In this document: piece after piece, positions 1-64,000 of the stretch | Layout: each line of letters opens with the position of its first letter | How positions within the stretch are numbered: the first letter of the stretch is position 1 | Source: a virus | Lineage: Duplodnaviria > Caudoviricetes | Length of the DNA stretch: 64,000 bases | IMG/VR virus record: IMGVR_UViG_3300037361_000044 | Location: 1 to 64,000 of that record | Reading direction: 5' to 3' (one strand) | Translations under genes and position numbers: made by a program | Notes under the pieces: model-generated | The model's input: the letters and a program-made list of their open reading frames with translations, nothing else | What the model was told of the DNA's origin: nothing | The model's database searches: none

Positions 1-804
1 GTGAATCAGCCAGGTCTGGCTGCCAAGTACGGGGTGATGCGTGGAAAGGATCGGCTTATGCCGCAGCAGCTAGTCTCGGCGCAGCCACGCCCTAGCGGCG
101 CATCGGCTGGTGGTGCCAAGCTAAGTGCAGACACGGTGGAGGGATTGAAGGCCTTGCAACGGCTCGAGGCCGAGAGGCAGCAACAGGCCACGGCAGCCAC
201 CACGTCATCCCTGGAGCGGGAGGCGCAGCGGGGGCCTGCCGGTAACGCTGGTTCTACTGAGAGGGAGCTGAGTGAGGAGGAGAAGCAGAAGCTCCTCGAC
301 AGCATGGACGACTTGGACCTTGGTCGCGTGAAGAAGGCGATGTTCAAGGATCTGTTGAACAACGACCAGCAGCGCGAGCTCATCGAGTCTCGCCTGGCAC
401 CGTTGGACCTCAGCCAGCTCATAATGGACGGGCGCGTCACGCAGGTGGTGCCCATCCGTCCTAACCAATTCGAGCCTGAGTACCAGTCGTACTCTGGTGA
501 GGAGGACCTCGAGATCAAGCGGCTGATCAGTGAGGAGTCTGGTCTGACGAATGCCAGCGACCGGTACATCATGGACAAGTACCAGTTGATGGGCTTCACC
601 GTTGCGCTGCGCGCGTTCAATCGCAGGCAGCTTCCGGATTACCGTGACGCCGAAGGCAACTTCAACGCAGACCTCTTTTGGAAGAAGTACGCAATCGTAT
701 CTCGCCTGAACTACCACATGCTGCAGAGCATGATGGTGAACTGGTTCTGGTTCGACATCCGAGTGCGCAAACTTTTTAGGGCAGAAGAGTTGGGAAATGG
801 CTAG
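1..804 (+). CDS. Putative tail assembly chaperone (gpG-like); 5' end probably outside the window
   Basis: ORF ends just after an X XXY YYZ heptamer (G GGA AAT) and the -1 frame stays open; lies upstream of the tape-measure-like gene. Confidence 0.6.
   Translation: MNQPGLAAKYGVMRGKDRLMPQQLVSAQPRPSGASAGGAKLSADTVEGLKALQRLEAERQQQATAATTSSLEREAQRGPAGNAGSTERELSEEEKQKLLDSMDDLDLGRVKKAMFKDLLNNDQQRELIESRLAPLDLSQLIMDGRVTQVVPIRPNQFEPEYQSYSGEEDLEIKRLISEESGLTNASDRYIMDKYQLMGFTVALRAFNRRQLPDYRDAEGNFNADLFWKKYAIVSRLNYHMLQSMMVNWFWFDIRVRKLFRAEELGNG
792..798 (+). promoter_or_regulatory. -1 programmed ribosomal frameshift slippery site GGGAAAT
   Basis: In-frame G GGA AAT one sense codon before TAG (802-804); -1 frame open 792-1226; same form as the lambda G/GT site GGGAAAG. 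Confidence 0.75.
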
Positions 805-1226
805 AGACTCCCGAGGGCTGGGCACAAGCGAACCTACTGCTTGTGACTCTGAGGAGGCCGCCACCTCGGGGGTCTGTGCAATCTTACGTATTACAGGCAC
901 TCCTCATACGAAAAGACCACATCGAGTACACCCGTACGCGAGCAATCGTACAGGCCATCATCAACAAAGAAGAAGCCAACAACGCTCTGGACGTGTACCG
1001 AGACACGCAGATGCCTTATCTGCCGAGGGTGAAAAAGTCCGAGAGGCAGGAAGTCATCAAGCGATTGATGAGCGAGGTAGCGAAGGGCCCGATGGCAATT
1101 ACACCGGTCATGCAGAAGCAAGTGAAGAGCAGGCTGAAGACCAAGGTCATTCAGCGCAGCGAGGAGGAGAGGCTTGTCAGCTCTCGTCGAATGGCTGCGA
1201 AGATGGGAGGCATCCTTGAAGGGTGA
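792..1226 (+). CDS. -1 frame extension of the tail assembly chaperone (gpT-like)
   Basis: ORF 843..1226 is open back to the slippery site (GKWLETPEGWAQANLLLVTLRRPP...) and has no good RBS of its own. Confidence 0.65.
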   Translation, partial: GKWLETPEGWAQANLLLVTLRRPPPRGSVQSYVLQALLIRKDHIEYTRTRAIVQAIINKEEANNALDVYRDTQMPYLPRVKKSERQEVIKRLMSEVAKGPMAITPVMQKQVKSRLKTKVIQRSEEERLVSSRRMAAKMGGILEG

Positions 1227-1233
1227 AGTAAGA

Positions 1234-1629
1234 ATGTGTCCTCGGTGCGGTAGCGCTGGGGTGGATTACGGGCAGATCACAGGCAGTGACGCGTACTGCC
1301 GTGGCTGTCGTTGGACCGGTACGCGGGAGGACCTCCTGGTCCTTCCTGTGGAACACGAGTTCTTATCCGACGAGTCCATGGCGCTAGCTATGGTGAACGA
1401 TATGCGTCAGTCGTTGTCGGGGGAGCTGGGTCTTCCCTACCTGAAGTTCCTTATCAAGTGGGGCTTCATCAAGTCTGACGTCGTGAACCCAGGCAACACC
1501 ATAGACCGCAAGAAGTTCGCGGCGTATCTGGCTGCAATCACAATGGGCGTGCTGTCGTCCGTGCTCAAATGCCGAGCTGAGTTCGACGTCACGAAGGAGG
1601 AGCCAGCCAATGACAGATCCGGAAATTGA
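1234..1629 (+). CDS. Zn-ribbon hypothetical protein
   Basis: CPRC...CRGC at the N-terminus. Confidence 0.6.
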   Translation: MCPRCGSAGVDYGQITGSDAYCRGCRWTGTREDLLVLPVEHEFLSDESMALAMVNDMRQSLSGELGLPYLKFLIKWGFIKSDVVNPGNTIDRKKFAAYLAAITMGVLSSVLKCRAEFDVTKEEPANDRSGN

Positions 1630-1918
1630 CGAGCAGACGTACCACCCCAACCACCTACCTTCAAGCGAGACTGGCCCCATCTGCTATCGAGACCCCATAC
1701 GTGTGTGCGGCCCTGACTGCATAGCGTATCTGGCGCAGGTACCGGATGGCGAGGCGTACAAGGGTGAGCAGTGGGCGCATTGCCATGTCCTTGTGAACCA
1801 GGACAGGCTGGGCAGACATGCGGTGGTGCTGGTCAGCCTACTGAACAAAGATGTGTCTCTTCGAAGCAAGGCCCAGGCAGAGGCCGAGCGCGGGAAAAAA
1901 GCCCCAGGAGTTGCGTGA
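1610..1918 (+). CDS. Hypothetical Cys-containing protein
   Basis: AAGGAGG RBS; overlaps neighbours. Confidence 0.6.
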   Translation: MTDPEIDEQTYHPNHLPSSETGPICYRDPIRVCGPDCIAYLAQVPDGEAYKGEQWAHCHVLVNQDRLGRHAVVLVSLLNKDVSLRSKAQAEAERGKKAPGVA

Positions 1919-2589
1919 TGCAAGTTACTATCGTTGGACTAAGCCAGGAATTGTCGCTGTTGGATGGGGAGACCACGAACAGCATGGTGATCGAGTTGCC
2001 AAACGGTGTGCTGCTGCGTGCAGCCCTGAGCGATGAGGCAACAGCGGAAGTCACCAAGGCCTTCGTGCAGTCCGGAGTCCCGGCAGCTGTCGTGGCTGCA
2101 CAGCGGGCGAGCGCTGCGCCTGAAGCTCCGCCGATGCCTGCACCGCGTGCGGCGGAGGTACAAGCACATCCTGCGTTGCACTTCAACCCACCGCCCATGG
2201 AGAGACAGTACTCCCCGGTGGTCTTGAGTGACGAGCCCGATGATGAGGGGCCAGACGGACGCGTCTTCGGTGGGGACTACGCCGAGGAGTCCTCCATCGC
2301 GGCCATTGGCCAGCAGCTGCAGAACGCCGAGGCCAGCTTGGCGCACGCTGTTAGCGGGTCTGACGACATGGACAGGGCTGGTCTGCAGGCGGCCGCTGCT
2401 CGGTTGCGCCAGGGTACAGAGATGCCAGCGCCAAACTGGGGAGGCGCGCCCACTCCAGCGACGCACCGTAAGGTACGGGTAACCAAGGACGACATGGGCA
2501 ACCCCGTCCTCCAGGGTAGTGGCTTGGTGGACACCCGCAGCCTCGTGGGTGGTAGCAACATCGAAGAGGGCGACGTAGGACAGGTATGA
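1918..2589 (+). CDS. Hypothetical protein
   Basis: TGATG coupling, AGGAG RBS, start MQVTIVG. Confidence 0.65.
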   Translation: MQVTIVGLSQELSLLDGETTNSMVIELPNGVLLRAALSDEATAEVTKAFVQSGVPAAVVAAQRASAAPEAPPMPAPRAAEVQAHPALHFNPPPMERQYSPVVLSDEPDDEGPDGRVFGGDYAEESSIAAIGQQLQNAEASLAHAVSGSDDMDRAGLQAAAARLRQGTEMPAPNWGGAPTPATHRKVRVTKDDMGNPVLQGSGLVDTRSLVGGSNIEEGDVGQV

Positions 2590-3059
2590 TTCTCATCGCC
2601 TGCCCCTCTTGCAACCACGCGCTTCGGGTCACTGGGGACCCCGAAGAGATCAGCTACTTGCTGGGCGAGAAGAGCGAGCTCTGGCCTGACCAGTACGCCT
2701 GCTTCAATTGCGGCAAGAGCGCCGGCCACTACCTGATCGCTGAGACTACAGCTGCAGCGATGGCCATGATGCACATCGTTGACTTGACCCCGCAGGAGGC
2801 TCTTGCTGCGCTGTCCGGGTTTGGGTTGCCTGGGGAGCGTACCTGCTGCCGCGAGGTTATTCTTCCGTACTTCGAACAGGCCGGCATCAAGGTGAAGGGG
2901 CAGCAGCCACGAGGGCAGCAGCTCTTCCGTGTGGAGGAGCTCACCTTCCCCGACGGTACGACCATGTTTTTAGCCCCCAGTGCCATGGGCGCCGTCATCT
3001 TTCGGATAAAGAAGCCGCACTCGTACGCGGCAGAAGTGGACGCCGTCCATGGAACCTGA
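2586..3059 (+). CDS. Zn-finger hypothetical protein
   Basis: CPSC and CFNC motifs; ATGA coupling. Confidence 0.65.
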   Translation: MILIACPSCNHALRVTGDPEEISYLLGEKSELWPDQYACFNCGKSAGHYLIAETTAAAMAMMHIVDLTPQEALAALSGFGLPGERTCCREVILPYFEQAGIKVKGQQPRGQQLFRVEELTFPDGTTMFLAPSAMGAVIFRIKKPHSYAAEVDAVHGT

Positions 3060-3717
3060 AGACGTTGTACTTAGCCACCGCCGTGTAGGCACCAGCTACG
3101 AGGGCGACATTGACGGGGAGGCCTTCAGCGACTGCTCGTTCTCGGCAATGATGCTGATGGTGCACGCCCGCTTGTTCAATCGCCCAGGGTGCGGTCTACG
3201 TATCGTCCGCACGGAGCGACAGGGCCTGTTCCCTGTGCAGCTGGAGCCAGCCCTGCTGCGGATGCTGCGGGAAGACCCCCTCCAGTACATCCAGAGGCAC
3301 ACTATGCCAGACCGCGTGGCAGACTTACGGCCGCCAGACCGTATCAGCAAGCTGGCTGCCCCCTACCGAGCCCCTCGAGGGGGTCTGCGGGCAGGTCATG
3401 CGACGCTGGCTGACGCTTTTGGCGACTACGTGTATGTGCGTTTACGTGCAGGACGGGTGGAGAACCCCTGCACCGGACGTTGGAGTCCCATCCCGGAGAT
3501 GGAGGACAACAGCGGCATCACCGTGCACCAGGCAGTCTTGACTGATGAGAAAGCCAAGTCAGGATGGCTTGTAATTGCTACAACTAAGCTGCTACAAAGT
3601 GCAGCGCCACGTTTCTACTTGCCACGCGAGTGGAATGAGAGCGGTTCTTGGATTACCAAGGAGCGCCTTCAAGAAATGTACGACCAGTTCAGAAAGGACC
3701 GTGACTCATGTCCGTAG
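3049..3717 (+). CDS. Hypothetical protein
   Basis: 222 aa ORF tiled between neighbours. Confidence 0.6.
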   Translation: MEPEDVVLSHRRVGTSYEGDIDGEAFSDCSFSAMMLMVHARLFNRPGCGLRIVRTERQGLFPVQLEPALLRMLREDPLQYIQRHTMPDRVADLRPPDRISKLAAPYRAPRGGLRAGHATLADAFGDYVYVRLRAGRVENPCTGRWSPIPEMEDNSGITVHQAVLTDEKAKSGWLVIATTKLLQSAAPRFYLPREWNESGSWITKERLQEMYDQFRKDRDSCP

Positions 3718-4103
3718 GATCTTCGAATGATAGTGCTGGGCTAGCCGCTCGCCGTGCAGGCGTAAAGGTTGCCCGTGATGCATCCAAGGCAGTGAAGGGC
3801 ACCCCGCAGAAGGTGACTCAAGTGATGCGTGGTGAGATCGTGTTCGTCGGCTACAACGACGAGCGGGGCATTGCCCAGACCGCCATGTACTTCAAGGTGG
3901 GCGACTCCCTCATGTCCACCTTAGACACCACCGAGTGGTGTGGCAAGAAGCTCTTCCCCATCGCAGACTGGATGAAGGGTGACGTGATGCGGCAGCTGTC
4001 CGGCAGTGCGCCGGCGGCACAGCAGGTAGCGCTGCCCACGGAAGACAGCGTGGACGTAATGGCGGGCTGCGACGACGCAGTCGATGACGTGGCGGGGCCA
4101 TGA
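3708..4103 (+). CDS. Hypothetical protein
   Basis: AAGGA RBS; tiled ORF. Confidence 0.6.
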   Translation: MSVGSSNDSAGLAARRAGVKVARDASKAVKGTPQKVTQVMRGEIVFVGYNDERGIAQTAMYFKVGDSLMSTLDTTEWCGKKLFPIADWMKGDVMRQLSGSAPAAQQVALPTEDSVDVMAGCDDAVDDVAGP

Positions 4104-4420
4104 AGATCCGGCTGATGCATGACTGGGTGCTGGCCGAGGTTGAGCCGGCACCGGACACCACTGCCGGTGGCATTGTCATCGTCGGCCCTCAGCCGATTCG
4201 GATGGCCACCGTCATCTCCGTAGGTCCCGGGCGGCGCGACGCCAAGGGCAAGCTCACCCCCACGCAGCTGAAGGCGGGGGACAAGTTCCCATTCTTCAAG
4301 GCTGCGTCGGAGACGCGCCAGGGGCACGCCTTGGCCATGCTGCTTGACGACAACCAGGTGCTCATCAAAGAAAGCGACGTGCTCTTCGTGGACGAGCAGG
4401 GAGTATCGGTGACGCTGTGA
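4100..4420 (+). CDS. groES: Co-chaperonin GroES (Cpn10) homologue
   Basis: MKIRLMHDWVL...TTAGGIVI...VISVGPG...LKAGDK...LIKESDVL matches the Cpn10 pattern. Confidence 0.9.
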   Translation: MKIRLMHDWVLAEVEPAPDTTAGGIVIVGPQPIRMATVISVGPGRRDAKGKLTPTQLKAGDKFPFFKAASETRQGHALAMLLDDNQVLIKESDVLFVDEQGVSVTL

Positions 4421-4704
4421 GCCGACCCATGCTGTATGGCGCGCGGGCACGAAGGGCTGCGGCTGGTGGCTGGCTAGGTTTGCTTTGGGTGTTCGTGCTG
4501 GTGCACCTGCCCCTATTCGCTGTGCGTAGGCTGGTGCTTCGGTACAACTTGGCGCACAACCCACCGCGCTACAAGCTGACTGCCGCCGAGCAGCTGGGCT
4601 TCTCAGCGAGAGACCTGGAACTCACGTACCCAGCCGGCAAGCCACTGGTGTGGCAGGGGACGTTGCACGGTGCACGCAACAAGGACTCCAAATGCGTTTC
4701 GTAG
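4417..4704 (+). CDS. Small membrane protein
   Basis: Hydrophobic stretch WLGLLWVFVLVHLPLFAV; GTGA coupling. Confidence 0.5.
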   Translation: MSRPMLYGARARRAAAGGWLGLLWVFVLVHLPLFAVRRLVLRYNLAHNPPRYKLTAAEQLGFSARDLELTYPAGKPLVWQGTLHGARNKDSKCVS

Positions 4705-4952
4705 AACGAACAGCACCAGGGCAGCTGAGCCTGAACTACATGTGGCTTCCCACGTGGGTGGGCATGAACTCGGCGCTCGTAGCTGAGATCGAGGCGAAGA
4801 TTTCCCCGGCCATTGTCGGACGCCCAATAGACGAGGAAACTCTGCAGCTTGCGCACGACGCTGTGCTGGACGCACTGGTGGAGCGATTCCCCGAGCAGCA
4901 CGGGCTGTTTGACTACTTGGACGGGATCAAATACGTAGACACCCATGGCTAA
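4692..4952 (+). CDS. Hypothetical protein
   Basis: AAGGA RBS, start MRFVERTA. Confidence 0.6.
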   Translation: MRFVERTAPGQLSLNYMWLPTWVGMNSALVAEIEAKISPAIVGRPIDEETLQLAHDAVLDALVERFPEQHGLFDYLDGIKYVDTHG

Positions 4953-5115
4953 AGAAGGTCGCCTCCATCTACGCGTTGACAAGGACCTGGTCTCCCGCAT
5001 GCACGACTATGCACGCAGGAACCGTACGGATGTGACGCAGTTGGTCACCGACTACTTCTTGGCACTACTAAGGGCAGAAGAGGCACCACTGGTGCCAGAG
5101 GTTGAGCAAGTCTGA
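4945..5115 (+). CDS. Ribbon-helix-helix DNA-binding protein (56 aa, not in ORF track)
   Basis: MAKEGRLHLRVDKDLVSRMHDYARRNRTDVTQLVTDYF: alternating beta-strand then two helices; fills the gap between coupled genes. Confidence 0.7.
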   Translation: MAKEGRLHLRVDKDLVSRMHDYARRNRTDVTQLVTDYFLALLRAEEAPLVPEVEQV

Positions 5116-5654
5116 TGGTCGATTACATCGAGGAGCGGAAGGAGCAGGAAGTACCTAATGCTTCCGGCGTGGCCGGGTACCTGGAGGTGGTCCGTGGTGT
5201 CTTGGAGTTGCCGCGAGTGCAAGAGATCATCATCAGGGTAGGCAAGGTCAGCTGGCATAGGTTCAAGAAGCCAGACGAACCAGAACGAAACCTCGAGGTA
5301 GACCTGGAGACGCTCATGCCTTACGGCGTGATCCGTAGCCACGATGTTGTGGAAGTGCCCGCGGTGGACAACGCGGCAGCCACACTGGGTCTGCTCTTCA
5401 CCAAGGCACATCTCGACGGGCTCAACCCCATAGCCCTAGTGTCGGGGCCTGGTACCTTCCTGCACTCTTGGTACCGTGCCACTACGTCCTTGGTTCTGCC
5501 AAGACAGTCTGCGCATGGTGTCGATCTGCTGCTAGACCCGAACATCGGCGAGGAGGCTTTGATCCTTTGCACAGGCTTCGGCAAGCGGGCAGCCTTGGTG
5601 GACACCGTACGCTCCTACAAAACTACAATGCCTTGGAGGCAAACAAAGCCATGA
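5115..5654 (+). CDS. Hypothetical protein
   Basis: TGATG coupling; tiled ORF. Confidence 0.65.
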   Translation: MVDYIEERKEQEVPNASGVAGYLEVVRGVLELPRVQEIIIRVGKVSWHRFKKPDEPERNLEVDLETLMPYGVIRSHDVVEVPAVDNAAATLGLLFTKAHLDGLNPIALVSGPGTFLHSWYRATTSLVLPRQSAHGVDLLLDPNIGEEALILCTGFGKRAALVDTVRSYKTTMPWRQTKP

Positions 5655-6142
5655 CGGGACTAGCATCAGCAGTTGCACAATCCGGTGCCCTGGACGAGGG
5701 CATGTTGAGGGAGCTTGCCAAGTGGCGGTTACCGCTCGAGCTACCCGACTCAGCGGCGACTCCGTTCGAAACCCCCGAGGAGGCAGTAGACGCCATCGAG
5801 GAGGCCGTAGAGAGCCGGGCAGCCGTGGAGGTTCGCGCCACTGACCTTGACGTGTTGAAGCAGTACCTGGCCACCGCGACGAAGGGCAAGCTCCACATCG
5901 TTACCCAGCTGGAGAACGGTACATTCCCGGTCACCTACGGTCTGACGAAGTTTGGCGACTACATCATTCCGTGGCAGGCTGACTCCCTTGTGGAGTTCCT
6001 AACAAACGGAGAATCGTACTTGCAAGCCAAGGGCGGTAAGGTTTACTTCTCAACCGTGCAGGAGTTGTACTTTGGTGAACGCAAAGTCTTCATCCAGTGC
6101 ACACCGCACAGGGAAACCAATGGCCGCTCCAACAAAGATTGA
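5651..6142 (+). CDS. Hypothetical protein
   Basis: GGAGG RBS, ATGA coupling, start MTGLAS. Confidence 0.65.
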   Translation: MTGLASAVAQSGALDEGMLRELAKWRLPLELPDSAATPFETPEEAVDAIEEAVESRAAVEVRATDLDVLKQYLATATKGKLHIVTQLENGTFPVTYGLTKFGDYIIPWQADSLVEFLTNGESYLQAKGGKVYFSTVQELYFGERKVFIQCTPHRETNGRSNKD

Positions 6143-6575
6143 CGTCTACGCCGCGCTGGTACGCAAGTGCGGCTTCGATGTCGTCCAGGAAAAGGAGACA
6201 GCGAAGCAACTGCGCATCATGGGCCGTATCCCCGTGGAGCGCTGGAACTTCTACGTGCCGGTCATTCACCGGATACTCACGGCGTCGGCCAAGCCTGTGG
6301 CGCTGTGGACCTGTGACATCTCCAAGCAGTACCTACTGCGTAACGACCAGGTGCTGTACGCCTGGCGTCTCATCTTCCAGGCGGACACCCTTGCTGCGCA
6401 GTACGGGGACATCACCAAGACCATTCTCTCTGCACCAAGCCCATCAAGGGTGGAGTTGCAGTCCCAGTTGTTGCCTGGGTGCAAGCCCGGGGACGTTCGC
6501 GGTGGGTTCAACGCCAAGGGCAAGGGTACCGGCGCCGCCGGATCCCTACCGTTGGCCGCCACGAGGAGCCGGTAA
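6120..6575 (+). CDS. Hypothetical protein
   Basis: Tiled ORF, start MAAPTK. Confidence 0.6.
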   Translation: MAAPTKIDVYAALVRKCGFDVVQEKETAKQLRIMGRIPVERWNFYVPVIHRILTASAKPVALWTCDISKQYLLRNDQVLYAWRLIFQADTLAAQYGDITKTILSAPSPSRVELQSQLLPGCKPGDVRGGFNAKGKGTGAAGSLPLAATRSR

Positions 6576-7252
6576 TGACACTCATAGCTGCTGATGGACG
6601 CGGGGCCCTACGGTACGATGATGTGCGGGATGGCCCCATCGAGCTCACAGCTGACGAGGCCGCAGTCTTTGCCAACAAGGCGGAGGCTATGGCTAAGTTG
6701 CTGGCCAACCCCAAGGTGGTTGCCAAGTACAAGTTGGAAATCCTCTTTGGCAAGGCACGCTCCACCAAGGAAGCTACCCCTGGTGCCCTTACCTTTTGGG
6801 CCAGCGGGTCGAAGATGCACGGGGGCGGAGACGACAAGCTGTACCTTTGCCCTGGGCGTTCCCTGAAGATGAATGACTGTCAGGCCGCCCTGCAGGAGTC
6901 CTACAACGCGGGTGGCCAGATCGTGTGCCCTGCCTGCGGCAACGTCTGGAAGTCTGAGGCATGCATCGGTGAGCTGTTCTTCAAGCTGACCATGCGGGGG
7001 TGGGCGGACGTCATTTACCGGTACTTCCGGCAGTTCGACTACGACTGCGACATTTACTTGAAGCATGCCCGCGAGGACATACGGTCCGTTTCCTTGGCCC
7101 AAAAGGAGCGGCAGACGTGGAAAGGGAGCCAGATGCTGAGCGGTGCTAGGGACAAGCGCGCTCGACACATCTACCCCCTTCGGAATATCATCAAGGATAC
7201 CTCCGCCGGCGCAAACGTTTTGAGCCGCTTCTACGCCTTCCTGACAGCATGA
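6575..7252 (+). CDS. Zn-finger-containing hypothetical protein
   Basis: GAGGAG RBS; CPG..C and CPACG motifs. Confidence 0.65.
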   Translation: MTLIAADGRGALRYDDVRDGPIELTADEAAVFANKAEAMAKLLANPKVVAKYKLEILFGKARSTKEATPGALTFWASGSKMHGGGDDKLYLCPGRSLKMNDCQAALQESYNAGGQIVCPACGNVWKSEACIGELFFKLTMRGWADVIYRYFRQFDYDCDIYLKHAREDIRSVSLAQKERQTWKGSQMLSGARDKRARHIYPLRNIIKDTSAGANVLSRFYAFLTA

Positions 7253-7686
7253 CCCCACCACCCTACAAAAAGCTGGCCTATGAACGCGCTGTGTTCATGG
7301 CCCTATCCCGTGTAATGCAGGAGCGCTACCTCGTTGTTGAGGGAGCGATGGAGCCTGAGCAGACCATCGAGTGCGAGGACCTGCCTCGTAACGAAAGCCA
7401 GGTACCGGCTGACGTTGTGATGGACACGGTCTTGCGTCTGCAGCGAATGGCCGCTACCCGCGGCCGCGAGATGAGCCGATACAAGTTGGTGACTACGACG
7501 GAGGAAGACGATGAGCAAGAGTGGAACAAATCAGCGACGCCAGCTACGCCCGAAGGTGGTGGCAAACAAACTGAAGCGCCAGTCCGACAAGGAAAGGACA
7601 AAGGTAGCAAGGGAAATCCACAAGCTGCAGCAGCTGGGAGCGGGCGACCTAAACCCACACATCCAGCAGCTAAATCTGGAAAATAA
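7249..7686 (+). CDS. Hypothetical protein
   Basis: ATGA coupling; low-complexity tail overlaps the next gene. Confidence 0.55.
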   Translation: MTPPPYKKLAYERAVFMALSRVMQERYLVVEGAMEPEQTIECEDLPRNESQVPADVVMDTVLRLQRMAATRGREMSRYKLVTTTEEDDEQEWNKSATPATPEGGGKQTEAPVRQGKDKGSKGNPQAAAAGSGRPKPTHPAAKSGK

Positions 7687-8101
7687 GAACACCAGAGACG
7701 GCCTCAACAACCTCATCCGGGCGTTCAACGACAACTTCCAGTCCTACGGCGCCGCAATGCAGCAGTTGGATACTCGCCTTGGCGCGCTGACGCTGGTCGT
7801 GGACGACATCGTGAGCAGCTTGGCCCTCTCCGGGATAGCCCTGCCCGAGCTCACGGTGCTGCAGCAGGAGGGCAAAACCCTGGTGCACTGGGAGGCATAC
7901 CTCAAGCACTACATCGACAACGTGCGGGCGGAGCTCTTGGCTCGAGCGGAAGCGGCCAAGGCTGAGCAGCAGGTGGGCGCCATACCGGGGGGCGAGGAAC
8001 CTGTTACGCTAGATCCTCTGTTCACCCCTGAGACTCCTGAGGAGTCCACCCACACCGACGTTGTATTTGGAGGAGACACCGATGGCCAAGTTAGTACCTG
8101 A
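7511..8101 (+). CDS. Coiled-coil hypothetical protein
   Basis: GGAGG RBS; heptad-rich sequence. Confidence 0.6.
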   Translation: MSKSGTNQRRQLRPKVVANKLKRQSDKERTKVAREIHKLQQLGAGDLNPHIQQLNLENKNTRDGLNNLIRAFNDNFQSYGAAMQQLDTRLGALTLVVDDIVSSLALSGIALPELTVLQQEGKTLVHWEAYLKHYIDNVRAELLARAEAAKAEQQVGAIPGGEEPVTLDPLFTPETPEESTHTDVVFGGDTDGQVST

Positions 8102-8291
8102 GGGTAGACGAGTCCGTGTTGCGGAGGGAGGCACCTCCGTAATCCATGAGTCGGCCCCAGGAGGCATGAAGAAGCTTCGATGCCCAGGCACTCACCAGCT
8201 GGCGGTGCCCCAGCACATGAGCGATGGCAGGTCTGTCCTGCGTACGCCGAACGGCACCACGTACGTCACCAAGCGGCTAGGTCGCTCGTAG
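8082..8291 (+). CDS. Small hypothetical protein
   Basis: GGAGGAG RBS, start MAKLVPEG. Confidence 0.55.
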   Translation: MAKLVPEGRRVRVAEGGTSVIHESAPGGMKKLRCPGTHQLAVPQHMSDGRSVLRTPNGTTYVTKRLGRS

Positions 8292-8693
8292 CATCACCCA
8301 GCTACCTCCGTCACGGAACCGTCCTACGATCTGAAACCCGCGCGTGCGGTACAGGTGCAGGGCGGTTTCGTTTGTGACACGGACGGTAAGCATGGTGTCT
8401 CGCTGTATCCCTAGCAGCCTGTCTAGGAGCATGGCGCCGAGGCCCATCCCGCGGCAGTCTTCCCGCACCCCAAGCCTGGTCAAGTCCAGCAGGTAGCCGT
8501 CGTCACGCACCAGGGCGTAGGCCACTACCTCGTCGGCAAGCTCAATCACCCACCCCGTGCCTAGTTCAATCTCCTTGGCAATTGTGGTCTCGTTGAAGCA
8601 GTTCTCGGGGAACACTTGCATCTCGAGCTCGGCAATTACATCCGCATCGTTTTGGGTGACACACCGCATGTGCGCATGGTACACCAGCCGCAT
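8277..8693 (-). CDS. GNAT acetyltransferase (RimI-like); start may be 8669
   Basis: LGVREDCRGMGLG acetyl-CoA motif A; LTVRVTNETALHLYRTRGF motif B. Confidence 0.85.
   Translation of the reverse strand: MRLVYHAHMRCVTQNDADVIAELEMQVFPENCFNETTIAKEIELGTGWVIELADEVVAYALVRDDGYLLDLTRLGVREDCRGMGLGAMLLDRLLGIQRDTMLTVRVTNETALHLYRTRGFQIVGRFRDGGSWVMLRAT
8677..8685 (+). promoter_or_regulatory. Extended -10-type promoter TGGTACACC, leaderless start
   Basis: 6 nt before ATG 8692, no RBS; recurring class. Confidence 0.45.
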
Positions 8694-8907
8694 GGCACCG
8701 CCAGTCCCCTCGTTAGCTGTATCGCTCGGTCCCCTTTACGATGACCAAGACCACGGCGGTTTGACTCCCGCTGAGATCGAAGCGCTGGTTGATGCGGACG
8801 TCGCTAAGTTCGATGGTTACTTTCAGGGTGAGCTGAAGAACGAGCCGCTCACCGCGGCAGAGCGCGCCATCCTCAAGACGTACCTGTACTTCAAGATCAT
8901 GGTGTAG
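8692..8907 (+). CDS. Hypothetical protein (probably leaderless)
   Basis: MAPPVPS...LTAAERAILKTYLYFKIMV. Confidence 0.55.
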   Translation: MAPPVPSLAVSLGPLYDDQDHGGLTPAEIEALVDADVAKFDGYFQGELKNEPLTAAERAILKTYLYFKIMV

Positions 8908-8974
8908 TCGGCGTATGTTCCCCACCAGGCTGTCCGCACCTGTCTTCTGCGGGCGTGTTGTTCGGAGGAGTTTC

Positions 8975-9445
8975 ATGGGCACTAAGTCAGTCAAGCAGTG
9001 TAGTTGTGACCGCTGCAAGCGCGTCTGGTACGAAGACCCGGAACAGGAAAAACGTCAACAGACCGAGGTGGACCTGTCCGCCACCATCAACGATGACCAC
9101 TTTGAGGTCTCGTTTGACTGTCTGTGCGAAGGCTGCGCGGCCACTGTCAAGGGCTTGCTAGTAGCCATCACTCGGGTGATGGACAAGGCTTCTCCTATTC
9201 GGGGGGCTAAGAAAAAGGGAGGGGCAGAGGCCACCGTGGAAACCCCGGCAGCCACCACCCCCACGCCTAAGCTCTCAGCTCCCTCGAAGGTCGTTTCAGC
9301 GGAGCCGGTGACGTCTGCACCCCAGAGTGCACAGGCGCACGGCGGGATTCACGTACCCGTGGCCTCCGGATCGACGTCTTCATCACCAGCTCCTGCTTCA
9401 GCTTCTCGCCCACCTCAGGGCCACACTCCTCCAGGCAGATCCTGA
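8975..9445 (+). CDS. Zn-binding hypothetical protein with Pro/Ser/Ala tail
   Basis: GGAGGAG RBS; CDRC and CEGC motifs. Confidence 0.65.
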   Translation: MGTKSVKQCSCDRCKRVWYEDPEQEKRQQTEVDLSATINDDHFEVSFDCLCEGCAATVKGLLVAITRVMDKASPIRGAKKKGGAEATVETPAATTPTPKLSAPSKVVSAEPVTSAPQSAQAHGGIHVPVASGSTSSSPAPASASRPPQGHTPPGRS

Positions 9446-9902
9446 AGCGTTTGGGGTGGGTTGTTCCCAGGACGGCGGCGGGTATGCTCATGAACAGCCC
9501 GTCGCCAGCCTTGAACCTGTACAGATCCACCCGCCAGTCGTTACCTTGAACGCTGGTGATAAATTCAGGTTCCGTGAAGTCACCTCGCGCCTCTGCCACC
9601 CGGGTCGTTCCTAGCTCAGGGTCACAGCAGCGGTGCAGCAGTACCAGCGCATCTTTCTCGTCGGGAGGAGCCGCCACCAGGTACAGTCCGTGTGGTTTCT
9701 CGTCCAACGCTGCGTGCAGTAGCCGAAACTGCTCCTTACTGTCATCGGGATGCCCCAACCACTTTGCTATGGAGTTACCCACTGGCAAAACGGGTAGGTT
9801 CCCGGTCTCTGCGTCCTTACCCAGCCGCACCTCTACCGCGCCTGGGCGCTGTGTAACTCTGAACCCCTCACGAATGGTGTCGTGAACCTCATACAGTCGC
9901 AT
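9267..9902 (-). CDS. Hypothetical protein
   Basis: GAGGAGG RBS and an upstream GGGATAAG promoter. Confidence 0.7.
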   Translation of the reverse strand: MRLYEVHDTIREGFRVTQRPGAVEVRLGKDAETGNLPVLPVGNSIAKWLGHPDDSKEQFRLLHAALDEKPHGLYLVAAPPDEKDALVLLHRCCDPELGTTRVAEARGDFTEPEFITSVQGNDWRVDLYRFKAGDGLFMSIPAAVLGTTHPKRFRICLEECGPEVGEKLKQELVMKTSIRRPRVRESRRAPVHSGVQTSPAPLKRPSRELRA

Positions 9903-9945
9903 GCAAGCCTCCTCGAAAAGCAGACCCCACGTCTGCTACGAGTTA

Positions 9946-9973
9946 CTTATCCCTTGCAATGCGGCTGTTTTGC
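9946..9973 (-). promoter_or_regulatory. Phage promoter GCAA-N16-GGGATAAG
   Basis: One of nine copies of the motif; upstream of 9902. Confidence 0.8.
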
Positions 9974-9978
9974 GAGGT

Positions 9979-10257
9979 TCAGCTAGCCAAGCGCAGTGGG
10001 CTTTGAAGTGCCGTCACGGCTTCGTTGATGGCAGCGATGGCGCACAGGCGTAGGTCTGAGAGCCCTTCGGTTATCGGTAGGTCGTGAACGACAGCGAGTG
10101 CTAGCTGGGCCGACACAGGTGACGTGATGTCCAGGCCCCGAAGAGCCAGCATCGCGTCAATGTGCCCCGCCCGCTCGTACTCGGATCGACACACGTCCAG
10201 CATTACCGCGGCGTTCTCGAGGGCGTTGGAGCCGTCGAAGTGGGTTTGCTTGTTCAT
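9979..10257 (-). CDS. Hypothetical protein
   Basis: Start MNKQTHF after AGGT; helical. Confidence 0.6.
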   Translation of the reverse strand: MNKQTHFDGSNALENAAVMLDVCRSEYERAGHIDAMLALRGLDITSPVSAQLALAVVHDLPITEGLSDLRLCAIAAINEAVTALQSPLRLAS

Positions 10258-10381
10258 GGTGTACCTGCGGGTTTGGGGTTGAATTGGATTGCCTGTCCGT
10301 ATTGTGGTCATTACCCGAGGGAATTCAAGGCAATTCAACAGCCCACGTTGTAGCTGGCTCATGTACGCCCATCTGGCGCGG

Positions 10382-10439
10382 GGCTAAAAGAAAGCGATGT
10401 ATTGCCCAGGCAGTACATGCTTTCCCTTGTTTTTTAGCC
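10382..10439. terminator. Long imperfect intergenic hairpin
   Basis: GGCTAAAA/TTTTAGCC, GAAAGC/GCTTTC and ATGTATTGCC/GGCAGTACAT nested inverted repeats. Confidence 0.55.
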
Positions 10440-10763
10440 GAAGAATCGTCTGCGCGCCCACAACAGCGTGAGCCCGGAGCCCAGCAGTAGTGGCACATAG
10501 ACCGCCGCGCGCTTGAGCTCATGCAGTGCGATTTCCCTGAAGGTGGGGGTCATCTCCAGGGACCGCGCGATGTTTTCGACTGCGGCAATGGCGGGATCTG
10601 TGGTCGGAGCCCCGTGCTTGGCAGGGGTTCGTGGGGTCGTATTTGTGTGCATGCTCGGTACTTCCTCTCTACTTGTTGGTGTCAGGGCCTCTTGTAGAAC
10701 AAGGCCTACTTCTCGTTGCTGGCGGCGACGCTCTTCGACGCCCATGGTGGAGACGTGGTCCAT
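10434..10763 (-). CDS. Hypothetical protein with C-terminal TM helix
   Basis: AAVYVPLLLGSGLTLLWA followed by RRR; coupled to the upstream micro-ORF. Confidence 0.6.
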   Translation of the reverse strand: MDHVSTMGVEERRRQQREVGLVLQEALTPTSREEVPSMHTNTTPRTPAKHGAPTTDPAIAAVENIARSLEMTPTFREIALHELKRAAVYVPLLLGSGLTLLWARRRFFG

Positions 10764-10873
10764 CACAGCCGCCCCTCAGCCTGCGCCTTGCGGTAATTCC
10801 GCATGAACTTGTTGTGCTCTTCCAGCACAGCTTGGAAAAGGGCGACGCCGCCCCAGACCATTGTGATCAGCAT
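10763..10873 (-). CDS. 36 aa small protein (not in ORF track)
   Basis: MLITMVWGGVALFQAVLEEHNKFMRNYRKAQAEGRL; AAGGAG RBS directly after the promoter; TGATG coupling to the next gene. Confidence 0.7.
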   Translation of the reverse strand: MLITMVWGGVALFQAVLEEHNKFMRNYRKAQAEGRL

Positions 10874-10893
10874 TGTAGGTCTCCTTCACTACT

Positions 10894-10920
10894 CTTATCC
10901 CCGATTTTGCTAGGTTTTAC
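10894..10920 (-). promoter_or_regulatory. Phage promoter GTAA-N15-GGGATAAG
   Basis: Motif copy; predicted +1 is the G preceding the AAGGAG RBS. Confidence 0.8.
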
Positions 10921-11094
10921 GGAGAGGGAGCTAAGGCAACACGCTCAATGCAAAGTGGCGCCCCACCAACCAGCTCGAGGGGATGCTGGTCAGTGGGGCT
11001 TGTGGGGAGGGGCAGCACTTGCCAAAGGCGTGACCCAAAGGTATCGGCCAGGTGAAGGAGGCCAGGATCCCAAGAGGTGGGCAGCAATACCTTC
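10921..11094 (-). ncRNA. Candidate structured ncRNA (~174 nt) with C/U-rich loops
   Basis: Own promoter; predicted +1 is the first base of a 10 bp stem; a 15 bp hairpin and nested stems whose G-U pairs favour the minus strand. Confidence 0.55.
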
Positions 11095-11100
11095 AACTTA

Positions 11101-11128
11101 CTTATGCCTGGTTTCTAGGCCTTTTTGC
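11101..11128 (-). promoter_or_regulatory. Phage promoter GCAA-N16-GGCATAAG
   Basis: Motif copy; its TAA is also the HNH stop codon. Confidence 0.75.
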
Positions 11129-11623
11129 GTAACGGCGCTGGTTGCTAGCCTGTTCCGAAGCAGTAGCCCATCGGCAGTTTTCTGGGCTGTAGTTACCCCA
11201 CGGGTCCTTGCGGTCTATGCTGTGCTTTGAACTTGGCCTGGTGCCCATGTCGGCCAGAAATGTCTTGAAGCTATGTCTCCAGCGCGGACAGACGGTGACG
11301 CCTAAGGCGCCGTAATATTTGTAAGATATATGGCTTGGTAGGTAGCAGCGATTTTGGATACTTCGCCAAGTTCTGTACTCAACGGAGGCGCCAGCGCTAC
11401 CCGCGTGCCCGTGCCGATGACTTCGTTGCCTGGTCACCTCTTTGCGCAGGCAGCCGCAAGACTTGGTCGTTCCATCACGCAGGTACCTGGAGGGCACCAC
11501 TACTTCCCCGCCGCATCGGCATGCGCAGCACCACAGGACCTCACCACTTTTTGTACGGCCATGCTCCTCGATTACGGTGAGGCGGCCAAACGGCTGCCCC
11601 TTCAAGTCAATACATTTTGGCAT
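11102..11623 (-). CDS. HNH homing-endonuclease-like protein
   Basis: FGRLTV..CACRCG..SCGC..EYRTW..RCY..YG..VCPRW..F..DMG.RP..SIDRKD..GNY.PENCRWAT; GGAGG RBS at MPKCIDL. Confidence 0.85.
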   Translation of the reverse strand: MPKCIDLKGQPFGRLTVIEEHGRTKSGEVLWCCACRCGGEVVVPSRYLRDGTTKSCGCLRKEVTRQRSHRHGHAGSAGASVEYRTWRSIQNRCYLPSHISYKYYGALGVTVCPRWRHSFKTFLADMGTRPSSKHSIDRKDPWGNYSPENCRWATASEQASNQRRYAKRPRNQA

Positions 11624-11638
11624 GTTGCCTCCACTAAG

Positions 11639-11665
11639 CTTATCCCGCCTTTTACCGCGTGTTAC
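11639..11665 (-). promoter_or_regulatory. Phage promoter GTAA-N15-GGGATAAG
   Basis: Motif copy; predicted +1 is the first G of the GGAGG RBS of the HNH gene. Confidence 0.8.
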
Positions 11666-11668
11666 GCT
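11660..11668 (+). promoter_or_regulatory. Extended -10-type promoter TGTTACGCT for the tail operon
   Basis: TGnTAnnnT 9 nt before the ATG of the tape-measure-like gene. Confidence 0.5.
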
Positions 11669-11677
11669 AGGTGAGCC

Positions 11678-14600
11678 ATGGTGATGACCTCCAGCCAGAT
11701 CGCTCAGATGAACGGCAGTTTTCAGGCCCAATACATGCAGAACCAAAGCATGGCCGGGATGATACAGTCGCCTGGCTACAACCTCGGGGGCTACAATACG
11801 GGTGCCCAGAATGAGGGCATGGCCGGCGGCATGCTGAACAAGGGCATGGGCATCGGCGCGCCAGTGGCTACCCTGGGTATGGGTCTGATGGGTCTTGACC
11901 CTCTTTCCATTGGAATTCGCGGTGGTATGGCCGCTCACGGCATGGGTCTAGGTGTAGGCGGCTCCATGATGGCGGGCGCGGCGATGGCGGCACCCATGGC
12001 CGCTGGTGTGGCTGGCATCGGCTACATGGGCCACCAAATGATGTCTGGGGCGCAGCAGACACAGCAGTTCAACCAGGACATGCGCAGTGGCTACTCGTTC
12101 TTCAACCCGCACGGGCAGCATGGCAGAGGCTTTTCGGAGGGGAACATCCGCCAGATCGGTGGGAACCTGAGGGACTTCGCGGGGCAGGGTAGCGGAGGTG
12201 GCCAATTCGGCGGCACGATGAGCCAGTTCGAGCTCGGGCCGAGCTTCGCCGAGCTCGGACGCTTGGCGTCGGGCATGGGTCGGATGGGCATGGCTGATGG
12301 CGTGCGCAACGCCAAGGAGTTCACCGACAAGTTCAAAGAGATGATGAAGACGATCAAGTCCATTGCCACGGACATGGGTACGTCTCTCGAGGAAGCGCAG
12401 AAGACCATGGCCGCTATGAAGGGGTCGGGCGTCTTCAAGAACCAGGCGGGGGTCACGGGAGCCATCCGCGCAGCCTCGATCTCTGGCGGCTTGGCCACCA
12501 CCGAGGTGACCGGCATGATGAACATCGGCTCGCAGATCAGTCGCATGTACGGCGGTACCGGGCGACAAGGGGCCATGGGTGGCATCAAGGCCATCGAGCA
12601 GGTTGGCATGGCCGTTCAGACGGGAGCCCTGTCTGAGGAGGACATCTACAACACTACTGGATTGACAGGGGCTGAGGGGCGTCGAGCGATGGCCCAGCAG
12701 AACCTGATGCAGACGGGGTCGTTCCTGAAGTCCTCCAAGGGTCGCTGGATGATGGCCAGCATGGCGGGGAAGAACGGGCAGCTGGATCAGGGGTCGGTCA
12801 ACGACTTCTTGGCTGGCGGCATGAGCGTGGGCGACACCAGAAGCGCTGCTCACCGTAACCTCAGTGGGGTTGGGCGCGCCAACTTCATCCGGAATGAGGG
12901 GCGCTTGCGCGGTTCCATCATGGAGGAGTTCGGCGGCATGGCTCCAGCCATGGCCATGATGGGTTGGGCCCAAGGTAAGGGCATTGACGTCGCCTCAATG
13001 GGTGACCGCGAGATGCTGTTCATGCAACGGCAGTTGGGTCTTGGCCGCGACGAGGCCGATTCCATGGTGAAGATGGCCAAGGCTCTGCCCGACATGCTGC
13101 AGCACAGAAGTGGCGCCAAGCAGGATGACGCACTCTCCAGGGAGCACGGCATGCGTGCCCAGAACTCTGGGCTCGAGGGCATCAAGCGCAAATTGGACGC
13201 GGCCAAGGACAACGTGAACAACGAGATGCAGAAGGTCGGTCAGGCGGTGCTCGGCACCATGACCGACGCTGTGGCTGAGTGGGGCAACAAGCTCGCCGGC
13301 ACCTATGAAGAGCGCGCGTTCGAAGGGATCAGTGAGCTTCGTCAATCCCTGCACGGCGGCGGAGGTGGCGGTGTCAAGGCTCTTACAAGCGGGAAGTTAG
13401 GTAAGTTGTACGGTGCCGGCGGCGGTGAAAGCTTCGTGCACGAAGACATCGGGCAGGCGAGGTACCGCGACAAGATGCAGGGCCTTCAGTTCTCGGCACG
13501 CATGGCAACGTTGAGCGGGGTGGACCCGGAAGTGTCGAAGCTGCTGTCTGGTAATGCCGACGCTTTGTCCAAGGCTTACGGCTCGTCCGGTGGTCTAGCC
13601 GGGCTGGCCGGTGAGGACCGCCTTGCGGGGTTCAAGCAGAAGTTCGGAAAGGACACGGCTCTGGGTAAGCACTTCCGCAGCCTAGATGAGAAAGGTCAAG
13701 CTGCCTTCATGCAGCAGGCTGAGCTCTCCATGGGGATGGAGAAAGGGCTCCTCAGCGAGACTATGCAGGTGCCTGGACTACCGCAGCTGGTGGGCGGTGG
13801 AGAGGACCACTCGAACCAGAAGTCTCAGGAGAGGCTTGGGCGTGCGCTACTTGGGATCAAGTCCACAGAGGAGTCTTCGCAAGAAACAGCGGCGCAGCTA
13901 CGCAAGACCCAGGCGTCCATGGGCGGGAACCCGATGATGGCCGGCAGCGGTATGGATGCGGCCGCGGGTGCCACCATCTTCGGGTCGCTGTTCGGTGGCA
14001 TCATGGACTCGCTAAGCGGGACCAAGGGAAAGGCGCAGGCGGCTGGTGCCGTCTTCGACAACGCCGACACGCGCGAGCTGGCGTTCGATGTGCTCACTGG
14101 TGCCGGCGGTGCCACCAAGCGCTTGGAGAAGATGCGCATGGGCATTATGGGCGGTGCTGCTGAGCGCGGAGGCATGGATAAGCTCACGGACTCCGAGAAG
14201 GGGACCTTGGGGGCGCTATCCGCAATCGAGGTCACCTCCGACCTGAACAAGATGATCGAGGCAGCCGGCGGCGACATCAACAAGCTGTCTGAGAAGGACT
14301 GGGACAAGCTCATCGAGAAGCGCAAAGCCGCGGTGACCGCAGCCGGCGGCGATGCCGCGTCGGTGGACAAGGCCCATATAAAGGCGCTTGCTTCCGGTAC
14401 TGGACAGGCCGCCAACAAGGCGCGCAACGAGATCGTGGCAACGCTCGCCAAGCAGGTGGGGCGCACTGCTAAAGAAGAGTTGGAGGTTATGGAGGCAGGT
14501 GGTGTCACCGCGCTCACCAAGAAGGGTGGGCAGAGCCGTTTGGAGCTGACGGAGAGTGCGAAGCAGAAGCTAGCTGCCGGTGGCGCTGGCGCCGTGGCTG

Positions 14601-15265
14601 GCGCTGAGGGCGTTGTTCGTCTGCAGGAGCTTGGCGTGAAGCTTGGCGCGGCCACGGACCCCGAGGAGCGCGCGCGACTAACGGAAGAGTACAAGGTCCA
14701 ATCGGACAAGATGCGCAGTGACTTTGCCAACATGGATTCGAAGGCACTAAGAGCGGTTGGATCCACTATGGCGGGCACCGACGAGGGCGACATGGCCACC
14801 AGCATGGTGATGCGCGGCAACGCTATGCAGGCTGGCGTGCGTAAGAAGGGAGCCTTCGGCGCCGTCGCTGACCAGCTGGGTGTGCACCTGGACAAGGACC
14901 AGTTGGCGGCAATGAAGGGTAAGAGCCCCAAGGTGCAGGCCTCGATGTTGGCCCGCGAGCTGGGTGTCACCGGCGACGAGAAGTTCCTTGCCGGCCTGGA
15001 AGAGTCCATAGCTACCGTCGGCCAGAAGGGCGGAGCCATGAAGGGAGCGGACAAGCTCGCCTTGGCGCGGTCTGGCGCCAGCAAGGAAACGACGGAGAAG
15101 TTGAAGGAGTACGCCAAGGAGAGGCAGGGTCCGCAGGAGAAGATGATAGACCTGTTGAAGACCAGTAATGACTCGCTGAAGATCATTGCCGACGGAGTGA
15201 AGCCTCAGAAGTCTGCGCTGGATACCATAGGCAGCTTGCTGCACACGAAGGACGGTGAGAAGTAA
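11678..15265 (+). CDS. Tape measure protein-like
   Basis: 1195 aa, Gly/Ala/Met/Lys-rich, helical and almost Cys-free; precedes baseplate-like genes. Confidence 0.75.
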   Translation: MVMTSSQIAQMNGSFQAQYMQNQSMAGMIQSPGYNLGGYNTGAQNEGMAGGMLNKGMGIGAPVATLGMGLMGLDPLSIGIRGGMAAHGMGLGVGGSMMAGAAMAAPMAAGVAGIGYMGHQMMSGAQQTQQFNQDMRSGYSFFNPHGQHGRGFSEGNIRQIGGNLRDFAGQGSGGGQFGGTMSQFELGPSFAELGRLASGMGRMGMADGVRNAKEFTDKFKEMMKTIKSIATDMGTSLEEAQKTMAAMKGSGVFKNQAGVTGAIRAASISGGLATTEVTGMMNIGSQISRMYGGTGRQGAMGGIKAIEQVGMAVQTGALSEEDIYNTTGLTGAEGRRAMAQQNLMQTGSFLKSSKGRWMMASMAGKNGQLDQGSVNDFLAGGMSVGDTRSAAHRNLSGVGRANFIRNEGRLRGSIMEEFGGMAPAMAMMGWAQGKGIDVASMGDREMLFMQRQLGLGRDEADSMVKMAKALPDMLQHRSGAKQDDALSREHGMRAQNSGLEGIKRKLDAAKDNVNNEMQKVGQAVLGTMTDAVAEWGNKLAGTYEERAFEGISELRQSLHGGGGGGVKALTSGKLGKLYGAGGGESFVHEDIGQARYRDKMQGLQFSARMATLSGVDPEVSKLLSGNADALSKAYGSSGGLAGLAGEDRLAGFKQKFGKDTALGKHFRSLDEKGQAAFMQQAELSMGMEKGLLSETMQVPGLPQLVGGGEDHSNQKSQERLGRALLGIKSTEESSQETAAQLRKTQASMGGNPMMAGSGMDAAAGATIFGSLFGGIMDSLSGTKGKAQAAGAVFDNADTRELAFDVLTGAGGATKRLEKMRMGIMGGAAERGGMDKLTDSEKGTLGALSAIEVTSDLNKMIEAAGGDINKLSEKDWDKLIEKRKAAVTAAGGDAASVDKAHIKALASGTGQAANKARNEIVATLAKQVGRTAKEELEVMEAGGVTALTKKGGQSRLELTESAKQKLAAGGAGAVAGAEGVVRLQELGVKLGAATDPEERARLTEEYKVQSDKMRSDFANMDSKALRAVGSTMAGTDEGDMATSMVMRGNAMQAGVRKKGAFGAVADQLGVHLDKDQLAAMKGKSPKVQASMLARELGVTGDEKFLAGLEESIATVGQKGGAMKGADKLALARSGASKETTEKLKEYAKERQGPQEKMIDLLKTSNDSLKIIADGVKPQKSALDTIGSLLHTKDGEK

Positions 15266-15534
15266 TGGCCAGGTCACTTTTGTACCAAGATGGAGCCACG
15301 ATGCAGGTACCACCCGGGTGCACGCTGTGTGACCGCATCGAGGTGCCTGTGTCCATCCGCAAGGACGGGCGCATCTACCGGTTCGTCCTTCGAGACAAGC
15401 TTGTGGTGGAGGACGTGGCCATCATGCTGATGAAAGCCGCAGCCTTCTCCATCGCGCAGGGTGAGCCTTACTCGGCAACGCCCATCTCCCGTGCGCTGCG
15501 TGACGTGCTCATCAAACAGGACACGGTGATGTAA
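15265..15534 (+). CDS. Small tail-module protein
   Basis: TAATG coupling on both sides. Confidence 0.6.
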   Translation: MARSLLYQDGATMQVPPGCTLCDRIEVPVSIRKDGRIYRFVLRDKLVVEDVAIMLMKAAAFSIAQGEPYSATPISRALRDVLIKQDTVM

Positions 15535-17228
15535 TGGCTGTCTACGTCGAACTCTGCACGGATCCTTTCATTGAAAACTTCCAACGGCTGAAGGACAGGA
15601 ATGACCCATCTGTTGCCCGTCGCGGGCGCGCTGGGTTGGTGAACGTACGTCGCCCCCTACGCGGGCTCGAGGTGAAGGAGGACACGTACGCCTGCTTGAA
15701 GGTGCTGCGGTCAGACGGCAGCGAGGTTCCTTTCATGGATTCCAGTGATGCCACTGGCTCTTCCACGTCGTACTCGAATTTCATTCTCCAATCCGTGCAG
15801 GAACAGCACATGGAGAAGCACCAGATCATTGAGACCTTCGGCGACGCTTATATCTACTTCTTCGGCGAGGCCCCACAGTTTCTGGATGTGCAAGCTGTGC
15901 TCATCAACAGCAACGATTTCAACTGGGAAGCGGAGTGGTGGGAGAATTGGAACACTGTTCTCAGGGGCTCGAAGTCCTGTGAGAACGGGGCACGCACGTA
16001 CTTGTTCTACGATGACAACGTGGTGGAAGGCTACATGCTGCTGTCCTCTGCGACCAAGGTAAGTACTGAACCCTTCCAAGTGAACATGACTTTCCGCATG
16101 TTTGTATCGAGCACACGCAACGTGTCCTCTGTGGGCGACCCCAACTTCCCCATCCAAGAGTCGGTAGCGATTCCGGCTGACCTATCGCTGACAAGTGGAG
16201 ATACCGCGGGCCGCCTAGCTGATTACTTGGCCAGTAACGGCATGTTTGGCGGTGATGTGCGGAACAGCACCTGGACGCTGCGTAGCCTTATCGCGGACAA
16301 CACCGACGAGTACGTCGGGCACTCAGATGCGTACCTAGGGGTGACACCCAGGTTGCGGGCAGTAGACCCAACAATTGGCTCGCTGCTCGAGGACAGCTAC
16401 CCAGGAGCTAGCCTTCCAGAGATGGCAGACCCCACCATTCGGTCGCAGCTTGAGGTGGATGACCTGTTTCAGGAGGCCATCAACTGGATGGCTTGCTTCG
16501 GTGGCGACCTCAACAGCTATCCGGCAATGAGCAGCCTGGGGCTCGGCGTCAACTTCTCCGCAGGCGGTGGTGTGGGGATAGGCATGGGCGTTGGCAGCAA
16601 CAGCGGAGCAACCTTCGGAGCAGTGGCCACGGCTGGTGTAGGCTTCGGCACGTCCAAGTCCGTGTCCGTCAGCGCTGGCGCATCCTCGGGGCAGTTGGCC
16701 TCGCTACAGGGCGATGTGCTGTTCAGCGCTGGTGTCAACTCGAGGGTTTCTAGTAGCGTCTTGGACACCGGCTACGGAGATCCTGGGTACGGCTACGCAA
16801 GCCCATATGGTGGCCCGGGATATGGCCAGTCCGGGTTCGGAGACAACGGAGGGTTGAGCTTCGGCTCTAGCTTCGGCAGCACAGGGGACCCTGGCTACTT
16901 GCCGCCTTCGGAATTCTCGCAAGCTGGCGTGTCCGATGACCGCAGTGACTTGGAACGGCTACTTACTCCACGTACAGGATACGGATCAGGGCTGGGCGGC
17001 GTCGGAGCCGATGCCAGCTACGCGGGGTCAGGCGCGGGTGCTGCCGTAGCCATCGGCGGCTCAGTTACCGCCTTCTCCATTGGTGTGTTGGCTGGGACGC
17101 TGAATCCCACTGGTGCGGCGCTGTCGCCCTCAGGCAGACGCCTAGGGTTGACCAACAACAATCCTTACGGCGTACCCTGCCTAGGCACCAGCGGGCAGTC
17201 TGGAATCAACCTCTTGGACATGCTTTGA
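15534..17228 (+). CDS. Putative tail-tube initiator/baseplate protein with Gly/Ser-rich C-terminus
   Basis: Beta-rich N-terminal domain (NFILQSVQEQHMEKHQIIETFG..YFFGE); downstream of the TMP. Confidence 0.5.
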   Translation: MAVYVELCTDPFIENFQRLKDRNDPSVARRGRAGLVNVRRPLRGLEVKEDTYACLKVLRSDGSEVPFMDSSDATGSSTSYSNFILQSVQEQHMEKHQIIETFGDAYIYFFGEAPQFLDVQAVLINSNDFNWEAEWWENWNTVLRGSKSCENGARTYLFYDDNVVEGYMLLSSATKVSTEPFQVNMTFRMFVSSTRNVSSVGDPNFPIQESVAIPADLSLTSGDTAGRLADYLASNGMFGGDVRNSTWTLRSLIADNTDEYVGHSDAYLGVTPRLRAVDPTIGSLLEDSYPGASLPEMADPTIRSQLEVDDLFQEAINWMACFGGDLNSYPAMSSLGLGVNFSAGGGVGIGMGVGSNSGATFGAVATAGVGFGTSKSVSVSAGASSGQLASLQGDVLFSAGVNSRVSSSVLDTGYGDPGYGYASPYGGPGYGQSGFGDNGGLSFGSSFGSTGDPGYLPPSEFSQAGVSDDRSDLERLLTPRTGYGSGLGGVGADASYAGSGAGAAVAIGGSVTAFSIGVLAGTLNPTGAALSPSGRRLGLTNNNPYGVPCLGTSGQSGINLLDML

Positions 17229-17229
17229 T

Positions 17230-20200
17230 ATGGCAGCACATGCGCTACGACTACACCTCCGCCTGTTCCTTGAGGGCATTGAGGTGCCTATCGTTGGCAT
17301 CCAGCTGCAGGGGCTGCCTAACGCCCCATTGATGGCGGCCATCCAGATCCCGCCTATTCCAGAGGGCACCAGGCTGCTGCCCCGCACGCTGATCCACGTG
17401 TTCTTTCGAGACCCCTACGAGGTGGTCAGCCCGCTACTGACCTCCACCCGCTCTTCCACGGATTCGAATAGTCCCACAGACCATCAGAACAACCTAGCGC
17501 GTAGGCAGGAGCAGGCAGCCGCAACCACAGGCGACAACGCCACTACCGTGGAGGATGAGGCTACTCGCTACAAGCTGTTCTTCACGGGTGAGCTTATGGG
17601 CTTCGAGTGGACGAAGGACCAGGCACAGCGGTCACTCATCTTGCAGTGCGCAGACTTGTCAAACTACTGGGACTACGCGTACCAGTGGACCAACACCGAC
17701 ATCTTCGGGCCTGGGCTCAAAGCCATGTTCTCTGGTGGTTCTACGAACCTGCTTACGGACTTCTTGTCGAGCTCCGGGGAGGTCATCACCAACATCCTGC
17801 GGACTCCGTCCATCACATTCCCACAGCTGAAGGGGCTTGCCGGTGGCATCGTACATCTCCTCGAGGCCATCGGTGGTTCGTACTATTACGACAAGCAGAT
17901 CGCGGGGCAGAACATCTTCTTCACGATTGCCGAGCTGCGCCTGCATATCAATCAGATGATCATGGCCATTGAGAACGACCCCACGACGGAGCGCTTGCTA
18001 GCGCTGCAGGGGTACAGCGGCATGATGACCCGTCTGCTGGGCGGCATGGGAGGGCAGACCTCCATTCGGCAAAGCATAACGGCGCTTCAGGGTATTATCT
18101 TCCACGAGACGTACGCACAGCCTTGCCCCAAGTACATACCTGGCTCCTCGAGTTCAGCAGCGTCCACCAGCAGGGTGCGCCTGGCAGATGACAAAGCCAC
18201 AGCGTTTGTAGTCACCGCTGCCACCAAGTGCCTCGAGGACATAGAGGGAGTAAAGTTACAGCTGCACGTGGCTGACACCAGGCCAGACGTCAGTGTGTTC
18301 ACCACCTCGAAGTCGGTGCAGGGGTCACTCCGGCAGCAGATCACACTCCGTCTACGTAAGATGGCGCAGTACTTGAAGAGCGTCACCATGCAGTTGAAGA
18401 GCGTCCGTCCCACTGCGCCAAAGGCTGAGTCCCTGCTGGTTACGGCTGCTCAGCAATTGGGTATCGCAGCTACGGCCACGCAGAAATGGACGCCAAATAA
18501 CGCCACATCTATCGCCGCAGTGGAGTCGCCCCTGAAGCTAGCTAGCTACGCTTTGAAGTCGCTATCGAACATGACCAGGGAGGCAAGCGCCAAGGGCAAG
18601 CCTACTCCGCCTCGTTTGGCGCAGCAGATCTTGCGACCAGACGTGTGGTTCAGCGCCCCGCCTCGTTGCAACGTGCTGTTCCCTGAGCACTACAGCAGGC
18701 TGAGCTACAAGCGCAGCTTCATGGAGGAGCCTACTCGCTTGATGCTGAAGACAAATGATGAGTTCTTCGGTGAGGACGAGCTGTTCGACCGCTTCTACTT
18801 CGCGCCCAAGACTAAGAGTGTGAAGAAGTCTAAGGCCGACCTGAATGCAATGCTGCGCAACGACCTGCTGGAGCATGAGCTGTACACCGGCATTCTCCCA
18901 GTCTTCGAGAAGATGGGGGAGCTCAACATCTTTGCTGCCCGCGGTGGCGTAGTGAAGGACCGAGTGCCCCAGGTAGGCTTGGCGCAGCGCTCTGCCAACT
19001 TCTTGTACTTCAAGTACCGTTTCGCAGCCCGGCAGATGACTGTCTCTGGCAGATTCAATCCCTATATCGCGCTGGGTTTCCCTGGTCTGGTCATTGACAA
19101 GTACGTGGACACCAGCTCGCTAGCGTTGCACAACGAACTGCTGCAGAAGGCGGGGCAGCCCACGCGTGACATCAACAAGCTGCTGGGCACCTCATTCCTG
19201 GGCAACTTCACGCAGGTGACGTTCAATGTGAATCAGGCATCTGGTTCCATGGATATCGTGATGAGCTACCCACGCCAGCCAGAGGAGAGTGTAGAGTTCC
19301 TGGGCGCTACGGACCAGGATTCCAGCACAGTCAGCAAGCGGTTCAACAAGGACGCCGTTCGAACTACGGACGTGGCCAGCATAGATCAGCCCTCTATCGA
19401 GTCTCTTGGCCCGAACCTTGGGCGCATCACGCAGGTAGAAGACGTGTCTGTCCTGTACCGCGGGAGCACACAAACAGGGGATCCACAGGACAGTATGAGC
19501 AGTAAGCCTCTGTTGCTGTTCAGCAAGCAGTCCGCTACGCGCCCGCGCACACCAGCAAGCCGCAAGAGTGCGCGGGTACCCGTGGGTGTGGAGGTGGATG
19601 CCCGCTTCCTGGACAAGACCACACTGCAGGAGCTTGGCCTGCTGGGTACCGAAGGCAACACGGTGAACCAGGACAAGTTCTACGCACAGGCGCGTCCTGT
19701 CACCATCCGTGCCTACCGGCTGCAGGAGGAGATACCCAGGTACTACCAGCAGCAAGTGGACCTACCCGCCGAGGAGTACATCAGGCCTGGCTGGTACGGG
19801 GACATCTGGCATCCAGCCAAGATCGGAGAGGCCTACGACACGTTCTTCTCCACCGGCGCCATCACCGACCCGCACACGATAAACGACCCCAGCGGTGGGC
19901 AGGGGCGGGCCACCAATAACGCATCGAGCGACGCGGCAGCCATGGCGGCGGAGACCAATGACCCCAATGACCCCCGCAAGTCCGCGTTGCTGGCATACCA
20001 ACTTGAGTATGGGGCAACCATTGAGCAAGCGGCTGCTTACCTTCAAGCCACGTACAGCCACATCAAGCAGAGCGACCTGGATGTGGAGGAGTTCATTCGG
20101 GCGTACACCTACCGACCCATCGCGACGATGGCTGACCTGTTTGGCACCAGGGACCTGACGTTGGACACGGACGGTGCTGTGCTGGCCGGCGTCGAGGGGT

Positions 20201-20385
20201 TCCACTCCAGGGCCTTTGGCCCCTTCAGTGACCTGTTCGGCTTGACAACGCCTGAAATAGAGAATGTAGTTGGCATACGCAGAGGAACTACCGCTGCGCA
20301 GAAAGGCGACACGCGCCGGGCGAAGCAAGACGCCGTCAAGGACTACTTGGCAGGCTTGGGACTTGGCCGTGCAATTTTAGGTTGA
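17230..20385 (+). CDS. Putative baseplate hub protein
   Basis: 1051 aa; LFLEGIEVP N-terminus, LFFTGELMGFEW, and R..TVSGRFNPYIALGFP features of hub-like proteins; synteny. Confidence 0.5.
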   Translation: MAAHALRLHLRLFLEGIEVPIVGIQLQGLPNAPLMAAIQIPPIPEGTRLLPRTLIHVFFRDPYEVVSPLLTSTRSSTDSNSPTDHQNNLARRQEQAAATTGDNATTVEDEATRYKLFFTGELMGFEWTKDQAQRSLILQCADLSNYWDYAYQWTNTDIFGPGLKAMFSGGSTNLLTDFLSSSGEVITNILRTPSITFPQLKGLAGGIVHLLEAIGGSYYYDKQIAGQNIFFTIAELRLHINQMIMAIENDPTTERLLALQGYSGMMTRLLGGMGGQTSIRQSITALQGIIFHETYAQPCPKYIPGSSSSAASTSRVRLADDKATAFVVTAATKCLEDIEGVKLQLHVADTRPDVSVFTTSKSVQGSLRQQITLRLRKMAQYLKSVTMQLKSVRPTAPKAESLLVTAAQQLGIAATATQKWTPNNATSIAAVESPLKLASYALKSLSNMTREASAKGKPTPPRLAQQILRPDVWFSAPPRCNVLFPEHYSRLSYKRSFMEEPTRLMLKTNDEFFGEDELFDRFYFAPKTKSVKKSKADLNAMLRNDLLEHELYTGILPVFEKMGELNIFAARGGVVKDRVPQVGLAQRSANFLYFKYRFAARQMTVSGRFNPYIALGFPGLVIDKYVDTSSLALHNELLQKAGQPTRDINKLLGTSFLGNFTQVTFNVNQASGSMDIVMSYPRQPEESVEFLGATDQDSSTVSKRFNKDAVRTTDVASIDQPSIESLGPNLGRITQVEDVSVLYRGSTQTGDPQDSMSSKPLLLFSKQSATRPRTPASRKSARVPVGVEVDARFLDKTTLQELGLLGTEGNTVNQDKFYAQARPVTIRAYRLQEEIPRYYQQQVDLPAEEYIRPGWYGDIWHPAKIGEAYDTFFSTGAITDPHTINDPSGGQGRATNNASSDAAAMAAETNDPNDPRKSALLAYQLEYGATIEQAAAYLQATYSHIKQSDLDVEEFIRAYTYRPIATMADLFGTRDLTLDTDGAVLAGVEGFHSRAFGPFSDLFGLTTPEIENVVGIRRGTTAAQKGDTRRAKQDAVKDYLAGLGLGRAILG

Positions 20386-21017
20386 TGCCAGTACTAGAAA
20401 GCTTGGTTGGACGGGTGTTTGGTAGGCTAACGGTGCTGGCTAGGGGCACCAAGCGGCCCGGCGTATTTTGGCTATGTGCATGCTCTTGCGGCAGTCAGTT
20501 TGTGGCCAGCGCTGGCGCTTTGAAGTGCGGAGACACGCGGTCCTGCGGTTGCTTGCTGCGCGAAAATGGAGTGGCGCAAGGTCTTGCTAATCGTCGGCAT
20601 GGAGAGAGCGGAAAAACCGTGGAGTACAAGGTTTGGAAGAACATGAAAGACCGCTGCTACAACCCATGTAACAGGCAGTACAAGGACTACGGTGGGCGCG
20701 GTATCGAGGTCTGTTCTCGTTGGCTTACCTTCGAAGCCTTCCTAGAAGACATGGAAAGAAGGCCGCCTGGTGGGTATACCTTGGACAGGATCGACAACAA
20801 CAAGGGATACGCCCCTGCTAACTGTCGCTGGGCTACCAGACTCACGCAGAACGTAAACCGTAGGACCACCGTCTGGATAGAACATGCTGGGATCACTAGA
20901 CATCTGGCTGGGTGGGCCCGTGTGCTTGGAATTGACCCGGAAACCTTGCGCTATCGACTAGCGCATTGGCCCAAAGACCGCGCCCTATCCTTGGCTAGTT
21001 CCACTTCGGCCCCATAG
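20385..21017 (+). CDS. HNH homing-endonuclease-like protein
   Basis: HGES..EYKVW..MKDRCYNP...YGGRGIEVCSRW..LDRIDNNKGYAPANCRWAT plus a C-terminal HTH. Confidence 0.88.
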   Translation: MPVLESLVGRVFGRLTVLARGTKRPGVFWLCACSCGSQFVASAGALKCGDTRSCGCLLRENGVAQGLANRRHGESGKTVEYKVWKNMKDRCYNPCNRQYKDYGGRGIEVCSRWLTFEAFLEDMERRPPGGYTLDRIDNNKGYAPANCRWATRLTQNVNRRTTVWIEHAGITRHLAGWARVLGIDPETLRYRLAHWPKDRALSLASSTSAP

Positions 21018-21019
21018 AA

Positions 21020-21028
21020 TGGTACAAC
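21020..21028 (+). promoter_or_regulatory. Extended -10-type promoter TGGTACAAC, leaderless start
   Basis: 7 nt before ATG 21036; no RBS. Confidence 0.45.
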
Positions 21029-21035
21029 TGATCCC

Positions 21036-21269
21036 ATGCTGACGGAGCAAATCTACACCAGTTTCACGGACGAGATGCGCAAGCTGGCGGCCGGCAAGGA
21101 CATCGGGCAGCTGTTGTCGGGCTTGGCCACACGCACAGGCGCGCGCCCTTCGATGATCCCAAGCATCCAGCAAGCGAAGAACGTGGCCTTGAAGGACCGC
21201 GGGCGTGCCGCTGAGATTGCGCAGAATGTTCGTAGCGCCTTGAAGACCAAGCAGCTAGTGGCGGCCTAA
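21036..21269 (+). CDS. Putative internal virion protein (F-x-D-E-x-x-K-x-A leader)
   Basis: SFTDEMRKLAAG. Confidence 0.6.
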   Translation: MLTEQIYTSFTDEMRKLAAGKDIGQLLSGLATRTGARPSMIPSIQQAKNVALKDRGRAAEIAQNVRSALKTKQLVAA

Positions 21270-21271
21270 CC

Positions 21272-23089
21272 ATGACTGATGTCGATGAAGTTCCGTCCTC
21301 CTTGCTGTTCGCCGAGCTGCGGAAGGTGGCGGCATCGCGCGCACGCATGACTGTTCCGCAGTCCAGGTCCGGTCGGAGGTCGATGAGCGTCGACACCATG
21401 CTCAAAAAGGACCGCGCCGGGTCCTTATGGAAGGACCACCTTCCTGGTGGCTTGGCGGATAGGAAAACACCCGCGGACTTTCCTTCTGACAAGCTGCGTG
21501 AAGGCGTGAGTGTGGAGCGTGAACACGCCAGCGACCCCGCAATCCAAGCTGAGATCGCCATGGATCACATCACAGAGGACCCGAACTACTACCCCAAGCT
21601 CAAGCGCATGGAGGCCGGGGAGAAGCAAGCAGGTTTGATGGACGTCCTGAAGACGCCCATTCCTGGCACCAAGGACTGGTTCGTCAACACGGGCAAGGCT
21701 GGGTTGCAAGGAGCCAAGGCCATCACTGGCAAAGCTCCCATCGTACCGGCTATGCGCGCGGCTAACTCCGTCGTCCCTAGGGCTTCCGGTGCGATGCGTA
21801 CAGCGGGGCATGCCGCGCTGCGTGGCGGCAACAGCATCTCTGAGGCTGAGATGCAGCGGTTAGGCTTTGGCGATTTGCTGAAGTCAGGCGCCGCCAGGCC
21901 TGAGGCCACCCTCAAGGACTTTCAGGAGAAGCTCAAGCCGGGTGACATCCTGCTCACCCGTGCCGTGCACCAGTCATTGATGTCCAAGATCATCTCGGGC
22001 GTGCAACACAGTGACTTCGGACATTCCGCCCTCTACATCGGCAATGGCCGCGTCATCGATACACGCAATCGTGGCGAGGGCGTAATACAGACGAGCTTGA
22101 GCGAGGTCTACAAGAAGTGGGGTGGTGGTGGTAGAGACATCCGTGCGTATGCCCCCAGCGCCACGGCTGAGCAGAGAGACCAAGCGATAGCCCGCGCCAA
22201 GGAGCTTTTGGGCACACCCTACAATACCTTGGGTGCCGTGCGCTTGCTGCTACCTGCCGCCAAGAACAAAGGCATAGAACCGGGGAAACCCAAGAAGGTC
22301 ATTTGCTCCGAGCTGATTGCCAGGGCGTACCCGGACTTACCCTTTGCCGCTGGCAAGAACCGCGCCCATGTGCTGCCCGTGGACATTGCCAAGTCGCCAC
22401 TCACCGCAAGGGTGGCCGAAGTGAATCACGGGCCAGCCAAGGTTGCCTTCAAGCTGCAGGGGCAGACCTCGGTACAGGGGATTCCTATTGCAATTGAGAA
22501 TAGGAAGGTCTCCGTACGGAAAGGGACTGACCCCGACGGTACTCCGTGGCGCACCGTGTACAAGATCCCTTACGGGTACATCAAAGGTACCGAAGGAAAT
22601 GATGGTGAGGAGATCGACGCGTACGTGGGGCCGCACAAGGACGCTACCGAGGTCTACGTCATCCATCAGCACAAGATCGATGGCAAAGGCTACGACGAAG
22701 ACAAGGTGATGTTTGGATTCCTCTCTGAGGCGGATGCACGCAAGGCGTACCTCGATCACTACAACAAGGTCGGGCCCAAGCTGCTGGGACCCATCTCTAC
22801 CATCAAGATGGATGACCTAAAGAAGCGTCTTGAACAGCGGCGCAGGCACACCAAGCTCTCCTACGTCACCGGCGGCTCTGGTTCAGGAATCACCGGTAAC
22901 CGTATGGCCATGTTAGACATGGACGAGAAGCCGGAGCGCACGAAGCCAGGCGATGTACCCTCCATGGACGGCACCAACCCTGGTACGGCTGGTATTGTTA
23001 GGCGTGAAGCCGGGCCTGAGATGGCCACGGTGCTACCAACCAACGGCGCCCTGGCCAACAGCCAGACCGGTGCAACGACGAGGCTCTGA
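21272..23089 (+). CDS. Multidomain (polyvalent) protein: DUF5661-like + permuted papain-like NlpC/P60 (YiiX-like) + inorganic-pyrophosphatase-like domain
   Basis: GVSVEREH..EIAMDHITEDPNYYPKL; PGDILL..GHSALYIG..GTPYN..CSELIA; IAIEN..YGYIKGTEGNDGEEIDAYVGP..DEDKVMFGF. Confidence 0.8.
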   Translation: MTDVDEVPSSLLFAELRKVAASRARMTVPQSRSGRRSMSVDTMLKKDRAGSLWKDHLPGGLADRKTPADFPSDKLREGVSVEREHASDPAIQAEIAMDHITEDPNYYPKLKRMEAGEKQAGLMDVLKTPIPGTKDWFVNTGKAGLQGAKAITGKAPIVPAMRAANSVVPRASGAMRTAGHAALRGGNSISEAEMQRLGFGDLLKSGAARPEATLKDFQEKLKPGDILLTRAVHQSLMSKIISGVQHSDFGHSALYIGNGRVIDTRNRGEGVIQTSLSEVYKKWGGGGRDIRAYAPSATAEQRDQAIARAKELLGTPYNTLGAVRLLLPAAKNKGIEPGKPKKVICSELIARAYPDLPFAAGKNRAHVLPVDIAKSPLTARVAEVNHGPAKVAFKLQGQTSVQGIPIAIENRKVSVRKGTDPDGTPWRTVYKIPYGYIKGTEGNDGEEIDAYVGPHKDATEVYVIHQHKIDGKGYDEDKVMFGFLSEADARKAYLDHYNKVGPKLLGPISTIKMDDLKKRLEQRRRHTKLSYVTGGSGSGITGNRMAMLDMDEKPERTKPGDVPSMDGTNPGTAGIVRREAGPEMATVLPTNGALANSQTGATTRL

Positions 23090-23874
23090 TGAACTACGAA
23101 GAGATCAAACAAGCCGCATTCTTAGACGAGCTTCAGAAGATTGCCGAAGCGAATGGTGGTGTGCTGCCTGGTTTGGAGAAGGTGGCCATGAGCTTTGCTC
23201 CCATCACCAACGCAGCCAAGGCCGTCAACCCATTCAAGGGAGGACCTGGTATGTTCCAGCGGTTTGGACAGGACCTGATGCAGGGCGGCAAGATGCTCGG
23301 GCAGAACTCTACGAAGAGTCTAGTTGCGGGTAGCCATGTACCTGCGGGGCCTGCTGGACGCGTGATGGGTGAGATGGCGCACAGCGTAGGGCATCACTAT
23401 GCGCACAAGGGTACGCTCGCAAACATGATCAATCCCTTGGGCGGCGCCTTTGGCGGTCTTGCCGAGGGGGCTACGCGTGCTGCCGGCAAAGAGCTGGTGC
23501 GAGGCGGCGCAGCGATGGGCGCCAGCGGTGTGAGCGGAACTGGCATGGCGTCTCGTGCCATGGGCAGCGTAGGGCGTGGCATGCAGACGATGGCCAAACC
23601 CGTGGGTATGGCCGGTGAGGTTGCCGGCTTGGCTGGACTGGGTACAGCTGTGCACGCACCGCTGTCTTTGGCTGGTGCTGTGGGCGGTAAGATTCTCGGT
23701 GGAGCCGCCCACGCCGCGCCTGCTATTGGCGACATGCTGCATAGCTCTGGTGATGTGCTTGCCCATGGCGCGCATGACGTTGTGGGGAACGCCGCACATT
23801 CCTTGGCGGGCAAAGCGCGCTCAGCCATGGGGCGCATGACGGGATTCGGTAGACCAACAGTGGGAGTGGCCTAA
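23089..23874 (+). CDS. Gly/Ala-rich putative internal virion/ejection protein
   Basis: IKQAAFLDELQKIA...LEKVA leader then glycine-zipper-like repeats. Confidence 0.6.
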   Translation: MNYEEIKQAAFLDELQKIAEANGGVLPGLEKVAMSFAPITNAAKAVNPFKGGPGMFQRFGQDLMQGGKMLGQNSTKSLVAGSHVPAGPAGRVMGEMAHSVGHHYAHKGTLANMINPLGGAFGGLAEGATRAAGKELVRGGAAMGASGVSGTGMASRAMGSVGRGMQTMAKPVGMAGEVAGLAGLGTAVHAPLSLAGAVGGKILGGAAHAAPAIGDMLHSSGDVLAHGAHDVVGNAAHSLAGKARSAMGRMTGFGRPTVGVA

Positions 23875-24401
23875 TGGAACTATTGACGCAGGCCGAGCAG
23901 GTGGGTATGGGGATGGCTTTGAGCCAGTCTCTTGCCAAGATTGCACAGCATTTGGGGCTGCCTGAGAAGGTGGCTGCCACGGTGTCGCAGGAGCGGGCGC
24001 AGCGCGCCATGGACCGTTTGAATGGCATGGAGGACACCAAGCCTACGCTCGGTCAAGTTGGTCGGTATGCGGGCATTGGCGGATTAGGTGGTTCCGCCAT
24101 CAAAGCTCTGGGCAACGTGATCGAGGGCTATAAGAAGCCCACTACTCCGGGGCTAAAGGGGCAGCTGCTGGCCGTGGGCAAGGCCGCGGTGAAGGGGGAC
24201 ACAAACAAGGCTGTTGCTTCCAGGATTCGTTCGGTAGCATCAACTGGCGTCACGGGTGCCCTAGGCGCTGGCGTTCTTCCGTTGGCCAGAACCGGGACCG
24301 ACCGTAGTGCCGAGCGTAGGGTACTACGTAAGTACATCAACCAGTACGAGCCCAATGGCCTTCAAATGCCAGCGGCAGCAAGCCCGAGGACCAGTGCCTA
24401 A
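23874..24401 (+). CDS. Putative internal virion protein
   Basis: LAKIA...PEKVAA leader; Gly-rich hydrophobic segments. Confidence 0.6.
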   Translation: MELLTQAEQVGMGMALSQSLAKIAQHLGLPEKVAATVSQERAQRAMDRLNGMEDTKPTLGQVGRYAGIGGLGGSAIKALGNVIEGYKKPTTPGLKGQLLAVGKAAVKGDTNKAVASRIRSVASTGVTGALGAGVLPLARTGTDRSAERRVLRKYINQYEPNGLQMPAAASPRTSA

Positions 24402-25458
24402 GTGGGTACATGACCGCGCAGAACACCTGTTGGCAAAGAACCCGTCGATGCCAAAGTCGATGGCGTTTGCTATCGCCACGCAGCAGGGGGAGGCCACCGG
24501 GCACACACCTAAGGGCTTCGGTACAGCCGAGGGCAAGCGTACAGCCAAGGCTAAGTTCGGTACGCCAAAGGACGATGTGCAAACGGCCAATCCAGGCAAG
24601 CTGAGTAGTCCCAAGTTGGCCGGTGCGGGTTTTACCCATACGGTCAGCGTAAAGACGACGGCAAGTGGGGCTGGATCTTTACGCGATATCTTGAAGAATA
24701 TCAGCCAAAATGGGAATGGTGGCCACACCTTCGGCATAGTCACAACAGACAAGCCGGCTAGGCACATTGGTAGCTGGGACGGGGATGGGGCTGACGCCAT
24801 GGCAGAGGCCGCCATGCACACAACTAAGCAGGCCAGTGTCGGCGGTACCCTGCTGCAAGCCATTCTAACCACTGGCATCCTCGAGAAGCTCGGCTTCGCC
24901 AACTCCTCCTACGCCGGGCAGCCAGCACAGAATGGGCCTGGCATGAAGGGACGCAGCCAGATTCCGCCATTCGTGGCACCGCCTATTGAGGTGAAGGAGG
25001 CGGCCACTTCGCCCACGTTGGCGGAGGATCGAAAGCAGACGGCGCAAGGGGCCGCGTGGGCCGCGGGGGCTACTGCTGCCGCGCACATGGCGCAGGGTTT
25101 AGGATCCGCAGTTAGACATAGCGCTGTGCAGAAGAAAGAGGCCGGGGTAGGCGTGGGTGCAGGGATGTCCACGTCCCAGTACTCGGGCCCCCTCTCCTAT
25201 GGCCCGTTCAAGCAGACCAGTCAGATCCCCGGCTTCGTGTCGCCAGGGATGACCAAGGTGGACCCAAGCCTGGAACCTGGCGGCATCAAGGCCGCAGCTG
25301 CCGCCACTGGGGCAATGAGTCCGGCGGCAAAGCTCACCACGTCTCAGCGTGTGGGCGCCCCTAAGACCACCGGCTTCTCTGGGCCAAGCATTGCTGACAT
25401 CGCCAAGCCCAAGGGCTACGGTACCGTGCTGCCTGGCGCTGGGAAGAACGCCATCTAG
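24394..25458 (+). CDS. Putative internal virion polyprotein
   Basis: GTG start after GAGG (MPKWVHDRAEH); repeated KLAG, KQAS, KLGF, KEAA, KEAG and KAAA motifs. Confidence 0.6.
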   Translation: MPKWVHDRAEHLLAKNPSMPKSMAFAIATQQGEATGHTPKGFGTAEGKRTAKAKFGTPKDDVQTANPGKLSSPKLAGAGFTHTVSVKTTASGAGSLRDILKNISQNGNGGHTFGIVTTDKPARHIGSWDGDGADAMAEAAMHTTKQASVGGTLLQAILTTGILEKLGFANSSYAGQPAQNGPGMKGRSQIPPFVAPPIEVKEAATSPTLAEDRKQTAQGAAWAAGATAAAHMAQGLGSAVRHSAVQKKEAGVGVGAGMSTSQYSGPLSYGPFKQTSQIPGFVSPGMTKVDPSLEPGGIKAAAAATGAMSPAAKLTTSQRVGAPKTTGFSGPSIADIAKPKGYGTVLPGAGKNAI

Positions 25459-25463
25459 CCACT

Positions 25464-25490
25464 GCAAGGTCTTGGCAATAAGGGGATAAG
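25464..25490 (+). promoter_or_regulatory. Phage promoter GCAA-N15-GGGATAAG
   Basis: Motif copy; predicted +1 (25497) begins the hairpin GCAAGAGG/CCTCTTGC ahead of GGAGG. Confidence 0.8.
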
Positions 25491-25528
25491 AGAACTGCAA
25501 GAGGACGTTTACCCTCTTGCGGAGGATT

Positions 25529-26134
25529 ATGGAACCTTGCCAAGTTGTGACAGCCTACTTGGCTGGCATCCGCTCATTGGTGGACTTCGACTCGCCACTG
25601 AACGAGAGCTATCTGCCCACGCTCGAGGAGCTCGAGGAGCGTAACTCGGAACGGGTAGCAAGCAGGGCAGCTCAGCACCTGCGCGCGTTCGCTTGCGTGG
25701 ACATGCTTGTGTACAGAAGCTACGTGGGCATGCCCTCCGGCTTGGGCAGGGAGGGTTTGTTTTCCACAAGGCTGAAGTCCAGTGCAGGATTGACCAAGTC
25801 CATTGCGCAGTTGCGTGCCGACATAGACGAGCTGCTGGGTGTGCAGATGGAGTTCGATATCAGTACGAGGTTGGTTGGAGTCACCCCCTCCTCCACCGCC
25901 CTGCTGCTAGCCGCAGCCAGTCCGGTGGTAGCCGCCAACCAGAAGGATGCGCTCGAGGCCTGCCAGGTACTGCGTAGGTCTTTGAAGAACCCGCGCGCAC
26001 GGCTGGGGCGTATCGGAAAATGCGCGGCAGCTACCGTCGTGCGAAGCGGGTACTCGTTACTGAAGATTTTCGAGTGGGCAAATATACTGCTTGCCAAGAC
26101 CGAGGAAAGTACAACATGGCCGAAGATGGAGTAG
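25529..26134 (+). CDS. Hypothetical protein
   Basis: GGAGG RBS and promoter; start MEPCQVV. Confidence 0.65.
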   Translation: MEPCQVVTAYLAGIRSLVDFDSPLNESYLPTLEELEERNSERVASRAAQHLRAFACVDMLVYRSYVGMPSGLGREGLFSTRLKSSAGLTKSIAQLRADIDELLGVQMEFDISTRLVGVTPSSTALLLAAASPVVAANQKDALEACQVLRRSLKNPRARLGRIGKCAAATVVRSGYSLLKIFEWANILLAKTEESTTWPKME

Positions 26135-26541
26135 AGGAGCTACCTGGGCTCCAGTTCACGGTGAAGGACGCAACGCTTGGCGGCAGCGGCACAGGCGTTA
26201 GGCATGGCCATATTCTCCTGCGTTGCACAGTGCTGGACCCGAAGCTGTTTCACATGGCAGCGGCCAAGCTGGACGGCTATCGAATCTTCAGCTCAACTGC
26301 CGAGGAGGTCATGGATGCCCTGACGGCAGAGCTCAGCAGCGTGGAAGATCGTCTGCAGGCAGCCAAGCGCCAGGAGCGTAGGCTTTTGGCTCAGATCGCT
26401 GACAAAGATGAGCAAATAGCAAAGATGCAGGGCTTTTTTCTCTACCCTGGAGGCAGACCTGGGCAACAAGCCGTGACCAAGGTACACTCACCAACGAGGA
26501 CGCACCATGCTTTCAGACGACCATCCAATCCGTGTCACTGA
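26116..26541 (+). CDS. Coiled-coil hypothetical protein; likely true end 26476 after a T6 indel
   Basis: GAGGA RBS; the +1 frame after TTTTTT gives STLEADLGNKP*. Confidence 0.55.
   Translation: MAEDGVEELPGLQFTVKDATLGGSGTGVRHGHILLRCTVLDPKLFHMAAAKLDGYRIFSSTAEEVMDALTAELSSVEDRLQAAKRQERRLLAQIADKDEQIAKMQGFFLYPGGRPGQQAVTKVHSPTRTHHAFRRPSNPCH
26480..26488 (+). promoter_or_regulatory. -10-type promoter AGGTACACT upstream of the K-x-A protein and sigma factor
   Basis: Same class as other TAnnnT elements found before structural genes. Confidence 0.4.
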
Positions 26542-26959
26542 CCCCAACTACAAGACCGCGGCGCAGAGCGACCTAGCGACGTGGCTGGCCAAAGAGGCAG
26601 AGGGTGGGGTCAAGCCCGAGAACAACGAGAACACATCGACTGTGCGGTACGGGGACCTGTACGATACCCCACCTGCGGCAAAGATGCCGCCACCTGCGGA
26701 TCCGCCGCACGCGCCATTCCCGCAGAACACTGAGAACTACACACGGGCGCAGAAGGAACGACGAGATGTCGCAGGACGAGCCTACGCCACCACCCCTGCA
26801 GCTGAGCAAGCAGACCAAGCTTTGCTTGGTGCTAACTTTGATCATGCTCGCAGCGGTGACTTCACCGCCCACTCCCTCCTCCTCCAATCCAAAACCAAAG
26901 AAGCGTCGGCCACGTTGAACGAGCAGACGCATCGACTGGGTCTCGGACGACGTGGCTAA
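26507..26959 (+). CDS. Putative internal virion protein
   Basis: GAGG RBS; YKTAA, AKEAE and TKEAS motifs. Confidence 0.6.
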   Translation: MLSDDHPIRVTDPNYKTAAQSDLATWLAKEAEGGVKPENNENTSTVRYGDLYDTPPAAKMPPPADPPHAPFPQNTENYTRAQKERRDVAGRAYATTPAAEQADQALLGANFDHARSGDFTAHSLLLQSKTKEASATLNEQTHRLGLGRRG

Positions 26960-27722
26960 GAAGAGTATGAATCCAGCAGAGGAGTTCCTAGACCATAAGC
27001 AGAAGGTCGCTTCCCGCAAGGCAGAAGACGACTTGAAGCTTTGGAGCGACTGGCACCAGGGCGGGAGAACCCCCGAGCTGCTGGACCCTCTGCTGCGCAG
27101 GTACGAGCCCCTGCTCAACCGCAAGGTGAATGAGTGGCGGGCACCCAATGTGGCGCCCACCGCCTTCAAGGCTGAGCTCACCAGGCACTTCATTCAGGCT
27201 GCCCAGAACTTCGATCCGGAAAGGGGGGTAGCCTTCAATACGCATGTGCAGACCAGGATACGGAAAGCACAGCGCTTCAACTCCAAGTACCAGAACATCG
27301 GGTACATCCCGGAGGACCAGGCAAGGCATATCGGCCCGTTGCGCACAGCGCAGAACGAGCTGACGGACGAGCTGGGACGCGATCCCACTCACGCTGAGCT
27401 TGCCAGCAGGATGGACATGCCCGTGAAGAAGGTGACCACGCTATTGGGCGTGCTCCGTAAGGATGTGCCTTCCTCGCACTACGAGACAGACCCAGCTGCC
27501 TTCTCAACAGGCAGGGAAGCTGACGTAGTTCGTCTCATTCAGCGTAGGCCAGCTGAGTATTTGAACCCAGACGAGGTGGCCGTGTTCAACCATATCTTCG
27601 GAGCGAATGGGGCACGCAAGATCACAGACACCACCGGTATCGCGACGCAGTTAGGATTGAGTCAGCCGAAGGTGTCACGGCTGAAGACGTCAATAGCAGG
27701 CAAGATCAAGAAGCATCTGTAG
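26952..27722 (+). CDS. RNA polymerase sigma factor, sigma-70 family group 3 (FliA/SigB/F/G-like)
   Basis: Region 2 AAQNFDPERGVAFNTHVQTRIR; region 3 ELTDELGRDPTHAELA; region 4 IATQLGLSQPKVSRLK. Confidence 0.9.
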   Translation: MAKKSMNPAEEFLDHKQKVASRKAEDDLKLWSDWHQGGRTPELLDPLLRRYEPLLNRKVNEWRAPNVAPTAFKAELTRHFIQAAQNFDPERGVAFNTHVQTRIRKAQRFNSKYQNIGYIPEDQARHIGPLRTAQNELTDELGRDPTHAELASRMDMPVKKVTTLLGVLRKDVPSSHYETDPAAFSTGREADVVRLIQRRPAEYLNPDEVAVFNHIFGANGARKITDTTGIATQLGLSQPKVSRLKTSIAGKIKKHL

Positions 27723-27749
27723 CCGCGCAAGCGGGATTCTACATCGGAG

Positions 27750-27782
27750 AAAAGGGTGGTGCAGAGATGCTCCGCCCTTTTT
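27750..27782 (+). terminator. Rho-independent terminator
   Basis: AAAAGGGTGG..GCA-GAGA-TGC..CCGCCCTTTTT after the sigma gene. Confidence 0.65.
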
Positions 27783-27797
27783 GCATTGAGGTATCAC

Positions 27798-28964
27798 ATG
27801 TTCGATTACAGTCAGCCAGTAGACGAGAAGACGCAACGAGCTACGCAGCGGGTGCTTGCGCATCTGACCATAGGGGATGCCGAGCAGAAGAAGCTCATCG
27901 ACCACTGCGCCCGCAACATCCCTCGGGATCGCTACGTACCGCCCAGCCAAGTGACTTACAACGTGTTTCAGGGTGCGCTCATGGACATGGCGCCGCTTAC
28001 CGTTGAGTACAACCGTGGTAAGTCGACGGAAGTGCTATCTGTGCACAAGCATGCGATGGGGCAGATTTGTGACATCTGCGGCGTGCCACGCATCTACATG
28101 AACAAGCTCAATGAGAACTCGGAAGGTGGCTGGCGTAGATCGTTGCTGGCATACAACATGAATTACCAGTTCGGGCACCAGTCTTTTGTGAACAAGTTGA
28201 AGAAGCCAGCTGCTTTTCTTCATCGTATCGTAGGCACCGAGCTCAGAGCCGTACTCACGCAGAGTTACAATCGCCACCTTCTTAGCAACGCGGTGCTTCA
28301 GCCGTTTCTAGCCGCATGTACCGAGGTTGGCTTGCAGCCAGCCAAGGCCACGGTCTCGGATATGCGGGTGCACCTGCAGACGTACCTTCCCATTGCCTTC
28401 CAACCCATCCTCGGGGAGTTCGTAGCGTTGGGTACCTGCTGGGGCAACAGCGACTTCGGGCAAGGCAAGCTGAAGATCAGCCACAACATCCTGCGCCTGA
28501 ACGGCGGCGGGAACTTGGTTATGGATGACGCCTTCAGCCGCGTACATCTTGGCTCGGTGGTCACCGACACGGACATGGTGCTCAGCGACGATGTAGCTGT
28601 GAAGGAGCTCGAGGCTATAGCTGCGGCAACTCGGTCGGCAGTGATCGAGGCTATGCGCCCGGAGCGCGTGGAGCGCATTCTTAGCGCGGTGCAGGAGGCG
28701 CACGCCAATGCAGTGCCTTGGTCTGTGCTGAAGAACCAGCTGTCGAAGGCGCTCACCAAGGACGACCTGGCCTCCGTCGAGTCCATGCTCGAGGACAAGA
28801 TTGAGGACCTGCCAGCCCCTGGCACTACCCACGACGGGCAGCCCCTGGCATCCAGGTGGTGGGCAGCTGCAGCCTTGGCGCAGCTGGCAGAAAAGACGGT
28901 GGACCCCAACAAAGCGATGGAGTTGAAGGGTGTAGCTGGTTCATTCTTGAACCCAGGCAAGTAA
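27798..28964 (+). CDS. DUF932-like phage protein
   Basis: HAMGQIC...P..Y; LRAVLTQSY; NSDFGQG.L.I; SRVHLG pattern; GAGGT RBS. Confidence 0.55.
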   Translation: MFDYSQPVDEKTQRATQRVLAHLTIGDAEQKKLIDHCARNIPRDRYVPPSQVTYNVFQGALMDMAPLTVEYNRGKSTEVLSVHKHAMGQICDICGVPRIYMNKLNENSEGGWRRSLLAYNMNYQFGHQSFVNKLKKPAAFLHRIVGTELRAVLTQSYNRHLLSNAVLQPFLAACTEVGLQPAKATVSDMRVHLQTYLPIAFQPILGEFVALGTCWGNSDFGQGKLKISHNILRLNGGGNLVMDDAFSRVHLGSVVTDTDMVLSDDVAVKELEAIAAATRSAVIEAMRPERVERILSAVQEAHANAVPWSVLKNQLSKALTKDDLASVESMLEDKIEDLPAPGTTHDGQPLASRWWAAAALAQLAEKTVDPNKAMELKGVAGSFLNPGK

Positions 28965-28981
28965 AAGGGTAAGGGAAGTAC

Positions 28982-29416
28982 ATGGCAACGTTGAGCAAGC
29001 AAGAACGGCAGGTGTTGTACCTGGCCCGCAGTCTCATCCGGGATCTGGGGCATGACTGGTCCCCATCGGAGACCGGCGTCGAATCCTTCGCAGATGTGTG
29101 CGCCCAGCTCAGCAACATGCTGGATGAGGAGTACGACTACGAGGCAGGTGATGTCACAAAGGAAGCCACCGCGCCCATTGGCCCTCGCACGTACCGCGTA
29201 GCTGCAGGTGTAGTCACCGCTGACTTGGAGAACACACTGAACGCGTTCGCCGAAGCGGGCTACCAGGTAAGCAAGCAGACGCTAATGCAGGATGGAAGCT
29301 GGGTGGTATCTGCATTTGACCCAATGCTGCTTTCGCAGAAGGCGGGCCAGCTGATGGCGAATCAAGTGGCAGACATGATGAACCGGGCTGGCTTGGGGCT
29401 ACCGAAAACCACATGA
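28982..29416 (+). CDS. Hypothetical protein
   Basis: AAGGG RBS; tiled ORF. Confidence 0.6.
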   Translation: MATLSKQERQVLYLARSLIRDLGHDWSPSETGVESFADVCAQLSNMLDEEYDYEAGDVTKEATAPIGPRTYRVAAGVVTADLENTLNAFAEAGYQVSKQTLMQDGSWVVSAFDPMLLSQKAGQLMANQVADMMNRAGLGLPKTT

Positions 29417-29880
29417 GTCGTTGGGTTCCTTTGTACGCGACAACGAACAGCGGTAAAACGCTGTTCGTTTGTCTAATGTGCGGCAGGATTTCGCCGACGC
29501 CAGACAAGACATGCCCTGTGCCGCCCGTGGTACCTGCGTGGAAGATGGCCACTACTTGTGCCGTTCTTGATGAGATCGAAGACGCTGCTTTCACCGCCGG
29601 AGAACGCCATGTGCGCCTGAATGAGCGCATCATGGTGGGCGTAGCAGCGGACGGCACAGTCACCGCCCAGTGGCAATCCGAGTCGGGAAACTGCCACAGA
29701 GCCAACGTGGACATTCGCCAAGAGAAGATGAAGCGGACGGCTAAGGACGGTCCACAGGGTCACCGATTTGAACGCGCACCAGATGGCAACATCAACAACT
29801 GTTCCTTGGCGAACGGTTACACAGAAAACACCTGCCAGATATGTAAGGGGCATTGCCCAGATAGGAATCGATTTCGATGA
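29413..29880 (+). CDS. Cys-rich hypothetical protein
   Basis: CLMC and CQIC motifs; ATGA coupling. Confidence 0.55.
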   Translation: MSRWVPLYATTNSGKTLFVCLMCGRISPTPDKTCPVPPVVPAWKMATTCAVLDEIEDAAFTAGERHVRLNERIMVGVAADGTVTAQWQSESGNCHRANVDIRQEKMKRTAKDGPQGHRFERAPDGNINNCSLANGYTENTCQICKGHCPDRNRFR

Positions 29881-30920
29881 GTACTTTGACGAATAGACCA
29901 GCGCTGACCCCAGAAGCTGAGGAAATCATTGGCTTGTACTTCCCCTGCTTGAATCACGGCTTCGTGGCACTGCTAGACGTGATGGGCAGTGACGCTGAGA
30001 TAGCCACTGCCGCCAGACAGTCCTATGGTGCAGGCACGCATACTGTCAACGAGGACAATGGCCTGTTGCGCTACATGAAGCGGCACAAGCACTCAAGTCC
30101 CTTCGAGATGCTGGAGATGAAGTTCCAGGTACGTCTCCCCATCTTCGTGGCGAGGCAGCTGATTCGTCACCGTACTGCCAACGTCAATGAATACTCGCTA
30201 CGGTACTCGTTGCCATCCATGCAATTCTACGAGCCGCTGTCCGAGCAGATGTGCAGGCAGAGCACGCAGAACAAGCAAGGTCGTAGCGGCCGGCTTGCTA
30301 CGGATACCATTGAGGAGGTGCATACGCAGTGGAAGATGCACAACACCGAGGCTGGCGATATCTATCGGATGCTGGTTGCGCCCGAGGTGGATTTGGCACG
30401 CGAGCTTGCTCGCTTGCACCTGCCGCTATCCCTCTACACGCAATGGACATGGAAGCTGGATCTCAGCAATCTGATGCACTTCCTGTCTCTTCGCAGCGAC
30501 GGCCACGCGCAGTGGGAGATTCAGCAGTACTCCAACTTGAAGGCTGCCATGGTGAAACGAGTAGCTCCGTTGAGTTTTCAGGCGTGGCTGGACTACGAGT
30601 TCCAAGCCCGCACGTTCAGCCGCATGGAGATGGAGATGATGCGAAGGCTCATTGGCACCTCCATTCTGACGGCGGACGGGGACAGCACCCCCACGCATGT
30701 GCAGGTGAATAGCGGCGATATCACGAAGCGGCATGCTGACGAGCTAGGTATGAGTAAGCGGGAGTGGGAGGACTTCATGTCCGCCTTCGACCGCGTCACG
30801 ACCCCCGACAAGTACAGGTCCATGTTCGACGCGCCACAGTTCCAGCTGGACTTGAGCCAAGCCCACCCTGGCTCTTGGTACGAGACGGAGATCGCCAAGT
30901 ACGTCCCCCAGCAAGTATAA
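29877..30920 (+). CDS. thyX: Flavin-dependent thymidylate synthase
   Basis: AARQSY, HSSPFE, ARQLIRHRTANVNEYSLRY (ThyX motif), RELAR..LP, HAQWEI. Confidence 0.96.
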   Translation: MSTLTNRPALTPEAEEIIGLYFPCLNHGFVALLDVMGSDAEIATAARQSYGAGTHTVNEDNGLLRYMKRHKHSSPFEMLEMKFQVRLPIFVARQLIRHRTANVNEYSLRYSLPSMQFYEPLSEQMCRQSTQNKQGRSGRLATDTIEEVHTQWKMHNTEAGDIYRMLVAPEVDLARELARLHLPLSLYTQWTWKLDLSNLMHFLSLRSDGHAQWEIQQYSNLKAAMVKRVAPLSFQAWLDYEFQARTFSRMEMEMMRRLIGTSILTADGDSTPTHVQVNSGDITKRHADELGMSKREWEDFMSAFDRVTTPDKYRSMFDAPQFQLDLSQAHPGSWYETEIAKYVPQQV

Positions 30921-30922
30921 CA

Positions 30923-31279
30923 ATGGGCGAGCCATTCCAAATGCATGAAGAGGTGGCTGTAGCGGGGTATACCTACTACATCCACCTGAATGGCGTTTTC
31001 GTAGCCGTGCAGCGGCACAAGGACTTCGAGCGCAAGACCGCTTACGCCACAGGGATTTGGCAGCCTGTCGGCGGCTACGTGCGTTGGGCAGGCGAGCACG
31101 ATGCCACTTCACCCACCTGTTGGCATGTGGCGGACGCCATAGACAAGAAGCTGCGCAAAGGCACTGGGTGGGCTGGCTTCTCCGGAGGCATGGTGGAAAG
31201 CGCCAGGGACATGCTGCGCACCTTGGCGCAGGCGTGTGGACGAAACAGCGTATTCTTTGAAAGGCTGAGCAGAGGATGA
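30923..31279 (+). CDS. Hypothetical protein
   Basis: Fills the thyX-rnhB gap; ATGA coupling. Confidence 0.55.
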   Translation: MGEPFQMHEEVAVAGYTYYIHLNGVFVAVQRHKDFERKTAYATGIWQPVGGYVRWAGEHDATSPTCWHVADAIDKKLRKGTGWAGFSGGMVESARDMLRTLAQACGRNSVFFERLSRG

Positions 31280-31983
31280 AAACTAGTGCGCAACTGCAAG
31301 CGGAGGGCCTTCGTAAGCTACGAGACCCCACTCTCAAGTACATCATCGGGGTGGACGAGGTAGGCTACGGTGCTTGGGCAGGGCCTGTAGTTGTGTGCGC
31401 GGCCATAGCTGCCGTGGGCTGGTCTCATCCCGAGGTTACTGACTCCAAGGACGTGAAGGAGCCCGTGCGCGAGCGGCTAGTCAAGGAGATCTTGAAGCCG
31501 CCCGTCATACGGGCCTACAGCATCATGGAGCATAGCAACGTGGCGGTAGACAGCATGGGGCTGGCCAAGGCTCGAGACGCGTTGGTGCTGGCTGCCGTCA
31601 AGTACTGTCTGCAGAAGGAACCTACAGCCATGGTGGTGATGGATGGCAACCAGCTGCCCAGGGGGCTGCCATCCAGATCCTTGTGTTTTCCAAAGGCAGA
31701 CGCGTTGGTTCCTGCTGTCAGTGCTGCCAGCATCTTGGCCAAGGTCTACAGGGACAATCTCATGCGGAAGCTGCATGAGGAGTACCCCTGGTACGACTTC
31801 GGGTCGAACGTGGGCTACGGCACTGGGATGCACGAGCAGGGGATCGAGGAGCACGGCCTTTGCGCTGTGCACCGGCGCAGTTACCGCAACATAAAGCAGC
31901 ATGCAGCAAAAGAGGTGCGTATGAAGCGGGCTCTTGCTAGGCTTCTCACATGGCGACCACTGCCGAACGCAACGCACGACTAG
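31276..31983 (+). CDS. rnhB: Ribonuclease HII
   Basis: GVDEVGYGAWAGP, DSK, DG, KAD..AVSAASILAKVYRD, GYGT, HRRSY. Confidence 0.95.
   Translation: MKTSAQLQAEGLRKLRDPTLKYIIGVDEVGYGAWAGPVVVCAAIAAVGWSHPEVTDSKDVKEPVRERLVKEILKPPVIRAYSIMEHSNVAVDSMGLAKARDALVLAAVKYCLQKEPTAMVVMDGNQLPRGLPSRSLCFPKADALVPAVSAASILAKVYRDNLMRKLHEEYPWYDFGSNVGYGTGMHEQGIEEHGLCAVHRRSYRNIKQHAAKEVRMKRALARLLTWRPLPNATHD
31935..31943 (+). promoter_or_regulatory. Extended -10 promoter TGCTAGGCT, leaderless start
   Basis: 6 nt before ATG 31950; heads a run of structural genes. Confidence 0.45.
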
Positions 31984-32165
31984 ACGCGCTGGAGAAAGCC
32001 ACAACTGAGTATGCCGCGCAGCAGACGAAGCAGCTAAATCGGCGCGTAGATGTGTCGAAGAGAATTCTGAAAGGCCGCACCGGGTCAGAACGTTTGGCTC
32101 AGGCGGCAGTTCAACAGTCAAGTGCACTTGTAGTAACCACAATCAATGACTTTCTGACGGGATGA
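31950..32165 (+). CDS. Small helical protein
   Basis: ATGA coupling to the next gene. Confidence 0.55.
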   Translation: MATTAERNARLDALEKATTEYAAQQTKQLNRRVDVSKRILKGRTGSERLAQAAVQQSSALVVTTINDFLTG

Positions 32166-32524
32166 CTATGAACGACTTGGAAGAGACCGGTGTTGAAGCG
32201 GCTGTTGAGCAGCCCGATGTACCTGCCGAGGAGTTGAAGGAGGAAGACCCTCCATGCCTGAACTCCACCGTGGCCGTGAAGCTAGGTGATTTGGAGTTCA
32301 TGGAGTACGAGCGCAACATAGCGCGCGCACGTGAAGCCCAGTTGACCGTACAGATGTACGAGCGTGAGTTGACGCGTGCCAAGGAGGCATTGGCTAAGGT
32401 GGGCCACGCGCACACGCAACACGTAATCCTCATGGCGGCTAAGCATAAAGTCGACTTGAGTGCGATGATGGTGTCCGACGACGGGTTCTTCATGCCAACC
32501 CCGCCTCAGGCCCTTCGGAGATAA
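32162..32524 (+). CDS. Coiled-coil hypothetical protein
   Basis: Tiled ORF. Confidence 0.6.
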   Translation: MTMNDLEETGVEAAVEQPDVPAEELKEEDPPCLNSTVAVKLGDLEFMEYERNIARAREAQLTVQMYERELTRAKEALAKVGHAHTQHVILMAAKHKVDLSAMMVSDDGFFMPTPPQALRR

Positions 32525-32526
32525 CC

Positions 32527-33564
32527 ATGAGCTCAATCGTAGTAAGCCCACTCAGCGCCAACACGACCCCCGCCTTTGAGGTGGTCAACCTGGAGATTCT
32601 CGTGAAGAACGAGGACTTCCTGGGCTTCTTCGATCTCATTGAGGTCTGGAGGTCCCGAGGTAACGCGAGTGGGCCCTACGAGGAGTTGACGGCACCCTCG
32701 TGGCTGCCGGCGCGCCTACCAAAGACGGCGGGAGATGCGCCTACACCTGCCGTCACTGGCCCGACGGTCAACATCGTGGGTAAGACTTTGGAGTTCGTGC
32801 TCAAGGAAAAGGACACGATTCTGGTGTTCTTCTCAGGCACGGACCCCCTGACGTACGCACAGGTGGCAGCTCAGATCACCGCACAGAGCTCAGGGCGTCT
32901 GCGCGCCTATGTGGACGAGGATGTCCAGATGACCGTGGAGACGTTGGAGCCGGGCACTGGCGCGGCTCTGCGGGTCCTTCCGGGCGACGCCGCCTCTCTT
33001 TTAGCCCTGCCTTTGACCGAACCCGAGTCGTTGGTCTTCGGGCGCGACGCCCGCATCCAACTCATCAAGGACCTGAACACCTACCGCTTCAGTGACATCT
33101 CCGGCTCCACAGCCTACTACTACAAGACTCGCTTCCGGAATCGATCCACCAGCGCCGTGAGCGAGTTCAGCTTGCCCTTCGGTGTGGCGCAGTCCCTGGG
33201 AGTCAGCCCCGCCAACCTGGTGTGCGGCTACCTGAACCTGGTCTCTTTGGACGGAAAACCTTTGGTGGGGCGTGAGGTGTCCCTCTGCAGCCCCTTCACG
33301 GGGGAGCTGGTGGAAAACCGCTTGTTGGCAGGCAATCCCCTGATGAAGCGGACTGACCACGAGGGGCATGTGGAGTTCACCCTCGTCCGCGGCCAGAAGT
33401 ACGCACTTGCCATCTCGGGTCTAAACCTGGCAAAGGAACTTGTGGCCCCAACCGACTCAGCCGTTAGCTCCTTCTCGCTTGTCAGCGCTTCTGCTGGGAC
33501 GCAAGATGACTACTTCCGAGTGCGAGAGCCAGAAGTCACAGTCATGGAACGGAGACACATCTAA
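32527..33564 (+). CDS. Putative virion structural protein (beta-sandwich rich)
   Basis: FN3/Ig-like patterns (IEVWRS, YYYKTRF..SEFS, TDHEGHVEFTLVRG). Confidence 0.55.
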   Translation: MSSIVVSPLSANTTPAFEVVNLEILVKNEDFLGFFDLIEVWRSRGNASGPYEELTAPSWLPARLPKTAGDAPTPAVTGPTVNIVGKTLEFVLKEKDTILVFFSGTDPLTYAQVAAQITAQSSGRLRAYVDEDVQMTVETLEPGTGAALRVLPGDAASLLALPLTEPESLVFGRDARIQLIKDLNTYRFSDISGSTAYYYKTRFRNRSTSAVSEFSLPFGVAQSLGVSPANLVCGYLNLVSLDGKPLVGREVSLCSPFTGELVENRLLAGNPLMKRTDHEGHVEFTLVRGQKYALAISGLNLAKELVAPTDSAVSSFSLVSASAGTQDDYFRVREPEVTVMERRHI

Positions 33565-33568
33565 GCCT

Positions 33569-34012
33569 ATGGGGGATCCTTCTTCATTGTTCGGTGGTGA
33601 GAGGCCTGGTCAAGCTTCGGCAGACGACCTAATGGCCCTTCGTCGAGACCTTGGTTTTGACGAAGGCACAGGGGCCCCAATCTTTCCGGCAGGAGAGGTA
33701 GTGTTCGAACCTTTGTCCGTAACGTCAACTTTGATGGGTAATTCAGAGGCTGACGACGAGACGAACGAAGGAGGATCCCCCACCCAACCTCAGATGCACG
33801 TGGAGTACGTGGGCCATGGTGGCAGGAAGATCTTGAAGAAGGTCAACTTCGTGTCGGGCGCATCCGTGCATTACTACTTGAAGCAGACGCACACCACATC
33901 CATCCGCACGCACAATGCGCTGATGGTTGGCGGCAAGAAGGTGCGCATGAATTACGTCCCCAAAGTGGGGGAGCACATCACCCTGCAGCCAGTACGGAGC
34001 GCGCTGTCATGA
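33569..34012 (+). CDS. Protein with acidic N-terminus and C-terminal ubiquitin-like (beta-grasp) domain
   Basis: MHVEYVG..VNFVSGASVHYYLKQ..LMVGGKKVRMNYVPKVGEHITLQP resembles ThiS/MoaD. Confidence 0.45.
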   Translation: MGDPSSLFGGERPGQASADDLMALRRDLGFDEGTGAPIFPAGEVVFEPLSVTSTLMGNSEADDETNEGGSPTQPQMHVEYVGHGGRKILKKVNFVSGASVHYYLKQTHTTSIRTHNALMVGGKKVRMNYVPKVGEHITLQPVRSALS

Positions 34013-34902
34013 ACCTGGAAACCGTCCGCGTACAAGTACTCGACGACACCACGGCGCAGGCCGGCATACCTGGTGTAATCGTACGGTTCTTTGACGCCAC
34101 GAACACCAACATCATTACGCAGGCCACTACGGATGCCGCGGGGGGCGTGGACGTGACGCTGGTTGCACCTGGCGACTACTACGTGCGCTTCTACAAGGAC
34201 AAGGTCGTAATCAAACAGCCGCAATTGCTGCAGGTGCTGCAAGCCCCTCCCGATGGCAACTACTTCCTAGCCAGCGGCCACGTCTATGCACCACCTGAGG
34301 CGCTGAACGCGCGCATGTGCTGCTGCTCTGGCTTCTTTCGAAGGCCTGACAACGCACCAGCGGTGAATCACGACATTCACTTCATCCCCAAGTTCGACCC
34401 GTTGCTGCTTGAGGGCAATGCCATGCTCACGGAGCGCGTGTGCGCTCGTACTGACTCCAGGGGTTACGTACAGGTGGAGCTGGTGCGTTTTGGCCAGTAC
34501 GAGGTGACCGTGGAGGGGCTCGAGGACCAGCAGCGCGTCATTACAATTCCTGACGCACCCAGCGTGAACCTGCCTGACCTTCTCTTCTCTGTGGTGGACC
34601 GCATCGAGTTCGATCCGCCTGGACCCTGGAACATAGGAATTGGGGTTCTGAACGACTTTGTCATCACCCCAACCGTCTACACCTCGGATGGACGCGTACT
34701 GCCTGGCACCGCCATGCAGGACGTGCAGTGGGCGGTCTCTGACCCCTCCGTCGCCGCGGTTCTGCCTGCGGACAAGACCATCGTGCTTCGGGGCATGGCT
34801 CCTGGTTCAACCACCTTGGTGCCCACCCGCTGGGACAACTCGATAGTGAGGATCCCGAATCCACCCATCCAGGACACACCCGTAGCCATCAACGTAAGCT
34901 GA
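34009..34902 (+). CDS. Putative virion structural protein with prealbumin-like and Ig-like (Big_2) domains
   Basis: TTDAAGG, TDSRGY, VQWAVSDPSVAAV..GMAPGSTTL. Confidence 0.6.
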   Translation: MNLETVRVQVLDDTTAQAGIPGVIVRFFDATNTNIITQATTDAAGGVDVTLVAPGDYYVRFYKDKVVIKQPQLLQVLQAPPDGNYFLASGHVYAPPEALNARMCCCSGFFRRPDNAPAVNHDIHFIPKFDPLLLEGNAMLTERVCARTDSRGYVQVELVRFGQYEVTVEGLEDQQRVITIPDAPSVNLPDLLFSVVDRIEFDPPGPWNIGIGVLNDFVITPTVYTSDGRVLPGTAMQDVQWAVSDPSVAAVLPADKTIVLRGMAPGSTTLVPTRWDNSIVRIPNPPIQDTPVAINVS

Positions 34903-35663
34903 TGCCACACGTGGAGCTCCAGCAAGCCCTGTTGGCGGTGTCCACTGGCTCCGTTGCCTTGCGCCACGCCGCGCGAGCACAGGCGTTTACGTCCCAGCTG
35001 GCTGTACCGGACGGCTTTGCCCTTCACGCGGTGCTGGCACCTCTCCAGCAGCTCCAGCAGCTTCTCGGCGGTCCTCAGCAGCCCAGTAGGCCTCGAAGGG
35101 CCCCCATGCCGAGGGCGAAGCGCGCGCCAAGGGCTGTGGCGCGACCTGGTCTACCTAGGCCTGTGGACCTGGGCGGCTTGGACAAGCGCTTGTCCAAGCT
35201 GCTGGACAACCGGATGTCTCGGGGTCGTCCCGATCCCCAGCTGGAGGCCTCCAACTGCCGGGCATTGCTCTTGGAGGTCATACGGCGGGCGGCATACGAC
35301 TGGGTGCTCTACCGCGGCAGCTCGAAGCTACCCAACAGACTCCTGGCGGAATCGGCGTACCAATGGCTCTTCGTTGAGGAGCCTGGTTCGGTGTCTTGGT
35401 GCAACCGCGGCAAGCATGGGAAGGAGCTGACGGCGTTCGCGGCCATCTGCAGTCAGCTGGACATGGATCCTGACAGCGTGCGGTCTACGGTGAGGGCCCT
35501 GACCGAGAGGGACATCATGGGGGCTGGGCGTCCAGCAGAGCGGCGCAGAGGCAAGGCTGGGGATGAGGTGGCTCACGGGGAAGACCTGCGTGTCTTTGAC
35601 GTGGATGTGGACTCGCTGCCGGTCTTCGACTGCATGTTCGCCCCAGAGCCGTTGGGGGGCTAA
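34902..35663 (+). CDS. Hypothetical phage protein
   Basis: TGATG coupling; helical core LLLEVIRRAAYD...AYQWLF...FAAICSQLDMDPDSVR; start uncertain. Confidence 0.55.
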   Translation: MPHVELQQALLAVSTGSVALRHAARAQAFTSQLAVPDGFALHAVLAPLQQLQQLLGGPQQPSRPRRAPMPRAKRAPRAVARPGLPRPVDLGGLDKRLSKLLDNRMSRGRPDPQLEASNCRALLLEVIRRAAYDWVLYRGSSKLPNRLLAESAYQWLFVEEPGSVSWCNRGKHGKELTAFAAICSQLDMDPDSVRSTVRALTERDIMGAGRPAERRRGKAGDEVAHGEDLRVFDVDVDSLPVFDCMFAPEPLGG

Positions 35664-35665
35664 GC

Positions 35666-35688
35666 GAAAGCAGCTTGTGGCTGCTTTC
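35666..35688. terminator. Hairpin/bidirectional terminator between convergent genes
   Basis: GAAAGCAGC-TTGTG-GCTGCTTTC perfect 9 bp stem. Confidence 0.6.
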
Positions 35689-35707
35689 TACTTGCTGCGC
35701 GACCCTG

Positions 35708-36784
35708 TTACTGGTTCAGGAAGTCGGCAGCCACGTCCAACGTCATCTTCTCATCTGCAGAAACCAGCGTCAGCTTCCCTGGTACGAAGTCAGCCTCAGT
35801 ACCACAGCGAGCCAAGCCCATCTTCAGGGCCCCGTCCACCAAGCGGAAGTAGCCCTTGCTGCGCCAGTATGGCATGTGTGTCTTGGTCTGCTTAGTGGAC
35901 ATCGTTCGGTAGTACACGCGTGTCGACGCCTTGGGTGCGCCGGGTGCTGGGGTGGCGAAGCTGATGTCCAAGTGGGCTCCATCTATGGCCCAGTCCGGCG
36001 TAGAGCCAGACATGCCGGCGAGGTGCCTCGCCAGCTTGCTCGACAGGTACATGGCTGCCTGATGTTCTTTCTGCGCCTGCGTCCATTGGGGGAACAACTT
36101 GGAATAGCGCTCATCCAAGAAGTCCTTCCAGTCCTGCCCCACGCCGCTCTTCCATCCGGCTGCTTGCACGCCTATCTGGTCGCCCGTGATGAGCGCATGC
36201 TCGAATACGGGGACGTTGTGGTATGCCAGTTCAAGCATCTTTCCGGATTGTTCTACGGCGCTGGACTCACGCCAGGCGGTGAGAAACTTCCCACCCACTC
36301 GCTCCTCCAGCAGGGCGCAGAGTTTGATGAAGTCCTTGCAGTACTGCTCCATCTCGTACGCGCTGTCGATGGGCTCCAAGAAGGTGCCCGTGACATCCTC
36401 GAGGCGGATACGGAAGCTCATGCCTGGCTCGTAGTACTTGCTCACACGCTCCTGTAGGCACACCAGCTTCTGCACTGCAGAGAATTCAGCCAAGTCTACT
36501 TGACCGCTGTTGCTCTTCTTTGGCCCGGCTGCAGACAGCACAGGAATGGGCACTCCACGTGACATGGCAGTTCGAATGACGCCACGAATAAGAACTTGGC
36601 TCTCAGGTGCAGGGCAACCCGCCAAGCGTATGTTGCGTGTACCCATGAACAACTCTGAAATCTTGTCCACTAGGTTCTCATCGTGCTGGAAGCTGGCGCC
36701 AGGCAGCTCGTTGACGAGAAACCGGTCCACCATGTCGTTGACGAATCGAAGCTCGGCACTCGTGCAGTTGTATGTAGCTTGCAT
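35708..36784 (-). CDS. Dit1/PvcA (isonitrile synthase)-like protein
   Basis: PIPVLSAAGPKKS..VDLAEFSAVQKL..LQERVSKYYEPGMSFRIRLED and late MPYW parallel the family pattern PAFP.KS..PD.AE..AL..L....I...Y.PG....I.SD / TPWH; GAGGAGG RBS. Confidence 0.6.
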   Translation of the reverse strand: MQATYNCTSAELRFVNDMVDRFLVNELPGASFQHDENLVDKISELFMGTRNIRLAGCPAPESQVLIRGVIRTAMSRGVPIPVLSAAGPKKSNSGQVDLAEFSAVQKLVCLQERVSKYYEPGMSFRIRLEDVTGTFLEPIDSAYEMEQYCKDFIKLCALLEERVGGKFLTAWRESSAVEQSGKMLELAYHNVPVFEHALITGDQIGVQAAGWKSGVGQDWKDFLDERYSKLFPQWTQAQKEHQAAMYLSSKLARHLAGMSGSTPDWAIDGAHLDISFATPAPGAPKASTRVYYRTMSTKQTKTHMPYWRSKGYFRLVDGALKMGLARCGTEADFVPGKLTLVSADEKMTLDVAADFLNQ

Positions 36785-36795
36785 GTGTTTCCTCC

Positions 36796-37041
36796 TCAGT
36801 TGACGGTGTAGGGGTCGGGCATTACATTCAAAACGCGCGATACGTCTTCGAAGCCGGTGTCGATTTCCACAGCCAGGTAGTGGCGGACACGGCTGACAGG
36901 CACCTCGGGGGTGAGGTGCACAACCACCCCGTGCTCCAGGTAGGTGTCCTGATCCACGACGCGGGCCATGGTGTCGGGTGCCACTTCAATTACCAGCTGT
37001 GGGTCTTTCGGGTCTTGAAGTCGAATCATTGGGTTTCTCAT
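36796..37041 (-). CDS. Hypothetical protein
   Basis: GAGGG RBS right after the promoter. Confidence 0.65.
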   Translation of the reverse strand: MRNPMIRLQDPKDPQLVIEVAPDTMARVVDQDTYLEHGVVVHLTPEVPVSRVRHYLAVEIDTGFEDVSRVLNVMPDPYTVN

Positions 37042-37063
37042 GGGTCGGGTTCCCTCTATTCCT

Positions 37064-37091
37064 CTTATCCCCGATCTGATGGCGTTCTTGC
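37064..37091 (-). promoter_or_regulatory. Phage promoter GCAA-N16-GGGATAAG
   Basis: Motif copy; one of a divergent pair. Confidence 0.8.
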
Positions 37092-37115
37092 CTCTGGTAG
37101 ACTTGTAGTGGCACC

Positions 37116-37143
37116 TGAAGACCCGCGCGTTTTGTGGCATAAG
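37116..37143 (+). promoter_or_regulatory. Phage promoter TGAA-N16-GGCATAAG
   Basis: Motif variant; ATG 37150 sits exactly 6 nt downstream (leaderless). Confidence 0.7.
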
Positions 37144-37149
37144 GCTTGT

Positions 37150-37449
37150 ATGGGCAGAATCATCGACCCCCGACCACCGCAATGGGAGCGCAAGCAACCC
37201 GTCGATGACGTGCGGGAAGACCGCGTCCTATGCCTTGCGGAATCGCTGTTGCGGGTACTCACGGGGGAGACCGATCCCACTGCTGTACAGCTTGCGGCAC
37301 TGCGGCTGGTGCAGAAGGCGGTCATCGGCAACTACTCGAGCGCGATGGGGCTGGACAACGCCAAGGCTGTGCTTGCACAGGCCACTGAGCTTGCCAGCTG
37401 CTACGCGATCAACATCGCGGACTACGGAGACAAGGAACATGGAAAATAG
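37150..37449 (+). CDS. Hypothetical protein (leaderless)
   Basis: MGRIIDPRPP...; ATG at the predicted +1. Confidence 0.65.
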   Translation: MGRIIDPRPPQWERKQPVDDVREDRVLCLAESLLRVLTGETDPTAVQLAALRLVQKAVIGNYSSAMGLDNAKAVLAQATELASCYAINIADYGDKEHGK

Positions 37450-40400
37450 CGCAGCGGACCTCACCACCATCGCAGTCTTCGATCATCCGAGCACAGTCCC
37501 TTGCTCCATGCCGGGTATGTTGCAGGATGCCTACTCACAGTCGATGGCGGTGGACCTACGTGCGCCGAAGGTACCGGATTTCACGGGTGTCTTTGAAGAA
37601 AGGCACCCGGAGATGAGAAAGAGCGAAGAATGAATCAACGATACAGAGGACTGCTATGCCTACTACTACTTGCGATGTCGGTGGCAGTAAAGATGCTGCG
37701 CGAGTTGCTGATGAGCCTGGACGCTTCTCCTACTCCCGCCTAGTTGCGGCAAGGGACCATGGTCGGCAGCTCCAGGAGAGGGCAGACCGTGCGCGTAAGG
37801 CCGGGGACTACCGTAAAGCCCTTGCCAGGTACAGCGAGCTATTACCTGTGGTTTCCTTCTTGGAGGAGGCAGGGCAAACTGGATTACCACCAGGGATGTC
37901 CATGCAGCTGCTCCAACGTGGGATTGAGCTGGCTGAAGAGCTGGCCGCTGCCCCTTACTTAGGGGAATGACGGGTAGGGCAAAGCCCCACTACACAGACG
38001 TGTTGCTTCCTACTGCCGTGCGCGTTTGGTACCGGCTCCACGCAGATGGCTGCAGAGACTTGCACCAGGTGTCTTGCGCGCATGACAGCGTAGGGGCAGC
38101 ACCTGAGTGGTGGGAAGAGGGAGATCTGGAAACTGCGGTAGCCTTGAACAGGCTGACCTGCCGCGTGAAGGTGGGCGGGTTCGAGGTGCATCACCCTTGG
38201 TTGCGCTGGGCGCTGCGCAACGGCATAGCACCTGGGCAGGCTTTCTTAGTGGGTATACCGGAGCCTATCTACAGCGGCGACGGGGAGGACTACGATGAGG
38301 AATGGGAGTACGTAGTGCTTGAGCGGGCTCCCTCAAACAGCGCAGCGATACAGCGTAGGTGGGAAGTGTTCTCTCATCGACTGGCCATGCATCGAGCACT
38401 GGCGGCGGCCTCCTACTTCAGGGGCATTCATCTGGTTCAAGCGGACACTGGGGCCATGTACTTGAGACACACGAACTATCGGCCTTCCTCCGACACCTAC
38501 GGTTTCCCACGTGGTGTACTTCTCAGTCTGTGTACGAGTAGACGAGAGCACATCGATTACTTGGGCTATGCGGTGTCGGACGGCTATCAGCTGGCTTCAG
38601 GCAGGGATGATAGGGGCGGCACAGACACAGCGATGGCTCGGTTGATTGAGGTGGCTTGCGAGCGCTACCCAGCACTGAGCCCACAAGTGATCCAAAGCAT
38701 GAGGGTAAGACATTGAACGCATCGAATGCAGCTCGTGTACGCGTGCTACAGGCGGCCATCGCTTGGTGGAAGGGGTTTCGGCCTCTTTCTTGGTCAGAGG
38801 CAGACCACCTGTGCAACCCAGCCATCAACCAGCTAAGTCCGTTGGGTACGGACAAGACCTTGGCGCGTGCCGTGGCCCGCCTGGTCAAAGAAACGGCACA
38901 GCTGGACGACGCCACGCCACTAATACAAGACCTCTACGATCTGGCACAGGGCAAGAAGATCGACCGCTTCTCTGTGCTACGTCGAGCCGAGGCCTTTCTC
39001 GGCAAACGGGAGGTGCAGGATGACCCGAGGCCTGTTGCACGTGAACGCAGAGGAGCCCTCGGACGTATCACTGGCCTTGCTGGTAGAGGATGAGATAGTA
39101 GAGCTTCAGCTACTACAATCCTTTGCTGCGGACCTGGCGCTGCACGAGAAGCTGAGCCCACATGACGCCTTGATAGAAACCGTGAGGTTTGTGAATGACT
39201 TTGAAAAGAAGGCTAAGGCAGAAACGTAAACGCGCACTACGTAAACTGCGCAAGCGCAGAGCGCTAGTGCAGCGGGAACAGCACCTAGCTCGAGAGACAA
39301 GGATCGCCAGCAGCATGGAGCAGCAGTTGATGGCTGTTCTAGTCATGAAGGCGCAAGCTGCGGCTGCTGAGAAGTTCCGGCAGTCCATGGCGGGTAGGTC
39401 CGTAACGGGCAGATCTATGGGTAAGTCCATGAACTTCGGGCTGCACCTACCGGCAAACAGTCCTTTGGGTACCGAGGAGGCTGAGGAGCTGCTTGCTACA
39501 TGGCTAGGTGCGTTCCCGGAATTAGGTGGGTATCTAAAGGACCCTGCCGCAGCCACCGTAAAGTACGGGCAGGCGGATTGGTCTGCGCTGGAGACTCGCG
39601 TCTTGGATTACGCCAAAAGGGATGCTGCGAGCACGGAAAGGTTGTACAAGCAGACCAATGAAGAGCTGCAAGGCAAAGGCGGGAAAGCACAAGAAGCAGG
39701 GAGACCGTCCTTGTCGGCAGCCATGGCGTGGGCGTACAGCGATATGGCAGGCAAGGAAGTGCGAGCAGGAGATTAGCGAGTACATTCAACGCAAGAACAG
39801 ACCGGCTGCTCCAGCCTTTGAAAAGCTGGCCTTGGCGATGGCCGAGGCGCGTATGGTGCAAGAAATACAACAGACAGAGGATGCGGAATTCCTCAATACT
39901 CTCGCACAGGACTTAGCCAATGTCGTACTTGAATAGCCCAAAAGACCCAATACGCGACGTGCTCAAGGCTATGACAGGAAAAGCTCCACCAGCCTTCGTG
40001 CGCGGCTACACCTGTCACAACCTGCCAGACACCAAGTGGGATGCGTTGCAAAGCTGGGCTGTGAACAATTGCAAACCGTCCTACTTGACGGGCATAGGCC
40101 TTATTGAGGCTGCGCACCAGCAGGTGGATGAGGCTGTCAGTAACGGCAACATCCCGCCACCCGGCTACCCCTGCGGGAACCGCGTGGACTTTGTACTGAA
40201 GCTATTCAGGGCGTTGTCGAAACGGCACGGGGACCTGCTGGTGGAGCTGCGACAGGCCACTATAGAGTTGGCGTACAAGCAGAAGGAGGCAGCAGCCTGT
40301 CCGGTGGAAACCCATACCCGCACCAGGGGTTCGAAAAAGAAGTGGAGGATGCGCGTGTCCTCAACAAGGTCATGAAGGAGCCGCTCGATGAACGAACCGA

Positions 40401-41913
40401 GAGTGAAGAATGTCGACCTGTTCTTGATGTGCCTATCCGAGGCAGCAAGTAACAAAGAGCTCCTGGCTGAGTTCGATAGACTCACTGGCTACAACATATC
40501 GCTCAGTGGCCCTGCCATCGTACAGGAGATCGATAAAGCCACTGGGCAACTCGAGGCAGGGGCCAAGGTGTTCTACGAGTTCGTAATGGAAAAGATCTAC
40601 TTGCCCGTGCAGGCGAAGATGGACGAAAGCGAAAAGAAGCAATGAAAGAGACCTTCTACGTGACCACGTTCTGCAACCACGCGCACCGGTTGGAAGACGG
40701 CAAGCCCATAGGCCACGAGTGCTATGTATTGCCCACTGCTGCCCTTCACGCTGAGAGGGATGGGAAGCTAGGCCTGGCTGTGGAGCTGCTCGGCAAGTGG
40801 AAGAGGCGGCGAGTACATCGTGGTCTGAAGAGTTGTGCACCCACCTGAGTACACGCCCTACAGCCGCCAGTTGATCTCGCATGAGCTGGCAGAGCTGCAG
40901 GAAGCCGAGGCAATGGAGCAGGACTTCGTGGACTATATGGAGCGCAAACGGCGCCCTAAAGTCACTGACCCTTTTGTCGGGCAGCTGTGGCGGCCACAGC
41001 CCATGATCATGAGCCAACACGACTACGATGACATCGTGGCGTGGGGTGAATCAATAGAGAAAGAGGAAGCGAGGAAAGAGAAAATGCGCATAGGGAAGTT
41101 CCTTATCATGCAGCAGCCAGTAGTTGGCACTGCACGACCCGTGGGCTCGAACCCGGATGAAACACGCACTTTGCAGCCGTTTGGGTCACGTGCTGCCAGA
41201 AGACTTGACGCAAAGATGCTTCGAGCGAAGGCAAAAAAGGGGAAATGTCGATGAACAGAGAAGAAGCCATAGTTTGGATGCTTCGGCATCCTAAAGAGAT
41301 TCTGCGCGGGGAATACAGGCGTGTCGACGGTAAGCGCCGCCTGGACTACTGGATGTTCTTCAATGGTCACATCGTGACAAGCCATACAGACGCCGGGGTC
41401 TACAAGGCAAGCGATGCCTGGCTTCGCCGAGAGCTTGTCAGCTTTTCCGTGCACCACGTGACGTTGACCGAGTGGGCTGGGGCTGCATGCACGGTCACAG
41501 ACTGCATAGGACCGTTCCTTCGTCTACCAAGGGACTTCATTGGTAGACGGGTACGCGTGGCTGCCACCCCAGTGACCGTCATGTCTGGCAAAGACGCCAT
41601 GATTTGGATGCTCAAGCATACTGGCTGGATGGTGCGCTCAATGAGTCAAGCACATGGCAAGTCCAACTACGATGAGTACTTCTTCAGCAACAAGCATCAA
41701 GGCTTTAGAGGGAGGAACGGGGGCAGGGCCCGCAGCTACGCAGTGGACGCCGCCTCTCTGATGACCCAGGGCTTCACCGTCAGTGACACTTGGAAGGATG
41801 TGCTTACTACAACGTCGGACGCGTCCGGGCCGTACGTGCGGCTACCTGCGTACTACGAAGAGCAGGAGATGAGGGTACACGTGACCCTCGTGCAGGGACA
41901 AGAGGCAGCATGA
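37439..41913 (+). other. Run of small tiled hypothetical genes (37439-37633, 37656-37970, 37967-38716, ~38713-39093, 39020-39229, 39195-39776, ~39703-39936, 39920-40375, 40388-40645, 40642-40848, 40835-41254, 41245-41913)
   Basis: Co-directional ORFs with RBSs and stop/start overlaps; no recognisable full-length family. Confidence 0.6.
39195..39776 (+). CDS. Small protein carrying shuffled family A DNA polymerase motif fragments
   Basis: VTGRS, GKSMNFG, EAEELLATWLGAFPELGGYL, ADWSALETRVL, YAKRDAASTERLY. Confidence 0.6.
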   Translation: MTLKRRLRQKRKRALRKLRKRRALVQREQHLARETRIASSMEQQLMAVLVMKAQAAAAEKFRQSMAGRSVTGRSMGKSMNFGLHLPANSPLGTEEAEELLATWLGAFPELGGYLKDPAAATVKYGQADWSALETRVLDYAKRDAASTERLYKQTNEELQGKGGKAQEAGRPSLSAAMAWAYSDMAGKEVRAGD

Positions 41914-42926
41914 TAACCAGCATAAAAGTCGGGATGCACGTACGTGTGGTGATACGGGGCACGTACCGTGAGCAGGATTGGCACCACGCTGCGGTGGACG
42001 CGCTGCACGGCGTCACAGGTACTGTTTCGGTGATAGAGCCGGACAAGCTCATGTGTCTGGTGTCCTTCGACGCGCCCGTGGAGAAGTGGGCCATGCGCAG
42101 TTCTGATCCAGACCCCGAGGCAAACCAGCTCACCTGCTTCCATTTTCACTTTGGAGAGCTCGAAGAGCTTCTCGAGAAGCGCGGGGCAATTACGTGCCGT
42201 ACGGATGCAAGCAAGCCCAACAACAGCAATGCCGGTGAACTGCATGCCGTGGAGTTCTCGGACAGGTTACCGGGTAGCGTGGACCTGCTGTACCGGGAGG
42301 TGGCTGCTGGACCTCCTGCGGGGTTCTGCGTGGAAAAAGCACCACACGCAACGTGTCCTGCGTGCGAAATGGAGGCGGAGCTCGGCACAGAAGATGTCCC
42401 ACATCCGATAGACCCGCGGGTTCACAGCTGCGCATTGGACAAGCAGGGCACTACTAGGTACGTAGCTGGCTTCTTCTTCGACCCCACCTTCAGGTACGTG
42501 GCCTTGGTGCTGAAGAAGCGGCCTGACTGGCAGGCTGGCAAATGGAACGCTGTTGGCGGACATGTGGAGGATGGTGAACCGGCAGGCGCAGCCATGGCCA
42601 GGGAGTTCCATGAGGAGGCAGGCATCCTTCACTATCGTTGGCGGCACTTTGCCACCGTAGTGGCAGCTGGTGCTGAATCTCAGCTGGATGCCTACTTTGC
42701 TGTTGGCGCAGAAGATGAGTACATCCGCGTCAAGACCGACGAGCAAGTGGATTGGGTGTCAATAGAAGGTGTACGCGATGGTGAATGGCCCGTGGTTACC
42801 AACACGAGATGGCTGCTGGAGCTGGCTCTATCGATCTGTCGGGGCGTAGACCCCTGCCAGTCCTACCTTATTCAAGAGGAGACAAAAAGAGATGTCGAAA
42901 GCACACCTGTCACGCAGCCACAATGA
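41910..42926 (+). CDS. Nudix hydrolase with N-terminal SH3-like extension
   Basis: GGHVEDGEPAGAAMAREFHEEAGI fits GX5EX7REUXEEXGU; KRPDWQAGKWN. Confidence 0.88.
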   Translation: MITSIKVGMHVRVVIRGTYREQDWHHAAVDALHGVTGTVSVIEPDKLMCLVSFDAPVEKWAMRSSDPDPEANQLTCFHFHFGELEELLEKRGAITCRTDASKPNNSNAGELHAVEFSDRLPGSVDLLYREVAAGPPAGFCVEKAPHATCPACEMEAELGTEDVPHPIDPRVHSCALDKQGTTRYVAGFFFDPTFRYVALVLKKRPDWQAGKWNAVGGHVEDGEPAGAAMAREFHEEAGILHYRWRHFATVVAAGAESQLDAYFAVGAEDEYIRVKTDEQVDWVSIEGVRDGEWPVVTNTRWLLELALSICRGVDPCQSYLIQEETKRDVESTPVTQPQ

Positions 42927-45900
42927 GAAGGTGACGCTGGCCCTGGACATCTGTGAGTTTCTCAACGAGCTGGTGAACTTGGACCGCAATGCTGTGCAGC
43001 AGCTCGTGGCCCAGCGCGTCCCTTGTAACGAGGGGATAGTGAACCATCCCACCGCGCAGGTGCCTATGGACGAGGAGTTGTCGCCTTGTATTGGGCTGCT
43101 GGGAGTCCTCAACGGCCTGGTCGGTGGGGGCTACATCGTGGCCGTGTACGACAATGACAACGGTCAGTTGCAGTACTTCTTGGCCCGGCTGGGCAATGAG
43201 GAAAAATAGACGATGCCAAAAGGGCGGAGGCAGAAAGCTAAGCACTGGAAGAACTTCGCCGACAAGCGTAAGTTTGCATTCTTTGCCCGTACCAAAGAGG
43301 CACGGGACCTATCAACGCAGGAGAAACCAGATGACGACCAAGATAAGCTTCGAACCGTGGACGACAGAGATCCCTGACAGCAAGCTGGTGGAGGACCCTG
43401 AGGCCACCATCTACGAACAAGACCCTCGTGTGATTACCAACCACCAACCTGGGCAGTTGCCGGTGCCACCCAATCCCCCACCGCCGGTGGGCTGGGTGTA
43501 CTGGAAGAACCAGCCAGTATCGCACGCAGCAGCGTCATTGGCCAACAGCATGCTGCACGATCCAGGCATGTACCCCATGGGCACCTTCGTACGTATCTCA
43601 GTTGGCGGTGAAATCATTGGCGCGCGTGTGGAGTGGCATGACTTCCAAGGGGCGACTGGGAAGAGGGGCTGCTTCCGTGGTGTGAACCTGCTGAAGAAGG
43701 TGCCTGATGGCGTGTGACCACTGCAAGACCGCTGAGCGTGAATGCGATTGCGGTGAAGGTCCTTGTCCTGACTGCTACGTCTCCATCTTCGGGGAGGAAG
43801 GACCTACCCCGGAGCAGCGGGCAGAGATCGAAGCCATCAACAAGGATGTGGATGAGTTCCTGGACGCCAACCCAGGGATTGAGCTGCTGCTGAACCAGCC
43901 TGGCGTGTATGTCAGCAGCCACATCATGGAGAGCGTACCTGGCATCCTGGAGGTCACACCTATGCAGTACAGCTTCGAGTCCCCAGTTGAGCACTGGAGC
44001 TCGAGCACACCGAACGTGCAGAACGTGCAGAACGTGCAGAACCCCCAAGGAACACCCACTGGTGAGTCTGAGCTGGTTATGGCCGACGTCTACGGCTCTG
44101 ACGTGCGCCTGCTGCGCAACTGGGACAAGTCCGTGAAAGCAGACGCATCACCATTTGCCGGTCTTGACCTGCCACTACATGACCGCCTCATCCTGCTGAT
44201 ACCCAACCTAGGTGCGTACCCGTCAAGTCCCGCGTTCAAGGAGGCAGTGGAGAGAGAAGCAGGGCCCTGCGATATCAAAGTCATCGGCACTGTTGTGCAG
44301 ATCACACGGCTCACGCCTAATCCAGACGGTACGCACCTGGAGATGCAGATCGAGTATTAGGGAGACTGCAGATGGAACATTTCGCACAGAATGCGCTGAA
44401 TCACCTCAAGAAGCATCCAGCAGACACATTGGATGGCCGCTCGCTAACCATCCTCGGCGAGGAGCTGCAGAAGGGCATCAAAGAGAACTTGTGGATCATA
44501 GGGGTGCTTGAGGAGCACGCTCCCGACCTTGATGTTCTGCAGGAATTCAAAGACGAGCTGAAAGCCATGGCCGAAGCCAAAGACAACATCGACCTGAACT
44601 TGAAGAGGAGAGCTTCTGAGTATGAAAAGAACAGCAGCACAACGCCGGAAGGATAAGGCTCGCAACAAGATACGTCGCCAGCACTATGTAGTGTTGAGTC
44701 CACCACGTGGTCAGCCCAAGTACCAAGCGATACTCGATGACGCGGCGCACTTTGGCCCAGCTGGCTTTCTGAAGGTGGCTGGCTTGGTGCCTTCGGCCAC
44801 TGGCCGCATACCAATGCACAAGAGCTTGGACGAGTACTTCGAAGACATGGATAAGGAGCTGTCCAAGTTGCCTGAGTGTGAGCGCACTAAGGAGAACCAA
44901 GCTGTGCTCCTTGCAAACATAATTCGGGATGGTCTTGGCTTGCCGCCAGTACCGCTGCATAGGGAAAAGCCAGGTGGGTAAGTACATGAAGTCCAGCCCG
45001 CCTGCAGATCCTGGGACAATACGGATATCGTTCCAAATCCCGGAGGACCAGTGGGCTGAGTTCGAGAAGCTTACGGTCAAGCAGGCTGTCGCACCTTCAA
45101 GTTCGTACCTAGATACCAGCAGAACTACGATTGGGAGGACTGCAAAGCCACCGGCTACTACTCAGGCAACCCAGTATGGCTGAGTACTTGGCTCATGATC
45201 ATCACGGACAACACGCTACACGTGCTCATCAACGGCGTCATTCTGTACTACATCAAGTAAGCCATGAACCCATTCGTAAGACCCAGCAAGAAAGCCCCAG
45301 GCAGGCCACGCAGTGTAGTGGGTGCCTCAACTCCCGATGCTCAACGCGCGGTGCATCCAGCAACTAGGGAGCAGGATGCGAGGAACCTCGACAAAGTACA
45401 GCAGGCTAGGGCTTTGAAGCCACCAACCCGAAAGGTGTCCCCAAGATGAGTAGTAAAGCCGACCTGGTTGTGCTGCCGGGTCTTGTACTACCGTGGCGCG
45501 TAGCCAAGGGGTACTGGCAGCTGATAAGGAATGGGGTGTCTGTGAGTGTGCATCCGTACACCAGCTCATTCTCTGTGCAGCTTGCGCCCAACTGGCGTGA
45601 GGCAAAGAAGAGCGGCCGTTACACGTGCACACAGCATGCCGTAGATGGGTTGTTCGAATACTTGGTGGATAGCTGGCTGCTGGACGTGGTCATGGCTGAC
45701 GAGATAGATGGAACACAAGATGGACGAAAAAAAACACGAAGCATGATAGGCGATTACATCAAGAGCCTCCCTGAACCCAGTGAAGGCATGAAGCGCATGG
45801 CTGGAGTAGGCGCCGAGCACATACGTGGCAGGCTTGGGCTACCTCCAAAGAATGCGAGGTACGTGTTGGTACGCTTCTTCAAGCCCTTCATCCAGGCTAA

Positions 45901-46560
45901 GTGGTTTGGCATGGGCGGCAGGGAGGTAGGAGTAGCCTACTTTGGGGACCTTGAAGAGAAGTGGACTGTTGCCCTTTACGACATCCCTACGACAGTTGAC
46001 CCAGCTGCCGTTCTGCTGTTGCGCTTTGAACCACTGCAAGATGGGCCAGCCTTCAATGCTGGTCGCTGCTTCACGTGGACTGTGGGCATCGAAGACGTGG
46101 CAATTTGTCAGGTGCTATCGACGCGGGTGATGGAGGTGTTCAAAGCCTCTGACCCGTTCACCAGCAAGCGCATCGTTGGCTTCTCCAAGCTGGCGCCACA
46201 GGAGCCGTTGCCGCCCAGCGTAGGAGAAGTGGCGGTCAAGGTACTTGGAGAAGCCTTGGCACCAGTGCCTGAGTATCAGACTGACGCCTGGGGTGATGCA
46301 CTCGCAGCGCAGAGTACATGAAGCACGGCGTCATCCTCATCTCTGTACGTGAGCCTGGACCTAAGGATGACCCCAAGAACCCGTACCGTACAGGCGGGTG
46401 GGTTGTGGTCAAGGATGAAGCCATCTCAAGGTTGGTACAACCACAAGAACTAGCCGATGACATCCTGAGGAAGCGCGCGGCATTCGTGCCCGATGACGCC
46501 TGGGACATGCTTGGCTTGCCGCGAGAGCAGAAGAAAGAAGAGAATGATGCCAACAGTTGA
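42892..46560 (+). other. Run of hypothetical genes (42892-43209, 43331-43717, 43707-44360, 44372-44656, 44622-44981, 44986-45183, 45264-45449, 45446-46321, 46318-46560)
   Basis: Tiled co-directional ORFs with RBSs. Confidence 0.6.
44012..44042 (+). repeat. 9 bp tandem repeat (GAACGTGCA)x3.4 encoding NVQNVQNVQN
   Basis: Read directly from the sequence. Confidence 0.9.
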
Positions 46561-47368
46561 AGTATACCGAGCAACCAAGAAGAACGACATCTGTGAAGGA
46601 TGCGGTGCATGCTGTGCCCCTGGTATCCTGGGGCAAAGGACTGGGCCCTACTTGGAGATTACACCCGATGACCTCAAGGATGACTTCAAGAGCAAGAAGA
46701 AGCTGGTGGTCAAGGACCAGATGTTCGGGGAGGGTGGCAAGCTATTCCTCCCAGTGATCCGCAGCAACCGTAACGACTTCACCCAATGCGAGCACCTAAT
46801 TGGCATGGTGCTGGGTGGAGGCCGTTGTAGCAGTTATGACACCCGGCCCACAGCTTGTCGTATCTTCGAACCAGGTGGGCACATGTGCCAGACGCTGAGA
46901 CAGGCATGGCTGGTACACCAGGACAAAGTGGTGTGGGAGAGGCTAGCTCATCCCGAGTACAGCCATGATGAGGCAGTCTACGCGGTGGTGGCCAACAGCA
47001 ACTGCCTAAACGTCTACTCCAAGGACCACCACATCCTCGAGTCCTTAGGCACAGGCCCCGATTATGTCCACCTGCGCAGGGTACGGGATGAGGAGCAACG
47101 CGCAAAGGAGACCAAGGTTGAGTACGCAACCCTGGACCTGCCCAAAGACACCGTGTCCCTGGTTGAGCGCAAGCGTATGTACCGCCCGGTGGGGGACTTC
47201 CGGAAGGCCCACATTGCGCACGAGGGTAAGGGCATAGACCCCTCCACGAGCTTTGCTGCCCAGGCTGAACGCAATGTACTGGCTACCCGCCGCCGCAAGG
47301 TGGCAGCCGCCAAGACACGCGCAGCTGAGAGCCCACGACCAAAACGGACAAAAACCAAGACCCGGTGA
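46544..47368 (+). CDS. YkgJ-family (CxxCxxCC) Zn/Fe-S cluster protein
   Basis: CEGCGACC ... CEHL ... CSSYDTRPTACRIF. Confidence 0.8.
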   Translation: MMPTVEVYRATKKNDICEGCGACCAPGILGQRTGPYLEITPDDLKDDFKSKKKLVVKDQMFGEGGKLFLPVIRSNRNDFTQCEHLIGMVLGGGRCSSYDTRPTACRIFEPGGHMCQTLRQAWLVHQDKVVWERLAHPEYSHDEAVYAVVANSNCLNVYSKDHHILESLGTGPDYVHLRRVRDEEQRAKETKVEYATLDLPKDTVSLVERKRMYRPVGDFRKAHIAHEGKGIDPSTSFAAQAERNVLATRRRKVAAAKTRAAESPRPKRTKTKTR

Positions 47369-47382
47369 CCTCGTAGAGTAGT

Positions 47383-47412
47383 AGGGTCCTCCCATCCACC
47401 TGGGAGGGCCCT
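47383..47412 (+). terminator. Intergenic 12 bp hairpin
   Basis: AGGGTCCTCCCA-TCCACC-TGGGAGGGCCCT; no U-tract. Confidence 0.45.
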
Positions 47413-47447
47413 CTGCCCCTCAAAACCCCACCCAGAAAGCTAGCCCC

Positions 47448-47912
47448 ATGACCACCTCCCAAGACCTAAAAGAAGCCTTCGCACTCCTGGACTCCACCCC
47501 TATCAAGCTGGGCGGGAACAACCCTCCCAACACTGCCTCATTCGTAGACGATAACCCAGACAACCCTGTCCAAATCTGCGACTCCAAGGGCAATCAGCTC
47601 TTGCTCATGTCCCTCGAGGACTACGAGGCAGCAAGAGCCTGGAAGCCCGAGGTCGAAGTCACCAAGGAGGGGGATACCCTGGTAGTGGCGCAAATCACAT
47701 TTCCAGAGCCCCTGAACTACCTGGTGTACGTGGCTCCACAGCCCAATGACGAGCTCGCACGGCTGGAGGCCAAGGCCGTGGATGAAATCCTCAGAGGCAG
47801 CATACTCCCAGCCCACATGCTGCAAGGTGCCCCCTTCGGGAATGAAACACCCTTGCCGCCACCCCCAGCTAGGCTTCTGGACCCCAGCCTCAATACCAAG
47901 GACTCGAAGTAA
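47448..47912 (+). CDS. Hypothetical protein
   Basis: 154 aa ORF ending just before the structural gene. Confidence 0.55.
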   Translation: MTTSQDLKEAFALLDSTPIKLGGNNPPNTASFVDDNPDNPVQICDSKGNQLLLMSLEDYEAARAWKPEVEVTKEGDTLVVAQITFPEPLNYLVYVAPQPNDELARLEAKAVDEILRGSILPAHMLQGAPFGNETPLPPPPARLLDPSLNTKDSK

Positions 47913-47913
47913 C

Positions 47914-50900
47914 ATGGCAAACTACACCTCAGCAGAGATTCAAGCAGCAGTTGAGAAGGTCGTGCGGTCATCCGTGCGGAATACTACCGGGGCCCTCGGT
48001 CAGCGGCAGGTTGAAACTTCATTCAGTGACCTGCAGGAGGCAGCCGCGGGTGTCTACATCCTGTACTTCAATGCCCCCTTCTACACCATCTACCTAGGGA
48101 CTACCCGCCTCACGGATGCTGCTGAAACCCAGGCCCAGACCATCAGTGCCCTCATTGATGCCGTCTATGCCACGGATAAGCTCGTAACCCCCATCACTGA
48201 CATCTCACCCATCGCTAACGCCAAGGCAGCCCTCCAAGAGCTCGAAGGCGCAGTCACGGCTAGGTCCCAGAGCTTCAGCGATATCACCAAGGTCCCTGCC
48301 TTCAGAAGGTATGCCCAGAACCTCACCAACTTCATCACCCAGAACGGGGCTAACTTGAAGGGAACCACCATCGACACGGATGAAGGGAGCGAGACGTACG
48401 GGCAGGCAGTCACCGGCATCACAGACACCCCCTCGGGGGCCCGCTCCAGGATTCCAGCCCTCGTGAGGCAGCTCAAGGACCAACATGACGAGCTCATCCG
48501 CCGCGCCAAGCTCCTTTCAGTGGCTCTGGAAGACTTCGGGAGCATGAACCTGCCTCAAGTGGCTGCTCAGGGCGTCATCTCAAGAGCACGCCAGGTTCTG
48601 GACTCCCGCTACGCCGAGCTCGAGGCCCTCAATGAGAATCAGCGCCTGGAGAACCTGCGGGCCATTGTTCTCGATCTCCTCACCCAGCAACCCATCGTCG
48701 AGCAGTACGGGGCTGCACAGGCTCCAAGCCAGTATGTGACCACCCGAGGCATGGCTGTGGCCTACAGCGATGGGACTCACCCAGCTACGCCTGCGGCCTT
48801 GGCCTCCTTGTTGAGGGGCCCTTATCCGACCACGAGCACCAGCCACATCATCGACCTCACCCTGGATGGAGCCACGGCCATCTCCTACCCGCTGCCCATC
48901 TCATTGGTGGCTGAGCTTCAGGGGATACTCACGGCTCCATTCAACATCGATTCAACCAACAACGCGCTGACCATCCTCTTTGGGGATCCCGACGCCTCCC
49001 CAATCACCTTTCACGTAACCCTGCCCTCGGGACTGCACAGTGCCCAGGACTTGGCAGCAGCCGTCAACACAATGACGGGCAGCTCTGGGCTCACATGCGA
49101 GGCCACGTTCTCACCCCTTCGCTACCAATCGAACGTTGTAGTCACCAGCCTGGGTGGGAACAACGCCAGGTTCATAGTCATAGCTGGGGCTCTGACTGGG
49201 CTCGGCATTGACGACGCCTGCGAGATTGATGTGCTCTCGGGTCCTGATGCAGGGACCACATGGACAGTCACAGCTGTAGACCCAGCCGGGGCTTACATGG
49301 ACGCAACTGGATCAGCTCCAGTGACACCCGTGGGTTTGCCAGATGGCATCGAAGTCAAGGTTGGCCCCGCGACTAGGTCACTGCTGCTCAGGGATACGCA
49401 AGAGGCCATAAGCGTGGGCATGCGCAGAGCCATCCAACTGCCAGTGACCAATGGGGTGGAGGACTTGGGTGCAGCCACGCTCGGTTGGTACCCAGGGGCC
49501 TACTCACGCTCGAGACCAGTGGCAGCCAAGGACATCGCCGACAACATCACGGCTTCAAGCACGCAGATGGGAGCAAGCGCTGTATTCGAGACGGCCGTGT
49601 ACGAGGGTGCTGCACGCTCGAGCACAGCAGATGCCGGCATGGTTGTACTATCCAAGTTCCAAGGTAGTGGCACCATCACTGGTGGGCTCACAGCAACATT
49701 CACGTACATAGGTTCTTTCGACGTGGAGCTCTGGGAGGTGTTCGTCATTCGTGGCAGCATCACAGCTGCAGACGTAAACCGCTGGGGCATTGTGTCTTCA
49801 GTCACCTATGGGGCAACTACAACCACTGTGGTTGTGACCTTCTCCCAGGCAGTCACTGCAGGGGACGTGGACATCGAGACTGGTCCTAATGCCTACTTTA
49901 CCTTTGGCGATGTGCTGAAGATCACGAGTGGCAACAACCAAGGGCGCTACGTGGTGCGTGAGGATCGCGGGGTTGGTACAACATGCCCATTGGAGGTGCT
50001 GCTTGAATCGGCTGTGCCTGCGCCCAAGGATGGTGCCAACGCTGTGAGCTTCAACGTGCAGCTAGGCCAGGAGTATGTGGTATTCCAAAGCAAGAGCAAG
50101 CTCAATACCAGTAGAGTGACCGTGACTGGCGGCAGTGCTTCATCCTTGTTCTTCCCTACGTTGCCAGCCACAGCAGCAGGTACAACACCATACCTACGCT
50201 TCGAGTCATTCCCTTCGGGCGCCACTGTTGGGGATGTGCTTCAGATCTTCCAAACCGACTACAGCGTTGTTACTAGGCAGTTCGACATCAAGACGCTGGA
50301 GCAGGGTACGCGCGTGGTGAAGGTGAGCCCAGACTTCGAGGTGACTGCCAGCTACTCCTTTGCATTCGACACGCCAGCGCCCTTTGGGCGCATTCGGGTA
50401 TCCAAGGTTGCTGACTACACCACGTTGAAGAGCCGCCTCACGGCGTGGCTGGCCCTTGCCCCGCAGCAGGAGTTGTACTGGCGTAGCTTGACTGCTGTGC
50501 TCAACCCGGTGCTGAGCAACAACAACCCCACAGCCCAGCAGGTGAACGACGCTGTGCACCTACTGCTAACCATGCTCGAGGAGCTCACTGAGAGCGGGGC
50601 TGCTCTCACCTCGGCGGATGCCACAAAGACTCTGCGGTATGCGCTCGTGGAGTACGTGGCCCCAGCAGAGGAGCCTGTGGATACACTGCTCACCACTTTC
50701 AGGCATAAGGGAGCTGATAGGGCGATTGACCTCCTACTTGAGGGGCAGTTCAGTGTCTTCTTTGGTTTGGACGCCGATGGCGTCAGCTATTCGGGCCGGC
50801 TGTTGAGCAGCCTGCGCACGATGACCAGAGAAGACCTGCCAGTACGCAAGTTTGGCAGAGGCAAGGCTGCACAGACCCTCATCGGGCAGTCACAGGAGCA

Positions 50901-50997
50901 GACGGACTACGAGTTCAATGCCGACGACGCCGATTCACCCAATCAACCTGACATACCAATTGGCTCGGATGTACCGGGCACAGGAGCAAGTTACTGA
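47914..50997 (+). CDS. Large putative virion structural protein
   Basis: Start MANYTSAEI; helical ends with a Thr/Gly/Val beta-rich middle (EIDVLSGPDAG.W, LKITSGNNQGRY). Confidence 0.6.
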   Translation: MANYTSAEIQAAVEKVVRSSVRNTTGALGQRQVETSFSDLQEAAAGVYILYFNAPFYTIYLGTTRLTDAAETQAQTISALIDAVYATDKLVTPITDISPIANAKAALQELEGAVTARSQSFSDITKVPAFRRYAQNLTNFITQNGANLKGTTIDTDEGSETYGQAVTGITDTPSGARSRIPALVRQLKDQHDELIRRAKLLSVALEDFGSMNLPQVAAQGVISRARQVLDSRYAELEALNENQRLENLRAIVLDLLTQQPIVEQYGAAQAPSQYVTTRGMAVAYSDGTHPATPAALASLLRGPYPTTSTSHIIDLTLDGATAISYPLPISLVAELQGILTAPFNIDSTNNALTILFGDPDASPITFHVTLPSGLHSAQDLAAAVNTMTGSSGLTCEATFSPLRYQSNVVVTSLGGNNARFIVIAGALTGLGIDDACEIDVLSGPDAGTTWTVTAVDPAGAYMDATGSAPVTPVGLPDGIEVKVGPATRSLLLRDTQEAISVGMRRAIQLPVTNGVEDLGAATLGWYPGAYSRSRPVAAKDIADNITASSTQMGASAVFETAVYEGAARSSTADAGMVVLSKFQGSGTITGGLTATFTYIGSFDVELWEVFVIRGSITAADVNRWGIVSSVTYGATTTTVVVTFSQAVTAGDVDIETGPNAYFTFGDVLKITSGNNQGRYVVREDRGVGTTCPLEVLLESAVPAPKDGANAVSFNVQLGQEYVVFQSKSKLNTSRVTVTGGSASSLFFPTLPATAAGTTPYLRFESFPSGATVGDVLQIFQTDYSVVTRQFDIKTLEQGTRVVKVSPDFEVTASYSFAFDTPAPFGRIRVSKVADYTTLKSRLTAWLALAPQQELYWRSLTAVLNPVLSNNNPTAQQVNDAVHLLLTMLEELTESGAALTSADATKTLRYALVEYVAPAEEPVDTLLTTFRHKGADRAIDLLLEGQFSVFFGLDADGVSYSGRLLSSLRTMTREDLPVRKFGRGKAAQTLIGQSQEQTDYEFNADDADSPNQPDIPIGSDVPGTGASY

Positions 50998-53900
50998 TGG
51001 AAACCAAACTAACAATAGAGCTCACGTTACAAGATGGCCAATGGGGCAGCGGAGATGCGCTGTACATGCCGCTGGTGAAAGTGAGTGTAGACGGTAAGCC
51101 CATTAGCTGCCTAACGTACCTGCGGTTGGCAGCTTCCAGCGAGTTACCGGAGGGCCCTTGCCTCACTTTTAGTGTGGGGCGCATGGACTTCAAGCTCGCA
51201 CCTAACGAGGAGGCACCCCCAGGCTGGGCGGAGTTTTTGGAGAAGGTCGCAGAGGAGGATAAGCTGCTACTGCCATTCCGGCAGGTGGGAGGCGGCTACT
51301 GATGAAGAAGATAGCCAGGTACCGCGACACGCTGGCTGAGCTTCAGCAGCAGGAAGAGAGTGAACGCGCCGCCATGAATGCTGGGCCTGCGAAGGAGCTG
51401 CACCTCGATAGTGACGGCTATCTACACGGTACAGCCGGTTGGCAGCGCGCTCTCAAAGATCCGGAGAACTGGGAGGCCCTGTGGTGTGGTGGCCTCTGGG
51501 TGAAGCACGAGATCTGGACTACGTGGGAAGACGTTGACGAGAGCGCTCGATTTCAGAGAGTGAACGATAAGCCGATTACGCACGAGGAACTTAATGGCTA
51601 ATACAATAATCAGTTCAAGCACGAAGCACTCCATCAACGACACGCCGCTACAGGAAACTGAGCGCAAGGTCATCTACGACTTGCTGATGGACTTGCGGGA
51701 CGGGGCTCTGCGGGATCCAGAAGTCCCACCACTGAATGAGCTGTTCGCTGCTGTGGAGTTCACAGCGCATGCGGATGGCGAGACGCTGGTTGTTGAAGGC
51801 GCACTGCTGGAGCGTAGACGCATGAGCGAGTGCTTGTCCCCAGAGGTCGTCGAGATGGTGAAATCGCTGCCGGTCGAAGAGGACACCTGGCTGCTTGTGG
51901 TCTACCATCCTCAGGGCGTTGGTGTGTTCAACGTGCGAGTGCCGGGCGTGTCCGCCTCAGCAGCGACTGAGCCTCAAGCAGCTAGCGTCAAGCCCACCAA
52001 CGACCAGCTGCATGAGCAGCTAGGTGAGCATCTGCAGTTGAGCCGAGTGCAGACTGGGCGCATCCTGCAGGAGGTAGAACGCCTTTGCGCACTGCGCTTG
52101 GAGATCCCCAACGCACCACCAGTGCATGAGATGGTGGCCATCATCCACGTAGAAAACAGTGGCCAACTGCATGGGGCGCTCGCTGACCATGGCGAATTGG
52201 TCAAGGTCACAAGCGCGCAGGTGCAGAAGGCTTTGCTCGAGACCCCAGGCAAGTCACCAGGCAAGATGCTCGTGATGCTGATTGCGGAATCTGGCAAGGG
52301 CGGGGTCTTCTCGGTCATCGTGGAGGACTTGCCCAGCATCAATGCCAAGGGCGCTCGTGGAGTGATGAACTAGGGTAGGTAGTAATCATGCTTGTTCGAA
52401 TACGATGGGAGCCCGGTAAGTATTCCATCTCCATACCCGTTGACGAACCCGGCGAAGAGCAGCAGCAAAGGGTGCTGCTCGACGTGGAGGAGTTTGCGAT
52501 GGAGTTGACCAACGTCTATGACGTAAAGCCAGTTGTCAGCCGTTCCCGGCTGGCTTTGAGTGTGCACGCAGTGGAAGGAACGGACTGCGGGAAGTACATC
52601 GTCCGTCTTGTGTTCCTGGTTGAGGCACACTTGGATGCTAGCCTGTTCCTGCTGCGCGCCACGCCGCCCACGGCAAACAAGTTCGGACGCTTCATTGTGA
52701 CCGAGCGGCTCTGGTACCTACCGCCAGTGACTGCAGAGATAGAAGAGGCCTTGAGGCTTCAGAAGGAAGTAGATGAGATCGAGACAACCGGACTTGGTTG
52801 ACCGCTGGCCTGGAGACCCTCCACGCTATCGGCACTATGACTTCGAGCTACCAACAGACGCCAGGTTCTTGACTGCACATCGAGAGCCCGTGCGCCCCAT
52901 GGAGCTGGACTTCGACTACGTGCTGGACATGCACTCCATCTTCGTGCAGAGCGGAACGCCTTGCCCAGGGTGTGGCGTATGCCGAAAGGACTTACGATGA
53001 TAGCACGCAGACTCACTGGTGGAGACCTGGTGCGCCCGCAGCCGGGGCATTGGGACGACCTGCGTACGTACTTGCACCCGGAGTGGCCAACGACTCCACC
53101 TATTTGCTTTGTGGTGGCCAGGTGGATCGCTGAGCAGAAGGGGTTACTATGAAGTACTACGTGGTTGCTGGCAGCAACAAGCATGGCGACTTGGTGGTGC
53201 TGGACACGTATAGAGGCTGGTTTATCTACGGAGTACCTGACGTACAAAGCTACATTCTTGGTCGCCCCTTCAGGAGCCACTCAGAGTGCAAGCGTGCGGC
53301 AAGACGTGCGCTGCGCCTGTTCCCCAACTACCACCTAGTGCCGACAGAGGTGGTCAGCGGCGGTAAACACCATAAGGCTGTAGAATCGGAGGCATGAGTC
53401 ACAGCCAAGGACCATACACACTGGACGAGGATACGAGCCCTCAGACCCCCGAGGCTCTGAGGGCCGCACTTCAACGAGGAATACGCGTGAGCAAAATGAC
53501 CGATACCTGCACAATAGTGCGCAAAGAGCATGGCGTGTCCACGGTTGTGGCTATGGCGCTCAAAGATGACCCGAGCATGAAGCTTGTTGCCCTTGGGCGT
53601 TGCTACGACTGCTACAACTTGCACGCACCCTACATGGTGAAGGACGCCGTGTGGACGCGCGCCTGGCCAAACTACACAGCTGTTCGAGCTAGGATTCAAT
53701 CCCTGTTCCCGGCTAAGGTCCACCTGGACCTATGCCTCAACTGCCTTGTTCTGCGCCTTGGGCGGGACTTGGCTTTGGAGGACCTTACGGATAAGCCAAT
53801 CAACGACTCTATTGTGCTTGGCTACACGATGGGGCGTGCCTTCGAAAGGGGCCTTGCAAGATGACCACAGAAACCACAGCGTACCTCGCCTACGGCGTTG

Positions 53901-56207
53901 TCCTGCAAGAGGGTGACATTGACTACCCCGATGAGTTCGGGAATGCTGTAGTCGCCTCGAATGCATTGTCGTTGGCGTGCTTTGGCAATTCCTCGGAGTG
54001 CACCCGAATCCTCTGCATCAAGTCGTCAGTGATCAAGACGCAGTGGCATCCGCAACGCGTGGCGCTGGGCCTCGACGCGCTAATCGCCGCACAGGACTGG
54101 AATGGGCTACTTCTGCGCCTCTGCGGCAACCACAATAAGAAGATGGAGGCCACTCCCAGCTGGCTCCTCTTCTTCACGAGGTTGTGATGATCGGTTGGCA
54201 TGACCCTGCTGTGCAGATGCCTCCTGTGGGGCTTCTTGTTCACGTCAAGCTTCGCCACTACACTTTTGGCGCTGTCGTCAAAGCTGAGATGAAGCATGTG
54301 GACGACGACGATTGCGCTTGGCGCTTCGATACAGGGGACGAGCTCAGCCTCACCTACGACGTCATTAGGTGGCGGTACATGGGCTGTTGGCTGGTGCTCT
54401 TCCTCATGTGGCTTGGTTTGCTGCCAGGCCACCATACGCATGACCCAAGGCTGCGTACTCCAGAGATGGAGGTTTGGCTCACCGAGGAAGCTGCTAGAGC
54501 AAAACGGAATAAGATACTTGCCAGGAAGAACCTGCGTGTCGAGCAGAAGGGGAGGGAGAAACAGAGAAAGCTTCGGCAGAAGTACAACCGATGGCGTAAC
54601 TGGAACAAGATTGGTGGGTGGCGATGAAGAACTTCGGTGTTGACCAGGCCACTTTCATGGCGTGGGCAGGTCCAGGGCAGCTACGGCTGGACAAGAGCGT
54701 GGTATTCACGCTGGATGGCAGCAAGCTGCCCAAGAAGAGCCTGCTGCTCAAGGTACTTGATTCTTTGGACTCTGGGGAGGTCGTAGACCTTCTCAACAGG
54801 GACGCCGAGGTAATCGCCCATGTGGAGTTCACAAAGGATGGCTACATAGGAACTTGGCTGTAAGCTAGGCGGTTGTGAGGACCCAATGCCAATGACAGTA
54901 GACAAGGTATTCTTGGCCACGCTGACTGAGCTCGAGAAGATGTCTTCGCCTGCCCCCTGGGAAGTCCCAGAGGGGCCAGGCGGCTCTGCTTTTGTTGGTG
55001 GGCAACGCTGCGTGGTGGTGCAGAGTTCGAAGACGCGGGCGATTGTGGCGTACGTGCCCAAGAGCCAATGGAGCAGCGCCACAGACCATGAGCTGATAGT
55101 GGCGATGCGAAATGGACTACCTGCACTTCTCGAGGAGATCTCTCGCTTGAAGAAGCGGGTGTTCGAGCTCGAAGAGCTGATTGATGGCGACGGCAAGTGA
55201 CGGTTCTAACGAAGTTGATGGTGTGCGCGGTAGGCGGGCTGCTTCTAGTGGCCCTCTCTGCCGTGTGCTCGCTACGAGAGAGGAAAGAACAGCAACATGA
55301 GCGAAGTACAACTGATCGGGGTAACGAAGGGCATTAGCAAGCCGTCCAAGGTATTGGCCACCTTGGTGGAGCTGAACACATCAAGCCTGGTTCTGCCAGG
55401 GATGCCCGAGCGGCCTGCTGCAGATCCGAACATGAAGTTCCTGATGATCTGCATGCTGCCAACGCCGCAAGGGCAAATCCCTGTGGTTGTGGGAGGCCCG
55501 ACCAGGGGTGCCGTGGAGGCAGCTTTCAAGCTGAAGCTCTCTGACGCCCTGGTGCAGATGAGCGTTGTCTCCATGCAGCAAGTGGAGGTTGAGGTCCCTG
55601 GTGGCTAACGCTGCACGCCCAGCACCACTCACGCGCACTTTCAACAACTTGGAGCTGGCGTACACGCCTGGTCACGATTGGGTTGTGATTAGAGCCAGCT
55701 ACAAGGACTTCATCCACGGGTACGTGCTGGATGTGACAGGATCTCCCAAGCTTGAGCTGTCACTTGGGACTACTATCACGTTCGCTACGCTGTCAGTTCT
55801 GCAGGAGTTCGTGAAGACCTTGCTGGAGGGCACTACGCATGAACAAGCCGATAGCAGTGGTTGATGGTCTTGTCATCGAGGATGGCGACCGCGTGCTATT
55901 CAAGGGGCAGCCCAAAGCGCGCAACAATGGTGTGTACGAGGTGCGTCGCGTACAAGCACGCATTTGCGACATTGGCCCGGAGTTGAAGGGCAGTGCTATG
56001 GCCAAGGTTGCGCAGCGGGCAGTGGAGGCGCTAACGGTGCTCCCTGTGCACGGGCTGATTACGGACATGGAGTCTCGCAAGCTTGCGCAGCGCATTCAGA
56101 GGTACGTAGCAAAGTACGGGATGTCCTTGATCACCACTGGCTTCAAGCAGTACGCGATACGCCGGCTGGAGGAAGATACACCGAAGAAGGCTTCGAAGAA
56201 GAAGTAA
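50997..56207 (+). other. Run of small hypothetical genes (50997-51302, 51302-51601, 51594-52373, 52388-52801, 52773-53000, 53149-53397, 53394-53864, 53861-54187, 54184-54627, 54624-54863, 54886-55200, 55297-55608, 55601-55864, 55839-56207)
   Basis: Tiled ORFs with stop/start overlaps. Confidence 0.6.
54886..55200 (+). CDS. Ead/Ea22-like protein
   Basis: SPAPWEV...DHELIVAMRNGLPALLEEISRLK pattern. Confidence 0.55.
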   Translation: MPMTVDKVFLATLTELEKMSSPAPWEVPEGPGGSAFVGGQRCVVVQSSKTRAIVAYVPKSQWSSATDHELIVAMRNGLPALLEEISRLKKRVFELEELIDGDGK

Positions 56208-56213
56208 AGGAGA

Positions 56214-56244
56214 GGCGGCGTCTTGCCACGCGCAAGGCGCCGCC
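56214..56244. terminator. 13 bp hairpin between convergent genes
   Basis: GGCGGCGTCTTGC-CACGC-GCAAGGCGCCGCC. Confidence 0.55.
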
Positions 56245-56255
56245 ACTGCATCCTG

Positions 56256-56633
56256 CTAGAGCGGGAAGTTCAGGCTCGCTTTGGTGGCGGCGAAGACCTC
56301 TTCGTCGATCTCCATGCCGTCGTCCGTAGCCTTGGCACCTGGGAACTTGGCTTCCAGGCTCTGATCGAGTCGAATTGCCAGCTCCGTTTGCTTTTCAATT
56401 AGCTCCTCAGGGCGGATGAGTCCACGTTGCAGCAGCACCTCCACCAGTGCATCTAGCTTTACGCCCTTGCGCATGGAGTTCTCATGCAGGTCTTGCAACG
56501 CGCGGTTGGCCCCATCCACGTCGTCACGCGTTCCGAGCTGCCAGAGGGAGTAGACCTCCTTCCACTGCACGACGCGATTCATGACTTTGGCGTAGTAGTT
56601 CTTCAAGGTTTCGATTCGTCTCTGGTTGCACAT
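56256..56633 (-). CDS. Hypothetical protein, paralogue of 61417..61788
   Basis: Shared NR..W....WQLGTR..DG, L..LL...G, LEA.FPG..A..DG..ID.E.F. Confidence 0.75.
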   Translation of the reverse strand: MCNQRRIETLKNYYAKVMNRVVQWKEVYSLWQLGTRDDVDGANRALQDLHENSMRKGVKLDALVEVLLQRGLIRPEELIEKQTELAIRLDQSLEAKFPGAKATDDGMEIDEEVFAATKASLNFPL

Positions 56634-56641
56634 GGTACTTG

Positions 56642-57259
56642 TTACTCCGTGGTGTAGCTCTGGATCTCAGGAGCGCCGGCGATGTACGTGGCGCAGGCTG
56701 CGTCAACACCGGCGATGGTGGTTGCTGCCTGCAGGTCTTGGATGACGGTCTCTGCTGCGGTAAAGAGTCCGGTGACATAGACGCCAAGGGCTTCGACCAC
56801 AGCAGTGAACCCGTTAGCATTGGTAATGTCGATGTACGTGCTTCCATCTCTGGAGTGCACGCGGAAGGGGTAGCTGATACCCAATGAGGCCCACTTGCCA
56901 CCGATGGACTGCCAATACAACCAGCGTCCTTGGTCCTTGTCCGTGGTTGCGGTGTACTTGCCCGAGCCTGCGGGGTATTCAACGCCCTGCCCGAACTCAA
57001 TGTGGGCCTCTCTGGCGTTGCACACCTCGTTGACCTTCTGGGCTTTGTACGTTACAAGCTCGGCGGCATCCACCACCGCTTTCTCCTCTGTCGTCATCTC
57101 AACGAGGAGGTCACCGACAATCTTGATGTACTTGAGAGGTACAGTTCCGAGGATGGTGAGATCCGGGTTGATGATCCAGTCAGACACCGGGTAGTCGGGA
57201 GTGTTCACGCTGTACAGTATCTGGATAGGTACTGCAGTTCGGTTCACTACGTTGGCCAT
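56642..57259 (-). CDS. DUF4376-like tail-fibre-associated protein
   Basis: EMTTEEKAVVDAA..KAQKVNEVCNARE...LQAATTIAGVDA; AAGGA RBS. Confidence 0.5.
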   Translation of the reverse strand: MANVVNRTAVPIQILYSVNTPDYPVSDWIINPDLTILGTVPLKYIKIVGDLLVEMTTEEKAVVDAAELVTYKAQKVNEVCNAREAHIEFGQGVEYPAGSGKYTATTDKDQGRWLYWQSIGGKWASLGISYPFRVHSRDGSTYIDITNANGFTAVVEALGVYVTGLFTAAETVIQDLQAATTIAGVDAACATYIAGAPEIQSYTTE

Positions 57260-57296
57260 GCGTTTCCTTTCCTGCGCAACAGCGCGCAGTACTACG

Positions 57297-57306
57297 ATGG
57301 TACCAT
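57297..57306. promoter_or_regulatory. Palindromic ATGGTACCAT (TGnTAnnnT on both strands)
   Basis: In the divergent intergenic region upstream of 57259. Confidence 0.4.
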
Positions 57307-57311
57307 CCAGC

Positions 57312-57339
57312 CGAAGTAGCCAAGCATTCAGGGCATAAG
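57312..57339 (+). promoter_or_regulatory. Phage promoter CGAA-N16-GGCATAAG
   Basis: Motif variant; predicted +1 is the first G of the GGAGG RBS. Confidence 0.72.
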
Positions 57340-57359
57340 AGCTTTGGAGGCATTGCTAC

Positions 57360-57671
57360 ATGCTGAAGTTGAAAGTGTTTGTTATGAAGACGAAGAAGGA
57401 ACTACTTGAGGCGGGCGCCATCTGGCCCGAGGGATTCCAGGCACCCAACAGCCTCAACGAGAAGATTGCAGAGCTTGTGCGCAAACACGAGCAGCTGCTG
57501 GCATTCATTGTCTTTCAGATGGGGCAGTGCATGGACCAGAACGTGAAGGATCTACTGGGGTACCTTTGCGGGAAGTATACGCAGTTGGAGTTCCCAGAGA
57601 GTATTGAAGCAACTACATTCAGGCACGTGGACACCCGGGCTGCCTTTGCCAAGTTGGATACAAAATCATGA
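57360..57671 (+). CDS. Hypothetical protein
   Basis: Promoter plus GGAGG. Confidence 0.65.
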   Translation: MLKLKVFVMKTKKELLEAGAIWPEGFQAPNSLNEKIAELVRKHEQLLAFIVFQMGQCMDQNVKDLLGYLCGKYTQLEFPESIEATTFRHVDTRAAFAKLDTKS

Positions 57672-58069
57672 CCGATCGATACCATGGGTTTGTCGTCACC
57701 CTACAAGACGACGTACGTTCGGATGACGCTGACGACCTCATCAAGGCGCTCTCCATGGTGAAGGGCGTAATCTCTGTGCGTCCAAATGTCGGTGACGGCA
57801 TGCTCGGTATGGCAACTGACCGCGTGAAGCATCGCTACTACATGGCTATGCACGATGCCGTGCGCGGAGTATTCGAGGACACCTCCAAGCAGCAGCTCGT
57901 GTACCCGCCGCCCATGAAGAAGCGATTCATGGAGCCTTGGCAGTGGTCAGCCATCTTCTTCATCAGCTTGGCCGCAGCTTTGGCCATCATCGTGGTGGGG
58001 GTGCACATAAAAGATACGCGCGTGGAGGCGCTACAGCGGATGGAGAAGGCGTGCCGAGTCCCACGCTGA
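57668..58069 (+). CDS. Hypothetical membrane protein
   Basis: TM helix WSAIFFISLAAALAIIVVGV. Confidence 0.6.
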   Translation: MTDRYHGFVVTLQDDVRSDDADDLIKALSMVKGVISVRPNVGDGMLGMATDRVKHRYYMAMHDAVRGVFEDTSKQQLVYPPPMKKRFMEPWQWSAIFFISLAAALAIIVVGVHIKDTRVEALQRMEKACRVPR

Positions 58070-58424
58070 ATGACTTCCCAGAGCCTGTTGATGGATACAA
58101 CCACAGGTACGCCTGGAACTGTACGCTCATCAACGAGATGACGTGGTGGCCCACGCTCAATAGGTACCAGCGTAATCGACTGAATGAGATGAAGGCATGG
58201 AACGCCAGGTTCCTTGAGAGGCAGCATGACGCAGCAAGACCGAGCGCTAATAGCCCGGATTGAGCGTATGGGGTACGAGGAGATGGTGCGCGAGCTTCGG
58301 TTCGCGCCCATCGGCGCCCCTATGTTCACGGGAGAAGCCGGGGAGTTCTTCGGCAAAAGGTTGAGGCAACTACAATCCAGCTTGTCAGTTGCCGAGCAAG
58401 TGGCTATTTCAAAGAAGGTCGGGC

Positions 58425-58964
58425 ATGGCTAAGAAGCGCGCACGTGAGGAGCTTTGGGGTTTGACACCTAGTTCTGCCTTTAGTTTGATGCTAATGCTTA
58501 GAGGACCTCGTAGTGGCGCCGATAAGGCCACGCTGACAGAGTTGCATGTGGCTAAGTACATAGTACCGACAGCAAAAGACACGCTGTGGGAGCCCCGCTA
58601 TCGCCTAACCAGTGCGGGTAGGGCTATTTCTAAGGAGTTCAAAAGGAGAGATGCGCAAGAGCGCGTAGACGCAAGGCTTAGGTATCAAGAGCTGCAGAGA
58701 TTAGCGGAGTTGGCGCAAGAACTACGCAGCGTCACCGTAGACGATGAGGAAGACGAGGAAGACTTAGCGGATGAGGGTGAGTATGATCCGGAAGCCGCTA
58801 ACGACTACTACGACGCGGACTGCGGCCGCTGGGTACCTGACGGCCACGAAGTCTGTGACGCTTGCGCGGGCACAGGCACCGTGACATACGACCACGACCT
58901 GGAGGTGGTTTGCATGGAGTGCGATGGGGAAGGCTATATGCCACGTAGAATGGTTGATATATGA
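58425..58964 (+). CDS. Protein with winged-helix-like N-terminus, acidic linker and DnaJ-type Zn finger
   Basis: YRLTSAGR; CDACAGTG...CMECDGEG. Confidence 0.6.
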   Translation: MAKKRAREELWGLTPSSAFSLMLMLRGPRSGADKATLTELHVAKYIVPTAKDTLWEPRYRLTSAGRAISKEFKRRDAQERVDARLRYQELQRLAELAQELRSVTVDDEEDEEDLADEGEYDPEAANDYYDADCGRWVPDGHEVCDACAGTGTVTYDHDLEVVCMECDGEGYMPRRMVDI

Positions 58965-60106
58965 GCTACGATCCAGAAAAGTGGGACGGAGAACGCGCGC
59001 TCCCAAAGTTGTATTCACGCACGGCCTCGGGAGCCATCAACACCTGGGAGGTGTGGCTGGCTAAGGCTGGAGGCGTCGTCGTACGCTGGGGCCAGATGGA
59101 TGGGGCTCTGCAGACGACGGTCTTTCAATGTGAAAGAAAGAATATCGGTAGGGCCAATGCCACCTCGATGGTGGAGCAGGCCAGGCGCGAGGCGATCTCC
59201 AAGTGGAAGAAGCAGCTCAAGAAGAAGTACTACATGAGCTTGGCGGACGCTGCGGGTCCTGCAACCCAGTCCAGGTTGAGGCCCATGCTGGCGAAGAAGC
59301 TGGAGGACAGAGCAGGTAAGTTCAAGTTCCCTGTTGATGTTCAGCCCAAGCTTGATGGTGTTCGCTGCCTGGCGCAGCGCATTGATGGCAGGGTGCAGCT
59401 CTTCAGTCGGGGCGGTGATCCGTACGACGTAGGGCACATCAGCACCGCTCTGGAGCACAATCTGGTGGATGACTACGTGGTTCTCGATGGTGAGATCTAC
59501 AGCCACGGCATGAGCCTGCAGAACATCATCTCTTTGGTGAAGCGGCCACAGGAGGCCAGCCTCAAGCTGACGTACAACGTATACGATATCGCCAGCACCG
59601 AGCAGGAGGAGCCATGGCACACACGCCGGGATTCCTTAGACAGCTGGTTCGAGTGGGCATGTAGTGAAGGCTTGCTGCCGTGCGTAAAGGGGGTGCACAC
59701 CCGCTCCGCCAACAGCATGGAGGAGCTGAAGGTCGCCCATGACTACTACGTGGAGGAGGGTTACGAGGGCGCCATCATTCGCTTGCTTGATGGGGTCTAC
59801 CGCTTTGGCTACCGCTCGAGCGACCTGTTGAAGATGAAAGAGTTCGACGACATGGAGTTCGAGCTCGTTGGCTGGGATGTGGGCAAGGGCAAGTTTGCGA
59901 ATGTCCCCATCTTCAGGTGTCGGGTGCCCTTCAACGGCAAGCTGTTCGATGTGACGCCTCGAGGTACAGCGGAGGTGCGCCGAGAACTGCTAACGCAAGC
60001 CAAGTCGATGATGGGGAAAAAGTACACTGTGCGGTACTTCGGGCTCACGGACGAGGGAGTACCTCGCTTCCCAGCGGGCATTGGAGTCCGCGAGAAGGGC
60101 ATGTAA
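58961..60106 (+). CDS. lig: ATP-dependent DNA ligase
   Basis: PMLA, QPKLDGVR (motif I), LDGEIY, YDI, EGAIIR, LLKMK, PRFP. Confidence 0.95.
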   Translation: MSYDPEKWDGERALPKLYSRTASGAINTWEVWLAKAGGVVVRWGQMDGALQTTVFQCERKNIGRANATSMVEQARREAISKWKKQLKKKYYMSLADAAGPATQSRLRPMLAKKLEDRAGKFKFPVDVQPKLDGVRCLAQRIDGRVQLFSRGGDPYDVGHISTALEHNLVDDYVVLDGEIYSHGMSLQNIISLVKRPQEASLKLTYNVYDIASTEQEEPWHTRRDSLDSWFEWACSEGLLPCVKGVHTRSANSMEELKVAHDYYVEEGYEGAIIRLLDGVYRFGYRSSDLLKMKEFDDMEFELVGWDVGKGKFANVPIFRCRVPFNGKLFDVTPRGTAEVRRELLTQAKSMMGKKYTVRYFGLTDEGVPRFPAGIGVREKGM

Positions 60107-62003
60107 TGCAGATGTTCCAGAAGAATCTGTGGATTGACACCAATGAGGAATATACCTTCAAGGTGTCCACTGACTCCAACGTTGTGAAAGTGCAGATTGG
60201 GCAGCTCTACATAGGCTGGGTCTCCAATGGCGACAGCTCTGGGGGCATGCCTGAAAAGGTGTCCACGGCAGCCAGGGCGTTCCTGTACGAAGTGAAGCCA
60301 GAGCTCGACCCTGCGGTCATCTTCAAGAGCAAGGAGGTTCCTCCGGCAGTTGCCGCTAAGCCCAAGCTTGGTGACTGCTGTGACGGCATGCGCTTAGTGC
60401 TGCCCCGTACCGAGCTGCTGCAGCACAAGCATGGTATCAGCATTCTGGAACTGATAAATACGGACACCGGTATCATCAAGCGGTACGTGTCCTTGAAGTT
60501 CCCCAAGAACCCAGACAAACTTGCCCCGCACGCCAAGACCACTACCATCGCTTTGAACTTCTGCCCCTTCTGTGGGGCGAAGCTCGAAGGTGAAAGCGAG
60601 GCTTCCTTTGAAGAAACAGAAGAGGATGCAGGACCTCCCGCCGAAGCTGCAGTACCTGCTGCAGAAGGCGATGGACGCCAAAAAGGAAAAGCGAGGGGTG
60701 GCGCTCGGAAACTTCCAACCAAACGAGGTAATACAACTGGGAGAAGCCGCAGTAAGAAATAGGCTGCACCCCAAAGCGACGAAGGACGACATGCGTGCCG
60801 CCCTTGGTAGGTGCGGCATGCGCGTCAATGACATCTACTGCGAGATGGAGCAGCTGGTTGACCCAGACATGGATGAGAATGCGCAGGCAGCCGTTATTGT
60901 AGAGCTTCTATTCGAAGCATTCGATTCAGCATTGATGGACGTAATCGTCCACAAGTTGTGAGGCAGCATGTCGTGTGCAGATACCGCAAGAGAAAAGGTC
61001 CGTGAGTGCGCGGACAACCTGATGAAGGAAGCAAGGCGCATTGGGATTCTGCGTAGCGTGGAGGCCACAGAGGCCTCGCGCTGGCTGGATGGTATCGCCG
61101 AGCAGTTACGAGCGGCCTGCGAAGAGCCGGCATAGGAGACCACCAATGATTCAGCCGTACGTGGAGGCAAAAGACTTACTAGCAGGAATGACCATAAGGT
61201 GGAACGAGGGGCGGCTAGAAAGAAAGCAGCGGCGCGCCCTGGTCATGTCCGTTGAGTACACCAAGACATCCCGTCTCATAGAGGAGTTTATCCACGTCGA
61301 AGAGAACGTGCGGGTGAAACTGCTCAGAGAGGATGGAACCACCACGACTACGCACTTTCAGCCAAACGTGGCCATTGACCAGATGGCCCCAATTACGATG
61401 CCAGGGAAAGCACAAGATGAAAATAACGGATAAAGCCTTGTACGTGGCCTACGCCTCGGCGTTGAACCGCCTGCACAAGTGGCGGAAGATCTTTGTAAGC
61501 TGGCAGCTAGGCACACGCACCGACAAGGACGGTGAGGCTCTGGCTCTGGCAGACCATCGCTCATTGTCTTTGCTGCTACGGTCGGAGGTCAACGCCGTGA
61601 CTGCACTTCTTGTCAAGAAGGGTGTCTTCAACGAGGAGGAGTTCACCACGCAGATCATCGAGGAAGCCAAGCTCGTGGACAAGGAGCTGGAGGCTCGCTT
61701 CCCTGGCGTACGCGCTGTTGGAGACGGCTTGGTCATCGACGTGGAGAAGTTCAAGGATACAGCTAAGAAGTTGCACTTCCCGCCATGAGTGACGTCTACC
61801 CACGTAGGTTTCAGCCAACTATAACGGCGGAGCGATACCACCGTATGTGCGCTGCTTTCACGGCGTTTTGCTACGAGTGCGGGAAGGTGAACGACGGGGT
61901 AGCCCCGGACACGGAGGAGGCCGACTGCGTCCACTGCTTTGCCAGGGAGGTGGTTGGTACATCGCAAGCAGCAAATGAAGGCAGCCTCAAAGTAGAGGGC
62001 TAG
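60106..62003 (+). other. Hypothetical genes (60106-60762, ~60590-60961, 60968-61135, 61146-61433, 61417-61788, 61785-62003)
   Basis: Tiled ORFs; FCPFCG Zn motif in the first. Confidence 0.55.
61417..61788 (+). CDS. Hypothetical protein, paralogue of 56256..56633
   Basis: Same motifs as its paralogue. Confidence 0.75.
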   Translation: MKITDKALYVAYASALNRLHKWRKIFVSWQLGTRTDKDGEALALADHRSLSLLLRSEVNAVTALLVKKGVFNEEEFTTQIIEEAKLVDKELEARFPGVRAVGDGLVIDVEKFKDTAKKLHFPP

Positions 62004-62034
62004 GAAAAAGGCGGGGAGCAATCCCCGCTTTTCC
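62003..62034. terminator. Bidirectional rho-independent terminator
   Basis: GGAAAAAG-GCGGGGA-GCAA-TCCCCGC-TTTTCC between convergent genes. Confidence 0.85.
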
Positions 62035-62042
62035 TTACCACC

Positions 62043-62288
62043 CTATCCGGTGGCTTGCATCGGCGGCTCTGACCAGTGCTCGAGCGGAGGCTCGAGGCAC
62101 TCAAGGTACTGCGCGTCGCTGCAGATGTTGCCAAGGATGGCCAGTGCGTTCTCTGGGCTCGGGTTCGTCAGGAAGGCAGTGCAGAGGTCGATGAGCTCTG
62201 CGTCTTTCTTCACGTATGCGTTTGGACCGATCTTTCCCAGCATGCGAACGCACGCGCCTTTTGAAACTCGTTCTATTGCTGTCCTCAT
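62043..62288 (-). CDS. Hypothetical protein
   Basis: AAGGGGG RBS; ends at the terminator. Confidence 0.6.
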   Translation of the reverse strand: MRTAIERVSKGACVRMLGKIGPNAYVKKDAELIDLCTAFLTNPSPENALAILGNICSDAQYLECLEPPLEHWSEPPMQATG

Positions 62289-62544
62289 GGCGCCCCCTTC
62301 TCTCTTGTTGTGTAATAGAGCCCGTTCTTGAGTACGACACGGCCATCTGCTTCCAGATGATCAAGTGCCAGCTGTGCTGCACGTGGTGCGATGCGGTCTG
62401 CTTGTACAGGTCCAGCGGCTTCCGCGACCCAAGCTCGATGGTGGTGAGTAGGACCTCATCGCTGAAGCTGGTAGCTGGCTTGATGGACTTCGTCATCCGG
62501 AATGGCTCAACAGGCTGAAACGTATTGCTTACTTGGCTTTCCAC
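62285..62544 (-). pseudogene. Winged-helix protein with an apparent 1 nt frameshift near 62394
   Basis: Frame switch gives ...LDLYKQT-IAPRAAQLALDHLEADGRVVLKNGLYYTTREKGAP* with an ATGA overlap to the next gene. Confidence 0.55.
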
Positions 62545-62747
62545 GTTACTTCCCCTCCTCGGTTGTGTTTAGTTTGACAGCAGGCATGAAGCCGCTCACC
62601 TTCAGGCTGAGCGTTCTGGCGCGAAGCATAGACGACTCGCTTATACGCTACTGCGCGCGCAGGATGGCGGCATCGGCGTTGTTCAGGTGGCCTCTGGCGC
62701 TGTCTGGTATTACCTCTTCGTTTGGCATGATGTGTCCCCTTACCTTA

Positions 62748-62775
62748 CTTATCCCCGAAACCGACTCAGGATTGC
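62748..62775 (-). promoter_or_regulatory. Phage promoter GCAA-N16-GGGATAAG
   Basis: Motif copy; predicted +1 begins the AAGGGG RBS of a 26 aa ORF (62648-62728). Confidence 0.78.
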
Positions 62776-62781
62776 CTTCAA

Positions 62782-63342
62782 ATGGAAAAAGTCAGTGACC
62801 CAGTTGTCCGTAGCGCGTTGAAGACCCTGCTCATCCAGGGAGGAGCTGGTTGCAATGGAACGCGACTGATCGATGAACTTACCGTGGCCAGTGTAGGCGG
62901 GCGCATAGACGTGACCGTAGTTGGAAAGGAGCTGCACGGGTACGAGATCAAAAGTGACGTCGACAAGCTTGTCCGCTTGCCCAAGGAGGCGGAGAACTAC
63001 GCCAAGGTGATGGACCTGCTCACGCTTGTGGTGACCACAAAGCACCTCGAAGGAGCGATGGCCATGGTGCCCTACTTCTGGGGCGTGCAGGTGTTTGAGA
63101 AGGATGGGCATCTACGTACCATCCGAAAGGCAAAGCCACACACGCGTCAAGAGCTCCCCGCCATGGTGGGTCTTTTGTGGAGGCCCGAGGCGTTGAAGCT
63201 GCTGGCAGAGTGCGGGGTTACGAAAGGCCTGAAGACCAAGCCCAAGTGGGCGCTTTATGAGAAGCTACTGTCCATTTGCACCATGGACCAGGTCCGTGCT
63301 GCGCTGGTGGAGCAGTTCAAGAGGTACGATGACCGTCGTTGA
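62782..63342 (+). CDS. sce7726-family PD-(D/E)XK-like protein
   Basis: IDEL...RIDV.V...LHGYEIKSDVD.L.RL....Y..V.D...LV..PYFWG. Confidence 0.75.
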   Translation: MEKVSDPVVRSALKTLLIQGGAGCNGTRLIDELTVASVGGRIDVTVVGKELHGYEIKSDVDKLVRLPKEAENYAKVMDLLTLVVTTKHLEGAMAMVPYFWGVQVFEKDGHLRTIRKAKPHTRQELPAMVGLLWRPEALKLLAECGVTKGLKTKPKWALYEKLLSICTMDQVRAALVEQFKRYDDRR

Positions 63343-63461
63343 ATGCATGTACTGGTGGTACGGGGCCGCCTGGGGAGGATCCGTTGGAATCCTACTAATG
63401 CTGGGGATTGCCATGCTTTGGCGGGGACACTAAAGGCCTGTCGCATGGCCGGCACTTCTTG

Positions 63462-63470
63462 TGCTACCAT
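63462..63470 (+). promoter_or_regulatory. Extended -10 promoter TGCTACCAT
   Basis: Upstream of the GGAGGAG RBS of the terminal gene. Confidence 0.45.
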
Positions 63471-63488
63471 CCTGGGAGGAGTTACCGG

Positions 63489-64000
63489 ATGCCTCTCTTC
63501 TTCGACGCCACCATCAGCAACTTGCACAACGTCATCGTGAGCCGTCTACAGAGCAATGATGGCGGCTTCGAACCCATCCCTCTTAGCGGGGCCTACTGCC
63601 AGAGTGCCACGCTATGGGACTTGTCCAATGCCAACCAGCGAAGGTTCTGGAGTCAGGTGGAAAGCAATGGATCCGAACTACCCTTGGTGTTTGAGATACA
63701 GCCCCACTATGGGCGGCTAATCACAACTGCGCTGGTACGCGTTGCTGGAACTGGATACACGGTCATGCCCACGTGGATGCCTCGCATCCAGGTCTGGAGT
63801 ATGAACGCGTCCACCAGCACGTACGGTACTGCTTGGACAAACGAGGAAGAGACCATAGACCCTTCCACCACGGTTGGGGAATACAGCACGCTGCACTACA
63901 TCGCGGCCTCGCCCAACCTGGTTGCTAGTTACAACATGCGCTACGCCGTGGCTGTGTTTGCGGACATGTCGTCCACGCACAATATGTTCATCGAGGGCAT
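63489..64000 (+). CDS. Hypothetical, probably structural, protein running off the window end
   Basis: GGAGGAG RBS; MPLFFDATISNLHNV... open to 64000. Confidence 0.65.
   Translation, partial: MPLFFDATISNLHNVIVSRLQSNDGGFEPIPLSGAYCQSATLWDLSNANQRRFWSQVESNGSELPLVFEIQPHYGRLITTALVRVAGTGYTVMPTWMPRIQVWSMNASTSTYGTAWTNEEETIDPSTTVGEYSTLHYIAASPNLVASYNMRYAVAVFADMSSTHNMFIEG

Follow-up and report, generated by a model that had tools for sequence, protein, structure and literature searches.

A gene for a predicted RNA polymerase sigma factor stands among the virion-protein genes of a large tailed phage, which raises the question of what it does there: whether the factor travels in the particle to start early transcription, or serves as an initiation factor within the infected cell, and for which polymerase. 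The window analyzed covers the first 64 kb of a virus record that has 190,298 bp and is rated as complete; gene calls were redone with a codon-usage score. The first-pass annotation of the locus had proposed that the factor is made late and enters the head by means of a K-x-A leader, that the head protease cuts it behind K-V-A, and that it is injected for early transcription.

The sigma factor and its four-gene unit

The product of the ORF 26952..27722 (+) matched Pfam Sigma70_r3 (8.7e-11; 42 bits with the cut-off at 25) and phrog_351, "RNA polymerase sigma factor" (1.6e-15). These profiles, together with the fold matches of the AF2 model, bear out the identity first given to the ORF. At least 85 orthologues were found, most of them on contigs of 180-200 kb, the size of ~190-kb phages. 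Among 44 orthologues, Sigma70_r3 was detected in 42, r4 in 35 and r2, weakly, in six. The profile of these 44 sequences matched solved sigma factors in hmmsearch with E-values down to 3e-13 (SigA 3e-13, WhiG 4e-13, FliA 2e-7), and by sequence the phage factor is no nearer to FliA than to SigA.

According to the AF2 model (mean pLDDT 89), the protein is all-helical and has three domains; sigma domains 2, 3 and 4 (27072..27716, +) comprise helices 41-114, 121-167 and 187-255 of the AF2 secondary structure. Residue numbers here and below count from the GTG start, and numbering from the ATG is obtained by subtracting 5. Analyses using Foldseek and VIA gave SigD, SigB, SigH, sigmaS, WhiG and sigma70 as the best structural matches. 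In Foldseek the E-value was 3e-8 for SigD and about 1e-7 for the best matches overall; in VIA, Z was 12.3 over 205 aligned residues for S. aureus SigB and 10-11 for sigma70 and sigmaS. The high rmsd of the structural matches reflects mobile domains. The gene product is a genuine sigma70-family factor of the group-3-like type.

Since the usual N-terminus of the orthologues is M-x-(x)-N-P, ATG 26967 (M-N-P-A-E-E-F) is a likelier start than GTG 26952, and the sigma gene most likely occupies 26967..27722 (+) and encodes 251 aa (256 aa if the GTG is used). The overlap described earlier with the preceding ORF arises only with the GTG start; with the ATG it gives way to a gap of 7 nt.

The sigma gene is the last of four tightly spaced genes (25529, 26116, 26507 and 26967). 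The first (25529..26134, +; 201 aa) is conserved, with tblastn matches of 30-35% identity in the related loci L012-L017; its product has no match in Pfam, PHROG or Atlas. The second (26116..26541, +; 141 aa) was called by codon usage and has a syntenic small ORF in relatives, and its product has no Pfam match. The third (26507..26959, +) encodes a mostly disordered protein of 150 aa with 18 homologues that share conserved N- and C-terminal blocks; AF2 modelled it with a few helices and at low confidence (pLDDT 61). It ends just before the sigma ATG, and this stop-start spacing is also tight in relatives. It may be speculated that the 150-aa protein is a partner or regulator of the sigma factor, a FlgM-like anti-sigma included.

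A two-part promoter-like element (25464..25490, +) lies on the sigma strand in the 70-nt gap before gene 25529. It consists of GCAA at 25464-25467, a 15-nt spacer and GGGATAAG at 25483-25490, and with 26 bits on a two-block matrix it is among the strongest such sites in the genome. Relatives of the locus were collected by an alignment-based scan of viral contigs, which found 16 (a single-sequence scan found none). The element precedes the gene-25529 homologue in all six relatives that have one, and thus in seven of seven genomes with the present one, in the form (T/G)GCAA, a spacer of ~16 nt and GG(C/G)ATAAG. It is followed by a 10-pair hairpin of the 5' leader (25497..25520, +) just before the GGAGG ribosome site and the ATG at 25529; reading by eye, relatives have a hairpin of different sequence at the same place in the leader.

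At the other end of the unit, a conserved hairpin (GTAGCCGC-GCAA-GCGG ... CTAC; 27717..27745, +) covers the sigma stop codon and is nearly identical in L012, L013 and L016 and similar in L015. A terminator-like hairpin (GGGTGG / CCGCCC followed by TTTTT; 27750..27782, +) then closes the unit before ATG 27798. A similar hairpin with a T-run is present in L014, L020 and L027 and absent in L012 and L013. No terminator was found between the upstream virion operon and the promoter at 25483, and distant relatives as well as phage Arash have the sigma gene at the same position in the virion-gene module.

The first-pass annotation had the sigma gene driven by a TAnnnT element, as the structural genes were thought to be. 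The sequence concerned, TGCTAACTT (26830..26838, +), lies inside the ORF 26507..26959, 137 nt upstream of the start, and is absent in all nine relatives checked; it is most likely a chance match within coding sequence. The conserved promoter of the gene is instead the GGGATAAG element at 25483. Because an element of this type precedes the unit in all seven genomes, the sigma factor belongs to the promoter class that it presumably reads. The unit can be described as a self-promoted alternative-sigma operon, in which we infer that the factor reads its own class of promoters.

The sigma N-terminus and the leader peptides of neighboring proteins

Upstream of the sigma unit, a separate unit (21036..23874, +) holds the three consecutive genes 21036, 21272 and 23089, the products of which share the N-terminal sequence F-x-[DA]-E-[LM]-x-K-[LVI]-A-A. 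In total, 23 distinct copies of this leader were found in the 16 related loci, all near the N-termini of genes on the sigma strand; the present genome has further copies at 65248 and, in an internal position, in the head-module protein 160881. The leader F-x-D-E-L-x-K-I-A-A is a genuine tag found throughout the family and may plausibly direct proteins to the head, and the products of the three genes are probable head-internal or injected proteins. The 605-aa leader-bearing product contains DUF5661, Peptidase_C92 and InPase domains according to Pfam; injected polyvalent proteins typically have such domains (Iyer et al. 2017, as cited in PMC7824862). A tblastn search against isolated phages, meant to locate the genes of the capsid and the protease, gave no match.

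It had been claimed that the N-terminus of the sigma factor resembles these leaders. A matrix built from the 23 true leader copies gave the true leaders 21-37 bits and the sigma N-terminus 2.6 bits, which places it 7th among 224 N-termini (p ~0.01 relative to shuffles, 0.02 relative to internal windows). The median score over 85 sigma orthologues was -2.3 bits. The residues F, K, A and A stand at the same spacing in the sigma factor and in the true leaders (F-x5-K-x-A-A); the sigma factor lacks the D-E-L core, and no other protein in the genome shares its N-terminal peptide. The segment falls outside the leader family and, judged by its sequence, the sigma factor does not carry the leader peptide of the neighboring, probable cargo proteins.

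Similarly, the sigma gene had been seen as closing a block of K-x-A proteins. The three leader-bearing proteins upstream do share K-[LVI]-A within their leader; as a word, K-x-A is not enriched in the window neighbors of the sigma factor, and in the factor itself it occurs at one of 17 lysines, which is the chance level (p 0.82). Enrichment was found in only a few head-module proteins outside the window, for example 149124 (13 of 25 lysines, p 3e-6), which makes a protease that reads K-x-A plausible.

The K-V-A codons are indeed at 27003-27011, and serine is the next residue. They lie within the N-terminal helix (residues 8-36; 26973..27059, +), which AF2 predicts as one unbroken helix of 29 residues with pLDDT 94-97 over residues 11-30, so that K18-V19-A20|S21 falls in the middle of it. 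In the model, this position makes cutting there less likely. VIA superposition set model residues 20-22 onward opposite residues 109-111 of sigma70, i.e. region 1.2, and aligned B. subtilis SigB from model residue 9 and SigD from residue 18; the phage N-terminus thus has a length that is usual among group-3 sigma factors. By structural position only, the modelled helix would correspond to region 1.2. The Pfam profile Sigma70_r1_2 was undetected in all 44 orthologues, even at E 5, and HMMER aligned the segment with region 1.2 of M. smegmatis SigA at a non-significant -1.5 bits.

Across 84 orthologues, the conserved residues of the segment were N7, P8, F12, L13, K16, K18, A20, A/S21, K/R23, A24, D27, L28, L30, W31 and W34. 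F12, K16, A20, A24, D27, W31 and W34 share one helical face, and the small alanines at the center of this face suggest helix packing. K18 lies off the conserved face. The idea that a KxA leader is kept in orthologues finds agreement in K18 (73 of 84) and A20 (74 of 84), although not in the negative median leader score. Overall, clipping of the sigma factor at K-V-A seems very unlikely.

Promoter class, polymerase partner and packaging

The genome contains 21 copies of the word GG(G/C)ATAAG, the downstream part of an element in two blocks, GCAA(A)-N15/16-GG(G/C)ATAAG, which is usually followed by GGAGG and a start codon within 10-25 nt. A position matrix found about 20 such sites, against 0-1 in shuffled genomes, and sites elsewhere in the genome score 14-27 bits. 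Relatives carry the same element, including loci in which the sigma factor is only ~30% identical. The polymerase, terminase and head genes and the large structural operons 11678, 87848 and 92294 are without it (best scores < 1 bit).

The sigma28 promoter consensus is TAAA-N15-GCCGATAA, and sigma70 needs the final T of the -10 element. In geometry, the phage motif CAA(A)-N15/16-GG(G/C)ATAAG is similar to sigma28 promoters, and it has G in the place of the last T of -10 that sigma70 requires; the phage-encoded group-3 sigma factor would therefore be its most economical reader. The earlier suggestion that a group-3-like sigma factor reads GG(G/C)ATAAG fits these data.

The same suggestion gave TGnTAnnnT promoters to the structural genes, and for this the results are mixed. 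In the 70 nt preceding genes, the motif shows a mild enrichment (9 of 89 regions, where 2.7 +/- 1.7 were expected). The regions of 11678 and 92294 are among those that bear it, and some structural operons may thus have a minor class of extended -10 promoters. No other strong motif came to light before the structural genes, and a search for enriched 7-mers on crude gene calls returned nothing. A scan of 11-30 kb with the sigma70 consensus found two sites where 5.0 were expected, which gives no support for classical host promoters in this region.

Outside the window, the genome encodes a bacterial-type polymerase of 2133 aa in which beta and beta' are fused (G000 140812..147213; Rpb2_6 8e-58, Rpb1_2 4e-29, Rpb1_5 2e-20). 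As the phage has its own beta-beta' polymerase, the likely partner of the sigma factor is this enzyme and not the host core. The reading that we consider probable is that the protein is the phage's own initiation factor, with a retained N-terminus of the region-1.2 type, the phage polymerase as its partner and GGGATAAG promoters as its targets. A three-domain, group-3-like sigma factor would bind the single-chain beta-beta' polymerase and direct it to the approximately 20 GCAA-N15/16-GG(G/C)ATAAG promoters. These precede small non-structural genes and the four-gene unit of the sigma factor itself, so that firing of its own unit would create positive feedback. The first ~20 residues would form the N-terminal half of a region-1.2-type helix and would stay on the protein, and would not be a capsid-targeting leader removed by a protease.

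Several observations go against this reading. About 88% of the orthologues keep K18 and A20-A21, K18 is off the conserved helical face, and the spacing of F, K, A and A equals that of the four anchor residues in true leaders. The sigma factor of phage Arash is without the segment, which indicates that core sigma function does not require it and that it could have some other purpose. The failure of the Pfam Sigma70_r1_2 profile to match the segment counts against the reading as well.

A self-promoted sigma factor needs a first supply, which either read-through of the virion operon or the virion itself could give, and packaging would thus be compatible with the preferred reading. Read-through could serve because no terminator separates the virion operon from the promoter at 25483. 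In one form of supply by the virion, the sigma factor would be packaged, uncleaved, as a holoenzyme with the phage polymerase and, after injection, would transcribe the GGGATAAG units, its own among them. Throughout the family the sigma gene has its place inside the virion module, and the polymerase gene is without a GGGATAAG promoter, which puts it in another expression class. In the particle proteome of Arash, the homologous sigma factor Gp10 was represented by 24 peptides and 467 spectra with 100% coverage, beta (Gp206) was the most-detected protein and beta' (Gp216) was present (PMC10585845). The preparation of Arash, however, relied on a 0-45% sucrose gradient and pelleting. It yielded 116 of the 272 phage proteins, among them ribonucleotide reductases, kinases and ligases, and its authors allow that abundant enzymes may persist (PMC10585845). 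Weighing these points against each other, and with read-through as an alternative source of the first sigma factor, we regard packaging in any form as rather doubtful. Slightly less likely again is that the sigma factor and the phage polymerase, trimmed or not, travel together in the particle and start a self-amplifying, host-independent early transcription of GGGATAAG units; the strictly uncleaved holoenzyme is somewhat more unlikely still.

A classical cascade can also be considered, in which the host holoenzyme reads the GGGATAAG promoters early and the phage sigma factor then redirects the host core or the phage polymerase to late structural promoters. Late redirection is the usual role of phage sigma factors, such as SPO1 gp28 and T4 gp55. 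The sigma unit has the same type of promoter as many small accessory genes, and the structural operons use something other than the GGGATAAG promoter, both of which suit such a cascade. The G at the final -10 position does not suit a sigma70 holoenzyme, and phages from widely differing samples share the motif, even where sigma identity is down to ~30%, which fits a phage-encoded reader better than varied hosts. With TGnTAnnnT only mildly enriched and no strong motif ahead of the structural genes for the sigma factor to read, this cascade appears quite improbable.

Least probable of all is the late-made, head-loaded and clipped sigma factor of the first-pass annotation: although its gene lies beside leader-bearing proteins in a virion module whose placement distant relatives and Arash keep, K18/A20 and the F-x5-K-x-A-A spacing are held, head-module proteins are rich in K-x-A (p down to 3e-6) and a cut there would shorten the N-terminus to roughly its native length in the Arash sigma factor, the leader score is far too low and the D-E-L core missing, the site is in mid-helix at pLDDT > 94, the single K-x-A among the lysines is at chance level, the homologue seen in particles is without the segment, and the unit has a GGGATAAG promoter and not one of the structural-gene type.

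Phage sigma factors have classically been devices that redirect the host polymerase. This family of ~190-kb phages unites a bacterial-type polymerase, a canonical sigma factor and a private promoter class, with the sigma factor under what is presumably its own type of promoter. New here would be a canonical sigma factor that most likely serves a phage-encoded bacterial-type polymerase and is tied to a promoter class of its own. In the literature, nothing was found on the combination of a sigma factor with a phage polymerase beyond the gene annotation in phage Arash. Such a set would provide a compact and orthogonal system of transcription suited to tests in vitro and, should the sigma factor and polymerase be virion-borne, the first injected sigma-dependent holoenzyme.

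Comparison with known systems

The leader-bearing proteins resemble the internal proteins IPI-III of phage T4, which have a capsid-targeting sequence removed by gp21: the products of 21036, 21272 and 23089 likewise have unrelated bodies with one N-terminal peptide. The T4 rule, L/I-x-E, differs from the motif F-x-D-E-L-x-K-I-A-A. The sigma factor does not carry the peptide that these three products share, as its leader score indicates.

The B. subtilis SigB operon, rsbV-rsbW-sigB, is that of a self-promoted group-3 sigma factor. Like SigB and the sigma28 family (FliA, SigD, WhiG), the phage factor has three domains and is without region 1.1, and, as in the SigB operon, its gene is the last of a small unit behind its own type of promoter. 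In contrast to these systems, the locus has no recognizable anti-sigma, kinase or FlgM homologue upstream, and the likely partner of the factor is the phage-encoded polymerase.

The virion RNA polymerases of N4 (vRNAP) and of phiKZ and AR9 are packaged, their genes lie among late or structural genes, and they use phage-specific early promoters for host-independent transcription (PMC4496689, PMC7598289). Multisubunit polymerases of the phiKZ/AR9 type work without a sigma70-family factor (PMC7824862, PMC7598289), and no sigma factor is present in the group 1 polymerase-bearing jumbo phages (Iyer et al., PMC7824862). In the paper on a metagenomic clade of polymerase-encoding tailed phages (PMC7481178), the word "sigma" is absent. 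In N4, phiKZ and AR9, packaging has been demonstrated and there is no sigma70-family factor, whereas here such a factor is encoded and its packaging would be a candidate reading.

The nearest isolates are Salmonella phage Arash (OQ632216) and the Vibrio phages D69, D181 and D148, with sigma identities of 31-35%. Arash Gp10 (PMC10585845) is a homologous sigma factor with 35% identity over 188 residues, and its gene is at the same place in the virion module, after a large hub-like protein. It differs in having 234 aa and in starting 13 residues later, without the first ~13-20 residues of the factor described here, and its neighbors are without F-x-D-E-L-x-K-I-A leaders. Arash also encodes beta and beta', as separate genes, whereas in the present phage the two are fused into one chain.

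Leader peptide, cargo set and neighboring genes

Outside the window, K-x-A-rich head-module proteins are encoded at 149124..151166, 157241..158575, 130876..132321, 159169..161654 and 163228..163584 of the 190,298-bp record, which is rated complete. In several head-module proteins, approximately half of the lysine contexts are K-x-A (p from 3e-6 to 3e-3), which is consistent with a head protease reading this tripeptide. The leader peptide (F-x-D-E-L-x-K-I-A-A) was also found internally, at residue 136 of the protein encoded at 160881 of the record.

In the distantly related loci L021 and L022 (6008-6694), the helicase-like sequence P-L-L-P-H-Q-Q-R-V-V-D begins right after the leader, whereas a 1314-aa protein of L023 (3861-7805) opens with the same helicase-like motif without the leader. 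Thus, the cargo set differs from phage to phage.

An HNH endonuclease gene (20382-21017; phrog_374, 2.6e-69) is located between the gene of the 1051-aa virion protein and the first leader-bearing gene of the window. It looks like a mobile insertion, since the related loci L013-L017 contain merely a short gap at this place.

The product of the gene directly ahead of sigma (26507-26959) has no family assignment and is predicted to be largely disordered; both of its ends are conserved, namely, the N-terminus (T-D-D-x-P-I-R-I) and a block near the C-terminus (F-D-H-A-R-S-G-D-F-T-A-H-S-L-L-L-Q).

Hairpins flanking the sigma unit

The 5' leader of the sigma unit contains a hairpin (25497-25520) immediately 3' of the promoter. 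A hairpin is present at the homologous place in L012-L017, with a sequence unlike that of the hairpin in the window. Retention of the position with a differing sequence suggests a conserved RNA structure involved in stability or regulation.

Another hairpin, GTAGCCGC-GCAA-GCGG...CTAC, spans the sigma stop codon (27717-27745). A near-identical hairpin occurs just after the sigma stop in L012, L013, L015 and L016. In L016, a GGGATAAG word is located approximately 15 nt downstream of the GCAA loop of this hairpin, so that the loop may also serve there as the -35 element of a promoter of the following gene.

Further promoters of the sigma-unit type

Four strong GGGATAAG-type promoters (9953, 10901, 11108 and 11646, all on the minus strand) are clustered in a 1.7-kb stretch inside the window. 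They face a region holding only tiny ORFs; small proteins or non-coding RNAs may be expressed from them.

In Salmonella phage Arash (L001), GGTATAAGA words with weak matrix scores (~11 bits) are located just upstream of gp9-gp10, the latter encoding sigma (11586, plus strand), and of gp21c (20678, minus strand); GGTATAAGA may be the Arash counterpart of the GGGATAAG-type promoter class.

Follow-up and report, generated by a model that had tools for sequence, protein, structure and literature searches.

The window, by which we mean the whole 64,000-nt stretch of Caudoviricetes DNA analysed here, carries a short ORF whose product joins an arginine-rich N-terminal helix to a C-terminal module resembling parts of family A DNA polymerases (PolA; Table 1). 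Direct reading of the sequence found the ORF, and all five polymerase-like strings that an earlier note had quoted from its translation, at the positions given there. The start codon was confirmed by the homologues, which keep the basic N-terminus. The overlap with the upstream ORF recurs in the contig bearing the family member P0006. Scans around the ORF for promoters or terminators, and for tandem repeats, gave nothing above background.

Table 1. Features of the ORF and its immediate surroundings (window coordinates; residues are those of the window ORF)
Feature	Position	Strand	Remarks
ORF, 193 aa + stop	39195..39776	+	Member of a small family with P0002, P0003, P0005, P0006, P0007 and a divergent positional orthologue in G001
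Shine-Dalgarno-like GAGG	39184..39187	+	7 nt ahead of the ATG at 39195; sequence read directly
Upstream 69-aa ORF	39020..39229	+	Runs 35 nt into the start of the gene; listed as context
N-terminal Arg/Lys-rich helix, residues 1-66	39195..39392	+	AF2 helix prediction; conserved in every family member
Lineage-specific insertion SMAGRSVTGRS, ~residues 64-74	39384..39416	+	Contains VTGRS; gapped in all five homologues; scan called no tandem repeat here
Motif-B-like K-x-x-N-F-G and E-E-A-E..W..F-P helix, residues 73-116	39411..39542	+	hhalign; PDB profile search; PHROG 17
Motif-A-like D-W-S-A-L-E-T-R-V-L, residues 123-143	39561..39623	+	hhalign; polymerase-domain HMM and Pfam on P0003
Exo-III-like Y-A-x-x-D-A-x-x-T-x-x-L-Y, residues 134-162	39594..39680	+	Alternative reading, overlapping the motif A tail; hhalign, Pfam
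Second degenerate motif-B-like segment, residues 168-182	39696..39740	+	Within the second hhalign hit; colinear after motif A; P0002/P0003 HMM domains

The ORF has six homologues. Exhaustive phmmer searches recovered homologues at E values from 1e-12 to 3.5e-5, two more were added by profile search, and the family alignment (A2) comprises six sequences. Two positional orthologues were found in other ~190-kb phages, and the synteny around the gene is kept in a contig of 189,951 bp, in genome G001 and in a JGI contig. The intact reading frame remarked on in the earlier note proved to be under selection, with a dN/dS of 0.23 at a dS of 0.91 (range 0.23-0.40). The homologues, the positional orthologues and this ratio together ruled out both chimeric assembly and pseudogene decay, independent assemblies carrying the gene in conserved synteny. 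Identity between the product and its L003 orthologue is 38%, compared with 50-86% for most neighbouring genes. No match to the ORF was found in G002 to G005, where G002 retains a remnant of the basic helix alone; the phage collection yielded no relatives to either DNA or tblastn searching, and a family search for related loci in viral contigs found none. Collectively, our data indicated that this is a real, conserved yet fast-evolving accessory gene in a group of ~190-kb phages.

The first 45 residues of the protein carry a net charge of +14 (+12 to +17 across the family), and the AF2 model places a helix over residues 3-66, with a block-mean pLDDT of at least 85 for residues 1-40. From this charge alone, we infer that the arginine-rich helix of ~60 residues binds nucleic acid. 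Arginine-rich-motif proteins of the lambda N and HIV Rev/Tat type likewise have an N-terminal Arg/Lys-rich helix, although they show no significant sequence match to the ORF and its C-terminal module is unrelated to them. The G001 orthologue weakly matches Pfam REV (E = 0.23).

Polymerase matches in searches with the single sequence were at noise level, whereas the likeness of the family as a whole to PolA exceeded every control that was run. The window ORF alone had no match in Pfam, reached E = 0.034 against PHROG 17 (DNA polymerase) over the motif B and helix region, aligned by BLASTP to the phage's own PolA only at E values of at least 0.15, and returned noise from the PDB sequence search, such as an HTLV capsid at E = 0.45. 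In contrast, comparison of A2 with an alignment of diverse PolA proteins by hhalign gave three local matches, to motif B and the following helix (score 41.3), to motif A through a second motif B (36.6), and to Exo III (32.7), and the same three were obtained when the phage's own clade was left out of the PolA alignment. The controls stayed well below these values, with a mean of 14.3 and a maximum of 21.8 for 200 column shuffles and a score of 17.2 for the reversed alignment. Among 30 window/L003 gene pairs (the ORF and 29 neighbours), the ORF pair scored 39.3 against PolA and the best neighbour 26.9. The diverse phage and bacterial PolA sequences were taken from the phage collection, a scan of genome contigs having yielded only three loci.

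A PolA HMM ranked the ORF third among the 1659 six-frame ORFs of the genome (E = 0.006); reversed decoys reached E values of 0.07 at best, indicating that the E-value calibration was sound, and the ranking was reproduced with a non-clade HMM as well as with separate exonuclease-only and polymerase-only HMMs. For five of the six family members, none of 2000 shuffles matched the real score. The family HMM in turn scored best on the PolA proteins of the phage's own clade (21 bits; per-comparison E = 1.6e-8). In a PDB profile search with alignment A1, all 55 matches were Pol I (best E = 0.004); with the six-sequence profile PolA fell to E = 0.2, and sub-profiles of its two halves gave either no PolA match or one within the noise. 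Pfam placed DNA_pol_A or DNA_pol_A_exo1 among the top matches of three family members, the best being P0003 against DNA_pol_A (PF00476) at 15.2 bits and E = 0.011, relative to a gathering threshold of 34.3 bits. Unrelated families were matched as well (RHS_core, E = 4e-4; Peptidase_S30, E = 0.008), and neighbouring ORFs drew Pfam matches at E values of 0.04-0.1. Each PolA test is weak when taken alone; the family profiles and natural-decoy controls turned a motif likeness noticed by eye into a statistical result.

The best-matched part of the module is motif B with its following helix. Residues 73-116 aligned with this region at an hhalign probability of 63% (P = 7e-5), and at 48% (score 38.7) with the non-clade PolA alignment; every family member has F81, A96, W103 and P108, which supports the assignment made earlier. 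Relative to the O-helix consensus R-x3-K-x3-F-x3-Y-G, this first copy retains K..N-F-G without Y-G, while the second copy reads R-R-Q-A-K-x7-Y-G in P0002 and P0003 and has lost both the lysine and the glycine in the window ORF. Motif A, also proposed earlier, received moderate support. Residues 123-182 aligned with motif A through the degenerate motif B at a probability of 37%, motif A aligned with a block of motif A, motif B and helix (A-B-helix) at 58%, and the polymerase-domain HMM gave 9.7 bits on P0003. D128, L132, E133, R135 and L137 are invariant, and the family pattern D-[WY]-x-x-L-E-x-R-[VI]-L agrees with the motif A signature D-Y-S-Q-I-E-L-R, including the catalytic aspartate.

The remaining strings fared less well. 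The one read as Exo III is ambiguous: it has an hhalign match (18.5%), but the same residues extend motif A and the string is absent from the G001 orthologue. VTGRS, taken for the polymerase T-G-R motif, is a chance resemblance within an insertion of 11-13 residues unique to the window ORF. Of the fragments that were to be judged against shuffled controls, those resembling motif B with its helix, motif A and Exo III exceeded the shuffles; VTGRS was not supported. Motif C (H-D-E) and the palm beta-sheet are absent from the family alignment, and a pattern search of the whole genome for motif C (six-frame ORFs of at least 60 aa) found only the true PolA. The earlier view that the protein is not a polymerase was therefore borne out, since a protein that lacks motif C, the thumb and most of the palm cannot make DNA.

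The non-native order of the motifs also held, running motif B, helix, motif A and a decayed motif B (B') instead of T-G-R, A, B and C. However, the description of the protein as a patchwork of five shuffled snippets was overstated: with VTGRS due to chance and Exo III an alternative reading, the rest forms one B-helix-A block. Columns 63-132 of the family consensus (residues 73-143 of the window ORF) spanned the junction of a tandem A-B-helix template in one colinear alignment, with a score of 67.5 and a probability of 96.5% against a shuffle maximum of 21.9, for a template that was our own construct and was built after the data had been seen. Circularly permuted proteins can arise by tandem duplication followed by trimming, and B-helix-A-(B') is the order expected from the middle of a duplicated A-B-helix unit; the ORF differs in its decayed second motif B and its shortened internal segments, and no full-duplication intermediate was found. 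Because the B-helix-A block is colinear with a tandem polA segment, a single partial duplication with trimming would suffice, and the fragment-shuffling mechanism proposed earlier is not needed. The colinear alignment suggests that a segment was partly duplicated in tandem, or circularly permuted, and that snippets were not shuffled; the most likely source of the module is the family A DNA polymerase of the phage itself.

We favor, at a probability of about one half, a reading in which the gene encodes an accessory protein made of a basic helix and a permuted, non-catalytic, PolA-derived module that arose by tandem duplication. An A-B-helix segment of polA would have been partly duplicated in tandem in an ancestor of this phage clade, after which the ends would have been trimmed, the segment shortened internally and the product joined to the basic helix. 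The resulting module, ~110 residues long, would be a degenerate form of the fingers/motif-A region without catalytic activity, arranged as motif B, the following helix, motif A and a second, decayed motif B. In such a protein, the basic helix could place the molecule on DNA or RNA, where the fingers-like module might use its conserved motif A residues (Asp, Glu, Arg) and the motif B Phe to engage a template, a primer end or a nucleotide. Without catalysis of its own, the protein may then serve as a competitor in replication or as a modulator of it, and not as a part of the core replisome.

The predicted structures gave no support to PolA ancestry, since the AF2 models of the whole protein (pLDDT 63, pTM 0.29) and of residues 62-193 (pLDDT 57, pTM 0.28) were of low confidence and neither Foldseek nor the ESM Atlas returned a polymerase fold. 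The Foldseek search against the PDB gave no usable match, and the ESM Atlas gave none at 0.9 or above; its sole named cluster among the matches listed was DNA_pol_A_exo1 at 0.80, which is noise level.

The likeness to PolA might be accidental, the protein being an unrelated small basic regulator, such as an RNA-binding protein with an arginine-rich motif (lambda N or Rev type), that was noticed for its looks. We consider this unlikely, yet it deserves serious weight. The noise-level single-sequence results would fit, unrelated families (HTLV capsid, RHS_core and Peptidase_S30) are matched as strongly, neighbouring ORFs gather Pfam matches as well, and the sub-profiles lose PolA; the weak REV match of the G001 orthologue and a predicted structure in which one long helix precedes helices of low confidence, an arrangement seen in disordered regulators, point the same way. 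What weighs against an accident is that neither the shuffles nor the reversed alignment nor any of 29 neighbouring gene families scored as high as any of the three hhalign matches, that the ORF ranks third among 1659 with well-calibrated E values, that different members, tools and regions point to one superfamily, and that the PolA proteins scoring best with the family are those of its own clade. Alternatively, the module could be a colinear remnant of the 3'-5' exonuclease domain, starting at the helix that follows Exo II and including Exo III, with a coincidental likeness to motifs A and B. Pfam DNA_pol_A_exo1 (PF01612) matched P0007 at E = 0.02 and P0005 at E = 0.048 over 54 residues (13.9-15.1 bits; cut-off 23.6), the exonuclease-only HMM found one colinear domain in P0006 (14.5 bits, E = 0.0013; 9.8 bits for the window ORF), and Smith-Waterman alignment with the resident PolA scored best over the Exo III region. 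This origin is nevertheless very improbable, as its hhalign match is the weakest of the three and falls to 5% against the non-clade alignment, the G001 orthologue lacks the YA..DA..T string, and the C-half sub-profile matches no exonuclease in the PDB. The Exo I (D-x-E) and Exo II (N-x3-D) motifs are missing too, the exonuclease HMM aligning neither and the ORF having only the Exo-III-like Y-A-x-x-D-A.

A decoy or mimic, as raised in the earlier note, would use polymerase-like surfaces to draw off a host sensor that recognises phage replication proteins; a protein of this kind could also poison the family A polymerase complex of a rival or host. The case for it is circumstantial: the gene is accessory, absent in some relatives and diverging much faster than its neighbours, a pattern typical of host-interface genes, and the same genome has a second polA-like mini-gene. 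However, surface mimicry cannot be shown where no fold is confidently predicted, no defence-related context was seen in the neighbourhood, and the matching residues are active-site residues, which are buried in real Pol I structures and are not surface epitopes; we regard this as the least probable of the explanations weighed here.

Under the favored reading of a permuted PolA derivative, the closest known system is the family A polymerase itself (Pol I Klenow, Bst, Taq; PF00476), with which the family shares profile similarity over motif B with its helix and over motif A, with three residues of D-Y-x-x-[IL]-E-x-R (Asp, Glu and Arg) and the motif B Phe retained. It differs in having a module of ~110 residues instead of a polymerase domain of ~300, the order B-helix-A instead of A-B-helix, a fusion to an arginine-rich helix and no catalytic function, and in lacking motif C, the thumb, the T-G-R motif, Exo I and Exo II. 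Should this ancestry prove right, we know of no earlier example of a Pol I fingers/motif-A derivative that stands alone as a separate gene, circularly permuted and non-catalytic, and is maintained by selection. The gene would then imply that phages can reuse internal pieces of a core replication enzyme as small accessory proteins, and it would offer a compact natural test case for the O-helix/motif-A unit without the palm. Diverged phage PolA variants, divPolA1 and divPolA2, have been described together with polymerase swapping in Caudoviricetes; they are predicted to retain an active palm catalytic domain, and some genomes carry several paralogues (Virol J 2024, PMC11348598). As the ORF would be, they are additional divergent polA-derived genes outside the replication module, whereas the ORF is permuted and lacks the catalytic core of the palm.

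The phage also encodes an intact PolA of 684 aa at ~119.5-121.6 kb of the genome. A recent copy of this resident gene was rejected as the source of the ORF for want of DNA-level or strong protein-level identity, and identity is far too low for a silent cassette that recombines into polA. A split functional polymerase with the ORF as one part was dismissed as well, there being no second motif C and an intact 684-aa PolA being present. The second polA-like ORF suggested earlier, at 43707-44360, is marginal, with an hhalign P of 0.0087 (rank 2 of 30), an HMM E value of 5.2 and no Pfam PolA match. Outside the window, at 67 kb of the same genome, on the minus strand between 67,047 and 67,322, a separate family of 91 aa is PolA-like at a probability of 93%. 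If the ancestry holds, the ORF and this second mini-gene suggest that such derivation recurs and was not a one-off event. The clade might even keep at least two PolA-fingers mini-genes, the permuted ORF and the 91-aa gene, as non-catalytic polymerase mimics that jam or divert a host or rival polymerase, a step of nucleotide sensing or an immune sensor of replication proteins; we consider this improbable, and if true it would represent a new class of phage counter-measure made from fragments of the phage's own replication enzyme. A fragmented second polymerase at 64.9-69.7 kb was rejected, given the unrelated families of the flanking ORFs and the lack of a second motif C; the ORFs beside the 67-kb gene encode a metallophosphatase and a ProQ-like protein.

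Our data indicated that the ORF first noted as a patchwork of family A DNA polymerase (polA) motifs, located in a window that comprises the first 64 kb of a 190,298-bp IMG/VR virus record, is preceded by GAGG 7 nt before its ATG and belongs to a small protein family. A word-based protein search with the ORF found no match besides itself; an exhaustive phmmer search of 1.84 billion representatives recovered three small homologues (P0002, P0003, and P0005; E-values of 1e-12 to 3.5e-5), and profile search added P0006 and P0007. The basic N-terminus M-T-S-K-R-R-L-R-Q is common to all members, placing the true start at 39195 rather than at the later methionine that the gene caller picked. P0007 comes from an independent contig (189,951 bp) whose gene order, running from ThyX and RNase HII past this gene to NUDIX, matches that of the window; P0006 has the same immediate neighbours, and phage G001 (195,580 bp) carries a more divergent copy at the matching position. 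An assembly chimera, the objection foreseen in the earlier note, was excluded by these homologues and by the shared gene order on independent contigs. The dN/dS ratio was 0.23 between P0007 and P0002 (dS, 0.91); comparisons with the window copy gave 0.35-0.40. Identity to the orthologue in the related locus L003 was 38%, compared with 50-86% for most neighbouring genes. The family profile had no match in the related phages G002-G005, and a short frame in the syntenic slot of G002 looks like a remnant of the arginine-rich N-terminus from which the polA-like part was deleted. Collectively, the homologues, synteny, dN/dS, divergence, and absence from some relatives argue that the ORF is a real gene under selection, accessory and fast-evolving. 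The overlap of its start with a 69-aa ORF, also called in the P0006 contig, suggests translational coupling of the two.

Features discussed in the text (residues in window-ORF numbering)
Feature	Location	Strand	Remarks
The ORF	39195-39776	+	193 aa; holds all strings quoted in the earlier note
69-aa ORF	39020-39229	+	Overlaps start of the ORF by 35 nt
hhalign match 1, six-sequence profile vs polA	residues 73-116		Motif B and following helix; Prob 63%, score 41.3
hhalign match 2	residues 123-182		Stretch from motif A to motif B; Prob 37%, score 36.6
hhalign match 3	residues 134-162		Exo III; Prob 18.5%, score 32.7
G001 positional orthologue	L016:1198-1800	-	F-D-F-E-T-V-Y-G-G, then T-P-L-Q-K-M, then F-I, then D-Y-A-A-L-E-C-R-I-L-A
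G002 short frame	L034:3721-4011	-	Starts M-H-S-S-E-R-R-R-L-R-K-Q-R-K-S-A-L-R; between orthologues of both flanking genes
Genome's own polA	~119.5-121.6 kb	-	Intact, 684 aa
91-aa gene	G000 (full genome) 67,047-67,322 = L028:5051-5323	-	Outside window; flagged by same polA HMM
Second ORF of the earlier note	43707-44360	+	Marginal match to polA, motif 2 to motif A
polA match, phage G005	L013:501-2762		Two in-frame stops
polA match, L015	L015:501-3383		Spans ~2.9 kb for 684-aa query
Window gene	21272-23089		Domain common to minor head, endolysin-annotated, and DarB-like PHROG families
Window gene	41790-42926		NUDIX hydrolase, long N-terminal extension
Window gene	46493-47368		CxxCxxCC-domain protein
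Window gene	58961-60106		ATP-dependent DNA ligase

The ORF is not the phage's polymerase, since an intact polA with exonuclease and polymerase domains is encoded elsewhere in the genome. It has neither motif C nor the remainder of the palm, and it lacks the thumb, Exo I, and Exo II as well; this bears out the earlier view that it cannot be a polymerase. A piece of a split polymerase was rejected because, among six-frame genome ORFs of at least 60 aa, none other than the true polA supplies motif C. Taken singly, the ORF barely resembles polA beyond chance: Pfam gave no match, PHROG 17 (DNA polymerase) reached E = 0.034, BLASTP against the phage's own polA gave E-values of at least 0.15, and a PDB sequence search returned noise only. 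Families unrelated to polA scored as well, and neighbouring ORFs also had Pfam matches at E of about 0.05.

At the family level, a four-sequence profile matched 55 PDB chains, all of them Pol I (best E = 0.004); with six sequences the signal fell to E = 0.2, and with half-profiles it was gone. DNA_pol_A was the top Pfam match of P0003 (E = 0.011), and DNA_pol_A_exo1 ranked top for P0005 (E = 0.048) and second for P0007 (E = 0.02). An HMM of 19 polAs (10 from the phage's own clade and 9 others, among them Salmonella Pol I and those of phages of Clostridium, Listeria, Gordonia, Mycobacterium, Streptomyces, and Vibrio) placed the ORF third among 1659 six-frame genome ORFs (E = 0.006), a ranking unchanged without the clade (E = 0.12), and family members came out on top with both exonuclease-only and polymerase-only HMMs. 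The best reversed decoys of four HMMs reached only E = 0.07-0.76, indicating that the E-values are sound, and none of 2000 shuffles matched the real score in five of the six family members. The family HMM scored highest on own-clade polAs (up to 21 bits). The three hhalign matches, recovered also with the non-clade polA alignment, scored above all 200 column shuffles (mean, 14.3; sd, 2.5; maximum, 21.8) and the reversed alignment (17.2), and among 30 window/L003 gene pairs compared with polA, the ORF pair scored 39.3 against 26.9 for the best of its 29 neighbours. Each test alone is inconclusive; together, they put the odds that the similarity of this family to polA is real at about two to one.

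Overall, the earlier observation was partly confirmed and its interpretation partly supported. The motif B string (K-x-x-N-F-G) and the following helix (E-E-A-E..F-P) held up in the strongest hhalign match. Motif A (D-W-S-A-L-E-T-R-V-L) was moderately supported, with D, L, E, R, and L invariant in the family. The string read as Exo III (Y-A-K-R-D-A-A-S-T-E-R-L-Y) is ambiguous, as it also reads as the helix continuing motif A (L-A-x-x-S-x-D in polA), and it is not kept in the G001 orthologue. VTGRS, taken for motif 2, lies inside an 11-13-residue insertion unique to the ORF and is ascribed to chance. The nearest known sequence family is the Pol I fingers/motif-A region, with membership of PF00476 failing on score, order, and motif C. 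For diverged phage polAs, a palm catalytic domain that is still active is predicted (PMC11348598), whereas the ORF is without motif C and most of the palm. A limited literature search turned up no account of a permuted fingers derivative that stands alone.

The scrambled order was corroborated, in that the two best-scoring segments are inverted relative to a polymerase, with motif B and its helix preceding motif A. When aligned to a polA template with the A-B-helix block in tandem, the family crossed the junction colinearly in a single alignment (residues 73-143 of the window ORF, family consensus positions 63-132; score, 67.5; Prob 96.5%; shuffle maximum, 21.9), although this template was built post hoc and mainly restates the motif B and motif A matches. 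One partial tandem duplication followed by trimming would suffice to produce this order. Such a model also predicts a further motif B behind motif A, and a decayed one (R-R-Q-A-K-x7-Y-G in P0002 and P0003) is present there. In Pol I structures, the fingers subdomain departs from the palm and then comes back to it, making an end-to-start joining of the fingers plausible. The G001 orthologue, unlike the other members with their helix-before-A layout, resembles the native polA layout from motif 2 to motif A (weak scores, 2-5 bits), which the duplication model does not account for.

Residues 1-66 were predicted to form one long helix (block-mean pLDDT of 85 or higher over residues 1-40), and the net charge of the first 45 residues is +12 to +17 across the family, suggesting that this basic helix binds nucleic acid. 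Residues after 66 were predicted as helices with low confidence, and Foldseek and ESM Atlas gave no useful match with the ORF. Although the protein cannot catalyse, motif A retains its Asp, Glu, and Arg and motif B its Phe, a hint that the module may still touch a nucleotide, template, or primer end. In the working model, it would act at replication intermediates as a competitor or modulator without catalytic activity. A host-interface role, for instance as the decoy proposed earlier or as an inhibitor, would also fit, given the accessory status and fast divergence of the gene.

The 91-aa gene at 67 kb (polA HMM E = 0.0009 among the 1659 ORFs) has homologues in phages G003 and G001. Its family is colinear with the polA segment between motifs A and B, R-x3-K-x7-Y-G included (hhalign Prob 93%, or 88% with non-clade polAs), and its profile found no polA in the PDB. 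Its best-scoring polAs were those of Clostridium and Listeria phages rather than own-clade ones. The genome thus has another polA-like mini-gene of separate derivation, and this makes it likelier a priori that fragments of this kind are kept on purpose. The G001 copy carries a motif-C-like Y-F-H-D-E-V-I-V.

Several other large window ORFs (up to 1195 aa) had no PHROG match. The second ORF taken earlier for a polA fragment ranked second of the 30 gene pairs, behind the ORF (hhalign P = 0.0087), with a polA HMM E-value of 5.2 and no Pfam polA match. It contains an N-V-Q triplet repeat and is also fast-evolving, sharing 34% identity with its orthologue in L003. The polA matches in G005 and L015 suggest that some relatives have interrupted or insert-bearing polA genes.
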